Assembly: GCA_035380845.1 (NCBI GenBank)
Contig: DAOSXZ010000001.1
Coordinates: 1 to 37,725, forward strand
Source of the DNA: Bacteroidales bacterium
Lineage (GTDB): Bacteria; Bacteroidota; Bacteroidia; Bacteroidales; UBA932
Direction: 5' to 3'
DNA: 37,725 bases
Shown here: positions 1 through 37,725 of the stretch, piece by piece
How the letters are laid out: every line of letters starts with the position of its first letter
Numbering within the stretch: the stretch's first letter is position 1
Translations under genes and position numbers: made by a program
Notes under the pieces: generated by a model
Database searches by the model: none
What the model was told of the DNA's origin: nothing
Seen by the model: the letters and a program-made list of their open reading frames with translations, nothing else

Positions 1-908
1 CTGAAAGATTCCGCAAAAGTATCATAAGTCCCCGTCAGCTTTAAACTCAGTGAAACAAACAAGCTTCCTAAAAGTAAAGCAGAAATAAAATAGCGTGTTA
101 CCGGAGATTTGAATAACGAGGTAGATCTTTTGGCTACCAGTAAGAAGATCATTCCGAAATGCAACGCAGACAAGCACATAAAAACCATTATTATGGCTTC
201 AATCAGCTGGCTGTCGTATGCTGCTATACTGAGATTTTTAGTACTGAAGCCTCCTGTTGCAATGGTAGCAAAAGAATGACAAACGGCATCAAAAAAATCC
301 ATACCTGCCAAAGTCAGGCAAAATACTTCCAGGAACGTCAGGCCAAAATATATAATAGCTATTACACGAACTGTTTCTTTTGCCCTGAAACGAAAATAAT
401 CCTGTGAAAGAGCACTGATCTCTATCTTGGATAATTTCAACCGGATGGAGCTGACTTCCGGTAATATCAGCAACATAAAAATGACGACTCCCATACCACC
501 GATCCAATGGGTGGATGCCCGCCAGAAAAGCAATGATTTCGGTAAAATTTCAACGTCAGTTAAAATTGTACCACCTGAAGTAGTATAACCGCTTACGCTT
601 TCATACCATGCGTTAATTAACGTAAACTCGCCTCCCCACAATAAATAAGGCAGCATACCGAAAAGGCACGATATTGCCCATGAAAGAACCGCGATGACAT
701 ATCCCTCACGGGTAGCTACTTCCCCGCTACTCCGAACAAATATATACGGAAAAGACCCTATTGTCGCCGTAATGATGGCCGTAAGAAGCAATGGAGAAAA
801 CCCGGTATCAAATCCATTTATTGCCGAGACAAAGACGGCAATGAACATGAACAGGGCATTGACCAGGAGAACCAGGCCCATATTCCTTGCTATCACATGG
901 ATCCTCAT
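1..908 (-). CDS. trkH: TrkH/KtrB-family K+ uptake permease, first ~302 codons only (ORF runs off the left window edge)
   Basis: Absent from the supplied ORF track because it is open-ended. Manual minus-strand translation from ATG 908-906 is uninterrupted to position 1: MRIHVIARNMGLVLLVNALFMFI...ESVSGYTTSGGTILTD...THWIGGMGVVIFMLLILP...CHSFATIATGGFSTKN.... It is multi-TM with the repeated pore-loop-like (S/T)GG..T motifs typical of TrkH. The ATG overlaps the upstream gene's TGA (ATGA at 905-908). Confidence 0.85.
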   Translation of the reverse strand, partial: MRIHVIARNMGLVLLVNALFMFIAVFVSAINGFDTGFSPLLLTAIITATIGSFPYIFVRSSGEVATREGYVIAVLSWAISCLFGMLPYLLWGGEFTLINAWYESVSGYTTSGGTILTDVEILPKSLLFWRASTHWIGGMGVVIFMLLILPEVSSIRLKLSKIEISALSQDYFRFRAKETVRVIAIIYFGLTFLEVFCLTLAGMDFFDAVCHSFATIATGGFSTKNLSIAAYDSQLIEAIIMVFMCLSALHFGMIFLLVAKRSTSLFKSPVTRYFISALLLGSLFVSLSLKLTGTYDTFAESF

Positions 909-1669
909 AGCTTATTGTGTTCGTCGCAAAGTTTAGTTATGGATTCGTTCAATTCCGCCAATTCGTCATCGGAAGGCAGTTTGACCTGGTATTTTGTTTT
1001 AAACAACAAGGTGTTTTTGACACCCAAACGAATTTGCCTGAGCGGCAGGATCAGGTATATGCGAATAAAATAGGACAACAGGAACAACAAAAGAATGCTG
1101 CTTGCCACTGCTATGACACCAGGCATCAGGCTTCGGTAAAATCCGTCCTGTATCAATTGCGTGTTCTGATGGAGTAATTCCTGTTCCAGAGAGATCAGAT
1201 CCTGTACGTATTTACGCAGCCTGGAATAAGTAGGATACAGTCTCTGAGAATACCATCCCCTTCTCTGAACGTATTCGTTTTCCTGCCAGACAGACCGGGC
1301 TTCGTTCAGTATTTGCATATAAGCGGCATAAGCGTAAACAATGGAATCGGTCAATGCCATTTCCTGATCAGTTGTCAATGTAGTCCTTGTTGCCTGCAGA
1401 TAATTGTTAAAACGTGCATCATCATATATGGATTCCATTTCCAATAAGGAATCCGTTGTTATTCCAATCTGGCTGAGCAATGCAAAAATATTCTGATCGG
1501 TTACTTCCAGCAATTGGCTGGATATATTGATGTTTTCCACGTTGACTGAAATAACGTCTCCTACGGAACGGCGGATCCTTCCGATTTCAAAGATACTGAC
1601 CAGGCTGGATAAGAAAAGAACAAAGCCTACTACCAGAAAACCCAGATTAATCTTATTGCTTATTCCCAT
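905..1669 (-). CDS. Sensor-like membrane protein: MCP-type four-helix-bundle ectodomain flanked by two TM helices, short HAMP-like tail, no output domain
   Basis: 254 aa, ATG at 1669-1667. TM1 is INLGFLVVGFVLFLSSLVSIF, followed by a ~150 aa helical segment. TM2 is LMPGVIAVASSILLLFLLSYFIRIYLILPL, followed by PLRQIRLGV...DDELAELNESITKL (HAMP-like), then stop. Its stop overlaps the trkH start, and its start overlaps the SDR 3' end by 17 nt. Confidence 0.6.
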   Translation of the reverse strand: MGISNKINLGFLVVGFVLFLSSLVSIFEIGRIRRSVGDVISVNVENINISSQLLEVTDQNIFALLSQIGITTDSLLEMESIYDDARFNNYLQATRTTLTTDQEMALTDSIVYAYAAYMQILNEARSVWQENEYVQRRGWYSQRLYPTYSRLRKYVQDLISLEQELLHQNTQLIQDGFYRSLMPGVIAVASSILLLFLLSYFIRIYLILPLRQIRLGVKNTLLFKTKYQVKLPSDDELAELNESITKLCDEHNKL

Positions 1670-2504
1670 AAGTGTTCAAAGTTATAAAAAAACTCCATAC
1701 GCTGTCCAGAGACTCTTTGGCAGACAGGTAAGAAGGTAATCTTACCTGTTTCTTGTCTTTGAATAATTTCCCGGAGATTCCTTCCACAGAAGCATCCAGC
1801 GCCAGAAATACGGTAGTAGAAGCACCCTTGGGAGCTTGTCTTATAACGGGCCTGAAAAACAAGTCTGTAAGAGGGTCAATCCAATTATGCATTTTAATTA
1901 TGGGTGTATTTACTATCCCGGGATCTACCATATTAACACTAATTCCTTCATCTTTCCATAAAGAGGCCATGCGTATGGAACACAAGGCAAAAGCAAGCTT
2001 GGAACAGGCATAACGTTCAAAACGGTTGAATTTGGGAGATGGCATAGGGAAATAAACCGGGATTCCCCCCTGTCTGATCATTATAGATACGGTATTGATC
2101 ACACGGCTGCCTTTTCCCAACAACGGTTTGATAAGCCATGTAAATGTTGCCGGACCCAGGCAGTTGACCACATTATGCATTTCATATCCTTCGGGGGTAA
2201 TTTCCGGTTTCCATCCCAGCATTCCTGCATTGTTGATCAGAATATCCAGGTGATCCTCTCTGTCTTTTAGAACAAGGGCAGCCCGGCGGACAGAATCCAG
2301 GGATGAAAGATCCATTTCAAGGACGGAGACTGTTTCTGCACCATATTCATCAACCAGGGAACGGCAAAATTGCATACCCTCACTTCCGGGACGACAAGAT
2401 AAAATGACCTTGCAACCGGATTGAATCAATTCATGACTGATAACGCGGCCTAAACCTCCGTTAGCCCCTGTCACAAGGGCTATCTTCCGGTTATTTGAGT
2501 TCAT
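1653..2504 (-). CDS. Short-chain dehydrogenase/reductase (SDR); candidate hydroxysteroid (3-oxo/3-hydroxy bile acid) dehydrogenase by context
   Basis: 283 aa, ATG at 2504-2502. Motifs: Rossmann TGANGGLGR (TGxxxGxG), NNAG, and catalytic YACSK (YxxxK). Its start is overlapped by 14 nt of the upstream OYE gene. Confidence 0.85.
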   Translation of the reverse strand: MNSNNRKIALVTGANGGLGRVISHELIQSGCKVILSCRPGSEGMQFCRSLVDEYGAETVSVLEMDLSSLDSVRRAALVLKDREDHLDILINNAGMLGWKPEITPEGYEMHNVVNCLGPATFTWLIKPLLGKGSRVINTVSIMIRQGGIPVYFPMPSPKFNRFERYACSKLAFALCSIRMASLWKDEGISVNMVDPGIVNTPIIKMHNWIDPLTDLFFRPVIRQAPKGASTTVFLALDASVEGISGKLFKDKKQVRLPSYLSAKESLDSVWSFFITLNTYGNKQ

Positions 2505-3720
2505 TCAGCAATTTTTTGGGAATACCATCCAGATGCTGGTGACATGCCATATCTATACTGTACATCCTGGCAATGCAATAATTGGTATGCTTGCAACTAC
2601 TGGAGAAAGCGCATCCGGGATCTTTCTCTTCCGCTTCTTTCATATGTTTGACAAAGGCTGGATCATTGATCAGGGGTCGCGCCAGTCCAATAAATTCAAA
2701 ACCTCCGTCCAGAGCCTGTTCTATGACAGAACGCGAGAACATACCTCCCAGGCATACCAGCGGTATACGGATGTGCTTCCTGAATATTCGTGCATCTTCC
2801 AGAAAATATCCTTCCTTGAAGGGAACCGGGGGAATCATCCATTTTCCTATCATGCCTACTCCAATCTTTACATAATTCCAGGGCATGTAATACGTCAAAG
2901 TTTTAATGGGCATGGCACCGCGCATAACATACATGGGCGCCCGGCTTACATAACCGCCGCTAAGCACCAGTGCATGCGCTCCGGCTTTTTCCAATAGTGC
3001 GGCCACCTGCAGGGATTCATCCAATTCCATGCCACCCCTGAATCCATCCCGCATATTCATTTTCACCAACACAGCCATTTTTCGCCGGGCTGCCACCTCC
3101 ATTACTTCTTCCATAACCTGAGAAGTAAATCTCAACCGGTTGACGAAACTGCCTCCGTATTCGTCTTTTCTTTTGTTCAGCCAGGTAGACATGAATTGAC
3201 TCAAAAGGTATCCGTGACCGGCGTGAATCTCTACCGCATCAAATCCGGATTCGTATGCCAGTTCTGTAGCCTTTCCAAAATCTTTTACCATATCAAGTAT
3301 TTCGGATTTTTTCATAGCCCTGACAAACGTCGGAGAATACATATTAAATCCGCTGCTTGCCGATACAGGTGTGCAACCGCAAATATTCCGGTGACTCATG
3401 TTGCCGCAATGGCCCATCTGTATGGATGCTGCGGCTCCTTCTTTATGAATACCATCTGTGAGATGCTTTAACCCTGGAACGATTTCAGGACGCATCCACA
3501 ACTGTGTTGGGAAAGAAAGTCCACTCCTGTTAACAGCTGCATAAGCGACTGTAGTCATTCCAATCTCACCCGCTGCAACAGAAGTATGATAGCGGTAAAG
3601 GGCATCTGAAGGTCCGTTAGCTATACACATCCCTTCAAAAGCAGCCGCGCGGATGGTACGGTTGCGTAAAGTAAGAGGGCCTATGGACGATGGTGTGAAT
3701 AATAGAGAATCGTGGATCAT
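2491..3720 (-). CDS. Old-Yellow-Enzyme-family NADH:flavin oxidoreductase (ene-reductase); candidate 3-oxo-delta4-steroid 5beta-reductase by context
   Basis: 409 aa. OYE TIM-barrel signatures: LTLRNRTIRAAAFEG, HKEGAAASIQMGHCG, FDAVEIHAGHGYLLSQFMS, GLARPLINDPAFV. C-terminal four-Cys stretch CAFSSSCKHTNYCIARMYSIDMAC. There is no C-terminal FAD/NAD(P) domain. The ATG at 3720 lies 3 nt after the 5alpha-reductase stop. Confidence 0.85.
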   Translation of the reverse strand: MIHDSLLFTPSSIGPLTLRNRTIRAAAFEGMCIANGPSDALYRYHTSVAAGEIGMTTVAYAAVNRSGLSFPTQLWMRPEIVPGLKHLTDGIHKEGAAASIQMGHCGNMSHRNICGCTPVSASSGFNMYSPTFVRAMKKSEILDMVKDFGKATELAYESGFDAVEIHAGHGYLLSQFMSTWLNKRKDEYGGSFVNRLRFTSQVMEEVMEVAARRKMAVLVKMNMRDGFRGGMELDESLQVAALLEKAGAHALVLSGGYVSRAPMYVMRGAMPIKTLTYYMPWNYVKIGVGMIGKWMIPPVPFKEGYFLEDARIFRKHIRIPLVCLGGMFSRSVIEQALDGGFEFIGLARPLINDPAFVKHMKEAEEKDPGCAFSSSCKHTNYCIARMYSIDMACHQHLDGIPKKLLNELK

Positions 3721-3723
3721 ATT

Positions 3724-4497
3724 TTAATATATAAAAGGGAAAATACGTTTTCGGGGATCCCTTGTCATTTCTGTAGAAAACTCATTTTCATATCTTTTAT
3801 ATATGGCGTGAGCCCTGGGAACCAGGTTGGCAAAAGTCCACAAAAAGAAAACAAATCCGCTCAGGGACCAGGTCAAAACGGCAAAACCCATCCATTCAAT
3901 GATTTCGCCAAAATAATTGGCACATGTTACATACCGGAATAATCCCTTATCCGGTAAATAATGGTTTGTATCTCCTTCATGTCTGAGGTTTCGAATAATT
4001 CCGTCCGAACGGATATTGATCACAAGTCCTGTTATGAACAATGCGGTTCCTGCAAGAAAACGGGGATCTCCCAACCAGGATTCCGTATACATTTCCGGAG
4101 GTGCCAGGAAAAAGATCCATTGACCTTGCATAAATGCGTTCGCCAGATTAAAGACAATACCCATAAGCATGATCAGAACAGGCATCCGACTTTTTCCCTT
4201 AATTAACCACGGAAAAATAAATGCACGCTGAAGATAGTGAGTCTGGAAAAGCAGGAAAAAAACAAAAGGTATAAGTTCCCATTTCCTGGGAGACATAACC
4301 CAAAACCAGCACATGGCAATAAAAACCGGCGCTTCCATGATCATCCACGCCCATTTGTTGGATAAGGTTATCCCCCAGCTTTTGTCAAAAAGAATACCGT
4401 AACCGGCTTTCACATGATACAATGCTATGAACACAACTATTGCAATAGCCGCCATAATCAATAAAAACAGGTGAAAGGTATTCAGGGAAATATTCAT
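3724..4497 (-). CDS. 3-oxo-5-alpha-steroid 4-dehydrogenase (steroid 5alpha-reductase, SRD5A family) integral membrane enzyme
   Basis: 257 aa polytopic membrane protein. The C-terminus GLFRYVTCANYFGEIIEWMGFAVLTWSLSGFVFFLWTFANLVPRAHAIYKRYENEF aligns by eye with the conserved SRD5A1 C-terminal block (..GLFEYVTAANYFGEIMEW.G..L.....). ATG at 4497-4495. Confidence 0.9.
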   Translation of the reverse strand: MNISLNTFHLFLLIMAAIAIVVFIALYHVKAGYGILFDKSWGITLSNKWAWMIMEAPVFIAMCWFWVMSPRKWELIPFVFFLLFQTHYLQRAFIFPWLIKGKSRMPVLIMLMGIVFNLANAFMQGQWIFFLAPPEMYTESWLGDPRFLAGTALFITGLVINIRSDGIIRNLRHEGDTNHYLPDKGLFRYVTCANYFGEIIEWMGFAVLTWSLSGFVFFLWTFANLVPRAHAIYKRYENEFSTEMTRDPRKRIFPFIY

Positions 4498-4503
4498 GGC
4501 TCA

Positions 4504-4511
4504 CAAATGTA
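4504..4511 (-). promoter_or_regulatory. Bacteroidetes -7 promoter box TACATTTG (TAnnTTTG) for the 5alpha-reductase operon
   Basis: Plus-strand caaatgta at 4504-4511 reads TACATTTG on the minus strand. It lies 6 nt upstream of the ATG at 4497. Confidence 0.45.
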
Positions 4512-4522
4512 ATAAAATTTTG

Positions 4523-4530
4523 TATTTTTG
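4523..4530 (+). promoter_or_regulatory. -7 promoter box TATTTTTG for the thioredoxin-like lipoprotein gene
   Basis: TATTTTTG matches TAnnTTTG and lies 4 nt upstream of the ATG at 4535. Confidence 0.4.
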
Positions 4531-4534
4531 TTTT

Positions 4535-5515
4535 ATGAAGCTTCTTTTCCTCCGTCTTGTATTAATATCTGCGGCAATCATCACGACGTCCTGCATCCGG
4601 GGAAACAAAGAGAAGGAGAGCAAACCACTGATATTCCAGCCGCCTTCCGTACCGGTAGTAATTGGATCACAGGAAGAAGCCATTCACTACCAAACAGTTC
4701 ATTACTGGGATCATTTTCCTTTTGAGGATTCCCTGTGTATCATACAAGAAGGATTTGCGGACCAGGTTTTTACGGGATATGCAAACTTACTCCAACAAGC
4801 TGACATAAAAGATGCGCGGGAGAGTATCAGGCGCATGATGATAAAAGCAGGTACGGCGGCCGAAGATCCGGCGGCAAGAAAAAAGATCCTTTTAAAATTT
4901 TTTAGTTTAACGGAATATTTCTTCTATCATCCGAATTCTCCTTACAGGAACGATGACATCCTGATTCCGGCTTTGGAAGTGGTGGTTGCCGCTCCTTTAC
5001 TGGATTCCATGGAAATACAACGCCCCTTGTATATGCTGGACATCGTTCGCAAAAACCGACCGGGAGATATAGCCGGCGATTTTTCTTTTATCCGTGCAGT
5101 CAGGAATTTCCCTTTTACCGATGACCCGTCCAATATTGAAAATTTACATGATCTGAAATCAGATTTCATCCTGATCATGTTCATCAACCTGGGATGTCCT
5201 TCCTGCAACCAGGTTAAGGAAGAGATCCTTCATTCTGAACCTGTCAAAAAGATGGTTGAAGAAAAAAGACTTACCATTCTTACTGTTTATCCGGACAAAG
5301 ATATGGAAGGCTGGCAGAAACATTTACCGGAACTCCCTGCTGAATGGATCCACAGTTACAACCCGGAAGGTGAGATCAGGAACGGATCCATATACGATCT
5401 GAAAGCCATTCCCACATTGTATCTTCTGGATAAGAACAAACGTGTCCTGGTAAAAGACGCCCTGTCTGTTAAGCAATTGGAAGATGCCATCAGGCAACAG
5501 GCATATTTTTTGTAG
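4535..5515 (+). CDS. Thioredoxin-fold (TlpA/AhpC-TSA-like) lipoprotein with DUF5106-like N-terminal domain
   Basis: I prefer the ATG at 4535 (MKLLFLRLVLISAAIITTSC, lipobox Cys) over the track's 4496 start. The CxxC motif GCPSC sits in FINLGCPSCNQ, followed by IPTLYLLD (the thioredoxin-fold cis-Pro region). Confidence 0.7.
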   Translation: MKLLFLRLVLISAAIITTSCIRGNKEKESKPLIFQPPSVPVVIGSQEEAIHYQTVHYWDHFPFEDSLCIIQEGFADQVFTGYANLLQQADIKDARESIRRMMIKAGTAAEDPAARKKILLKFFSLTEYFFYHPNSPYRNDDILIPALEVVVAAPLLDSMEIQRPLYMLDIVRKNRPGDIAGDFSFIRAVRNFPFTDDPSNIENLHDLKSDFILIMFINLGCPSCNQVKEEILHSEPVKKMVEEKRLTILTVYPDKDMEGWQKHLPELPAEWIHSYNPEGEIRNGSIYDLKAIPTLYLLDKNKRVLVKDALSVKQLEDAIRQQAYFL

Positions 5516-5543
5516 CTTTGCGCCTCATCTACTCCGGACTAAC

Positions 5544-8084
5544 ATGAACCAACGGGTAACCATACTGATACTTGCCATACTTTTCTTCCTTCCCGGAAAA
5601 ACTGCAGGCCAGACAGCTGACACGACCGGCCAGATTTCACGCGACACTATGGAAATCGCGCTGCCTGACTCATTGACTATGATCTATCTGGACAGTTTGC
5701 GTATTCCCTATACCGAGGCCCATCGTGTTCCGACACTTGACTCCATGCTGCGTATCACATCAGATGAAAAAGGATTGTTTTACAAATTAGACAGCCTGGG
5801 GCTTCTTATTCTGGATGAAAAAGGGAATCCTGTGGTAGATTCCCTGAAAAGTTTTTCTGCCAGAACGTTATCCCTGATGTCGTTTATGGATAGCCTGGGT
5901 TTGCCACTCAAAGATACAATACGAATTCCGGTACTTGATTCCGCGGGCAGACAGATTCGGGACACCCTGGGATTCTTTTACCAGACAGACAGTACCGGTT
6001 TGATCAAACTGGACAGCCTGGGATCGTTCCTGGTAGATTCACTGGCAACTTACACCACAAAAGAACTCAGGAAAATGGCCCGCCAAAAAAGAAAGGAGGA
6101 AAAAGCCATAGCAGATTCCATATGGAACAGTACGTTTCATCCACTTGAAACATATGTTATACCGGACACCCTGTTATACAGGAGGGTTATTTCCTGGACT
6201 AATGATGAATATTTTAATAATCTGAAATTTAAGCAGATAGACACCAATATCAATAGCAACTTTCACGATTATGCCTACCTGGAAAAGGACGTGGGAGCTG
6301 TTTCCCTGGGGACTGCAGGATCTCCTGCCCTCCCGTTCAACTTCTTTATCCGGGAGACGAAAGAACGTTTTGATTTCTGGAGCCCCGGTATGTATGAAGC
6401 GTATGACAGGAACACCCTTCCGTTCTACAACACAAAATCGCCTTTTACGGTGATGTCCTATACCGGGACGTTGTTCGCTAATAAGGAAACCGAAGAAATG
6501 AATGTAGGCTTTCTTCACACTCAGAATCTTTCACCTTCAACCAACGTACAGTTTTTTTACCAGAAGAAAGGTACAGCCGGATTATTGGAAAATGAGAGTA
6601 CCAATACAAGGACTTTGGCCGTAACCGCGGATTACCTGGGAAAGAAATACATCGTGCACGGAGGCTACATTCGGAATTCCCTGCAAAAAGGTGAAAACGG
6701 AGGTATTCAGGATGACAGCTTCATACTGGACACCCTGGTAGAAGCTCGTACTATCCCGGTTAATCTTTCCAATGCGTCATCCCTGCTTAAAAGCAGTCAG
6801 CTTTTCATCACCCAGAGTTACGGAATTCCTATCAATCTGTTCAAAAGAGACTCTCTGGACACCGGAGAAGGGACCATGATGATTTTAGGACACTCGGGAG
6901 AATGGACCACAATGACACGCAACTATAATGATGAAATAGGCCTGGCAGACAGGGCCGGACGCGCCTTCTACTACGATCGGTTCTTTATGCATCCGACCCG
7001 TACGGCAGATTCTTTACGAACCATGATCGTGGATAACCGGTTTTTCCTGCGCTTGCAACCATGGTCCAACACGGCTATCGTTTCCAAGATAGAAGGAGGC
7101 GTGGGCTATGAACTCATTTCCAATTATTGCTTTAATCCGGATTTCTATACGGAAGGGACTTCCAACCTATGGCAGAATAATATGTACGTATATGCCGGAG
7201 CCTCGGGTATGTTCAAAAAATATTTCCGGTGGAACGCCCTTGGGAAACTGGACTATGCCGGTTATTATGCAGGAGACGTATCTCTGGATGCCAACGTCCG
7301 TTTTTCTTTTTATCCCATGGAATCCGGGATCCATCTTACAGGCAGATTCCTTTTCACCAGGCAGACACCGGATTGGTATACACAGCATTATTATTCCAAC
7401 CATTATATCTGGAACAATGATTTCCAGAAGACAAACCAAACCAGGATAGAAGCCCGGCTTTCCATACCCGGTTGGAAAACTGAAGCCACATTTTCTTATG
7501 GATTACTGGGAAACCGTATCTATTACGATACACTGGGAACAGTAAGACAGTCAGAAGACCTGGTTAACGTCATGACTGCCACCTTGACTAAGAATTTCAG
7601 TTTTTGGTATGTCAGGCTTGATCACAGACTCTTATTCCAGGTATCTTCCAGGCAAGACATTGTACCGTTACCCACTTTCAGTGCCAACCTGAGGTATTAC
7701 CTGGAAATACCCATCGTTAAAGATGTAATGACAGCACAAATTGGGGCCGATATTACTTTTCACACAGCTTACCATATGGAATCCTATAATCCCGCGCTGG
7801 GTGTATTCCATCTGCAAAACGAAAAGAAATACGGCAACACTCCCTATATAGACGCATTTATAAATATGAAATGGAAACGGGCAACCATTTTTGTAAAATA
7901 TGTCAATGCCGCCCAGGGATGGCCAAATAGTGATTATTTTGCAGCGCCGCATTACATTCGTCCACAACGCGTATTTAAACTGGGAATGACGTGGCCGTTT
8001 TACATTAAACCCGGAAAGACAGCTGCTCAGGCTTCTTCTTCCGAAGGATCTCCCGTGAGAGCAGCAGGAAACACCGCCCGCTGA
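5544..8084 (+). CDS. Large outer-membrane beta-barrel protein (Bacteroidetes 'putative porin'-type) with N-terminal LDSxG repeat region
   Basis: I prefer the ATG at 5544 (MNQRVTILILAILFFLPGKTAGQ signal peptide). A ~130 aa repeat region is followed by ~650 aa rich in alternating aromatic/hydrophilic beta-strand patterns, ending in WPF before a low-complexity tail. The family assignment is by resemblance only. Confidence 0.5.
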   Translation: MNQRVTILILAILFFLPGKTAGQTADTTGQISRDTMEIALPDSLTMIYLDSLRIPYTEAHRVPTLDSMLRITSDEKGLFYKLDSLGLLILDEKGNPVVDSLKSFSARTLSLMSFMDSLGLPLKDTIRIPVLDSAGRQIRDTLGFFYQTDSTGLIKLDSLGSFLVDSLATYTTKELRKMARQKRKEEKAIADSIWNSTFHPLETYVIPDTLLYRRVISWTNDEYFNNLKFKQIDTNINSNFHDYAYLEKDVGAVSLGTAGSPALPFNFFIRETKERFDFWSPGMYEAYDRNTLPFYNTKSPFTVMSYTGTLFANKETEEMNVGFLHTQNLSPSTNVQFFYQKKGTAGLLENESTNTRTLAVTADYLGKKYIVHGGYIRNSLQKGENGGIQDDSFILDTLVEARTIPVNLSNASSLLKSSQLFITQSYGIPINLFKRDSLDTGEGTMMILGHSGEWTTMTRNYNDEIGLADRAGRAFYYDRFFMHPTRTADSLRTMIVDNRFFLRLQPWSNTAIVSKIEGGVGYELISNYCFNPDFYTEGTSNLWQNNMYVYAGASGMFKKYFRWNALGKLDYAGYYAGDVSLDANVRFSFYPMESGIHLTGRFLFTRQTPDWYTQHYYSNHYIWNNDFQKTNQTRIEARLSIPGWKTEATFSYGLLGNRIYYDTLGTVRQSEDLVNVMTATLTKNFSFWYVRLDHRLLFQVSSRQDIVPLPTFSANLRYYLEIPIVKDVMTAQIGADITFHTAYHMESYNPALGVFHLQNEKKYGNTPYIDAFINMKWKRATIFVKYVNAAQGWPNSDYFAAPHYIRPQRVFKLGMTWPFYIKPGKTAAQASSSEGSPVRAAGNTAR

Positions 8085-9064
8085 TGTCCAGAAAAAAATT
8101 TCTCATAGCGCTGCTGGCAGCTTTTGTCATATCGTTCCTGTATAAGGAATACTATTCACGGGTGACGCACTCTTCATCCGATATGAGAACAAAAAGAGAA
8201 ATCATACAGGCACAAAACGATACGCTTAGAAGTACCATATACCTTCCCTCTCACGCCGGGACGCGGGTTGGATATCATTACGAGATCATGAGACGTTTTT
8301 CGCAATCCCATGATCTTTCTTTAAAATACATACCCGCAAACGATACGGTTTCGGTATGGGAGCTGCTTACAGAAGATAAAACAGATATTCTGGCCGTGAA
8401 CATTATTCGTGATCCCATTCCAAAATCTCTGACAGGTAAATTATGCATTACACCAAAAATCACACCATTGGGTGAAGTCTGGGTCATGATGAAAAGCAGG
8501 TGTCCCTGGCATTTGAACCTGGTACACTGGCTCATTTTATTTAGACAAAATCCGCAACATTCCCGATTTCAAAGCCGTTTTCTTCCCTCTTCCCCCAACA
8601 GATGTCCTTACGATTCGTTGCTAAGAGCAGTAAGCAGGCCCCTGGGATGGGACTGGCGTATCCTGAGAGCAGTCATGTACCAGGAATCAAAATACAGGAT
8701 GAATGCCCGGTCAGCTGCAGGTGCTATGGGTTTGATGCAAATGAAAGAATCTACTGCCAGGGATATGAAAGTCAAGGATCTTTATAATCCTGAAGATAAT
8801 GTTAAAGGAGCTGTACGGTATTTTGCATATCTGAAAAGAAATATGCATCTGACGCATTTGCCGGAAGAAGAAGAGATCCATTTTGTGCTGGCTGCATACA
8901 ATGCAGGAATGACTCGTATTCAAAAAGACAGGGAACAGGCTGCCACAGAGGGCAAGAATCCGGATAGCTGGTCAGAAGTGGCTCCTTACACGCCTTCACA
9001 AACTCAAAATTATGTAGAAACAATAAAAAAGAGGTACCTGGACTGGGTTACCTCATCCGAATAG
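8084..9064 (+). CDS. Lytic murein transglycosylase (SLT domain, MltF-like with reduced N-terminal solute-binding-like domain)
   Basis: SLT catalytic block MYQESKYRMNARSAAGAMGLMQM...AYNAG. N-terminal TM anchor. The ATG at 8084 shares one nt with the upstream TGA (TGATG). Confidence 0.8.
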   Translation: MSRKKFLIALLAAFVISFLYKEYYSRVTHSSSDMRTKREIIQAQNDTLRSTIYLPSHAGTRVGYHYEIMRRFSQSHDLSLKYIPANDTVSVWELLTEDKTDILAVNIIRDPIPKSLTGKLCITPKITPLGEVWVMMKSRCPWHLNLVHWLILFRQNPQHSRFQSRFLPSSPNRCPYDSLLRAVSRPLGWDWRILRAVMYQESKYRMNARSAAGAMGLMQMKESTARDMKVKDLYNPEDNVKGAVRYFAYLKRNMHLTHLPEEEEIHFVLAAYNAGMTRIQKDREQAATEGKNPDSWSEVAPYTPSQTQNYVETIKKRYLDWVTSSE

Positions 9065-10292
9065 CTTTGTCCGGACTGATCCGGATAATACTTTTCAAAG
9101 GAAGCATAAGAATGCCCAAAAGTAGTCCCAGCGCAGCTGCATCTATCAATAAAACATGATACCAGGACAGATCTACCGGCACACTTTCCACAAAATAGGT
9201 AGATGGATCCAGGGGTATCAATCCCGTAGTCTTTTGTATGATCAGAAATACCACAGCCAGAATCGTACCTGCTGCAATTCCTTTCAGAGCCACACCTGCC
9301 GCATTGTAAAGAAAACTATTTCTGATACTGCGATCTTTCATGCCAATAGCCTTAAACAATCCTATGGAAGACGTTTTTTCAAACAACAGGATCAGCAACC
9401 CGGACATCATATTGAACCCGGCCACAAGAACCATCAAGGCAAGCAAAATGACCACGTTTATATCCATCAAATCCAGCCAGTCGTAGAGATGCGAATAGAC
9501 CCTTTTCACATTGCGCAAAACAACTCCGTCATCTGTATCTGAACTGTTGGCAATGATAAAATCTTCAATACTCTCCTGCCCGGCTTCAATCCGGTTTTTA
9601 CCTTTTAAAAAGAGTTCCATACCGCTTACCTGGTCATCCTGCCACCCGTTTAATTTTTGAGTGTGTCTAATATCACCAATGATTAAATGATTGTCTATAT
9701 CTTCCAATTGGGCATCATATATTCCTGATACAATAAACCGTCGCATCCTTACATTGTCCCCGATGAAATACATGGTCACCACATCCTGAAGCCCTATCTG
9801 CAGAAGCATTGACAGGCGACGTGATATCAGGATCTCGCTGGAGGAAGCATCCTGAGTGAAAACCGGTATGTTTCCTTCCTGTAGATGTCTTTCAAAGAAA
9901 TCCCAACGGTAATTGGCCCCCACACCTTTCAATGATACGGCCTGTATGGCTTCCCCTGTATTAATAATTCCGTATGACACAGCATACTCTTGAATATGAT
10001 CGACAGCCGGATGATTTTTCAAATTTTCCAGGTACGACAGATTCGTTGACACAGGTATGTCTTCTGTTACAAAGCCGGCACCCGGAGCCTCCATAAGTAT
10101 CTCGCCTGTAAACCCAACCGCGCGCTTTTGAATCTCGTTTCTGAAGCCTCTGACAATAGCAACAGACAGTATCATGGTAAACACACTGACAGCTACACTT
10201 ATTATGGCTATCCGGTTTCCCATGCGGCTTACCCGGCCAGTTGAAGTAGCATCGCCCTTAAGTTTCCCGGCTATATAAACGGCGATATTCAT
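9048..10292 (-). CDS. FtsX/LolC/LolE-family ABC transporter permease
   Basis: 414 aa. An N-terminal TM is followed by a large periplasmic loop and three C-terminal TMs, with the FtsX-type segment LLALMVLVAGFNMMSGLLILLFEKTSSIGLFKAIGM. The 3' end overlaps the convergent transglycosylase by 17 nt. Confidence 0.8.
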   Translation of the reverse strand: MNIAVYIAGKLKGDATSTGRVSRMGNRIAIISVAVSVFTMILSVAIVRGFRNEIQKRAVGFTGEILMEAPGAGFVTEDIPVSTNLSYLENLKNHPAVDHIQEYAVSYGIINTGEAIQAVSLKGVGANYRWDFFERHLQEGNIPVFTQDASSSEILISRRLSMLLQIGLQDVVTMYFIGDNVRMRRFIVSGIYDAQLEDIDNHLIIGDIRHTQKLNGWQDDQVSGMELFLKGKNRIEAGQESIEDFIIANSSDTDDGVVLRNVKRVYSHLYDWLDLMDINVVILLALMVLVAGFNMMSGLLILLFEKTSSIGLFKAIGMKDRSIRNSFLYNAAGVALKGIAAGTILAVVFLIIQKTTGLIPLDPSTYFVESVPVDLSWYHVLLIDAAALGLLLGILMLPLKSIIRISPDKAIRMR

Positions 10293-10315
10293 GTTGCTTA
10301 TAAAAAATTATTCGC

Positions 10316-10323
10316 TATATTTG
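10316..10323 (+). promoter_or_regulatory. -7 promoter box TATATTTG upstream of tRNA-Gly
   Basis: Exact TAnnTTTG match, 16 nt upstream of the tRNA 5' end. Confidence 0.5.
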
Positions 10324-10339
10324 CTCCCCTGTTTGAAAT

Positions 10340-10412
10340 GCGGGAATAGCTCAGTCGGTAGAGCATCAGCTTCCCAAGCTGAGGGTCGCGAGTTCGAACC
10401 TCGTTTCCCGCT
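10340..10412 (+). tRNA. tRNA-Gly (anticodon CCC)
   Basis: Hand-folded cloverleaf. Acceptor GCGGGAA/TTCCCGC. D-arm GCTC-AGTCGGTA-GAGC. Anticodon arm TCAGC-TTCCCAA-GCTGA (CCC at loop positions 3-5). Variable loop GGGTC. T-arm GCGAG-TTCGAAC-CTCGT. Discriminator T. No encoded CCA. Confidence 0.93.
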
Positions 10413-10437
10413 CAAAACCAAACCTGAAACCTGACTT

Positions 10438-11331
10438 TTATTCGTCATCCTCGTCAATTTCTATGAGCAGGGAATGGTCTTTCCCAAACATTTCCATAAT
10501 CTTTTCCAGCTTTGAAACAATGCGGTTATCTGCGTTTTCCTCCAAGGCAGAAAAACTATAGTATAATGTTTCGGTATAAATCTGTGCCAAATCTTCCGAT
10601 TGGGCTTCGCGAAATGAGTCAGCAGGTATTTGCAGGTTCATGTCACTTAAAAACGACCGTAGTTCGGTATGGGGAAATAAGTGTCCGTTCTTATATACAT
10701 TTACGTAGAACAAGACTTTTCCTGAGGTATCGGTAACCGCCGGCAGAAATCCGCCTTTAAAGACCCTTCCTCTGACAGGTATTCCTGCATGGTATGCAAT
10801 CAATAAGTAAATTATACCTATTATGACGGGGCTTCCTGTTTTGTTTTTTAGCGCTCTGTGAATATAAGTATTCCCGGGATCAGAGAACATAGGATCTACC
10901 GTTTTATAATGCAATCTGTTGAAAAAAACATGATTATACAATTTCACCTTTTCCATAAATGTCTGATTGTCGTTAATCTCAACAACAATCTCATTTACGT
11001 GATCCATCAGTATATCATGCAACACTCCCTTATCTACATCATTACTCAGGAGATCCTGTATAAAACAAAGACCGGTCATCAGATCGTCCTTTGTATTACC
11101 AATCCAGTTGCGCAAAGCTTCAAATTTCAGTTCTTCCCTTAAAGCCGACAACATATCCTCTACGCCGGGATATTTATCTTCATTTTCATCTCTGCAAATG
11201 CCCTCCAGTTCCTCAATGGCCGGACGTCCCATATTCTTGAGTTGCCGGAACAAAGCATCCCTTACATATTGATCGGGATCATCCAGAAGGGGTACAATAT
11301 CTAATATTTCCGTTTTACGAACCATGCTCAT
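10438..11331 (-). CDS. SirB1/YchA-like transglutaminase-fold protein with HEAT-like N-terminus
   Basis: 297 aa. YNHVFFNRLHYK...DPGNTYIHRALKNKTGSPVIIGIIYLLIAYHAGIPVRG..F.GGFL resembles the Transglut_core2/SirB1 core. Its start overlaps the phosphorylase 3' end by 17 nt. Confidence 0.6.
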   Translation of the reverse strand: MSMVRKTEILDIVPLLDDPDQYVRDALFRQLKNMGRPAIEELEGICRDENEDKYPGVEDMLSALREELKFEALRNWIGNTKDDLMTGLCFIQDLLSNDVDKGVLHDILMDHVNEIVVEINDNQTFMEKVKLYNHVFFNRLHYKTVDPMFSDPGNTYIHRALKNKTGSPVIIGIIYLLIAYHAGIPVRGRVFKGGFLPAVTDTSGKVLFYVNVYKNGHLFPHTELRSFLSDMNLQIPADSFREAQSEDLAQIYTETLYYSFSALEENADNRIVSKLEKIMEMFGKDHSLLIEIDEDDE

Positions 11332-12196
11332 TACAAAATTTTTCCAGGATAACTGCGGCTTTATCTACCATCAGTCCTTTGTAATCCACATTCATGTCTT
11401 TACTACTCCGTTGTGCAATAATCATGCAAACCGTTGCTCCCCGGTGTCCCATAAGCCGTGAAAGGCCGGCAATAGCAGATCCCTCCATTTCAAAATTAGT
11501 AATCCTCAGGTTTTTATAACGGAACGAAGACAATTTTTGCAAATAATCAGGGTCAGACAACTGAAGTCTGATTACACGTCCCTGAGGTCCGTAAAAACCA
11601 GGTGCAGAAAGTGTGATTCCCTGTTCGGCATCCATAAAGCGTTTTCCTGTTTCTTCAGAATTTTTTACAAAATACGGAGTAGCCAGCAACGGAGACCATT
11701 CCATATGTTGCATGAAAGCTTTTTCCATCTCTTTGTCACATACTTCATCCCTTCCTTCGTACCAGTTTAGCAATCCGTCAATGCCTGCCGAATATTTTGA
11801 AAAAATAAGCGTGCCGGTAGGAATGTCAGATTGTATGGCGCCTGAAGTTCCCAGGCGTAATATATCGAGTGTACGGTGTTCTTGTCTGAATGTCCTGGTT
11901 TTGAAATCAATGTTGGCCAGCGCATCAAGTTCATTCATAACTATGTCAATATTGTCGGTCCCAATCCCGGTGGACAATATGGTCAGTCTTTTACGACCGA
12001 AAAAACCTGTTGCCGCCACGAATTCCCTGCTGTGTGAAACAAATTCCACATCCGTTAACAGTTCGCGCAATAAAGCCACACGATCGGGATCCCCTACCAG
12101 CAAAACTTTGTCAGCCAGCTGTTCAGGACGAAGGTGCAGGTGAAACACACTCCCGTCACTGTTGATAACCAATTCTGAAGGTTCAATAATTTTCAT
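11315..12196 (-). CDS. PNP/UDP-family nucleoside phosphorylase (uridine phosphorylase-like)
   Basis: 293 aa. VFHLHL...VLLVGDPDRV...SHREF...STGIGTDNIDIVMNEL and FEMEGSAIAGL parallel the E. coli Udp blocks. Confidence 0.8.
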   Translation of the reverse strand: MKIIEPSELVINSDGSVFHLHLRPEQLADKVLLVGDPDRVALLRELLTDVEFVSHSREFVAATGFFGRKRLTILSTGIGTDNIDIVMNELDALANIDFKTRTFRQEHRTLDILRLGTSGAIQSDIPTGTLIFSKYSAGIDGLLNWYEGRDEVCDKEMEKAFMQHMEWSPLLATPYFVKNSEETGKRFMDAEQGITLSAPGFYGPQGRVIRLQLSDPDYLQKLSSFRYKNLRITNFEMEGSAIAGLSRLMGHRGATVCMIIAQRSSKDMNVDYKGLMVDKAAVILEKFCNEHGS

Positions 12197-12200
12197 ATTG

Positions 12201-12239
12201 CAAATTTAGAGGAAAATCCGTGATTTTCCTCTAAATTTG
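12201..12239. promoter_or_regulatory. Perfect 18-bp inverted repeat (3-nt spacer) carrying two back-to-back -7 boxes in a divergent intergenic region
   Basis: Left arm CAAATTTAGAGGAAAATC (12201-12218), spacer cgt, right arm GATTTTCCTCTAAATTTG (12222-12239). The arms are exact reverse complements. The right arm ends in TAAATTTG on plus, 21 nt before ATG 12261. The left arm gives TAAATTTG on minus, 4 nt before ATG 12196. Confidence 0.6.
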
Positions 12240-12260
12240 TTCCAATAAAACAATCGACTT

Positions 12261-12644
12261 ATGATACAACGCATTCAGACTTTATACCTGACTGTGGCCT
12301 TAGGCCTTATGATCTCTTTATTCTTTGGAGTATACGCTACTTACATCCCTTTCATCGTCCTGACAGGAGCGGTATGTGCATTGCTGGCAATCACCATATT
12401 CCTTTTCAAAGCCCGAAAAATCCAGATTCGTCTTTGTATATATACCTCCCTGATTTTGCTGGGTCTCCAGATATGGATGGGCGCCGTTTATTTCAAAAAT
12501 ATGGCCAGTTTGCGTTTTCCTGTTACTACGGTTTTTCCTCTTGTATGTATCATTTTGGTAATCCTGGCCCTTCGCGCCATTGGCAGTGATGAAGCCCTGG
12601 TGCAATCCTATAACAGACTTCGTTCAGGGAAGGGTAAAAAGTGA
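12261..12644 (+). CDS. DUF4293-like small integral membrane protein
   Basis: 127 aa with four predicted TM helices. The N-terminus MIQRIQTLYL is characteristic of Bacteroidetes DUF4293 proteins, as far as I recall. Confidence 0.6.
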   Translation: MIQRIQTLYLTVALGLMISLFFGVYATYIPFIVLTGAVCALLAITIFLFKARKIQIRLCIYTSLILLGLQIWMGAVYFKNMASLRFPVTTVFPLVCIILVILALRAIGSDEALVQSYNRLRSGKGKK

Positions 12645-12710
12645 TTTTTTTATTATCTTCGTAAATTATAGTAATCTATCTATTTCATTAAACGATAAAA
12701 CATAAATTTT

Positions 12711-14201
12711 ATGGAAAAAAACATCTCTCGAAGAAATTTCTTACAAAAAAGCGCCATGGCCACAGCCGGTGCTATTGTTGCTTCTTCTCCGCTGATGGCT
12801 AAAGTTCCTCTGGATTCACAGAAGAAAAAGAAAACAGCAGCTACCGACAAGCTCAACATTGCCGGAATAGGTATTGGAGGAAGAGGAGGCGGAGTTATCC
12901 GTGAACTGAGTTCTGAAAACATTGTCGCTTTGTGCGATGTTGACTGGAAATACGCTGCCGGACAATTTCAAACATACCCGAATGCGAAAAAATATAAAGA
13001 TTTTCGCAAATTGTTTGATGAAATGGGGAACAAGATCGATGCCGTTGTTGTTGGTACGGCCGATCATACCCATGCCGTTATCGCCGCACAGGCACTTTCC
13101 ATGGGAAAACATGTTTATTGTGAGAAACCCCTTACACATACCGTATACGAAACCAGATTGCTGACCCGTCTGGCCGCAAAGCATAAAGTAGCAACTCAAA
13201 TGGGAAACCAGGGTGCTTCAGGCGCCGGGGTAAGACAAATATGTGAAGCTATATGGTCCGGCATGATAGGAGAAGTAACCAAAGTGGAAGCCTTTACGGA
13301 CCGACCCATCTGGCCCCAAGGGCTGGAAACTCCCACGGAAGCCCATACCCCTCATCCCGACCTGGACTGGGACCTTTTCATTGGACCTGCCCCCTACCGT
13401 CCTTACAACGAAATCTACCACCCCTGGAATTGGCGCGGATGGTGGGATTTCGGAACCGGTGCCCTGGGAGATATGGCCTGCCATATCCTTCAACCCGTGG
13501 TTAAAGCATTGAATCTGAAATCTCCGGTTGCCGTTCAGGGCAGCTCCACTTCCCTGATGACAGATTGTGCCCCTAACGCACAGATAGCCAAATTTGTTTT
13601 CCCGGCACGTGACAATATGCCCAAAGTAGGTATGCCACGCGTGGAAGTTACCTGGTACGATGGAGGACTCATTCCCGAATATCCGAAAGGATGGCCTGCA
13701 GGACGCAATATGAATGACAGCGGCGGTGCGGTTATTTTCCACGGAACAAAGGACACTCTAATCTGCGGATGTTACGGAGTAAACCCCTGGCTGATCTCTG
13801 GCAAAGAAATACCTACCCCTTCCATGACAAGGGAAGTTCCTGAAAACAATCACTATACGGATTTTATACGTGCCTGCAAGGAAAGTCCTGAAAGCCGGAT
13901 AAAGACTGCTTCTGATTTTTCCGAGGCCGGACCTCTGAATGAAATGGTTGTCATGGGTGTCCTGGCTGTGCGTCTGCAAGGTTTGAACCGTGAACTCCTG
14001 TGGGACGGAGATGCCATGAAATTCACCAACATTTCTCCCAACGACAGCCTTAGAATGAAGGTTAAGGACGGCTTCTCCATTAAAGACGGTCACCCCACCT
14101 TCAACAATGAATATACAGATCCCATCAACGCCCTGGAATTTTCAAACGAATTGATCCGCCATACATACAGGGCCGGTTATTCTTTGCCTGAAATGCCGTA
14201 A
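12711..14201 (+). CDS. Gfo/Idh/MocA-family oxidoreductase with twin-arginine (TAT) signal
   Basis: 496 aa. TAT motif SRRNFLQKSAMATAGAIVA. Rossmann motif NIAGIGIGGRGG. The EKP motif of the family appears in VYCEKPLTH. Confidence 0.85.
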   Translation: MEKNISRRNFLQKSAMATAGAIVASSPLMAKVPLDSQKKKKTAATDKLNIAGIGIGGRGGGVIRELSSENIVALCDVDWKYAAGQFQTYPNAKKYKDFRKLFDEMGNKIDAVVVGTADHTHAVIAAQALSMGKHVYCEKPLTHTVYETRLLTRLAAKHKVATQMGNQGASGAGVRQICEAIWSGMIGEVTKVEAFTDRPIWPQGLETPTEAHTPHPDLDWDLFIGPAPYRPYNEIYHPWNWRGWWDFGTGALGDMACHILQPVVKALNLKSPVAVQGSSTSLMTDCAPNAQIAKFVFPARDNMPKVGMPRVEVTWYDGGLIPEYPKGWPAGRNMNDSGGAVIFHGTKDTLICGCYGVNPWLISGKEIPTPSMTREVPENNHYTDFIRACKESPESRIKTASDFSEAGPLNEMVVMGVLAVRLQGLNRELLWDGDAMKFTNISPNDSLRMKVKDGFSIKDGHPTFNNEYTDPINALEFSNELIRHTYRAGYSLPEMP

Positions 14202-14219
14202 ACTTAAACTCAACATAAT

Positions 14220-14984
14220 ATGAAAAAACTTTTAATAATCCCCATTCTCATGACTGCGTTAATCGCAAGCTCTTGTGCTTCCTGTAATAACAACAAGAAG
14301 GAAGTACAGGAAGAAGACCCTAACGTTGTTATTCTCTTTGACGGAGAAACGTTTGAAGGCTGGCGTGCCTACAACGGCACCGATATTCCCGGAGCATGGA
14401 CCATAGAAGAAGGCGCCATCAAGATCAACGGTTCCGGCCGCGGTGAGGCCGGTGCTGAAAACGGCGGTGACATTGTTTTTGACTGCAAATTCGGAAACTT
14501 TGAACTTACTTTTGAATGGAAAGTAGCAAAAGGCTCCAACTCGGGTATTTTTTACCTGGCACAGGAAGTTCCCGGAGAGCCCATTTACATCTCGGCTCCG
14601 GAATACCAGGTTCTGGACAACGCAAATCATCCCGATGCCATGCTGGGTATAGACGGCAACCGCCAATCTGCTTCCCTTTACGACATGATCCCTGCCAAAC
14701 CGCAGAACTCCAAACCTTTTGGCGAGTGGAACACAGGGAAAATCCTGGTCTATAAAGGCACCGTGGCTCATTTCCAAAACGGAGAACCGGTTCTTGAATA
14801 CCATTTGTGGACTCCCCAATGGCAGGAAATGCTGGACAACAGCAAATTCAGCAAAGAAAAATGGCCTGTCGCTTACGATCTGTTACTGAATTGCGGTGGT
14901 GAAGAAAAAGCAGGATACATTGGTTTGCAGGATCATGGCGATGATGTATGGTTCAGAAACATCAAAGTAAAAATCCTTGACTAA
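14220..14984 (+). CDS. DUF1080 / 3-keto-disaccharide hydrolase family lipoprotein
   Basis: 254 aa. Lipobox LIASSC. Family-typical blocks W.....W.IEEGAI, F.L.FEWK...GSNSGIFY, EYQVLDN, and C-terminal GYIGLQDHGDDVWFRNIKVK. Confidence 0.8.
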   Translation: MKKLLIIPILMTALIASSCASCNNNKKEVQEEDPNVVILFDGETFEGWRAYNGTDIPGAWTIEEGAIKINGSGRGEAGAENGGDIVFDCKFGNFELTFEWKVAKGSNSGIFYLAQEVPGEPIYISAPEYQVLDNANHPDAMLGIDGNRQSASLYDMIPAKPQNSKPFGEWNTGKILVYKGTVAHFQNGEPVLEYHLWTPQWQEMLDNSKFSKEKWPVAYDLLLNCGGEEKAGYIGLQDHGDDVWFRNIKVKILD

Positions 14985-15856
14985 TGGTACGCAATTTTTT
15001 GACAACAATTATGGTGGCAACGGTTTCTGCTTTCAGCCTGGTATCCTGTGCTACAGAACCCGTACAAAAAGAGATCGGTCTTCAATTGTACTCCATCAGG
15101 GAACAGATTAATGAAGATCTTAACACTTCACTGGATGCCGTAGCCGAAGCCGGCTATACATTTGTGGAAATGGCCGGTTACAATGCCGCGGAAGGTACTT
15201 TCTACGGCATGTCAGGCAATGCTTTTACGGAGCTTTGTAATAGCAAAGGACTGGAAGTGATATCCTCACATATTAACGGACCGGATCCGAATGTCACTCC
15301 ATGGGAAGAATGTATGGCCTGGTGGGACAAAGCCATTGCAGATCACCTGTCTACAGGTGTTCTGTACATTGTTCAGCCCTCCATGTGGAAAAGTGCTTAC
15401 GAATCCGTTGAAGGACTTTCCAGGTATTGTGAATTGTTCAATGCAGTTGGTGAAAAATGCAACAACGCAGGCATCCGTTTTGGATACCATAATCATGCAA
15501 ATGAGTTCACGACTGTTTTTGATGATGTGGTCCTGTACGACTATATGCTTCAGAATACAGATCCGGAAAAGGTTTTCTTCCAGATTGATGTATATTGGAG
15601 CCAGGTAGGCGGAGCACCTGCTGTCGAATACCTGGAAAAATATCCCGGAAGGTATGACCTGTGGCACGTTAAAGATGACAAGGAGATTGGCGCTTCCGGA
15701 AAGATCGATTTCCGCGCCATCTATGAAAAAGCAGAAATGTCGGGGCTTAAATATGCCATTGTGGAACAGGAAGCATTTGATTTGGCTCCTTTTGAAAGTA
15801 TTAAAGCTTCATATGACTATTTGAACAATGCGGACTATGTAAACGTTTCGTATTAA
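14984..15856 (+). CDS. Xylose-isomerase-like TIM-barrel (sugar phosphate isomerase/epimerase family) lipoprotein
   Basis: 290 aa. Lipobox SLVSC. IGLQLYSIRE..., GYHNHANEF, and WHVKD/VEQE metal-ligand-type blocks of the AP_endonuc_2 fold. The ATG shares one nt with the upstream TAA (TAATG). Confidence 0.8.
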   Translation: MVRNFLTTIMVATVSAFSLVSCATEPVQKEIGLQLYSIREQINEDLNTSLDAVAEAGYTFVEMAGYNAAEGTFYGMSGNAFTELCNSKGLEVISSHINGPDPNVTPWEECMAWWDKAIADHLSTGVLYIVQPSMWKSAYESVEGLSRYCELFNAVGEKCNNAGIRFGYHNHANEFTTVFDDVVLYDYMLQNTDPEKVFFQIDVYWSQVGGAPAVEYLEKYPGRYDLWHVKDDKEIGASGKIDFRAIYEKAEMSGLKYAIVEQEAFDLAPFESIKASYDYLNNADYVNVSY

Positions 15857-15861
15857 GAAAG

Positions 15862-15897
15862 ATTCTGTGTTACTCTTCTGTGACACAGAATTTTTTT
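15862..15897 (+). terminator. Rho-independent terminator after the three-gene glycoside cluster (overlaps the 3' end of the convergent TPR gene)
   Basis: ATTCTGTGTTAC (15862-15873) pairs with GTGACACAGAAT (15880-15891): 12 bp including one G-U pair, with a 6-nt loop. The stem runs into a T7 tract ending at 15897. It lies 6 nt after the TAA at 15854-15856. Confidence 0.65.
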
Positions 15898-17867
15898 ATG
15901 ACACTGTAAGCATCCTGAATACCCAACTCCCCGGCAGTAGAGATATCCATACACCCCTTTTCTTTCTCCTTCAGGTAGATCTGAATAAGGCCCCGGTTGT
16001 AATAGGCTTCTGCCAGGTACGGATACAACTCCAGTGCTTTGGAATAATTGCCGATAGAGCGGGGAAAATCACCTGATAAACAATAAAGGTTCCCCAGGTT
16101 ATAATATATATGGGCAAAATCCGGGGCCAGAAGGGCTGCTTTTTCCAGATCGTTAATAGCTCCTGAATAGTCGTATTGATGACGGCCCTGTTCCTGGACA
16201 CGTGTTCGTGTAGTCCCGGCCTGGTCCAGGGTGAGGATCTGTACGTTATTTTCCATAGAAGAGATAAAATCTATCATCTCACTCTGCAATGCAGCCCGGT
16301 TGATATAATAAAAAACGTTATCGGGATCTTTTTCTATAGCCCGGTTATAGGATGCCAGGGAAGCATTGAACAATTTGCTCTGGAAATCCAGAATACCCCG
16401 GATGAAGTAAAGATCCGGAGAATCTCCGTCATCCCGGATCAGCTTTTCAACCTGTTCTCTTTGAAATTCAATGCGTTCCGGATCAGTTTCCGGTTCCTGG
16501 CTGAACAAACTGACAGGGATTGTCTGACGCATAGTAAATTTTTCAAGGTCCTCATAATAATACCTTTGTTCAAGCGCTATGGTGTTTTCCGCAGGCCCGG
16601 TCAGCAATTTATAGAGGGGTTTAAGACGTATGTCCACATCCCTGTATTGAAGCAGTTCGTTATTGAAATCTTTTTTTGCAAAGTCGGCATCCAGTGCCAA
16701 AAGACGGTCAAAACGCTGCGTTGTGTCTGCAAAAGCCGAGTATGTAGTATCTCCCAGCCTGGATTTGTAATCGTTGACTTTGTTCTGAGCCACCTGGTAA
16801 TCCAGCTCGGCAGCCGCAAACAGACCGAGTCTGTTCTTGACAAACGAACGATTCATATATGCGTTTGCAAAATCCGGATACAACTCTATAGCTTTGTCAT
16901 AATCCCGCATGGCATCTCTGTAACGTTCCATTTGTATGAACAATGCCGCCCGGTTGTAATAGGCCAATACGTTGTTGGGATTGATGGAAATAACCCGGTC
17001 ATAATCTTCCAGGGCGTTGTTGTAGTCTCCAATCTGTGTTCGTATCAAGGCCCGGTTGTACAAAGTCAGGGCATTCCCCGGATCTTCCTGCAGTACTTTT
17101 TCAAGATCGGCCAGTGCCCCGTTTAAGTCATTCCGGTTATAGCGGATCAGGGCGCGGTTGAAATAAGCGAATGAATTTTCCGGATCCAGAGATAATGCCT
17201 GGTCCAGATCCTCCAGGGCTGCCGGATATTGCTCCTGCATGGCATATACACGCGATCTGCGGATATAGCCTTCCGGATCGAATTTGTTCAGCAATACGGC
17301 GGTATCGTAATCATGCAGTGCTTTTACGGTATCCTTCAGGTACAGGTAACAGGCACCACGGTTCAGGTATGCTTCGCTCACACGTGGTTCGTGACGAATA
17401 AAACGGTTGAAATCTTGCTCCGCCAGTTCAAATTGCTGGGATAACAAGTAGGTAACTCCCCTGCTAAAATAGAGTCCGTTATAGCCGGGACGCAGGTCTA
17501 TGGCTTCCTGCAGGTCTTCCAGGGCCTTTTCGTATTCACCCAGACGTGAATAGGTGATTGCCCTGTAATGGTATGCCATGGTAAATATGGGATGAATGGA
17601 TATGGCCCGGTCAAAATCCGATCGGGCTCCCATGAAATCTCCCAGGTTGTACTTCCCTATCCCTCTGAAAAAAAAAGCTTCATGCAAAGCAGGATCCAGC
17701 TGAATGAGTTTGTTGAAATTATCAATGGCCTGCTGGTACCGTCCTTCGAACAGCAAATGCTGTCCGCGGTAAAAAAACTGCTGTTTATCGTATTGGGCTT
17801 CCGCCTTTCCCGGTAATAACAAAAGGGAAAAAAGAAGAACTATATACAGGCGGTGTTTATATACCAT
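15870..17867 (-). CDS. Secreted tetratricopeptide-repeat (TPR) protein
   Basis: 665 aa. Signal peptide IVLLFSLLLLPGKAEAQ. More than 12 tandem 34-aa TPR units (recurrent A..Y.NRG/A......A..D...A...P). Confidence 0.85.
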   Translation of the reverse strand: MVYKHRLYIVLLFSLLLLPGKAEAQYDKQQFFYRGQHLLFEGRYQQAIDNFNKLIQLDPALHEAFFFRGIGKYNLGDFMGARSDFDRAISIHPIFTMAYHYRAITYSRLGEYEKALEDLQEAIDLRPGYNGLYFSRGVTYLLSQQFELAEQDFNRFIRHEPRVSEAYLNRGACYLYLKDTVKALHDYDTAVLLNKFDPEGYIRRSRVYAMQEQYPAALEDLDQALSLDPENSFAYFNRALIRYNRNDLNGALADLEKVLQEDPGNALTLYNRALIRTQIGDYNNALEDYDRVISINPNNVLAYYNRAALFIQMERYRDAMRDYDKAIELYPDFANAYMNRSFVKNRLGLFAAAELDYQVAQNKVNDYKSRLGDTTYSAFADTTQRFDRLLALDADFAKKDFNNELLQYRDVDIRLKPLYKLLTGPAENTIALEQRYYYEDLEKFTMRQTIPVSLFSQEPETDPERIEFQREQVEKLIRDDGDSPDLYFIRGILDFQSKLFNASLASYNRAIEKDPDNVFYYINRAALQSEMIDFISSMENNVQILTLDQAGTTRTRVQEQGRHQYDYSGAINDLEKAALLAPDFAHIYYNLGNLYCLSGDFPRSIGNYSKALELYPYLAEAYYNRGLIQIYLKEKEKGCMDISTAGELGIQDAYSVIKKFCVTEE

Positions 17868-17871
17868 TTTT

Positions 17872-17879
17872 CAAAGGTA
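17872..17879 (-). promoter_or_regulatory. -7 promoter box TACCTTTG for the TPR gene
   Basis: Plus-strand caaaggta reads TACCTTTG on minus, 4 nt upstream of the ATG at 17867. Confidence 0.4.
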
Positions 17880-17929
17880 TGAAATTTGAGAGGAAAAATT
17901 TGTTCCTTTGCAATTGAAAAACAAAAAAT

Positions 17930-18922
17930 ATGCCGCGCCTTTTCCTTTTTGTGCCTTACCTTTCAATAGTTCTTCTGTTCCCGGCTATATCGCTGCAGGC
18001 ACAAAAAGCCTATCCGGAAGACTATGCCCGTAAGGTTACACAAACAACTCTGGATTACCATATACGCTATTTATCGGACAGTCTGTTACAGGGAAGGGAA
18101 ACCGGGTCGCCTGGCGGTTCTCAGGCAACTCAATACATCGACAGCAAATTCAAGGAATTCGGGTTACATCCCCTGGGCACTGCAAATCCTTACCGGTACA
18201 ATACATCTTACATCCAGGGGTTTGTATGTCCTACCGGTCAAAGAGGGCGGAATGTGATAGGATGGATACCGGCAACAAGAAAGGAGAGCAACGAATACAT
18301 AATCATATCTGCACATTACGATCACCTGGGGGTGATAGAAGGAATTCTTTATCCCGGAGCTGACAGCAATGCTTCGGGGGTCGCCGCTTTGTTATCCCTG
18401 GCCGAAGCTTTCGGGGCTGCTGTCAACGACGGACAGGGACTTTCACGCAACCTCATATTTGTGGCGTACGATGCCAAAGAATTTTCCATGACCGGAGCCA
18501 GGATCTTTGCCTTGTCCCTGGGAATTCCGCCCCAACAGGTAGTCTTGAATATTAATCTTGATCAGATGGGAACGACCCTGGCTCCCCCCGGGGATTCGCA
18601 AAAGTACATGCTCATAGTGGGAGCGGAAAAAGTACCCGGCCATATTGTCCGGTCAATGAACAACAACAATGCATACTACAATACAGGACTGGAACTGGAT
18701 TACACTTTTTATCAAAGCCCTGAATTTGCGGAAATATTTTTCACAATGACCGAGCAGTATTTCTTGTCTTTGCAGAATATACCTTCCCTGCTTATCACTT
18801 CCGGGGTGAACGATCACACTTATAAGCCCCGGGATACACCGGATATCATAGATTTGCCTGTTCTGGAACTGAGAACACGATGGCTTTTCTTTACTCTTTG
18901 GGATCTGCTTCAGCGTTTATAG
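17930..18922 (+). CDS. M28-family zinc aminopeptidase
   Basis: 330 aa with a signal peptide. Motifs: NVIGWIP, ISAHYDHLG, GADSNASGVAALL, and F.AYDAKE (metal-ligand blocks of M28). Confidence 0.8.
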   Translation: MPRLFLFVPYLSIVLLFPAISLQAQKAYPEDYARKVTQTTLDYHIRYLSDSLLQGRETGSPGGSQATQYIDSKFKEFGLHPLGTANPYRYNTSYIQGFVCPTGQRGRNVIGWIPATRKESNEYIIISAHYDHLGVIEGILYPGADSNASGVAALLSLAEAFGAAVNDGQGLSRNLIFVAYDAKEFSMTGARIFALSLGIPPQQVVLNINLDQMGTTLAPPGDSQKYMLIVGAEKVPGHIVRSMNNNNAYYNTGLELDYTFYQSPEFAEIFFTMTEQYFLSLQNIPSLLITSGVNDHTYKPRDTPDIIDLPVLELRTRWLFFTLWDLLQRL

Positions 18923-19683
18923 AACCGTATCAAATCATAAGACACGGTAACGCTGCCCCGCATTTGTTTCATGGTGTAATCAAAAAAATCACTCCCGGGT
19001 TGAAATATATCTTTTAAACCCATCATAACATGCAATCCCATCCGTATACGCGGAAATATCCGGGCATCGTAACCCAGTAACAGCCCGCTGTCCCAGGAGT
19101 CAAGCAATGAGGAAAAATCCATCACCTGCGGGGTAGTAATTTCTGAATCAATACGGTCGGGTTCAGACCCTATAAAACCTTTTATGGCATTAGTGATAAA
19201 ATGAGACTTTAAGACATAGGCTCCAAAAAAACCCAGCTGAATACCATGCTGTCTTTTTTTACCGGCAAGAAATTCCACATATACAGGAAGTTCCAGCAAG
19301 GTAAAACCCATTGACATCTGGGAGGTCCCCGTAAAATATTGCACCATATTTTCTCCTTTGAATTTCTGATTGGTGACACGCGCATCCGCATCCATGGCTA
19401 TGGTTTTGTAATTGAGATTGGCACCCAATGTCCAGCGGTCATGTAAGTTCAGAAAAAAGCGGGCACCCAGTGTTGCATTCAGTTTGGGGTATGCATTAAA
19501 AGATCCTCCTACTGCATCAAAGGGCACAGGCAGGGCCCCGCCAATATCGGTCCCTATCTGGGGAGCTATACAAAATGATGGTACAAATGAAGCATTATCT
19601 TGTGCTCTTAGCGAATTACCCGACAGAACCCCCAGGCAAACAAGTGGTAAAATCAGGAAAGAAAATTTATTTTTCAGGACCAT
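18910..19683 (-). CDS. Small outer-membrane beta-barrel (porin-family/PorT-like) protein
   Basis: I prefer the ATG at 19683 (MVLKNKFSFLILPLVCLGVLSGNSLRAQ signal) over the track's 19800 start. Alternating beta-strand pattern with a C-terminal aromatic residue (..YDLIRFYKR). Its start overlaps the uvrA stop by 17 nt. Confidence 0.65.
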   Translation of the reverse strand: MVLKNKFSFLILPLVCLGVLSGNSLRAQDNASFVPSFCIAPQIGTDIGGALPVPFDAVGGSFNAYPKLNATLGARFFLNLHDRWTLGANLNYKTIAMDADARVTNQKFKGENMVQYFTGTSQMSMGFTLLELPVYVEFLAGKKRQHGIQLGFFGAYVLKSHFITNAIKGFIGSEPDRIDSEITTPQVMDFSSLLDSWDSGLLLGYDARIFPRIRMGLHVMMGLKDIFQPGSDFFDYTMKQMRGSVTVSYDLIRFYKR

Positions 19684-22483
19684 TTGGCAAAAATAGTACA
19701 ATTTTTGAACGCAAAGCCTTTCCGGTGGGCAAATCCGTTCTTTCTGCCAAAGCCCGGGGGGTTCCGCAAAAACAACAAGTCCCGCCGTTTTCACCTGCAT
19801 CCGGTCCCATGTCTATGACCCAATCGGCACATTTCACCACATCCATATTGTGCTCCACCACAAGCACGGAATGTCCTTTTTTAATAAGTGCCTGGAAAGA
19901 TTTCAACAGTTTTTCTATGTCAAACACATGCAATCCCGTAGTAGGTTCGTCAAAAATAAACATCCTGTTTGTTTCCGAATTCTCCCGGGACAGGAAATAT
20001 GCCAGTTTCACCCGTTGGCTTTCACCTCCGCTCAAGCTGCTGCTGCTTTGCCCAAGTTTGATATAGGAAAGTCCCACCTCATCCAAAGGCCTGAGCTTAT
20101 CTGCTATCCGCAAGGCTGCAGGCTCTTTTTGGGAAGAAAAGAAAGCAATCGCTTCTTCTACGGTCATTTCCAGAACATCATATATGTTTTTGTCTTTATA
20201 CCTGACTTCCAGGATATCGGGCTTAAACCTGCGGCCCCCGCAGGATTCACACGTAAGCACCACATCTGCCATAAACTGCATTTCTACTTTTACAACACCT
20301 TCTCCCTGGCATTCAGGGCACCGGCCTCCTTCAATATTAAACGAAAAATGCGAATGCCCGTAACCGTTCATTCTGGCGTAAGGCTGCTCGGAAAACAACT
20401 TACGGATATCATCATAGGCTTTAATGTAAGTAACCGGATTGGAACGGGAAGACTTCCCAATGGGATTCTGATCTACCAGTTCCACTCCTGCCAGCCTGTG
20501 CATGTCACCTTCAAGGCCTGTAAATTTTCCCGGAGCCGGAGTCCTGCCCTGGTTGTAATGCCGGCTGAGGGCATAATACAAAACATCCCTGACCAGGGAT
20601 GATTTGCCCGAACCGCTGACTCCGGTGACTGCGGTAAAGACCTGTAAAGGGAATTTTACGTCAATGCCTTTCAAGTTGTTATGAGAAGCCCCCCGAACCA
20701 TGATATAGGAATTCCAGGTCCTTGAACGTTCGGGAACAGGAATGACGTTTGGATCGCTTAAAAAACGGAGGGTGCGGCTTTCTCCGGTATCTATTTTCCG
20801 GCCCGCCCTGACAGGCGGTCCCTGGTACATCAGATTACCCCCGTCTTTTCCGGCCAAAGGTCCAATATCAATAATTTGGTCGGCAGCCCGCATGATTTCC
20901 TCGTCGTGTTCCACCACCATCACGGTATTGCCCATCTCTTTAAGTGCTTTCAGGGAAGCAAGCAGCCGCTGAGTGTCGCGCGGGTGAAGCCCGATACTCG
21001 GCTCGTCAAGAATATAAAGGCTCCCGACCAGCGAACTTCCCAGCGAACTGACCAGGTTTACCCGCTGGCTTTCACCTCCGCTCAAGGTGGCAGAACGTCT
21101 GTTCAGGGTCAGGTACCCCAGCCCTACCTGGTTCAGAAAATGCAACCGGTACCGAATTTCTTCCAACGTTCTGCCGGCAATTTCCAGCTCTCTTTGGCTA
21201 AAGCTGACATTGTCCATGAACTGACCCAACTGTGAAACAGGCATATCCAAAAGCTGGTCTATCCGCTTCCCCGAGACACGAACGTATGAAGCTTCTTTCC
21301 GCAAACGGGTACCGGCACATTCCGGACACGTTGTTTTTCCTGTAAAACGACTAATGATGATTCTGTTTTGGATCTTATACCGTGCAGATTCCAATTGTTT
21401 AAAGAACGGGTTAATTCCTGTTGTCCGGTTGTCTCCGTTCCATAACCAGTCTTTTTCCCGGTCTGTCAGATCCCTGTAAGGCTTATGTATGGAAAAACCG
21501 GTTGCAGATGCATGCCTTATTACTTCCTCCTTGAACGTTTTCATGACATCTCCCCGCCAGCACGCTACAGCATCCTGGTAAACGGACAGGCCGCTATCCG
21601 GAATAACCAACGATTCATCTATTCCGGTAATTTTTCCGTATCCGCCGCAAAGGGGACAGGCTCCCAGGGGATTGTTGAAACTGAACATGTATTCATTGGG
21701 TTCCATGAAAGTGATCCCGTCGGCTTCAAAGCGTGTTGAAAACGGGACCATACCTTCTTCTGTCTGAACAAACAAAGTTCCCCCGCCCACCGAAAACGCC
21801 GTATTGACAGATTCGGTAATCCTGGCCCTGTTATCCGGATTATCCACCGGACTCACACGTCCGGTCAGGAGATAGACCTGCCGGTCTGCATATTTGTCTC
21901 TTTGTTGCAAAATATCTTCAATCCGGACCATTTCTTTTCCATCCCAGAAACGCACATATCCTTCCTGTTGAAGCTGCAAGAGCGTTTCCACACGACGTTG
22001 CCGGTCATCCCAGCCGAAAGGCGCCAGAAGCAAAGCATGGGATTCTTCCGGCAGGGTAAACAAAAAACACAGTACATCTTCCACCGTATGACGGGTTACT
22101 TCTTTTCCGGTAACGGGAGAATAGGTCCTGCCTACCCGGGCGTAAAGCAGACGTAAATAATCGTAAATTTCTGTTGATGTTCCCAGCGTAGAGCGGGGAT
22201 TGCGCGTATTAACCTTTTGTTCAATGGCTATGGCCGGCGGTATGCCTTCAATCAAATCCACATCCGGTTTTTTGATCCTTCCCAGGAACTGGCGGGCATA
22301 TGCCGAGAGGCTTTCCACATAGCGCCGCTGCCCTTCCGCAAAAAGGGTGTCAAAGGCAAGGGAAGATTTTCCCGAGCCGGATACGCCGGTGATAACAATG
22401 AATTGATCCCGGGGAATTTCAATGGAGAGGTTTTTCAGATTATGAACCCGTGCCCCTTTTACTACAATCTTTTCTTCACTCAT
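19667..22483 (-). CDS. uvrA: Excinuclease ABC subunit UvrA
   Basis: 938 aa. Two ABC ATPase modules (GVSGSGKSSLAFDT and GVSGSGKSSLV Walker A, LSGGESQRV signatures x2). Zinc-module cysteines (CPLCGG, CPECAG, CPECQGEG...CESCGG). Confidence 0.95.
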   Translation of the reverse strand: MSEEKIVVKGARVHNLKNLSIEIPRDQFIVITGVSGSGKSSLAFDTLFAEGQRRYVESLSAYARQFLGRIKKPDVDLIEGIPPAIAIEQKVNTRNPRSTLGTSTEIYDYLRLLYARVGRTYSPVTGKEVTRHTVEDVLCFLFTLPEESHALLLAPFGWDDRQRRVETLLQLQQEGYVRFWDGKEMVRIEDILQQRDKYADRQVYLLTGRVSPVDNPDNRARITESVNTAFSVGGGTLFVQTEEGMVPFSTRFEADGITFMEPNEYMFSFNNPLGACPLCGGYGKITGIDESLVIPDSGLSVYQDAVACWRGDVMKTFKEEVIRHASATGFSIHKPYRDLTDREKDWLWNGDNRTTGINPFFKQLESARYKIQNRIIISRFTGKTTCPECAGTRLRKEASYVRVSGKRIDQLLDMPVSQLGQFMDNVSFSQRELEIAGRTLEEIRYRLHFLNQVGLGYLTLNRRSATLSGGESQRVNLVSSLGSSLVGSLYILDEPSIGLHPRDTQRLLASLKALKEMGNTVMVVEHDEEIMRAADQIIDIGPLAGKDGGNLMYQGPPVRAGRKIDTGESRTLRFLSDPNVIPVPERSRTWNSYIMVRGASHNNLKGIDVKFPLQVFTAVTGVSGSGKSSLVRDVLYYALSRHYNQGRTPAPGKFTGLEGDMHRLAGVELVDQNPIGKSSRSNPVTYIKAYDDIRKLFSEQPYARMNGYGHSHFSFNIEGGRCPECQGEGVVKVEMQFMADVVLTCESCGGRRFKPDILEVRYKDKNIYDVLEMTVEEAIAFFSSQKEPAALRIADKLRPLDEVGLSYIKLGQSSSSLSGGESQRVKLAYFLSRENSETNRMFIFDEPTTGLHVFDIEKLLKSFQALIKKGHSVLVVEHNMDVVKCADWVIDMGPDAGENGGTCCFCGTPRALAERTDLPTGKALRSKIVLFLPNGPEK

Positions 22484-22487
22484 GACA

Positions 22488-24605
22488 TCATTCCCTCACG
22501 GCCTTTATGATCCCTTTGATCTTTCTCAGGTGGAACAACAGCAGATCCACCTGTTTATTGGAATTTACGGCCACCTGCAAACGCCCCACAATCTTCCCTC
22601 CATGGCCCGAAAACGTATAACTTCTCATGTTCAGAGAAAGATTTCTCATCACTTCTCCAATCTCACCGGCCAGTCCTATCTCCTCATAAGCCGTTACACG
22701 AATTCCCACCTGAAAGACGGCAGAAGTCACTGTATTGCGCCACCTTACTTTTTGTATCCGGTACGGATATTGTTCCATTAAACGGGCAGCATTGGGACAG
22801 CTCATACGGTGAATTTTAATACCTTCCTTAATTGATACAAATCCAAAGACAGGGTCTCCTATAACGGGATTGCAGCATTTTGCCAGTTTATATTTAATAC
22901 GACCGAAAGAATCGTCAATGACCAGGTAATCACCTTCCCCGTAACGAGTATGGTCTTCTTCCTTTTCCGCCGTTACGGTTTCCGGGGATGGCTTTGCTGG
23001 TTTTTCTTCTTTTTCTGCGTCTTCCTGTGTCAAAAAAGATTTTATTTCCTGGAGGGGTATGTCTTCCCGGGCAATAGCTGCATAAAAATCGCTTATTTGC
23101 TTGATCCTGAACTTTTTCATTAGACGGGCAATATCATCCGCGGAAAGTTCGGCTTTCCAGTTTTTCAAACGTCTTTCCAGAATCTCCCTGCCGGCTGCAT
23201 CCTGGACACCGGCTTCTTCACGCAGTTTTTGGCGGATCTTGTTTTTGGCTTTTCCTGAAACCACAAAATTCAGCCAGTCCCTGGATGGTTTCTGGTTTTT
23301 GGAGGTAAGGATCTCCACCACATCTCCCGTACTGAGGATATCCCTTACCTGGGACATTTTTCCGTTCACACGACCTCCCGTGCATCTGATTCCCACGTTG
23401 CTGTGTACCTCAAAGGCAAAATCCAGGACAGTCGATCCGGCCGGCAAACGTTTCAGATCTCCTGCCGGGGTAAACACGTAAATTTCATTGGGCTTGAAAA
23501 GATCGGCATCTTCCCCGGATTTGAACTCTTCGGCAGGATTTTGCAACCTTTTTCTCACATTCCCCAACCAGTCGTTAAGGACTTCTTCGTTCCGCATCCC
23601 TTTGTATGCCCAGTGCGCAGCGACCCCGTACTCGGCAATCATATCCATGCGCCGGCTGCGGATCTGGACTTCTACCACCCATTGATCCGGGGTACGGACT
23701 GTAATGTGCAGTGACTCATAACCACTGGCTTTCGGGACCGTGATCCAGTCCCTCATACGTTCCGGGATCGGTTCATAGATATGGGTTACCATGGAATAAA
23801 CCTGCCAACAGACTTCTTTTTCTTTTTCCGGAGGTGTATCAATAATGAAACGAATGGCCAGAATGTCGTATACTTCGTTCACATCTACCTGTTGGGCCTG
23901 CATTTTGCGCCATATAGAATAGGTGGCTTTTGTACGGCTTTTCAGTTCGTATAGTATGCCGGCCGTTTTCAATTCTTTCTCCAAAGGCCTGACAAACCTC
24001 GCTATCCGTGCCTTACGCTCAATTTCTGTGGCCCTTATATTGTTGGTTATCAGACGGTAATCTTCCGGCTGAATGATCTTGAAAGAGAGGTCCTCCAATT
24101 CGCTTTTTATTCTGTACAATCCCAGCTGGTGTGCCAGAGGAGCGTACAACATAAGTGTTTCGGTAGCTTTTTTAATATGTTCACCCCGGGGAAAGCATTC
24201 GGTCAATGAACGCATAACTTCCAGCCTGTCTGCCAGTTTAATGAGTGTTACGCGTGGATCTGCCGAGTAGGATATGATCAGTTTCCGGTAATTATCTGCC
24301 TGCAGACGGGTGTCTTTTGGATTGATGGTCGATATTTTGTTCAGTCCGGATACCATTAAACCAATATCACTCCCAAAATCCCTTCCTATCTCATCCAAAA
24401 ATTCCGGATTCTTACGGCTGGCTTCATGAAGGTATACGGTTGCTATCGCTTCACATGTAAGGCCTATCTCATTTTCTACAATTTGCGCCACGGCATCTAC
24501 ATGGTTCATAAACGGCTTTCCGTTACCCCTTTCAAGACCGGTCAGCTTTTCCCGTGCATAGTCTTTCGCCCGGGCAATCATTTGAATATTTCCCTGGGTT
24601 GTCAT
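22488..24605 (-). CDS. Long RelA/SpoT-homologue (RSH) (p)ppGpp synthetase with degenerate hydrolase (HD) motif; TGS and ACT domains present
   Basis: 705 aa. Synthetase blocks YSIWRKM...VYDILAIRFI and GYESLHITV...VEVQIRSRRMDMIAEYGVAAHWAYK. TGS-like block IYVFTPAGDLKRLPAGSTVLDFAF. C-terminal ACT-like region. The canonical LHD..ED position reads LHEASRK. Confidence 0.9.
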   Translation of the reverse strand: MTTQGNIQMIARAKDYAREKLTGLERGNGKPFMNHVDAVAQIVENEIGLTCEAIATVYLHEASRKNPEFLDEIGRDFGSDIGLMVSGLNKISTINPKDTRLQADNYRKLIISYSADPRVTLIKLADRLEVMRSLTECFPRGEHIKKATETLMLYAPLAHQLGLYRIKSELEDLSFKIIQPEDYRLITNNIRATEIERKARIARFVRPLEKELKTAGILYELKSRTKATYSIWRKMQAQQVDVNEVYDILAIRFIIDTPPEKEKEVCWQVYSMVTHIYEPIPERMRDWITVPKASGYESLHITVRTPDQWVVEVQIRSRRMDMIAEYGVAAHWAYKGMRNEEVLNDWLGNVRKRLQNPAEEFKSGEDADLFKPNEIYVFTPAGDLKRLPAGSTVLDFAFEVHSNVGIRCTGGRVNGKMSQVRDILSTGDVVEILTSKNQKPSRDWLNFVVSGKAKNKIRQKLREEAGVQDAAGREILERRLKNWKAELSADDIARLMKKFRIKQISDFYAAIAREDIPLQEIKSFLTQEDAEKEEKPAKPSPETVTAEKEEDHTRYGEGDYLVIDDSFGRIKYKLAKCCNPVIGDPVFGFVSIKEGIKIHRMSCPNAARLMEQYPYRIQKVRWRNTVTSAVFQVGIRVTAYEEIGLAGEIGEVMRNLSLNMRSYTFSGHGGKIVGRLQVAVNSNKQVDLLLFHLRKIKGIIKAVRE

Positions 24606-26593
24606 TTACGTAGTTTTTCCAATGCGTACATCTCGTCCCTGAAGCCGGCAGCCGTAATGAAATCAAGTTTAGAGGCGGCATCCTCCATTCTTTGCCTGGC
24701 CATGGCTATTGCTTTTTCCAGTTGAAGCGGGGTCATGGAAAGTGTAACGGGATCCGCGGCAACCAGGGAAGCCATATCTGATTGCTCCCGGTATATATTA
24801 CCCTGCCTTAAGGTATCCCGTACATTTTTAGCTATTTGTGTGGGAGTTATCCCATTTTCACGGTTATACTGTATCTGCTTTTTGCGTCTTCTTTCTGTTT
24901 CCCGGATCGTCCGCTCCATGGAATCTGTTATGCGGTCAGCATACATAATTACCTTTCCGTCTACATTACGTGCCGCCCTTCCGGCTGTCTGTGTGAGCGC
25001 TCTTTCCGACCTTAGGAATCCTTCCTTGTCTGCGTCCAGTATGGCAACCAGCGATACTTGCGGAAGGTCAAGACCTTCACGCAAAAGGTTGACTCCTATG
25101 AGCACATCGTAATACCCCTTCTGAAACTCCTCAAGGATCCTGATTCGTTCCAGGGTTTCCACATCCGAGTGAATATAAGTGCAACGGATTTGAATTTTTT
25201 GCAGAAATTTATCCAATTCTTCAGCCATACGTTTGGTCAGGGTGGTAACCAATACACGCTGGTCTTTGGAAGCACAGATACGGATCTCTTCTATCAGGTC
25301 ATCTATTTGTCCTTCGGTTTTCCTTACTTCCACTGGCGGATCCAGCAGACCCGTTGGACGTACTACCTGTTCTACTATCAAACCGCCGGATTTTTCCAAT
25401 TCATAATCTGCCGGGGTGGCAGAGACGTACATGCGCTGGCCAATGACCGAGTCAAATTCCTCAAAAGTCAGGGGTCTGTTGTCAGCGGCAGCCGGCAGGC
25501 GAAATCCGTACTCAATAAGCACCTCTTTCCTGGAACGGTCGCCTCCGAACATCGCCCTGATCTGGGGCAGGGTGACATGACTTTCATCAATAATGGTCAA
25601 GAAATCGCCGGCAAAATAATCCAGCAGGCAGAAAGGTCTGGTGCCGGGGGGTCTTCCGTCAAAATACCGGGAATAATTTTCTATACCCGAACAATAACCC
25701 AGTTCCCGGATCATTTCAATATCAAATTCCACACGTTGCAACAGCCGGTTTGCTTCCAAATGTTTCCCCGCATCTTTCAGGTATGCCACACGTTCGGTCA
25801 GATCATCCTGTATGTTCCGGATGGCTTTTTCCTTTCTTTCTTTTGTGGTCACAAAAGCACTGGCAGGATAGATGGCAATCCCTTCAATCCTTTCCAAAAT
25901 ACCGCCTGTTACCGGGTCAAAACGTTCTATGGACTCAATTTGATCGCCCCAAAAGGCGATCCGGCAAGCTATATCATCATATGCCAGGTATATATCAACG
26001 ACATCTCCCCTGACCCGGAAAGTACCCCTTTTGAACTCGTTCTCGTTACGTGAATAAAGGGCATCCACCAATCTGTACAACAACTGGTTGAAATCATGCG
26101 CCTGTCCTGTTTTCAAGGTTATGGTGTTGGCGTGAAAATCGTCCGGATTCCCTATCCCGTACAGGCATGAAACACTGGATACAACCAACACGTCCCGCCT
26201 GCCGCTAAGCAGCGCAGATGAAGTGCTTAGACGTAGCTTCTCTATTTCATCGTTTATACTCAGGTCTTTTTCAATATATACATCTGTAACGGGAAGGTAT
26301 GCTTCCGGCTGGTAATAATCGTAATAGGATACAAAATATTCCACCGCGTTATCGGGGAAAAAACTCTTGAATTCCGAATAAAGCTGTGCTGCCAGTGTTT
26401 TGTTATGGCTGATGACCAGCGTGGGCCTTTGCAATTTTTCCACCACATTGGCCATGGTAAAGGTTTTGCCGGATCCCGTAACACCCAGCAATACGGCAGC
26501 TCCGGTACCATCCCTGAAGAGGGCACTCAGCTGATCTATTGCCTGCGGCTGATCTCCCGTAGGCTTGTAGGGTGCTTTAAGATTGAATTCCAT
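24602..26593 (-). CDS. uvrB: Excinuclease ABC subunit UvrB
   Basis: 663 aa. Motifs: P.GDQP.AI, Walker A GVTGSGKT, DESH box (IIDESHVT), helicase motif VI TAGRAARN, and the C-terminal UVR motif. Confidence 0.95.
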   Translation of the reverse strand: MEFNLKAPYKPTGDQPQAIDQLSALFRDGTGAAVLLGVTGSGKTFTMANVVEKLQRPTLVISHNKTLAAQLYSEFKSFFPDNAVEYFVSYYDYYQPEAYLPVTDVYIEKDLSINDEIEKLRLSTSSALLSGRRDVLVVSSVSCLYGIGNPDDFHANTITLKTGQAHDFNQLLYRLVDALYSRNENEFKRGTFRVRGDVVDIYLAYDDIACRIAFWGDQIESIERFDPVTGGILERIEGIAIYPASAFVTTKERKEKAIRNIQDDLTERVAYLKDAGKHLEANRLLQRVEFDIEMIRELGYCSGIENYSRYFDGRPPGTRPFCLLDYFAGDFLTIIDESHVTLPQIRAMFGGDRSRKEVLIEYGFRLPAAADNRPLTFEEFDSVIGQRMYVSATPADYELEKSGGLIVEQVVRPTGLLDPPVEVRKTEGQIDDLIEEIRICASKDQRVLVTTLTKRMAEELDKFLQKIQIRCTYIHSDVETLERIRILEEFQKGYYDVLIGVNLLREGLDLPQVSLVAILDADKEGFLRSERALTQTAGRAARNVDGKVIMYADRITDSMERTIRETERRRKKQIQYNRENGITPTQIAKNVRDTLRQGNIYREQSDMASLVAADPVTLSMTPLQLEKAIAMARQRMEDAASKLDFITAAGFRDEMYALEKLRK

Positions 26594-26612
26594 ACGAAAA
26601 TTTTCCGGATGA

Positions 26613-26620
26613 CAAATTTA
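26613..26620 (-). promoter_or_regulatory. -7 promoter box TAAATTTG upstream of uvrB
   Basis: Plus-strand caaattta reads TAAATTTG on minus, 19 nt upstream of the uvrB ATG (26593). It lies in the only sizeable gap (61 nt) in the 32113-18910 minus-strand gene run. Confidence 0.5.
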
Positions 26621-26654
26621 CGGAAAAAATAGCGAGTGGCTGTTACAGGAGCTG

Positions 26655-27182
26655 TCAGTACATTAAAAAACCGGCCACACCACCCATAAACATCAACAGT
26701 ATGGGATGTACTTTGTAAAAATATGCAGCCAGGAATGCCAGGGAGAACAACAGGTAACTGCGGTAATCCACAAAATTCTCGGGAGTAGCCATAACCAGAA
26801 CGGCAGATGCTATCAACCCTACCACCACAGGACGGATGGCCCGGAAGATTCCCTGAACAGTCATATTGTTTTTGAATTTGATGATCACACGGCTCACGAG
26901 GATCATCAGTACCACAGAAGGGATTATCAGGGCCATGGTTGCCATGACAGACCCCAGAACATTGCCGCCGGAAGAGGTATAACCCACGTAAGTGGCCGTA
27001 TTGATAGCTATGGGTCCCGGTGTCATCTGGGATACGGCAACAATATCCGAGAATTCCTGCATGGTAAGCCAGCCGTGATGTCCAACCACCTCGTCCTGTA
27101 TCAGGGACAACATGGCATATCCGCCTCCGAAACAGAACAGGCCTATCTTCAAAAAAGTCAGAAAAAGTTGCAAATAGATCAT
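26655..27182 (-). CDS. Short-chain chromate-ion-transporter (CHR) family protein, second of a pair
   Basis: 175 aa. FLKIGLFCFGGGYAMLSLI and the QMTPGP motif are typical of CHR monodomain proteins. ATGA overlap with the upstream partner. Confidence 0.8.
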   Translation of the reverse strand: MIYLQLFLTFLKIGLFCFGGGYAMLSLIQDEVVGHHGWLTMQEFSDIVAVSQMTPGPIAINTATYVGYTSSGGNVLGSVMATMALIIPSVVLMILVSRVIIKFKNNMTVQGIFRAIRPVVVGLIASAVLVMATPENFVDYRSYLLFSLAFLAAYFYKVHPILLMFMGGVAGFLMY

Positions 27183-27730
27183 ACGCCTTTTTTCCTTTTC
27201 CTGTATATATCAATACGGTACCACACATAACCGCCCAGTCCGGCAGCCAGTATCACCCATACGGGGGAAATCCCAAAAAGCCAGATTAGCAAAGCAGACG
27301 AAGCGGCAATAAACCCGGTTACCACAGTCAGTCCTATTGCCCTCATGGTCGTAATAACCGGAACCGCAATAAGGGCTACTACTACGGGACGCATCCCTAA
27401 AAATATCCGTTCTACAACCGGATTATCACGGAAATTTTTAAAAAACAGAGCCAGCGCCAGAATAACACAAAAAGGAGCGATCACCGCACCTGTAACAGCC
27501 GTCAGGGCCCCCTTCAAACCTTTCAGGCGGTACCCTACGCCCACAGCTATATTGACAGCTATCACTCCGGGAAGTGTCTGAGTAGCAGCTATGAGATCCG
27601 TAAAATCTTCTTTTGTGATCCATTTTTTCCTGTCTACCACCTCGGCCTCAATCAAAGGCAGCATAGCCAGACCACCGCCAATGGTGAACGCGCCGATCCT
27701 GAAAAAAACAGAAAACAGATCCCTATACAT
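27179..27730 (-). CDS. Short-chain chromate-ion-transporter (CHR) family protein, first of a pair
   Basis: I prefer the ATG at 27730 (MYRDLFSVFFRIGAFTIGGGLAMLPLI). The track's start at 27736 is a TTG. TQTLPG motif present. It lies 2 nt after the mtaB stop. Confidence 0.8.
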   Translation of the reverse strand: MYRDLFSVFFRIGAFTIGGGLAMLPLIEAEVVDRKKWITKEDFTDLIAATQTLPGVIAVNIAVGVGYRLKGLKGALTAVTGAVIAPFCVILALALFFKNFRDNPVVERIFLGMRPVVVALIAVPVITTMRAIGLTVVTGFIAASSALLIWLFGISPVWVILAAGLGGYVWYRIDIYRKRKKGV

Positions 27731-27732
27731 AA

Positions 27733-29001
27733 TCAATCCAGTATTACTTCCACCACCCTGTTGATCAGGGCACGCTGGTAAGGTCTTTCAACCCTTATGT
27801 AATTCCTTGTATAACCATGCATTTTCCGGTCTCGGGTCTTTCCCTCGAACAGCACTTCCTCCTGCCTGCCTTTATTGGCAAGAATGAAATCCCGGTGCAG
27901 CATATCGGACAATTCCCCCAATTCATGCGCCCTCCGGGTGATTATTCCATCCCTTACCCGCTCGCTAACCGGGAAGGAGGCCGCACGTGTGCCGGGTCTC
28001 ACAGAAAACGGGAACACATGTAAATAAGAGGGTTTCAGATCTTTCAGCAAATTGTATGTATTGATAAAATCCTCCTCGCTTTCCCCGGGAAACCCGGTTA
28101 TCACATCTATTCCGGTAAAAGCATGTGGCATCAGGGAGTGAATCTTCTGCATCTTTTGGGCGAACAAGTCAACCCGGTACCTTCTTCCCATTCTTTTAAG
28201 AACAGGATCACTGCCGCTCTGCAACGGGATATGAAAATGCGGCAAAAAAGGCTTTCCTGCGGCAATTTTCTCAATTATACCATCGGTCAGAAGATTCGGT
28301 TCAATGGACGAGATACGGTACCTTTCGATTCCGGAAACGGTTGCCAAAGCATCCAGCAGATCAGAAAAGGACTCGCCGGTGGTTTTGCCGAAATCCCCCG
28401 TATTCACGCCTGTCAATACGATCTCTTTGACGCCTTTGGCTGCAATTTCCCTTGCCTGGCTCACAACATCTGCTATGGGGATGTTGCGGCTTCTGCCTCT
28501 GGCCAGGGGAACGGTACAATACGTACAATGGTAATCACATCCGTCCTGTACTTTCAGAAAAGACCGCGTTCTGTCCCGGTTGTTCTCTCCTGCCGAATAA
28601 GCACGAAAAAAGCCATCTTCTGTTTCACTCGGCCTGATATAAACTTTCCCTGCCTCCAAATCCCCTACAGCACGGATTATCCGGTCTCTGAAACCGGTGC
28701 CGAACAAGGATGAAATTCCCTTTATGGCGCCCAGGCTCCCGGGTCTTAACTGGGCAGAACAGCCGGTTACTACCACATACGCCGAAGGATTGATCCTCAA
28801 CACCTTGCGAATTGCCTGGCGGCTTTTTTTATCTGCGTGTTCGGTTACAGAACAGGTATTTATCAGGTATACATCCGCCTTTTTTGACGAACTGATTTTT
28901 TCATAACCCTGTTGCATAAGATCGCGGGCTATGGTTGCACTTTCCGCATAATTCAGTTTACAGCCAAGTGTAATGACGGCAAAAGTCTTTTTCTCATTCA
29001 T
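27733..29001 (-). CDS. mtaB: Radical-SAM methylthiotransferase, MtaB-type (ms2t6A37 tRNA modification)
   Basis: 422 aa. N-terminal UPF0004 domain (TLGCKLNYAES...NTCSVT). Radical-SAM cluster CDYHCTYC. The short C-terminal TRAM-like end and the length fit MtaB better than MiaB or RimO. Confidence 0.75.
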   Translation of the reverse strand: MNEKKTFAVITLGCKLNYAESATIARDLMQQGYEKISSSKKADVYLINTCSVTEHADKKSRQAIRKVLRINPSAYVVVTGCSAQLRPGSLGAIKGISSLFGTGFRDRIIRAVGDLEAGKVYIRPSETEDGFFRAYSAGENNRDRTRSFLKVQDGCDYHCTYCTVPLARGRSRNIPIADVVSQAREIAAKGVKEIVLTGVNTGDFGKTTGESFSDLLDALATVSGIERYRISSIEPNLLTDGIIEKIAAGKPFLPHFHIPLQSGSDPVLKRMGRRYRVDLFAQKMQKIHSLMPHAFTGIDVITGFPGESEEDFINTYNLLKDLKPSYLHVFPFSVRPGTRAASFPVSERVRDGIITRRAHELGELSDMLHRDFILANKGRQEEVLFEGKTRDRKMHGYTRNYIRVERPYQRALINRVVEVILD

Positions 29002-29359
29002 TTTGTAAATCCTTCCGGGTAAGTGTCACGGAAGCCCTGCCCGCTTCCCCTCCCAGGGACGGTGTCAGTTTTGATACCGTAATCCGGCATTCTGTCAGTG
29101 CAAAAGCATCCGTAAGACGTCGCAGGATCCTTCCTGCCACATGTTCCAGCAACAAACTGGAAATTGCCATTTCTGCGGATATCAATTCGTAAACATGTGA
29201 ATAATCTATCGCATCTTCCAAAGAGTCGGTTAAAGCCGCTTTACATCCGTCCGTAATCATTTCAACATCCACTTTAAACCGGGTCCCAATCAGACGTTCT
29301 TCTTCAAAACATCCGTGATGCGCATAAAACATCAAATCATGCAAAGCAATGGTAGCCAT
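28994..29359 (-). CDS. folB: Dihydroneopterin aldolase
   Basis: I prefer the ATG at 29359 (MATIALHDLMFYAHHGCFEEERLIGTRFKVDV). The track's start at 29365 is a TTG. The pattern ...YGYHG.F.EE...GQ.F.VD and D.L..TIDY.. is typical of FolB. Confidence 0.8.
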   Translation of the reverse strand: MATIALHDLMFYAHHGCFEEERLIGTRFKVDVEMITDGCKAALTDSLEDAIDYSHVYELISAEMAISSLLLEHVAGRILRRLTDAFALTECRITVSKLTPSLGGEAGRASVTLTRKDLQNE

Positions 29360-29361
29360 AA

Positions 29362-30078
29362 TCAATCAGCCATTATTAAAAATACACAAGGTTTTTTCTT
29401 GTACAGCCCCTCAAAATCGGGTTCATTTTTTCGCCAGTCACCTATGGAACGCGTTCCTATAAAAGCATCCGGCATGGTAAGGTCTATGGCAACAGTCAGC
29501 CTGGTACGGGGATTGCAGCCGGCTACCAGTGCCCGGAACAATGTTGCGTTTCTGTATGGTGTTTCAATAAAGATTTGTGTCTGATGATTTCTTGCCGAGT
29601 CTTTTTCCAGCTCCCTGATCTTTTTATCCCGCTCCTGCGGCTTGACCGGGAGGTAGCCGTGGAATGCAAATTGCTGCCCGTTGAGTCCCGAGCCCATCAG
29701 CGCAAGCATCAGGGATGAAGGTCCGGTAAGAGGAACCACCCGGAATCCGTTTTCATGCGCCAGAGCCACCAACGCCGCACCGGGATCTGCTACGGCAGGC
29801 AATCCGGCTTCCGAAATCAATCCCATGGAAAAACCTTTATGCATGGGATCCAACAACGGAATCAGCTCATTCTTAGCTGTATGCTCGTTTAACAATTCCA
29901 ACTCTAAAGTATTGACCTGCAATCCCAGGGAAGAAAGATAACGCCTTGCTGTTCTCAATTCTTCAACCACAAAATAACGTAAATCACGGACTTTCTGAAT
30001 GGTCCCTTCCGGAATGACCTGCCGGGGATCGGTATCTCCCAGCGGTGCCGGTATCAGGTATAAAACAGCATCTTTCAT
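29362..30078 (-). CDS. Tetrapyrrole-methylase-fold SAM-dependent methyltransferase (RsmI-like)
   Basis: 238 aa. LYLIPAPLGD N-terminus, GLISEAGLPAVADPG and VVPLTGPSS blocks as in RsmI/YraL-type enzymes. ATGA overlap with mltG. Confidence 0.7.
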   Translation of the reverse strand: MKDAVLYLIPAPLGDTDPRQVIPEGTIQKVRDLRYFVVEELRTARRYLSSLGLQVNTLELELLNEHTAKNELIPLLDPMHKGFSMGLISEAGLPAVADPGAALVALAHENGFRVVPLTGPSSLMLALMGSGLNGQQFAFHGYLPVKPQERDKKIRELEKDSARNHQTQIFIETPYRNATLFRALVAGCNPRTRLTVAIDLTMPDAFIGTRSIGDWRKNEPDFEGLYKKKPCVFLIMAD

Positions 30079-31130
30079 TGACCCAGGCCCTCCTGCCGCA
30101 GACGCTCTGTTAAAGCACGCTGGAATCTCCGGGCATTTTTCATATGTTCCCGTAATGTAGGGGCAAAATTGTGGTATCCGCTAAAATCTTCTTTAGCACA
30201 GAAATACAGGTAGTCGTGATCCTGGTAATTTAATACGGCGTCTATGGCATCTATGGACGGCACACTTATGGGACCGGGGGGAAGCCCCCGGTTTTTATAC
30301 GTATTGTAAGGAGAATCAATGCGTGTATGTGCCTTGAGAACCCTGCGAATGGTATAATCTCCGGCAGCAAAGATCAATGTAGGATCTGCCTGCAACGGCA
30401 TATTGATCCGGAGACGGTTTAAATAAACACCCGCAACGGCAGGCATTTCGTCTGTTTTCTTAGTTTCTTCATAGACAATAGAAGCCAGCGTACTTACTTC
30501 CAGAGGTGTCATTCCTAACATGCGGGCTTTTTCCTTTCTGGTATCGTTCCAAAACCGTTCGTATTCACGGGACATCCGTTTTAGAAGTTCTTCTTCAGAT
30601 ATGGTCCAGTAAACCTGGTACGTATTCGGGATGAACATGGCCCGTATGCCGACCGAATCAAATCCCATAGATGCTATCAGGGAATCATTCCGGAGATGAG
30701 ACAACACCCCTGCCGAATCAATTTCCAGATTCCGGGACAATACGGCAGCCAGTCGTTCAAATGTTCTTATGCTTCCGGAAATGGTTATGTTCAAAGGATC
30801 CTGCCAGCCCATAGCCAGCTTTCTTGCCAGCTGCTGGTTATTCATGTCCGGGTCTATGGCATACCTTCCGGGGTGAACATTCTCCGGGAGGTTTTCGTGT
30901 GCAGCTGCCCAACGGAAAGTTTTTTCATGTTTTAAATGGCCATTGTCGGTCAGGCTGTCCATAATTTGCTCAAAATCTGCACCGTGCGGTATTAATAAAT
31001 ACGAAACAATGCCGTCTTTTATAATGATGTTCTTATGACGAAAAGTTAAAAAAAACCATCCTGCTGCAACAACAACCGCTAACAGGATCAATACCAAAAC
31101 GCTTTTAAAAATTCCAGATCTTCTTCTCAT
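30075..31130 (-). CDS. mltG: Endolytic peptidoglycan transglycosylase MltG (YceG-like)
   Basis: 351 aa. N-terminal TM. Motifs: LASIVYEET, VAGVYLNRL...MPLQADPT, YNTY...GLPPGPI and NP.......L.A...P....YLYF. Confidence 0.9.
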   Translation of the reverse strand: MRRRSGIFKSVLVLILLAVVVAAGWFFLTFRHKNIIIKDGIVSYLLIPHGADFEQIMDSLTDNGHLKHEKTFRWAAAHENLPENVHPGRYAIDPDMNNQQLARKLAMGWQDPLNITISGSIRTFERLAAVLSRNLEIDSAGVLSHLRNDSLIASMGFDSVGIRAMFIPNTYQVYWTISEEELLKRMSREYERFWNDTRKEKARMLGMTPLEVSTLASIVYEETKKTDEMPAVAGVYLNRLRINMPLQADPTLIFAAGDYTIRRVLKAHTRIDSPYNTYKNRGLPPGPISVPSIDAIDAVLNYQDHDYLYFCAKEDFSGYHNFAPTLREHMKNARRFQRALTERLRQEGLGQ

Positions 31131-31141
31131 ACAATGATCAC

Positions 31142-32113
31142 TTATCTAAGACGTAATACCGTTCCCGGGATCAATTCGCCTTCTATCCCGGCATTCATAC
31201 TATGCAACGATCCCAGTCTTATTCCAAAACGCTGGGATACATCGTGCCAGGTTTCTCCTTCACGGGATGTCCATGTGGTTGTCAGTTCCGGACCTTTCCC
31301 GGCTTTGCGCTCCAGGTATACTTTTTCTCCAACAGCCAAACCGGCATTCCGGGAAACATCGTTAAAGCGGGTAATTTCTCCGCGGAAAAGCCTGTATTCG
31401 GCAGCCAAAGAACGGTAGGTATCTCCGGGTGCAGCCAGGATATATTTCTTCCCGTTTGTCAACCGGATTCTTCTTTCCAGTGAAATGGCAAACACATCAT
31501 CATCCTTTGGAAGAATCAGCTGTTCCAAACGATCCCCGGTAACAACGGGTTCCTCCCCGGCTTCCGCAACAGGATAACTGTCGTACAAGTACAACCGGTT
31601 CTTTTCTATAAGGTCTATGAGCAATTGGGCATACCTTGGATTGGTCGCATAACCCGCCTCTTTAAGGCCGTATGCCCATCCTTTGTAATCGGCAGGATCC
31701 AGTTGGAACAAGCCGGCATAACGGGGACGTGTGCTTAAAAAATCGGAATGATCGTAATAAGAATCTTCAGGGGTAGGATACTTTCTGAAACACTCCCCGG
31801 CGGAGTCGTCGTCGTGATAGATCCGGTCTCCTTCCCATTCGTGGCATTTGATACCAAAATGGTTGTTTGCTTCTACAGCCAGACGGCTGTTCCCGTTGCC
31901 GGATTCCAGGCAACCCTGCGCCAGTATGATACTGGCAGGTATACCGTACCGGTGCATCTGCTTTATGGCAATATTTTTGTAATGAGCTATGTATTGTTCA
32001 CGAGTCAATTCCTGAACCCGTTGACCGGATAAGGGACCGGCAACAACAGTGACATTTGCCGGCAGAATAAATAAAACTATGCAAAATGCCTTATATAGAC
32101 ACGGATTCAACAT
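31142..32113 (-). CDS. Glucosaminidase-domain (GH73-like) peptidoglycan hydrolase with two C-terminal LysM domains
   Basis: I prefer the ATG at 32113 (MLNPCLYKAFCIVLFILPA...). GIPASIILAQGCLESGNGNSRLA..ANNHFGIK is the GH73 catalytic block. The LysM-like units are at YILAAPGDTYRSLAAEY... and TWTSREGETWHDVSQRFGI.... Confidence 0.85.
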   Translation of the reverse strand: MLNPCLYKAFCIVLFILPANVTVVAGPLSGQRVQELTREQYIAHYKNIAIKQMHRYGIPASIILAQGCLESGNGNSRLAVEANNHFGIKCHEWEGDRIYHDDDSAGECFRKYPTPEDSYYDHSDFLSTRPRYAGLFQLDPADYKGWAYGLKEAGYATNPRYAQLLIDLIEKNRLYLYDSYPVAEAGEEPVVTGDRLEQLILPKDDDVFAISLERRIRLTNGKKYILAAPGDTYRSLAAEYRLFRGEITRFNDVSRNAGLAVGEKVYLERKAGKGPELTTTWTSREGETWHDVSQRFGIRLGSLHSMNAGIEGELIPGTVLRLR

Positions 32114-32117
32114 GCTG

Positions 32118-32125
32118 CAAATGTA
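32118..32125 (-). promoter_or_regulatory. -7 promoter box TACATTTG for the glucosaminidase-to-chrA gene run
   Basis: Plus-strand caaatgta reads TACATTTG on minus, 4 nt upstream of the ATG at 32113. Confidence 0.45.
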
Positions 32126-32136
32126 GCATAAATTAT

Positions 32137-32144
32137 TATATTTG
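32137..32144 (+). promoter_or_regulatory. -7 promoter box TATATTTG for cdd
   Basis: Exact TAnnTTTG match, 23 nt upstream of the ATG at 32168. Confidence 0.5.
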
Positions 32145-32167
32145 CGTTCAATAAACCACCACACCTC

Positions 32168-32605
32168 ATGAACAGGAGTACCCTTAAAATTTATTACTCA
32201 GAGACGGTCAAAGAGAGCCTGGACCGGGAAGATTCCGAATTAGTAGAACAGGCTTTTGCAGCAGCAAAGAATGCCTATTCACCCTATTCCAACTTCCGGG
32301 TGGGAGCTGCTATCCGGCTGGATAACGGCATGATTGTTCAGGGAAACAACCAGGAAAATGCCTCCTTCCCTGCCGGGATCTGTGCCGAACGTACCGCCAT
32401 CTCTTATGCGCATGCCAATTACCCCGAATCAAAAATCCGGGCCATTGCCGTTACAGAATCTCCCTGCGGAGTATGCCGCCAGGTACTTCTGGAAAGTGAA
32501 AAACGAGCAGGTGCTCCCATACGCATGATCCTGGCTAACGGAAATAAAATTTTTATTTTTAACAGCGTGAAAGATCTCCTGCCTTTCGGATTTGATTCTT
32601 TCTGA
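32168..32605 (+). CDS. cdd: Cytidine deaminase (homotetrameric type)
   Basis: 145 aa. Zinc-ligand motifs CAERTAI (C/H-A-E) and SPCGVCRQ (PCxxC). Confidence 0.9.
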   Translation: MNRSTLKIYYSETVKESLDREDSELVEQAFAAAKNAYSPYSNFRVGAAIRLDNGMIVQGNNQENASFPAGICAERTAISYAHANYPESKIRAIAVTESPCGVCRQVLLESEKRAGAPIRMILANGNKIFIFNSVKDLLPFGFDSF

Positions 32606-32617
32606 TTTTTTGTACCT

Positions 32618-33673
32618 TTGCCGGGGGTAAGTCGTGTAAAACAAAAGGGTTACGATCTTATTGCCATGTTCATGCGTAACTGGCACGACACCACGGGAAC
32701 GTTGCACGGGGATTGCGCCTGGGAAGAGGACCTGGATCTGGCCAAGATGGTCGCACGCAAATTGGATATCCCTTTCTATTTTACAGACCTGAGCCGGGAA
32801 TACCGTACACGGGTAGTAGACTATATGTTCAACGAATACGAAAAAGGCCGCACACCCAATCCGGATATTTTGTGTAACCGTGAGATAAAATTCGATGCTT
32901 TCCTGGAAAAAGCACTGGAACTGGGCGCGGAAAAAGTGGCCACAGGCCATTACTGTCGTACAGACATGACTGCCGGTGGTGAATACAGGCTCTTACAGGG
33001 AATTGACAGCAATAAAGACCAATCCTATTTCCTGTGCCAGCTTAACCAGGAACAACTGTCCAGAGCGATCTTTCCCATTGGTGATCTTCTAAAACCCCGG
33101 GTAAGGGAGCTGGCACAGGAAGCCGGTCTGCCCACGGCAGAGAGGAAGGATTCCCAGGGCATTTGTTTTGTCGGGAAAGTGGATCTGCCCGTATTCTTAC
33201 AACAAAAACTCAGACCTCGCGAAGGAAATGTTGTGGAAATTTTCCGGGATGGATCCCGGAAAACCATCGGCAAGCATCACGGAGCTCATTTTTACACCAT
33301 AGGACAACGCAAAGGACTCAACATTGGCGGGCACGTCAATCCTTTATTTGTGATCTCGACAGACGTTGAAACGAACACGGTTTATGTAGGAGAAGGACAG
33401 GATCATCCGGGTTTGTACCACAAAACACTGACTGTAGAGAAGAAAGACATTCACTGGATACGTCCGGGACTTGAATTAAAAGAAGGTGAAGAGCGTCCTT
33501 TCAGTATCCGGATACGCTACAGGCAACCGCTCCAGGAAGGAATAGTCAGGTGTGAGAACGGCATTACCATCACCTTCACCGAACCTCAGCGCGGAATTAC
33601 TCCGGGGCAATTTGCAGCGTGGTACCTTGGAGAAGAGCTGGCCGGGTCCGGGGTCATAGCATCCCGTTCATAA
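32618..33673 (+). CDS. mnmA: tRNA 2-thiouridine(34) synthase MnmA homologue lacking the N-terminal PP-loop and any ATG start (possible pseudogene or sequencing indel)
   Basis: The ORF begins at a TTG, 12 nt after the cdd TGA and in the same frame. It translates as (M)PGVSRVKQKGYDLIAMFMRNW.., so the canonical M..VVVGMSGGVDSSV block is absent. The rest is intact: TPNPDILCNREIKF and DSQGICFVGK (the catalytic Cys pair), and ATGHY. Confidence 0.7.
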   Translation: MPGVSRVKQKGYDLIAMFMRNWHDTTGTLHGDCAWEEDLDLAKMVARKLDIPFYFTDLSREYRTRVVDYMFNEYEKGRTPNPDILCNREIKFDAFLEKALELGAEKVATGHYCRTDMTAGGEYRLLQGIDSNKDQSYFLCQLNQEQLSRAIFPIGDLLKPRVRELAQEAGLPTAERKDSQGICFVGKVDLPVFLQQKLRPREGNVVEIFRDGSRKTIGKHHGAHFYTIGQRKGLNIGGHVNPLFVISTDVETNTVYVGEGQDHPGLYHKTLTVEKKDIHWIRPGLELKEGEERPFSIRIRYRQPLQEGIVRCENGITITFTEPQRGITPGQFAAWYLGEELAGSGVIASRS

Positions 33674-35237
33674 TTTCCAGTGCCTTCCTGTATTCAGGAA
33701 GAAGCGGATTTATCACCCTGTAAAAAGATCCCTGTCCAAACAGGCGGGCACCTATCAAACCTTTGAGTTGCATTCTGATATGCTTTTCAGACAATACCAG
33801 GTCACCTTCACCCGGAACGATTTCCTCATTTTCTGCATATACCAACAGTTCTTCAAACGGGACCTTATCCGTTGTCATGCCTTTGTCAAAAGACTCAAAA
33901 GAATCGTAACGCTTTGACAGTTCATCCCTTGATTTATCCAGGAAATCATTGATAAATGCATTCAGGATACCCCGTCGGGCCAGTTGTATGTAAAATTCCG
34001 AATAATAAGTCGTATCTGCAGGTACAAAGACATCCGGCATGATCCCCCCTCCCCCGTACACAATCCTGTTTTCTTTCAATGTTCTGAATGCCAGTGAATC
34101 CGGAATCTGTATGCTGTCAACATGATACGATTCACCTCTCTGGTAGCGTTCCATGAAATCCCTATAATACATGTCTTTCTCTCCCATTTCATAAGGAGAC
34201 TGGATTACCCTGCCGCTGGGAGTATGGTACCTTGCCACGGTTAGCCGCAATTCCGAACCGTCGTTCAACGGGAACGATTGCTGCACCAACCCTTTCCCAA
34301 ACGAACGCCTCCCGACAATCATTCCGCGGTCCCAGTCCTGAATGGCTCCCGCCACAATCTCGCTTGCCGAGGCAGACCTTTCATCTATCAAAACAACAAC
34401 CGGAGTATTCACAAAGAAACCCATTCCCGAGGCAGGAACTTCACGGCGTTGCATTTTCCCGCCTTCCGTAAAGAGTACCAGCTCTCCTTTTTGCAAAAAT
34501 TGTTCTGCCAGGAAAACCGCTGCCCCCAGAAAACCGCCTCCGTTACCCTGAAGATCCAGGATCAATCCATCGGGCATCCTCTCAATCCCCCTGAAGGCCT
34601 CTATGAATTCTTCCTGGGTAGTCAAGGCAAATTTGTTCAGCTTGACATACATGATACCGGGAGCTGCCCAGTAAGCAGCATCTATACTGTTAATGGGAAT
34701 TTTATCCCGTACCACTTCAAAGTACAGAGGATCATTTTCTCCCCTGCGCTTTACAGTCAGTCCCACCCGGGTGCCTTTGGGACCTCTCAGTAAATCGTAT
34801 ACCTGTTGATTGCCAAGATCCGGAGAGGATATCTCTTTCCCGTCCACGGCCACAATCCTGTCATCTGCCCTTATGCCCACGCTTTCAGACGGGGCTCCGG
34901 CAATAGGATTCACAACAACCAATGTATCCCGTATGATGGCAAACTCAATACCTATTCCTTCAAAATTACCTTCCAGAGGCTCGTTCATGGCTTTCACTTC
35001 ATGGGCAGGTATATAAGTTGAATGCGGATCCAGCTGGTCCACCAGTGTCTTCATCATGCCATCAACTACTGTTCCTGTATCAACACTATCCAGATAGTAC
35101 TGACCCACATAAAACAAAGCCTGTCCCATTTTGTTTACCTGTTGGTTCAGGCCTTCATCAGATATTTGTGCGTGTACGGGAGGACTTACTATTAGAGCGA
35201 AAGCCAATAAAGGCAAAATAAAGGGGATTTTTCTCAT
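33654..35237 (-). CDS. S41-family C-terminal processing (tail-specific) peptidase with PDZ domain
   Basis: I prefer the ATG at 35237 (MRKIPFILPLLAFALIVSPPVHAQ). The track's start at 35246 is a TTG. PDZ block GIGIEF....D.LVVVNPIAGAPSE..GIRADDRIVAVDG. Catalytic block LIDERSASASEI with K in GRRSFGKG. The 3' end overlaps convergent mnmA by 20 nt. Confidence 0.88.
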   Translation of the reverse strand: MRKIPFILPLLAFALIVSPPVHAQISDEGLNQQVNKMGQALFYVGQYYLDSVDTGTVVDGMMKTLVDQLDPHSTYIPAHEVKAMNEPLEGNFEGIGIEFAIIRDTLVVVNPIAGAPSESVGIRADDRIVAVDGKEISSPDLGNQQVYDLLRGPKGTRVGLTVKRRGENDPLYFEVVRDKIPINSIDAAYWAAPGIMYVKLNKFALTTQEEFIEAFRGIERMPDGLILDLQGNGGGFLGAAVFLAEQFLQKGELVLFTEGGKMQRREVPASGMGFFVNTPVVVLIDERSASASEIVAGAIQDWDRGMIVGRRSFGKGLVQQSFPLNDGSELRLTVARYHTPSGRVIQSPYEMGEKDMYYRDFMERYQRGESYHVDSIQIPDSLAFRTLKENRIVYGGGGIMPDVFVPADTTYYSEFYIQLARRGILNAFINDFLDKSRDELSKRYDSFESFDKGMTTDKVPFEELLVYAENEEIVPGEGDLVLSEKHIRMQLKGLIGARLFGQGSFYRVINPLLPEYRKALEIMNGML

Positions 35238-35243
35238 AATGTG

Positions 35244-35251
35244 CAAATGTA
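35244..35251 (-). promoter_or_regulatory. -7 promoter box TACATTTG for the S41 peptidase gene
   Basis: Plus-strand caaatgta reads TACATTTG on minus, 6 nt upstream of the ATG at 35237. Confidence 0.4.
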
Positions 35252-35313
35252 ATAAATATTACTCCCCTTTTTGATTTTTTTGATCCGGGCTGTTATTTAG
35301 TAAATGCTTTTAC

Positions 35314-35321
35314 TATATTTG
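35314..35321 (+). promoter_or_regulatory. -7 promoter box TATATTTG for the porin/YeiH pair
   Basis: Exact TAnnTTTG match, 43 nt upstream of the ATG at 35365. Confidence 0.45.
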
Positions 35322-35364
35322 CATTTACTATCTAACCTTATACAATTTAACAGACCTGATATTT

Positions 35365-36378
35365 ATGAAATCAATCATCCGGCCTATTATCTTTTTATTT
35401 CTGGTTTTCATTACTTTCTTACCTGCAAAGGCCCAGGTTTCATCACTTGAAGAAAGGACATCCGCTTTGGAAAATATCGTGTCAAAACTGCCTAAGATGT
35501 CGGGATTTTTGAATTTACGATACCAATATGACAACGATCAAAATTCTTTTGATATCCGACGCGCCAGGCTTGACTTTAAAGGCAACATTGTCAAATGGCT
35601 GGATTACAGGTTGCAAGTAGATTTTGCCACCTCACCAAAGATAATCGACGCATACGTAAGGTTGAAATTCAGTCCTATGTTCAACATCCAGGCCGGTCAG
35701 TTCAAATTGGCCTTTTCTCTGGAAAACCCTTACGGACCGTTGACACTCGAGACCATGGATAACTCACAGGTCATCAGCTACCTTTCAGGGATCAATGACC
35801 TTGCAGGGAGCAAAGGATCCGGAAGAGATCTGGGGGTCGCCGTATACGGTGGTTTTTTTCAACAAGACGGATACAACATTATTGATTATGTAGTAGGTCT
35901 GTACAACGGGACCGGCATCAATGTAAAAGACAACAACAAACATAAGGACATTACAGGCCGGTTGGAGATCCATCCCATACGCCCGGTAACCCTGACCGCA
36001 TCTTATTACAACGGAAAGATAGGCCAGGACGGAGACCTTAGACCAAGAACACGTTACGGATTCGGGGCACGGTACGATGACGGGACCGTCCTGCTGAGGG
36101 GTGAATACCTGAAAGGAAAAACCGACCAGACAGACAGCGACGGTTTTTATGTTGTTGCCGGATATAAATTCTCAGGAAAATTTCAGCCTATACTGAAATA
36201 CGATTTCATGCGCAAAGACCTGGCCAACGATAATTCCCGGCAGATAAACTACCTGGTGGGATTGGATTATTGGCCTCACAATATGTTCCGGGTGCAGGTC
36301 AATTACACCTACCGGACATTTATTGAAAAGGAGAACAACAACGGATTGCTGGGCATAATGCTTACAGCACGTTTCTAA
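35365..36378 (+). CDS. Outer-membrane porin, phosphate-selective porin O/P (OprO/OprP-like) family
   Basis: 337 aa. Signal peptide. N-terminal coiled segment (LEERTSALENIV). GFLNLRYQYD....FDIRRARLDFKG and a terminal ..LTARF are typical of Porin_O_P-like barrels. Confidence 0.7.
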   Translation: MKSIIRPIIFLFLVFITFLPAKAQVSSLEERTSALENIVSKLPKMSGFLNLRYQYDNDQNSFDIRRARLDFKGNIVKWLDYRLQVDFATSPKIIDAYVRLKFSPMFNIQAGQFKLAFSLENPYGPLTLETMDNSQVISYLSGINDLAGSKGSGRDLGVAVYGGFFQQDGYNIIDYVVGLYNGTGINVKDNNKHKDITGRLEIHPIRPVTLTASYYNGKIGQDGDLRPRTRYGFGARYDDGTVLLRGEYLKGKTDQTDSDGFYVVAGYKFSGKFQPILKYDFMRKDLANDNSRQINYLVGLDYWPHNMFRVQVNYTYRTFIEKENNNGLLGIMLTARF

Positions 36379-36407
36379 TGAAAAGAACTAACTAAAACCT
36401 GATTGAT

Positions 36408-37661
36408 ATGACAAAAGAAACTAAAAAACCGTGGTGGAAACAATTTATGACCGAAGACTGGATCATAGTCATTGCAGCCACCATCATTCTGGTCCTGGCG
36501 GTGATAGTGCCTGCTGTTATGCCCAGAATGCCAAAAACGTTATTTACGGCCAAAGAATGGCTGGATGCAGGGTATATGTTTGTTTTTCTGCTGCTTGTTA
36601 CTTACCTGACATCATTTATTCTTAAAAAACCTCTGAAAGGACTGTTCCTCTCTTTCCTGGCAATCTACCTTCTGGCGCTTCTTTCCAATGTTGTTGCAGC
36701 TATTCCCGCCGTCAAATCCACCGGTTTGGAATCCGTGTTTTTTGCTGTAATCTTTGGCTTGGTCATCAGCAACATAGTAGGAGTGCCAAAATGGCTTAAA
36801 CCGGCTATACAGAGTGAATTCTACATTAAGATAGGTATTATCACACTGGGGTCTACCATCTTGTTCGGAGAAGTCATGAAAGCCGGTGCATACGGCCTGG
36901 CCCAGGCATTGGTAGTAGTTCTTGTTGTCTGGAATTTTGCATTCTGGGTTGCACGAAAAATGAAAGTTGATGACGAAATGGCCACTATGCTGGCCAGTGG
37001 TGTTTCCATTTGCGGAGTGTCTGCCGCCATCGCTACATGTGGTGTGATTAAGGGAAACAACAAAAAATTGTCCACGGTAATCTCACTCGTACTGGTAATC
37101 GCAATTCCTATGATGTACCTGTTACCCTGGCTTTCAGAACTTATGGGATTATCTTCATCGGTTGCAGGAGCCTGGCTGGGCGGGACCATAGATACTACCG
37201 GAGCTGTAGCTGCCGCCGGTACCATGTTGGGAGAGGAAGCCGCTCAGACGGCCATTATTGTGAAATCTTCGCAAAATGTACTGCTGGGTATCGCCGCTTT
37301 CCTGATAGCACTCTACTGGACTTATAAAGGAAAAGAAGGTCAGGAAAAACCTACCGCAAAACTGATTTGGGACCGTTTCCCGAAATTTGTAGTAGGATTT
37401 GTACTGGCTTCTCTGATCTTCAGCATTTTTTTCAGCATAGAAGAAGCCAAAATAGTTGGAAAGATCACCAAGGGATTCAGCACTTCCCTGTTCAGTATTG
37501 CCTTTGTATGCATTGGTCTGGAAACCCGGTTTAAAGAAATTTTCTCTAAGGAAAACCGCCAGCCTCTTAAAGCATTCCTTACAGCACAGGGAGTGAATAT
37601 AGTCTTTACCCTTTTGGTAGCTTACCTCATATTCGGAGTTATTCAGCCTCTGCTTGGATAA
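36408..37661 (+). CDS. YeiH/UPF0324-family inner-membrane transporter (putative sulfate-exporter family)
   Basis: 417 aa, ~10 TM. ASGVSICGVSAAIAT and GAWLGGTIDTTGAVAAAG align by eye with the E. coli YeiH blocks GAGSSICGAAAVLAT and GIYIGSTVHEVAQVVAAG. Confidence 0.75.
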   Translation: MTKETKKPWWKQFMTEDWIIVIAATIILVLAVIVPAVMPRMPKTLFTAKEWLDAGYMFVFLLLVTYLTSFILKKPLKGLFLSFLAIYLLALLSNVVAAIPAVKSTGLESVFFAVIFGLVISNIVGVPKWLKPAIQSEFYIKIGIITLGSTILFGEVMKAGAYGLAQALVVVLVVWNFAFWVARKMKVDDEMATMLASGVSICGVSAAIATCGVIKGNNKKLSTVISLVLVIAIPMMYLLPWLSELMGLSSSVAGAWLGGTIDTTGAVAAAGTMLGEEAAQTAIIVKSSQNVLLGIAAFLIALYWTYKGKEGQEKPTAKLIWDRFPKFVVGFVLASLIFSIFFSIEEAKIVGKITKGFSTSLFSIAFVCIGLETRFKEIFSKENRQPLKAFLTAQGVNIVFTLLVAYLIFGVIQPLLG

Positions 37662-37725
37662 ACCGGCGCGGAACACTGAATATACGGCCTTCCGTACTCA
37701 GTTCTGTATTGGGAAATATTTCCCG

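Follow-up and report, generated by a model that had tools for sequence, protein, structure and literature searches.

The locus analysed here raises the question of whether three tightly packed Bacteroidales genes, encoding an SRD5A-type steroid 5-alpha-reductase (5AR), an OYE/FMN barrel protein and an SDR, form a bile-acid pathway of the kind reported from gut bacteria, as a preliminary description of the sequence had proposed, or a related steroid system with another setting and perhaps other substrates. The genes lie within a stretch of 37,725 nucleotides, referred to as the window.

Organization and conservation of the locus

The ORF listing places a 3 nt gap (3721-3723) between the 5AR and OYE genes and a 14 nt overlap (2491-2504) between the OYE and SDR genes, exactly as had been described for three minus-strand genes (Table 1). 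The operon content given earlier was right for these three genes but overlooked an overlapping 4HB gene, trkH and the nearby start of a divergent DUF5106 gene. The 4HB gene overlaps the SDR gene by 17 nt on the same strand, and its stop overlaps the trkH start by 4 nt (ATGA); the corresponding position of contigs L029-L032, which are identical, carries a PF02386 (TrkH) match. The DUF5106 gene has a conserved start at position 4535, 37 nt from the 5AR start. The cassette is surrounded by housekeeping genes and adjoins an outer-membrane porin and lipoprotein block.

Table 1. Coordinates of features at the 5AR locus within the window
Feature	Position	Strand	Length	Family or basis
SRD5A-type 5-alpha-reductase (5AR)	3724-4497	minus	257 aa	PF02544 Steroid_dh
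OYE/FMN barrel protein	2491-3720	minus	409 aa	PF00724 Oxidored_FMN
Classical SDR	1653-2504	minus	283 aa	PF00106 adh_short
4HB_MCP_1 sensor-like membrane protein	905-1669	minus	254 aa	PF12729
trkH, N-terminal 302 codons, continuing past window start	1-908	minus		Translation; PF02386 TrkH in identical contigs
Candidate -7 promoter box TACATTTG	4504-4511	minus		TAnnTTTG pattern read from sequence

Eleven related MAG loci, as well as several contigs from metagenomes, repeat the order 5AR-OYE-SDR and the geometry of its junctions, the 3 nt and overlapping junctions being kept in L001-L009, L016, L029-L032 and L035. Such recurrence shows that the three-gene arrangement is not due to chance. Gut-type contigs (L010, L011 and L026-L028) also have the 5AR and OYE genes side by side. 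The OYE gene is dispensable in relatives L033, L034 and L036, and the three genes are therefore not an obligate unit.

Downstream, the 4HB protein matched PF12729 (4HB_MCP_1, E=6.4e-8) and has no output domain; only 21 protein clusters of homologues were found. TrkH follows the 4HB gene with a 4 nt overlap in every locus seen, and in L037 the pairing is kept by a 36%-identical 4HB homologue with no SDR gene upstream. The 4HB gene is probably co-transcribed with the SDR gene, while its functional partner would appear to be trkH rather than the steroid genes.

TAnnTTTG is the Bacteroidetes-type -7 promoter consensus, and a candidate box of this pattern lies upstream of 5AR, 6 nt from its ATG. 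The window and nine related loci read TACATTTG here and L035 reads TACCTTTG; the pattern is thus kept in 11/11 loci despite diverged flanks in L035. A terminator scan of the minus strand from 905 to 4497 gave only two weak matches with stems of 5-6 bp, both inside coding sequence (the OYE and 4HB genes), and no terminator-like match at any gene junction. The cassette is probably transcribed from the conserved candidate box directly upstream of 5AR, and the transcript may extend into the 4HB-trkH pair.

Families and conserved residues of the three proteins

Matches to PF02544, PF00724 and PF00106 bear out the families to which the three proteins had been assigned, and the motifs quoted for them (ANYFGEIIEW in 5AR, and TGxxxGxG and YxxxK in the SDR, here TGANGGLG and YACSK) are all present. 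Residues 104-257 of 5AR matched PF02544 (Steroid_dh) with E=2.3e-41 and a score of 141.7 bits (cut-off 22.6). Near full-length matches were obtained to the structures of a bacterial SRD5A (PDB 7C83, E=1.8e-49, residues 11-256) and human SRD5A2 (PDB 7BW1, E=5.8e-35, residues 19-257). Within SRD5A2, E57 and Y91 are the pair that binds the C3 carbonyl, while R171 and R227 contact NADPH (PMC7591894). In an alignment of 18 sequences, the 5AR counterparts of E57, Y91 and R227 (E55, Y88 and R228) do not vary, and R172 stands at the position of R171. By these sequence matches, 5AR is assigned to the SRD5A1/2-type steroid 5-alpha-reductase family.

The OYE protein matched PF00724 (Oxidored_FMN, E=6.8e-50) and the FMN TIM barrel of 2,4-dienoyl-CoA reductase FadH (PDB 1PS9, E=5.3e-27), and carries HAGHGY at 166-171. 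Curated two-domain models match it through their N-terminal ~260 positions only, with scores far below cut-offs; the BaiCD model (E=5e-45) is matched at positions 4-259 of 642, and the mycofactocin OYE_2 model likewise only in its N-terminal part. When aligned with FadH, the protein stops at residue 409, where the NAD(P)H/FAD domains of FadH begin, and by this alignment and the curated models it has no FAD- or NAD(P)H-binding domain at its C-terminus. Three invariant cysteines (C376, C382 and C393) align with the FadH 4Fe-4S ligands C338, C342 and C354. The fourth ligand position is a Ser, with another Cys six residues upstream, and the position of this fourth Cys varies among orthologues. The protein is 74% identical to that of L035 and 56-64% identical to OYEs adjoining gut 5ARs, and it is predicted to be the counterpart of the gut '5BR' (3-oxo-5-beta-steroid delta4-dehydrogenase/reductase).

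The SDR matched PF00106 (adh_short, E=4.8e-26), with TGANGGLG at 12-19, NNAG at 91-94, YACSK at 165-169 and the catalytic Ser assigned by eye to NTVSIM. Arg38 follows beta-2, where a basic residue is typical of NADP(H)-using SDRs. Its best NCBIfam matches (PRK06196 and PRK06197) were both below cut-offs, and outside Bacteroidales its best named matches were animal RDH11-14-like proteins (30-34% identity over ~90% of the length). It is a classical SDR of the retinol-dehydrogenase-11 to -14-like subfamily, and a predicted NADP(H)-dependent 3-oxo/3-hydroxysteroid oxidoreductase. Two unrelated SDR types adjoin Bacteroidales 5ARs: with those of L026, L033 and L034 the window SDR shares 39-48% identity, with that of the Alistipes-type cluster L010 only 24%. 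Because two types exist, the window SDR and the purified 3-beta-HSDH (Bacdor_03089) may not be orthologous.

Relatives of 5AR and their habitat

Clusters of 5AR, 5BR and 3-beta-HSDH genes have been published from gut Bacteroidales (Bacdor_03091/90/89, Parmer_04016/17/18 and BVU_1964/65/66), for which the B. dorei enzymes were tested biochemically, a knock-out of the P. merdae cluster was made, and the presence of 5AR predicted isoalloLCA production in the gut strains tested (Li et al. 2021, bioRxiv 10.1101/2021.01.08.425963). The centenarian study of Sato et al. 2021 is summarized in a review (PMC10382948). The trio in the window has the order of these published clusters, in agreement with the preliminary description.

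With the gut side of the tree represented by proxies (P. pacaensis, Alistipes, Coprobacter and Caccoplasma sequences), the window 5AR clusters with those of gut Bacteroidales in 200/200 NJ bootstraps at 57-65% identity, other prokaryotic homologues showing 35-45%. It and its closest relatives (74-97% identical) form a sub-clade apart from the Parabacteroides, Alistipes, Coprobacter and Caccoplasma sequences in 176/200 bootstraps, and the substrate range may therefore differ from that of the named gut genera. All relatives of at least 74% identity are MAGs of uncultured Bacteroidales, with no gut isolates among them, and the ones with a traceable source come from studies of biogas or of anaerobic digesters (DTU002, PMC4736482; ADurb.Bin). 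Judged from these relatives, the host does not appear to live in the gut as a commensal in contact with bile acids. The label 'gut-bacterial' given to the operon is supported neither by the habitat of the relatives nor by the separate sub-clade. Of the earlier bile-acid reading, the families and the gene order are borne out and the 5AR clade agrees with it; the gut host and the assignment of the SDR as a 3-beta-HSDH are not supported.

A eukaryote-like SRD5A enzyme in a bacterial operon had also been called unusual in itself. Homologues of this type are in fact common in bacteria: 1931 protein clusters were recovered at E<=0.001, with representatives in Cytophagales, Saprospiraceae, SAR86 and one archaeal MAG, and a review calls the 5AR gene widespread in Bacteroidota (PMC10382948).

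Probable function and alternative explanations

We consider it reasonably probable that the three genes are a steroid A-ring cassette, a homologue of the Bacteroidales 5AR/5BR/HSDH cluster in an uncultured lineage of the order with relatives from anaerobic digesters. The most likely function would be isomerization of 3-oxo-5-beta steroids to the 5-alpha form followed by reduction of the 3-keto group. The OYE-type protein, a putative FMN/Fe-S enzyme, would desaturate a 3-oxo-5-beta-steroid, yielding the 3-oxo-delta4 enone, or catalyse the reverse; since it lacks an NAD(P)H domain, it would need to exchange electrons with an external partner. The membrane SRD5A enzyme, with NADPH, would then deliver hydride to C5 from the alpha face while E55 and Y88 polarise the C3 carbonyl, giving a flat 3-oxo-5-alpha steroid. 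Lastly, the RDH-like SDR would act on the 3-oxo group, giving a 3-hydroxyl, with NADPH as the probable reductant. Taken together, these steps would convert the A/B ring junction from cis to trans and reduce the 3-keto group. As in the preliminary description, the substrate is a matter of inference: it could be 3-oxo bile acids that enter with faeces, or else neutral 3-oxosteroids.

A narrower reading, that this is the gut isoalloLCA pathway itself (3-oxo-delta4-LCA to 3-oxoalloLCA by 5AR, the OYE protein as bile-acid 5BR, and a 3-beta-HSDH yielding isoalloLCA), is unlikely. Bile acids do occur in digesters fed with sewage or manure. The gene order is that of Bacdor_03091-89 and Parmer_04016-18, the 56-64% identity of 5AR and OYE to gut Bacteroidales clusters is consistent with such a pathway, and 5AR presence predicts isoalloLCA in the gut strains tested (bioRxiv 10.1101/2021.01.08.425963). 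However, the closest sequences come from digester or biogas MAGs in a separate sub-clade, the SDR shares only 24% identity with that of one gut cluster type and 39-40% with the other, its 3-alpha versus 3-beta specificity is not readable from its sequence, and within the 37.7-kb window there is no bile salt hydrolase, other HSDH or further bile-acid gene. The habitat of the relatives would suit neutral sterol ketones, with cholest-4-en-3-one or sitostenone reduced to 5-alpha-stanone and then 5-alpha-stanol, adding to the stanols of anoxic sludge, and the OYE protein interconverting 5-beta-stanones such as coprostanone and the enone. We regard this as quite unlikely, given that the sole biochemistry in the 5AR clade concerns bile acids and that the window lacks a 3-beta-hydroxy-delta5 dehydrogenase/isomerase, the entry step needed to start from sterols. 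Nevertheless, 5-alpha-stanols and stanones are products of environmental microbial sterol transformation (PMC5217961), and the SDR subfamily, to judge from match names, acts in animals on hydrophobic neutral substrates. Distant SRD5A homologues of non-host prokaryotes are moreover paired with 3Beta_HSD-family or RDH-like SDRs, which suggests a general sterol/steroid module. That the cassette belongs to a widespread prokaryotic 'SRD5A + 3-keto/3-hydroxy SDR' module, hydrogenating sterol-derived enones in anoxic non-host settings (digesters, sediments, ocean) rather than serving a bile-acid pathway here, is a proposal to which we give little credence. If true, it would explain genetically how microbes form 5-alpha-stanols and stanones, as has long been observed, and in this lineage an Fe-S-only ene-reductase would connect the pools of 5-beta and 5-alpha compounds via an external electron carrier of low potential.

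Substrates other than steroids have to be weighed as well, since PF02544 includes non-steroid reductases. SRD5A3 is a polyprenol reductase and TECR an enoyl-CoA reductase. Like these, the window 5AR could reduce a double bond in an endogenous or another lipid, with the OYE and SDR proteins in a different lipid or xenobiotic pathway; a weak match to a very-long-chain enoyl-CoA reductase structure (E=4.6e-9) and the housekeeping, porin and lipoprotein genes around the cassette would be compatible with this. We find it very improbable: the SRD5A1/2-type matches are far stronger (1.8e-49 and 5.8e-35), the Glu/Tyr pair that binds the C3 carbonyl is conserved, the partner genes fit 3-oxosteroid chemistry, and orthologues of the same clade act on steroids (bioRxiv 10.1101/2021.01.08.425963; PMC10382948).

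Comparison with known systems

As a steroid A-ring cassette, the locus can be compared with known systems protein by protein and as a whole. The window 5AR aligns over nearly its full length (~255 aa) with SRD5A2 (7BW1) and PbSRD5A (7C83) and conserves their catalytic Glu/Tyr and NADPH-contacting Arg residues, yet identity is only 35-38% and, unlike theirs, its gene shares an operon with those of an ene-reductase and an SDR. The OYE protein shares the N-terminal FMN TIM barrel of FadH and of the bile-acid 3-oxo-delta4 reductases BaiCD and BaiH, with a Cys motif where FadH has its 4Fe-4S ligands. It differs from them in lacking the C-terminal FAD/NAD(P)H module (409 aa versus 642-672), and from FadH in its Cys spacing (Cx5Cx5Cx10C versus Cx2Cx3Cx11C) and a barrel insertion of ~35 residues. 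With animal RDH11-14-like SDRs (SDR7C) the window SDR has in common the classical motifs and the basic residue after beta-2, whereas it is bacterial, operon-encoded and below curated subfamily cut-offs, and it presumably acts on a 3-oxosteroid instead of a retinoid.

The closest counterpart is the isoalloLCA cluster of B. dorei, P. merdae and B. vulgatus. Both have the same three families in the same order, co-directional and tightly packed; the OYE proteins are short (~405-416 aa), barrel-only and encoded adjacently on the same strand; and the window 5AR falls in one bootstrap-supported Bacteroidales clade with the gut representatives. The window lineage, in contrast, is a sister sub-clade found only in MAGs, apparently from digesters or biogas reactors, and the 4HB-trkH pair that abuts and overlaps it is absent from the gut loci. 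We therefore view the window cassette as a further member of the known gut-Bacteroidales steroid system and not as a new system.

Organization of the cassette and its surroundings

The cassette consists of three minus-strand genes encoding an SRD5A-type 5-alpha-reductase (5AR), an FMN-barrel protein (OYE, the '5BR' counterpart) and an SDR. The ORF list returned the coordinates of the preliminary description unchanged, with a 5AR/OYE spacer at 3721-3723 and a stretch common to OYE and SDR at 2491-2504, and Pfam searches matched each protein to the family it had been assigned; by these measures the finding is real. The three genes that had been read as the whole operon do stand together, but its end was set too early, as a 4HB_MCP_1 membrane protein gene (4HB) overlaps the SDR gene and is followed by trkH (see the table). 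A terminator scan from the cassette to 4HB gave no terminator-like sites at gene junctions and only two weak intragenic matches, which, with the 17-nt overlap, suggests transcription read-through into 4HB-trkH.

Positions of cassette genes, candidate promoter boxes and related loci (percentages beside proteins are identities)
Feature	Contig or locus	Position	Strand	Description
5AR	window	3724-4497	-	257 aa; Steroid_dh PF02544, E=2.3e-41
OYE	window	2491-3720	-	409 aa; Oxidored_FMN PF00724, E=6.8e-50
SDR	window	1653-2504	-	283 aa; adh_short PF00106, E=4.8e-26
4HB	window	905-1669	-	254 aa; 4HB_MCP_1 PF12729; 17-nt overlap with SDR
trkH	window	1-908	-	start 908 in ATGA overlap with 4HB stop codon; continues past window edge
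Candidate -7 box TACATTTG	window	4511-4504	-	TAnnTTTG; 6 nt before 5AR ATG
Candidate second box TATTTTTG	window	4523-4530	+	TAnnTTTG; 4 nt before DUF5106 ATG; read in window only
4HB-TrkH pair	L035	7001-9210		
4HB-TrkH pair	L037	306-2548		
5AR, OYE, SDR	L026-L028			57% GC; Candidatus Caccoplasma in SDR cluster; 5AR 63%, OYE 64%, 285-aa SDR 39%
5AR, OYE, SDR	L010			titled Bacteroides, OYE cluster named Alistipes; 5AR 58%, OYE 56%, unrelated 268-aa SDR 24%
5AR, SDR	L033			Parabacteroides pacaensis; 281-aa SDR; without OYE
5AR, SDR	L034			274-aa SDR; without OYE
5AR-SDR-4HB-TrkH	L036	5244-7486		window's broader lineage, low-coverage contig; without OYE
Distant SRD5A homologues and adjoining SDRs	L018	6747-7745		
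	L021	4964-5941		
	L023	5039-6004		
	L013	2807-3799		
	L014	6739-7596		

The 4HB protein belongs to a family of only 21 clusters in a large protein database. It carries no output domain, and a HAMP match was weak and found in one homologue (E=0.012). TrkH follows 4HB in translational coupling, through a 4-nt (ATGA) overlap, in every context retrieved, including contig L037, where a 36%-identical 4HB homologue retains TrkH and the upstream sequence is the end of an LpxB-like gene, not an SDR. Because the pair occurs there without an SDR upstream, 4HB-trkH is best regarded as a separate unit abutted by the steroid cassette. A role for 4HB as the steroid sensor of the cassette was considered and rejected, since L037 has the pair but not the cassette. 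Where downstream genes were inspected (L035, and in part L036-L037), no TrkA gene lay beside the pair. The 4HB protein may serve the K+ transporter as a partner or regulator particular to the lineage.

[quoted passage not shown] The gap holds two candidate boxes of the form TAnnTTTG, which we take to be a Bacteroidetes-type -7 promoter box. The minus-strand box TACATTTG has one and the same sequence in the window and in 9 related loci; L035 has TACCTTTG instead, which leaves the pattern intact in 11/11 aligned loci. The spacing of the boxes suggests that both divergent messages would be nearly leaderless. A scan for sigma-70 promoters gave fewer sites in the sequence than in its shuffles, the sigma-70 model being uninformative for Bacteroidetes.

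The remaining window is ordinary chromosome encoding UvrA, UvrB, RelA/SpoT, YceG, a MiaB-like protein and one tRNA. Co-directional plus-strand genes at 12711-15856 encode a GFO_IDH_MocA oxidoreductase, a 3-keto-disaccharide hydrolase family protein and a xylose-isomerase-like TIM-barrel protein, a trio that looks like a sugar-processing cluster of the 3-keto-glycoside type.

The three proteins

The 5AR protein aligns near full length with the bacterial SRD5A 7C83 (E=1.8e-49) and human SRD5A2 7BW1 (E=5.8e-35). An 18-sequence alignment contained 28 invariant columns, among them the equivalents of SRD5A2 E57 and Y91, the catalytic pair acting on the C3 carbonyl, and R227, an NADP contact (PMC7591894). 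In the identity matrix, Bacteroidales 5ARs share 53-66% with one another and 57-65% with the window 5AR, while other prokaryotic homologues, PbSRD5A and human SRD5A2 fall at 33-45%. A neighbor-joining tree (Kimura distances, 200 bootstraps), with gut Bacteroidales proxies used in place of the characterised proteins, recovered 30 Bacteroidales 5ARs as monophyletic in 200/200 replicates. Within them the window 5AR joined P0009, P0011, P0013, P0018 (locus L034) and P0019 in 176/200 replicates, apart from the sub-clade holding Parabacteroides, Alistipes, Coprobacter, Caccoplasma and Aphodosoma sequences. As to whether it falls outside the characterised clades, then, the tree with gut proxies assigns the window 5AR to their orthologous family, yet places it in a sister sub-clade. 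The preliminary description also held a eukaryote-like SRD5A enzyme to be unusual in a bacterial operon, but with 1931 protein clusters matching the window 5AR, SRD5A enzymes are not unusual in bacteria; SRD5A-like genes had earlier been found widely across Bacteroidota (review PMC10382948).

The OYE protein is an FMN TIM barrel alone. It matches only the first ~250-260 positions of the two-domain models for BaiCD, mycofactocin OYE_2 and the long form of bilirubin reductase, scoring far under the cut-offs of these curated models, and in alignment with E. coli FadH its C-terminus falls where the FAD/NAD(P)H module of FadH starts. Residues 370-394 carry the motif Cx5Cx5Cx10C-H, aligned to three of the four FadH 4Fe-4S ligands: invariant C376, C382 and C393 correspond to C338, C342 and C354, whereas the fourth FadH ligand position is Ser in OYE. 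A fourth Cys is nonetheless present in this segment of every OYE orthologue, at shifting positions. Cys105, within GHCGN, is also invariant. From these features we infer an FMN/Fe-S protein that would depend on an external electron partner.

The SDR contains the motifs TGANGGLG (12-19), NNAG (91-94) and YACSK (165-169), and model searches placed it in the PRK06196/PRK06197 retinol-dehydrogenase-like group. Outside Bacteroidales, the named proteins it matches best are RDH11-14-like ones from animals (30-34% identity). In SDRs a basic residue after beta-2 generally marks NADP(H) preference, and Arg38 at this position suggests NADP(H) use here. NCBIfam equivalog models were found for none of 5AR, OYE and SDR, nor for either SDR type. 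We also compared reported His-tagged with computed masses as a guide to the SDR type of Bacdor_03089, the 3betaHSDH gene of the published cluster. The 31.7 kDa value fits the 268-aa type tagged or the 281-285-aa type untagged, and neither scheme accounts consistently for the other two masses reported, so the comparison was dropped as evidence. The '3beta-HSDH/isoalloLCA' label is not established for the window cassette.

Distribution, synteny and habitat

A genome scan with the window 5AR as query gave 25 loci. Eleven Bacteroidales MAGs (L001-L009, L012 and L016) carry a 5AR at 74-97% identity to that of the window, and all except L012 have 5AR-OYE-SDR-4HB on one strand with SLT, Porin_10 and DUF5106-thioredoxin genes on the other; L012 has 5AR, OYE and SDR as fragments only (6001-6893), near the contig end. 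On 19 metagenome contigs the exact OYE protein of the window recurs, the layout being unchanged and TrkH following. The plus-strand block at 4496-9064 (DUF5106-thioredoxin-like lipoprotein, Porin_10, SLT transglycosylase) accompanies the cassette in every relative, with synteny holding even at 35-70% 5AR identity (L035, L036); a functional tie between block and cassette is not evident.

Because arrangements differ among gut-type contigs, several of which are without OYE, we regard 5AR and SDR as the stable core and OYE as an optional third member. L010 is titled 'uncultured Bacteroides sp.', yet its OYE clusters at 90% identity with proteins named Alistipes sp. only. Its taxonomic label may be wrong, and for this reason it was not taken as a Bacteroides proxy. 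Among distant SRD5A homologues (35-45% identity), those of SAR86, a Methanobacteriota MAG, Crocinitomicaceae and another Bacteroidales MAG adjoin extended 3Beta_HSD/epimerase-family SDRs, and one from Cytophagales adjoins an RDH-like SDR. Judged by gene neighbourhood, 5AR and SDR appear to form a module that is general among prokaryotes.

The 'gut-bacterial' label first given to the cassette is not established, as the names of close MAGs point to biogas reactors or anaerobic digesters. 'Rikenellaceae bacterium DTU002' is a bin from a biogas reactor (PMC4736482), and 'ADurb.Bin' bins occur in the anaerobic-digester literature.

Probable chemistry and relation to the gut cluster

In the published gut cluster, Bacdor_03090 converts 3-oxoLCA to 3-oxo-delta4-LCA, Bacdor_03091 converts the latter to 3-oxoalloLCA, and purified Bacdor_03089 with NADH yields isoalloLCA; deletion of Parmer_04016-18 removes all these products (Li et al., 10.1101/2021.01.08.425963). 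A review gives a matching account of the centenarian study (PMC10382948), and a culture-collection survey gives 5AR and 5BR as adjacent in most gut Bacteroidales. The best-supported reading is that the window cassette would perform the same chemistry: OYE, as an FMN/Fe-S protein, would desaturate a 3-oxo-5-beta steroid to the enone, the membrane 5AR would carry out NADPH-dependent 5-alpha reduction, and the SDR would reduce the 3-keto group.

Neither the substrate nor the 3-alpha/3-beta outcome is settled by sequence. Digesters take in faecal matter, which makes bile acids plausible. Neutral stanones are just as plausible, since the lineage is environmental, 5-alpha-stanols and stanones have been reported as environmental microbial products (PMC5217961), and distant SRD5A homologues (SAR86, Crocinitomicaceae, the Bacteroidales MAG and the archaeal MAG) lie beside 3Beta_HSD-family SDRs. 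A non-steroid substrate is unlikely, as the match to SRD5A1/2-type enzymes is much stronger than that to TECR and the carbonyl-binding pair is conserved. A role of the cassette in environmental sterone hydrogenation, the most novel of the readings considered, we hold to be improbable.

If the cassette, read as a steroid A-ring pathway, were indeed active, Bacteroidales A/B-ring isomerisation chemistry, which yields 'flat' allo-steroids, among them isoalloLCA with its antimicrobial and immunomodulatory activity, would extend beyond host-associated species and would run in engineered anaerobic systems fed faecal steroids. It would then matter for what becomes of bile acids, sterols and steroid hormones in sludge, and for the use of faecal markers based on 5-alpha/5-beta steroid ratios. 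As a discovery of gene content the finding is incremental: a Bacteroidales steroid A-ring cluster of this kind had been described before, and the cassette is a diverged member of it, apparently from outside the gut. Set beside that cluster, it provides a diverged enzyme set for comparison of substrate range, with a 5AR at 57-65% identity, a different SDR type and a predicted barrel-only Fe-S flavoprotein.

Follow-up and report, generated by a model that had tools for sequence, protein, structure and literature searches.

The locus consists of three genes on one strand, here called ORF1, ORF2 and ORF3 (Table 1), in a window of 37,725 nucleotides, by which we mean the whole stretch of Bacteroidales DNA that was analysed. 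The ORF coordinates confirm the arrangement given in the original prediction: three co-directional genes with an 18-nt gap between the ORF1 stop codon and the ORF2 ATG, and a 1-nt overlap of ORF2 and ORF3 in the sequence TAATG. The strong terminator claimed to follow the third gene was likewise recovered on folding positions 15850-15905, which yielded a long hairpin (approximately 15856-15897) with a 6-nt loop and a U7 run at its end. Its stability was -22.8 kcal/mol (z = -5.71), and 0 of 200 shuffled sequences were equally stable. Because the convergent TPR gene ends inside this hairpin (stop codon at 15870-15872), the structure is probably bidirectional and common to the operon and the TPR gene. 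This real hairpin was absent from the output of a simple terminator scan. A promoter scan of the window returned promoter-like matches only at the level of shuffled sequences, and reading the 66 nt upstream of the operon by eye revealed no clear match to the Bacteroidetes-type TAnnTTTG promoter.

Table 1. Genes and terminator of the three-gene operon, with window coordinates
Feature	Position	Strand	Description
ORF1	12711..14201	+	496 aa; predicted Gfo/Idh/MocA glycoside 3-dehydrogenase with TAT signal; probable orthologue of BT2158/AL3
ORF2	14220..14984	+	254 aa; DUF1080 (PF06439) predicted lipoprotein; probable orthologue of BT2157/AL2
ORF3	14984..15856	+	290 aa; xylose-isomerase-like TIM-barrel predicted lipoprotein; probable orthologue of BT2156/AL1
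Hairpin with A-tract and U7 tract	15856..15897		RNA fold; intrinsic terminator closing the operon

The trio is flanked by housekeeping genes, encoding PNP, a DUF4293 protein, a TPR protein, an M28 peptidase, UvrA, UvrB and RelA/SpoT. A scan of the neighbourhood, covering most of the larger ORFs of the window (36408-37661 excepted), revealed no SusC/D, catabolic glycoside hydrolase, second Gfo family protein or SusR regulator, and among the same ORFs no regulator, transporter or BT2159 homologue adjoins the trio. A tblastn search with the BT2159 and SusR homologues of L052/L050 gave no match in the window, in agreement with the Pfam scans. The earlier statement that no SusC/D pair or glycoside hydrolase lies nearby holds for the ORFs scanned, and membership of the trio in a PUL was rejected because neither SusC/D nor a catabolic glycoside hydrolase is found among these neighbours.

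All three products appear to carry export signals, as originally proposed. ORF1 begins with MEKNISRRNFLQK, in which a twin-arginine signal with the motif SRRNFL occupies roughly residues 1-31 (ISRRNFL … PLMA|K). It passes the TIGR01409 TAT_signal_seq profile (22.4 bits, cut-off 16.7) and scores 16.3 with the Pfam TAT_signal model, under the cut-off of 22.7; 74 of 80 ORF1 homologues have the twin-arginine motif. Lipobox-like motifs were found in ORF2 (…ALIASSC, Cys19) and ORF3 (…SLVSC, Cys22). Both are predicted lipoproteins, with cleavage and lipidation resting on these motifs only. The lipobox Cys is kept in 64 of 77 DUF1080 homologues, and the TIM-barrel homologues of ORF3 have mixed signal types.

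ORF1 matches the Pfam families GFO_IDH_MocA (1.4e-16) and GFO_IDH_MocA_C2. Its score against the NCBIfam equivalog NF058561 (BT_2158_fam, 'glycoside 3-dehydrogenase') is 818.4 bits with a cut-off of 750, in a full-length alignment of residues 6-496 to profile positions 1-487; by this profile it belongs, at equivalog level, to the BT_2158 glycoside 3-dehydrogenases. The best PDB matches are 8tdf/8tdh (E about 1e-217), and ORF1 shares 67.8% identity with AL3 of Alistipes, whose crystal structure is 8tdh. All six sugar- and NAD-pocket residues of AL3 named by Nasseri et al. (bioRxiv 10.1101/2024.03.25.586180), namely Q161, R192, W195, D248, H252 and Y349, are identical in ORF1 (Q167, R198, W201, D254, H258 and Y355, respectively).

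Assignment of ORF2 to the DUF1080 family, known in Pfam as 3keto-disac_hyd (PF06439), was upheld at 1.3e-47. The 'hydrolase' of the Pfam label, which the original prediction had adopted, is not expected to hold, the work of Nasseri et al. pointing to lyase and hydratase activities instead. The PDB matches of ORF2 are 8v31, 3nmb, 3osd, 8tda/8tde, 8rr2 and 9fbe, at E values from 1e-107 to 1e-102 (1e-104 for 8tda), and its identity is 69.7% to BT2 of B. thetaiotaomicron (8tda) and 71.0% to AL2 (8v31). The channel residues of BT2, E103, N134, E164, Q166, Y190, K245, Q273 and H275, correspond to E76, N107, E128, Q130, Y154, K209, Q237 and H239 of ORF2, an 8/8 identity. On the other hand, ORF2 is devoid of a loop insert, which comprises 9 residues in comparison with BT2 and 8 residues in comparison with AL2. 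ORF2 is expected to serve as both a 3-keto-alpha-glucoside 1,2-lyase and a 3-keto-2-hydroxyglucal hydratase.

ORF3 belongs to AP_endonuc_2, the xylose-isomerase-like TIM barrels (2e-15), and matches the structures 8tcd/8tcr/8tcs (E 4e-67) and 8tct (E 7e-63), with an identity of 43.9% to AL1 (8tcd) and 43.2% to BT1 (8tct). The active-site and metal residues published for AL1/BT1, taken from the same preprint (bioRxiv 10.1101/2024.03.25.586180), are kept 7/7. They include the metal ligands H169, D202 and H228 (H178, D211 and H237 in AL1), the substrate-binding H96, H171 and W205 (H103, H180 and W214) and the catalytic E263 (E272), all conserved with respect to both AL1 and BT1. ORF3 is expected to be a metal-dependent 3-keto-beta-glucoside 1,2-lyase, whose anomer or sugar preference could differ, given an identity of only about 44% to the characterized lyases.

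Each of the three proteins has structures from Nasseri et al. as its best PDB matches (8tdf/8tdh, 8tda/8v31 and 8tcd/8tct, with best E values of 1e-218, 1e-107 and 4e-67, respectively), and every active-site or metal residue named by these authors is conserved: six in ORF1, eight in ORF2 and seven in ORF3. It is therefore very likely that the trio is orthologous to BT2158-BT2157-BT2156 and AL3-AL2-AL1 and would break glycosidic bonds through oxidation, elimination and hydration. This system has been described before, and the trio is its orthologue in an uncultured Bacteroidales bacterium, which goes beyond a mere resemblance. The earlier suggestion of an oxidation/elimination module like that of Nasseri et al. 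is accordingly supported in the form of a direct orthologue by the equivalog score, the PDB matches and the catalytic residues, and the comparison it proposed with the characterized Alistipes and B. thetaiotaomicron enzymes returned identities of 68%, 70-71% and 44%.

The BT2156-BT2160 operon of B. thetaiotaomicron, of which BT4446-BT4449 is a paralogue (Liou et al. 2020; Liu et al. 2021, PMC8121099; Nasseri et al. 2024), has the same gene order as the window, dehydrogenase-DUF1080-TIM barrel, and the same distribution of signals, the dehydrogenase bearing a TAT signal and the DUF1080 and TIM-barrel proteins signal peptides. It differs in its host, a Bacteroides rather than an uncultured Bacteroidales, in the loop of BT2, and in having a second, cytosolic dehydrogenase (BT2159) and a SusR-family regulator (BT2160), neither of which was seen among the window ORFs scanned; in BT4446-4449 the regulator is absent, as in the window. 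The AL1-AL5 cluster of Alistipes sp. was found on fosmid P1C11 (Nasseri et al., bioRxiv 10.1101/2024.03.25.586180). The trehalose-pocket residues of AL3 and the Co2+ ligands and catalytic Glu of AL1 are all kept in the window proteins, and the export pattern is similar, with a TAT signal on AL3 and a lipoprotein signal on AL2; AL1, however, has an ordinary secretion signal where ORF3 has a lipobox-like motif, and AL4 and AL5 (DUF6377/SusR) are without counterpart in the window. Alistipes genomes such as L052 have the order SusR-BT2159-BT2158-DUF1080-TIM-TatC.

In the AL/BT pathway, enzyme roles were assigned by NMR, and NAD stays firmly bound to the dehydrogenase, which is re-oxidised by 3-keto sugars (bioRxiv 10.1101/2024.03.25.586180). 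By orthology, we infer a periplasmic cycle in which ORF1 would fold with tightly bound NAD, be exported by the TAT route and oxidise the C3 hydroxyl of a gluco- or manno-configured sugar at the non-reducing end. The 3-keto group would acidify H2 and allow the aglycone or the adjoining sugar to leave by 1,2-elimination, carried out by the metal-dependent barrel of ORF3 on beta-linked substrates and by the DUF1080 protein ORF2 on alpha-linked ones. ORF2 would then hydrate the resulting 3-keto-2-hydroxyglucal to 3-keto-glucose, which reduced ORF1 would convert to glucose, so that the cycle would be redox-neutral and need no external cofactor.

In 64 of 80 related Bacteroidota loci the three genes lie next to one another, in the order GFO-DUF1080-TIM in 52 of them and TIM-GFO-DUF1080 in 12 more. 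The trio-only layout seen in the window, with 29 loci, is the commonest among these relatives. The same housekeeping flanks are syntenic in four related MAG species, and the trio is more conserved than the flanking genes. Since AL4/BT4 were dispensable in vitro (bioRxiv 10.1101/2024.03.25.586180) and the BT2159 and SusR genes are absent beside the trio in at least 29 of the 80 loci, the BT2159 and SusR/DUF6377 accessory genes are not essential to the pathway. The nearest relatives of the host are uncultured Bacteroidales MAGs, so that a gut or dietary framing of the substrate is unproven.

The same 3-keto lyase chemistry might instead be specialised, rather than of broad specificity, and tuned to a sugar or linkage class other than that of the AL/BT enzymes, such as uronides, 6-modified sugars or environmental oligosaccharides in an anaerobic digester. 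The modest identity of ORF3 to AL1/BT1, the missing loop of ORF2 and the provenance of the nearest relatives would fit such a specialisation, as would the variability of the TIM barrel, which is the highest of the three proteins across loci (30-61% identity outside the closest relatives). A related cluster specific for glucuronides was also found by Nasseri et al. (bioRxiv 10.1101/2024.03.25.586180): the Gram-positive P2B11 pathway (Oxido1/2 and Iso1/2; 8tdi) follows the same oxidation-elimination logic, its oxidase belonging to the Gfo family and its lyases being TIM barrels. Yet this glucuronide-specific pathway has no DUF1080 component and is distant from the present one, 8tdi matching ORF1 only at E 3.7e-6, whereas ORF1 clears the BT_2158_fam cut-off and the listed substrate-contacting residues of AL3, BT2 and AL1/BT1 are all identical. 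We therefore consider a tuned specificity of this kind quite unlikely.

C-glycoside deglycosylation of the DgpA/DgpB-C type and the levoglucosan pathway (LgdA/LgdB) have in common with the trio a logic in which a Gfo/Idh/MocA enzyme oxidises C3 and a xylose-isomerase-like barrel then performs a metal-dependent elimination, and DgpA (7xr9, E 3.5e-8) and an LgdA-type enzyme (6a3f, E 5e-7) do match the Rossmann part of ORF1. However, these pathways are cytoplasmic, only the NAD domain (about residues 66-201) shows similarity, the LevoglcsnDh profile (NF052479) gives ORF1 45.3 bits with a cut-off of 650, and ORF3 matches no DgpB/C chain even at E <= 10. Moreover, AL1/BT1 do not cleave 3-keto-C-glycosides, and levoglucosan is no substrate (Nasseri et al., bioRxiv 10.1101/2024.03.25.586180). 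Either pathway is thus very improbable here; both were rejected, DgpBC-type cleavage on the ORF3 search and the published AL1/BT1 data and the levoglucosan pathway on the profile score and substrate data, and the DgpB/C analogy drawn in the original prediction was not borne out.

An inositol or cyclitol catabolic pair, in which ORF1 and ORF3 would be an IolG-like dehydrogenase and an IolE-like dehydratase with the DUF1080 protein as an accessory, has a practically negligible probability and was rejected: the matches to TIGR04380 IolG (61.9 bits for ORF1), TIGR04379 IolE (39.9 bits for ORF3) and the IolE structure 3cny (E 0.31 for ORF3) are weak, the profile scores fall far short of the 355 and 290 bits, respectively, set as curated cut-offs, and the BT2158/AL family is matched much more strongly. 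Iol enzymes are cytoplasmic, whereas all three proteins here bear export signals. Placement in inositol catabolism, named beforehand as an outcome that would count against the module, was not what these scores indicated.

The orthology of the trio to the AL/BT enzymes adds little that is new and raises no new question. Its use lies partly in annotation, as DUF1080 and 'sugar phosphate isomerase' genes found beside a BT_2158-family gene can be named 3-keto-glycoside lyase/hydratase, and it helps to gauge the spread of the 3-keto pathway outside the human gut. The stand-alone trio, without a regulator, transporter, BT2159 or PUL, at a syntenic housekeeping site and more conserved than its flanks, might represent an ancestral, constitutively expressed minimal pathway that serves as a periplasmic scavenger of small glycosides in non-gut anaerobes, a possible though rather unlikely reading in which the loop deletion of ORF2 and the divergence of ORF3 might have shifted the specificity from that of the gut enzymes. 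The locus shows that sequence alone suffices to recognise the recently described non-Koshland, 3-keto-mediated pathway of glycoside cleavage in an uncultured Bacteroidales lineage that probably lives outside the gut, and that the conserved core of this system across Bacteroidota consists of the three exported enzymes and includes neither BT2159 nor SusR.

The three co-directional genes at 12711-15856 are a further case of an already known, recently characterised pathway. Their products find their best PDB matches in the Alistipes (AL) and B. thetaiotaomicron (BT) structures of Nasseri et al.: the dehydrogenase ORF1 in the AL3-type entries 8tdf/8tdh (E about 1e-217), the DUF1080 protein ORF2 in 8v31 (AL2) and 8tda (BT2)/8tde, together with 3nmb, 3osd and 4hxc, earlier structural-genomics depositions (E 1e-107 to 1e-100), and the TIM-barrel protein ORF3 in 8tcd (AL1)/8tcr/8tcs and 8tct (BT1; E 4e-67 to 7e-63). 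In the PDB-search alignments, identity is 67.8% between ORF1 and AL3, 69.7% and 71.0% between ORF2 and 8tda and 8v31, and 43.9% and 43.2% between ORF3 and AL1 and BT1. ORF1 also exceeds the cut-off of the NCBIfam equivalog NF058561 (BT_2158_fam, glycoside 3-dehydrogenase; 818.4 versus 750 bits). All residues named in the Nasseri et al. preprint, mapped after correcting construct-to-native numbering offsets via sequence motifs, are kept in the three proteins (see table). The oxidation/elimination reading of the original prediction is thus supported, and the relationship to the AL/BT system, whose comparison it had called for, is one of orthology, not mere resemblance.

In the AL/BT system, a TAT-exported dehydrogenase with tightly bound NAD oxidises the non-reducing-end sugar at its C3-OH, and the 3-keto group permits 1,2-elimination of the leaving group, by the metal-dependent TIM-barrel enzyme for beta-anomers and by the DUF1080 enzyme for alpha-anomers; the DUF1080 enzyme hydrates 3-keto-2-hydroxyglucal to 3-keto-glucose, which the reduced dehydrogenase is thought to convert to glucose in a cofactor-neutral cycle, and the fourth enzyme, AL4/BT2159, is dispensable in vitro (bioRxiv 10.1101/2024.03.25.586180). 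Purified BT2157 (BT2) consumes 3-keto-trehalose (PMC8121099). Given the same signals, gene order and catalytic residues, ORF1-ORF3 very probably carry the same roles, by orthology with the AL/BT proteins, the only ones for which the steps have been shown. TAT-exported ORF1 would oxidise the sugar C3-OH with its bound NAD, elimination would fall to ORF3 on beta-anomers and to ORF2 on alpha-anomers, ORF2 would hydrate the 3-keto-2-hydroxyglucal to 3-keto-glucose, and reduced ORF1 would return this to glucose, closing the cycle without net cofactor use. DUF1080, taken from its Pfam name to be a hydrolase, is on the evidence of the same preprint a lyase/hydratase.

An analogy of ORF3 with the C-glycoside-cleaving DgpB/C proteins, also proposed originally, fails: no DgpB/C chain matched ORF3 in the PDB even at E <= 10, DgpA matches ORF1 in the Rossmann domain only, and AL1/BT1 do not cleave 3-keto-C-glycosides (bioRxiv 10.1101/2024.03.25.586180). 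Inositol catabolism, the placement that had been set against the glycoside reading, is excluded, as the next-best NCBIfam models for ORF1 (IolG, levoglucosan dehydrogenase, BT_2159_fam and others) reach 26-62 bits, far under their cut-offs of 330-650.

Several features distinguish the trio from its characterised counterparts. The BT2159/AL4 and SusR/AL5 genes of the five-gene AL/BT operons were not found in the window. The signal of ORF3, the most divergent part of the trio (44% identity), is lipobox-like, where that of AL1 is an ordinary secretion signal. Both ORF2 and the proteins closest to it lack the 9-residue BT2157 insert KDKDGNDVL between AQEV and EPIYIS (ORF2 residues about 118-119); the corresponding AL2 insert (8v31), 8 residues (TTKD…KQRM), is missing from ORF2. 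None of these differences touches the catalytic residues.

The trio is a real operon, correctly delimited: the predicted coordinates, co-direction, 18-nt ORF1-ORF2 spacing and 1-base ORF2/ORF3 overlap within TAATG agree exactly with the ORF listing. The strong terminator placed after ORF3 is likewise borne out by the RNA fold of 15850-15905 (-22.8 kcal/mol, z = -5.7; 0/200 shuffles equally stable), although a simple consensus terminator scan did not pick up the hairpin. Since the stop codon (15870-15872) of a convergent 665-aa TPR gene on the minus strand lies inside the stem, the hairpin is probably a terminator shared by both transcripts, and the A-tract 5' and U-tract 3' of the stem fit a bidirectional terminator.

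Coordinates of the trio, its terminator and related features (L numbers, loci in other genomes encoding ORF1 relatives)
Feature	Position	Strand	Length	Details
ORF1	12711-14201	+	496 aa	Pfam GFO_IDH_MocA + GFO_IDH_MocA_C2; Q167/R198/W201/D254/H258/Y355 = AL3 Q161/R192/W195/D248/H252/Y349
ORF2	14220-14984	+	254 aa	Pfam 3keto-disac_hyd (DUF1080), E 1.3e-47; E76/N107/E128/Q130/Y154/K209/Q237/H239 = BT2 E103/N134/E164/Q166/Y190/K245/Q273/H275
ORF3	14984-15856	+	290 aa	Pfam AP_endonuc_2 (xylose-isomerase-like TIM barrel); H96/H169/H171/D202/W205/H228/E263 = AL1 H103/H178/H180/D211/W214/H237/E272
Terminator hairpin	15856-15897	both likely		long stem, A-tract before, U7 after
Possible reductase gene set	1653-4497	-		adh_short, Oxidored_FMN, steroid 4-dehydrogenase family
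Divergent dehydrogenase + DUF1080 pair	L005 3837-8126; L007 115-4390; L011/L012 about 5794-9965; L013 3797-7962			
565-aa Gfo/Idh/MocA protein	L028 8240-9937		565 aa	homologues in L019, L023, L030, L032, L034, L036, L042, L055, L057, others
Tandem DUF1080 genes	L050 10975-12661			61% + 64% to ORF2
tatC	L052 13454-14233			also L044, L048, L058, L068, L075
tatC and ApbE flavin transferase genes	L028 13438-14400 and 14750-15598			

The flanking genes are housekeeping in character (FtsX-type permease, transglutaminase-like protein, purine/uridine phosphorylase family, DUF4293, TPR protein, M28 peptidase, UvrA, RelA/SpoT and UvrB), and their synteny extends to the four nearest MAG species (L001-L004). 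As predicted, no SusC/D pair or catabolic glycoside hydrolase, and also no regulator or second Gfo protein, was found among the scanned ORFs, which comprised most of the larger ones in the window. Between the window and L001-L004, ORF1 and ORF2 are better conserved than these flanks (L001: ORF1 98%, ORF2 96%, UvrA 90%, PNP 90%, FtsX 88%; L003: ORF1 89%, UvrA 79%, PNP 72%), which points to very strong purifying selection. Elsewhere in the window, three co-directional genes for a short-chain dehydrogenase, an NADH:flavin oxidoreductase of the Old-Yellow-Enzyme type and a membrane protein of the 3-oxo-5-alpha-steroid 4-dehydrogenase family may form an enone or steroid-like reduction cluster.

Export of all three products, as originally proposed, is predicted from their N-termini: ORF1 begins MEKNISRRNFLQK and passes the TIGR01409 cut-off (22.4 versus 16.7 bits), and lipobox-like motifs run up to Cys19 in ORF2 and Cys22 in ORF3. 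These signals are widely kept; among the best 80 of at least 595 related loci, 74 dehydrogenase homologues have the RR motif and 64 of 77 DUF1080 homologues the lipobox Cys. Several genomes have tatC directly 3' of the cluster, and an ApbE gene is likewise downstream in L028, an arrangement that would fit a TAT system dedicated to exporting the dehydrogenase. In Rikenellaceae/Alistipes-type loci (L014, L016, L017 and L024; also L018, L025, L038, L043 and L056) the TIM-barrel gene precedes the dehydrogenase and its product has its own twin-arginine start (for example MNRRDFLKK), in contrast to the lipoprotein/Sec signals elsewhere, which suggests export of a folded, metal-loaded lyase.

The at least 595 loci with ORF1 relatives come from species-representative genomes, the closest being uncultured Bacteroidales MAGs (98%, 97%, 89% and 89% identity), followed at 62-81% by Muribaculaceae, Rikenellaceae/Alistipes, Proteiniphilum, Dysgonomonas and others. 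Relatives of this kind do not imply a substrate from gut or diet, the latter one of the possibilities first raised; 'AS..' isolate names among them may point to anaerobic-digester MAG sets. Muribaculaceae-type loci have, immediately upstream of the trio, a second dehydrogenase (26-29% to ORF1) and DUF1080 gene (26-31%), which resemble a paralogous module in tandem. Loci of the Dysgonomonas, Proteiniphilum and Prevotella types have, in BT2159's place upstream of the trio, a 565-aa Gfo/Idh/MocA protein that scores far under both cut-offs (BT_2158_fam, 107 versus 750; BT_2159_fam, 30 versus 650), and a Bacteroides sp. locus (L050) has two tandem DUF1080 genes between the dehydrogenase and TIM-barrel genes.

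Among the best 80 loci, the order dehydrogenase-DUF1080-TIM barrel occurs in 52 and TIM barrel-dehydrogenase-DUF1080 in 12, mostly Rikenellaceae; 29 have the trio without an adjacent second dehydrogenase or regulator, as in the window, and a BT_2159-family gene is present in nine, six of them also with a SusR/DUF6377 regulator. By these counts, the exported three-gene set forms the core of the pathway that is conserved across Bacteroidota, and the five-gene operon of Bacteroides and Alistipes represents one way in which it is extended. The trio described here helps to show this and is of use for annotation.
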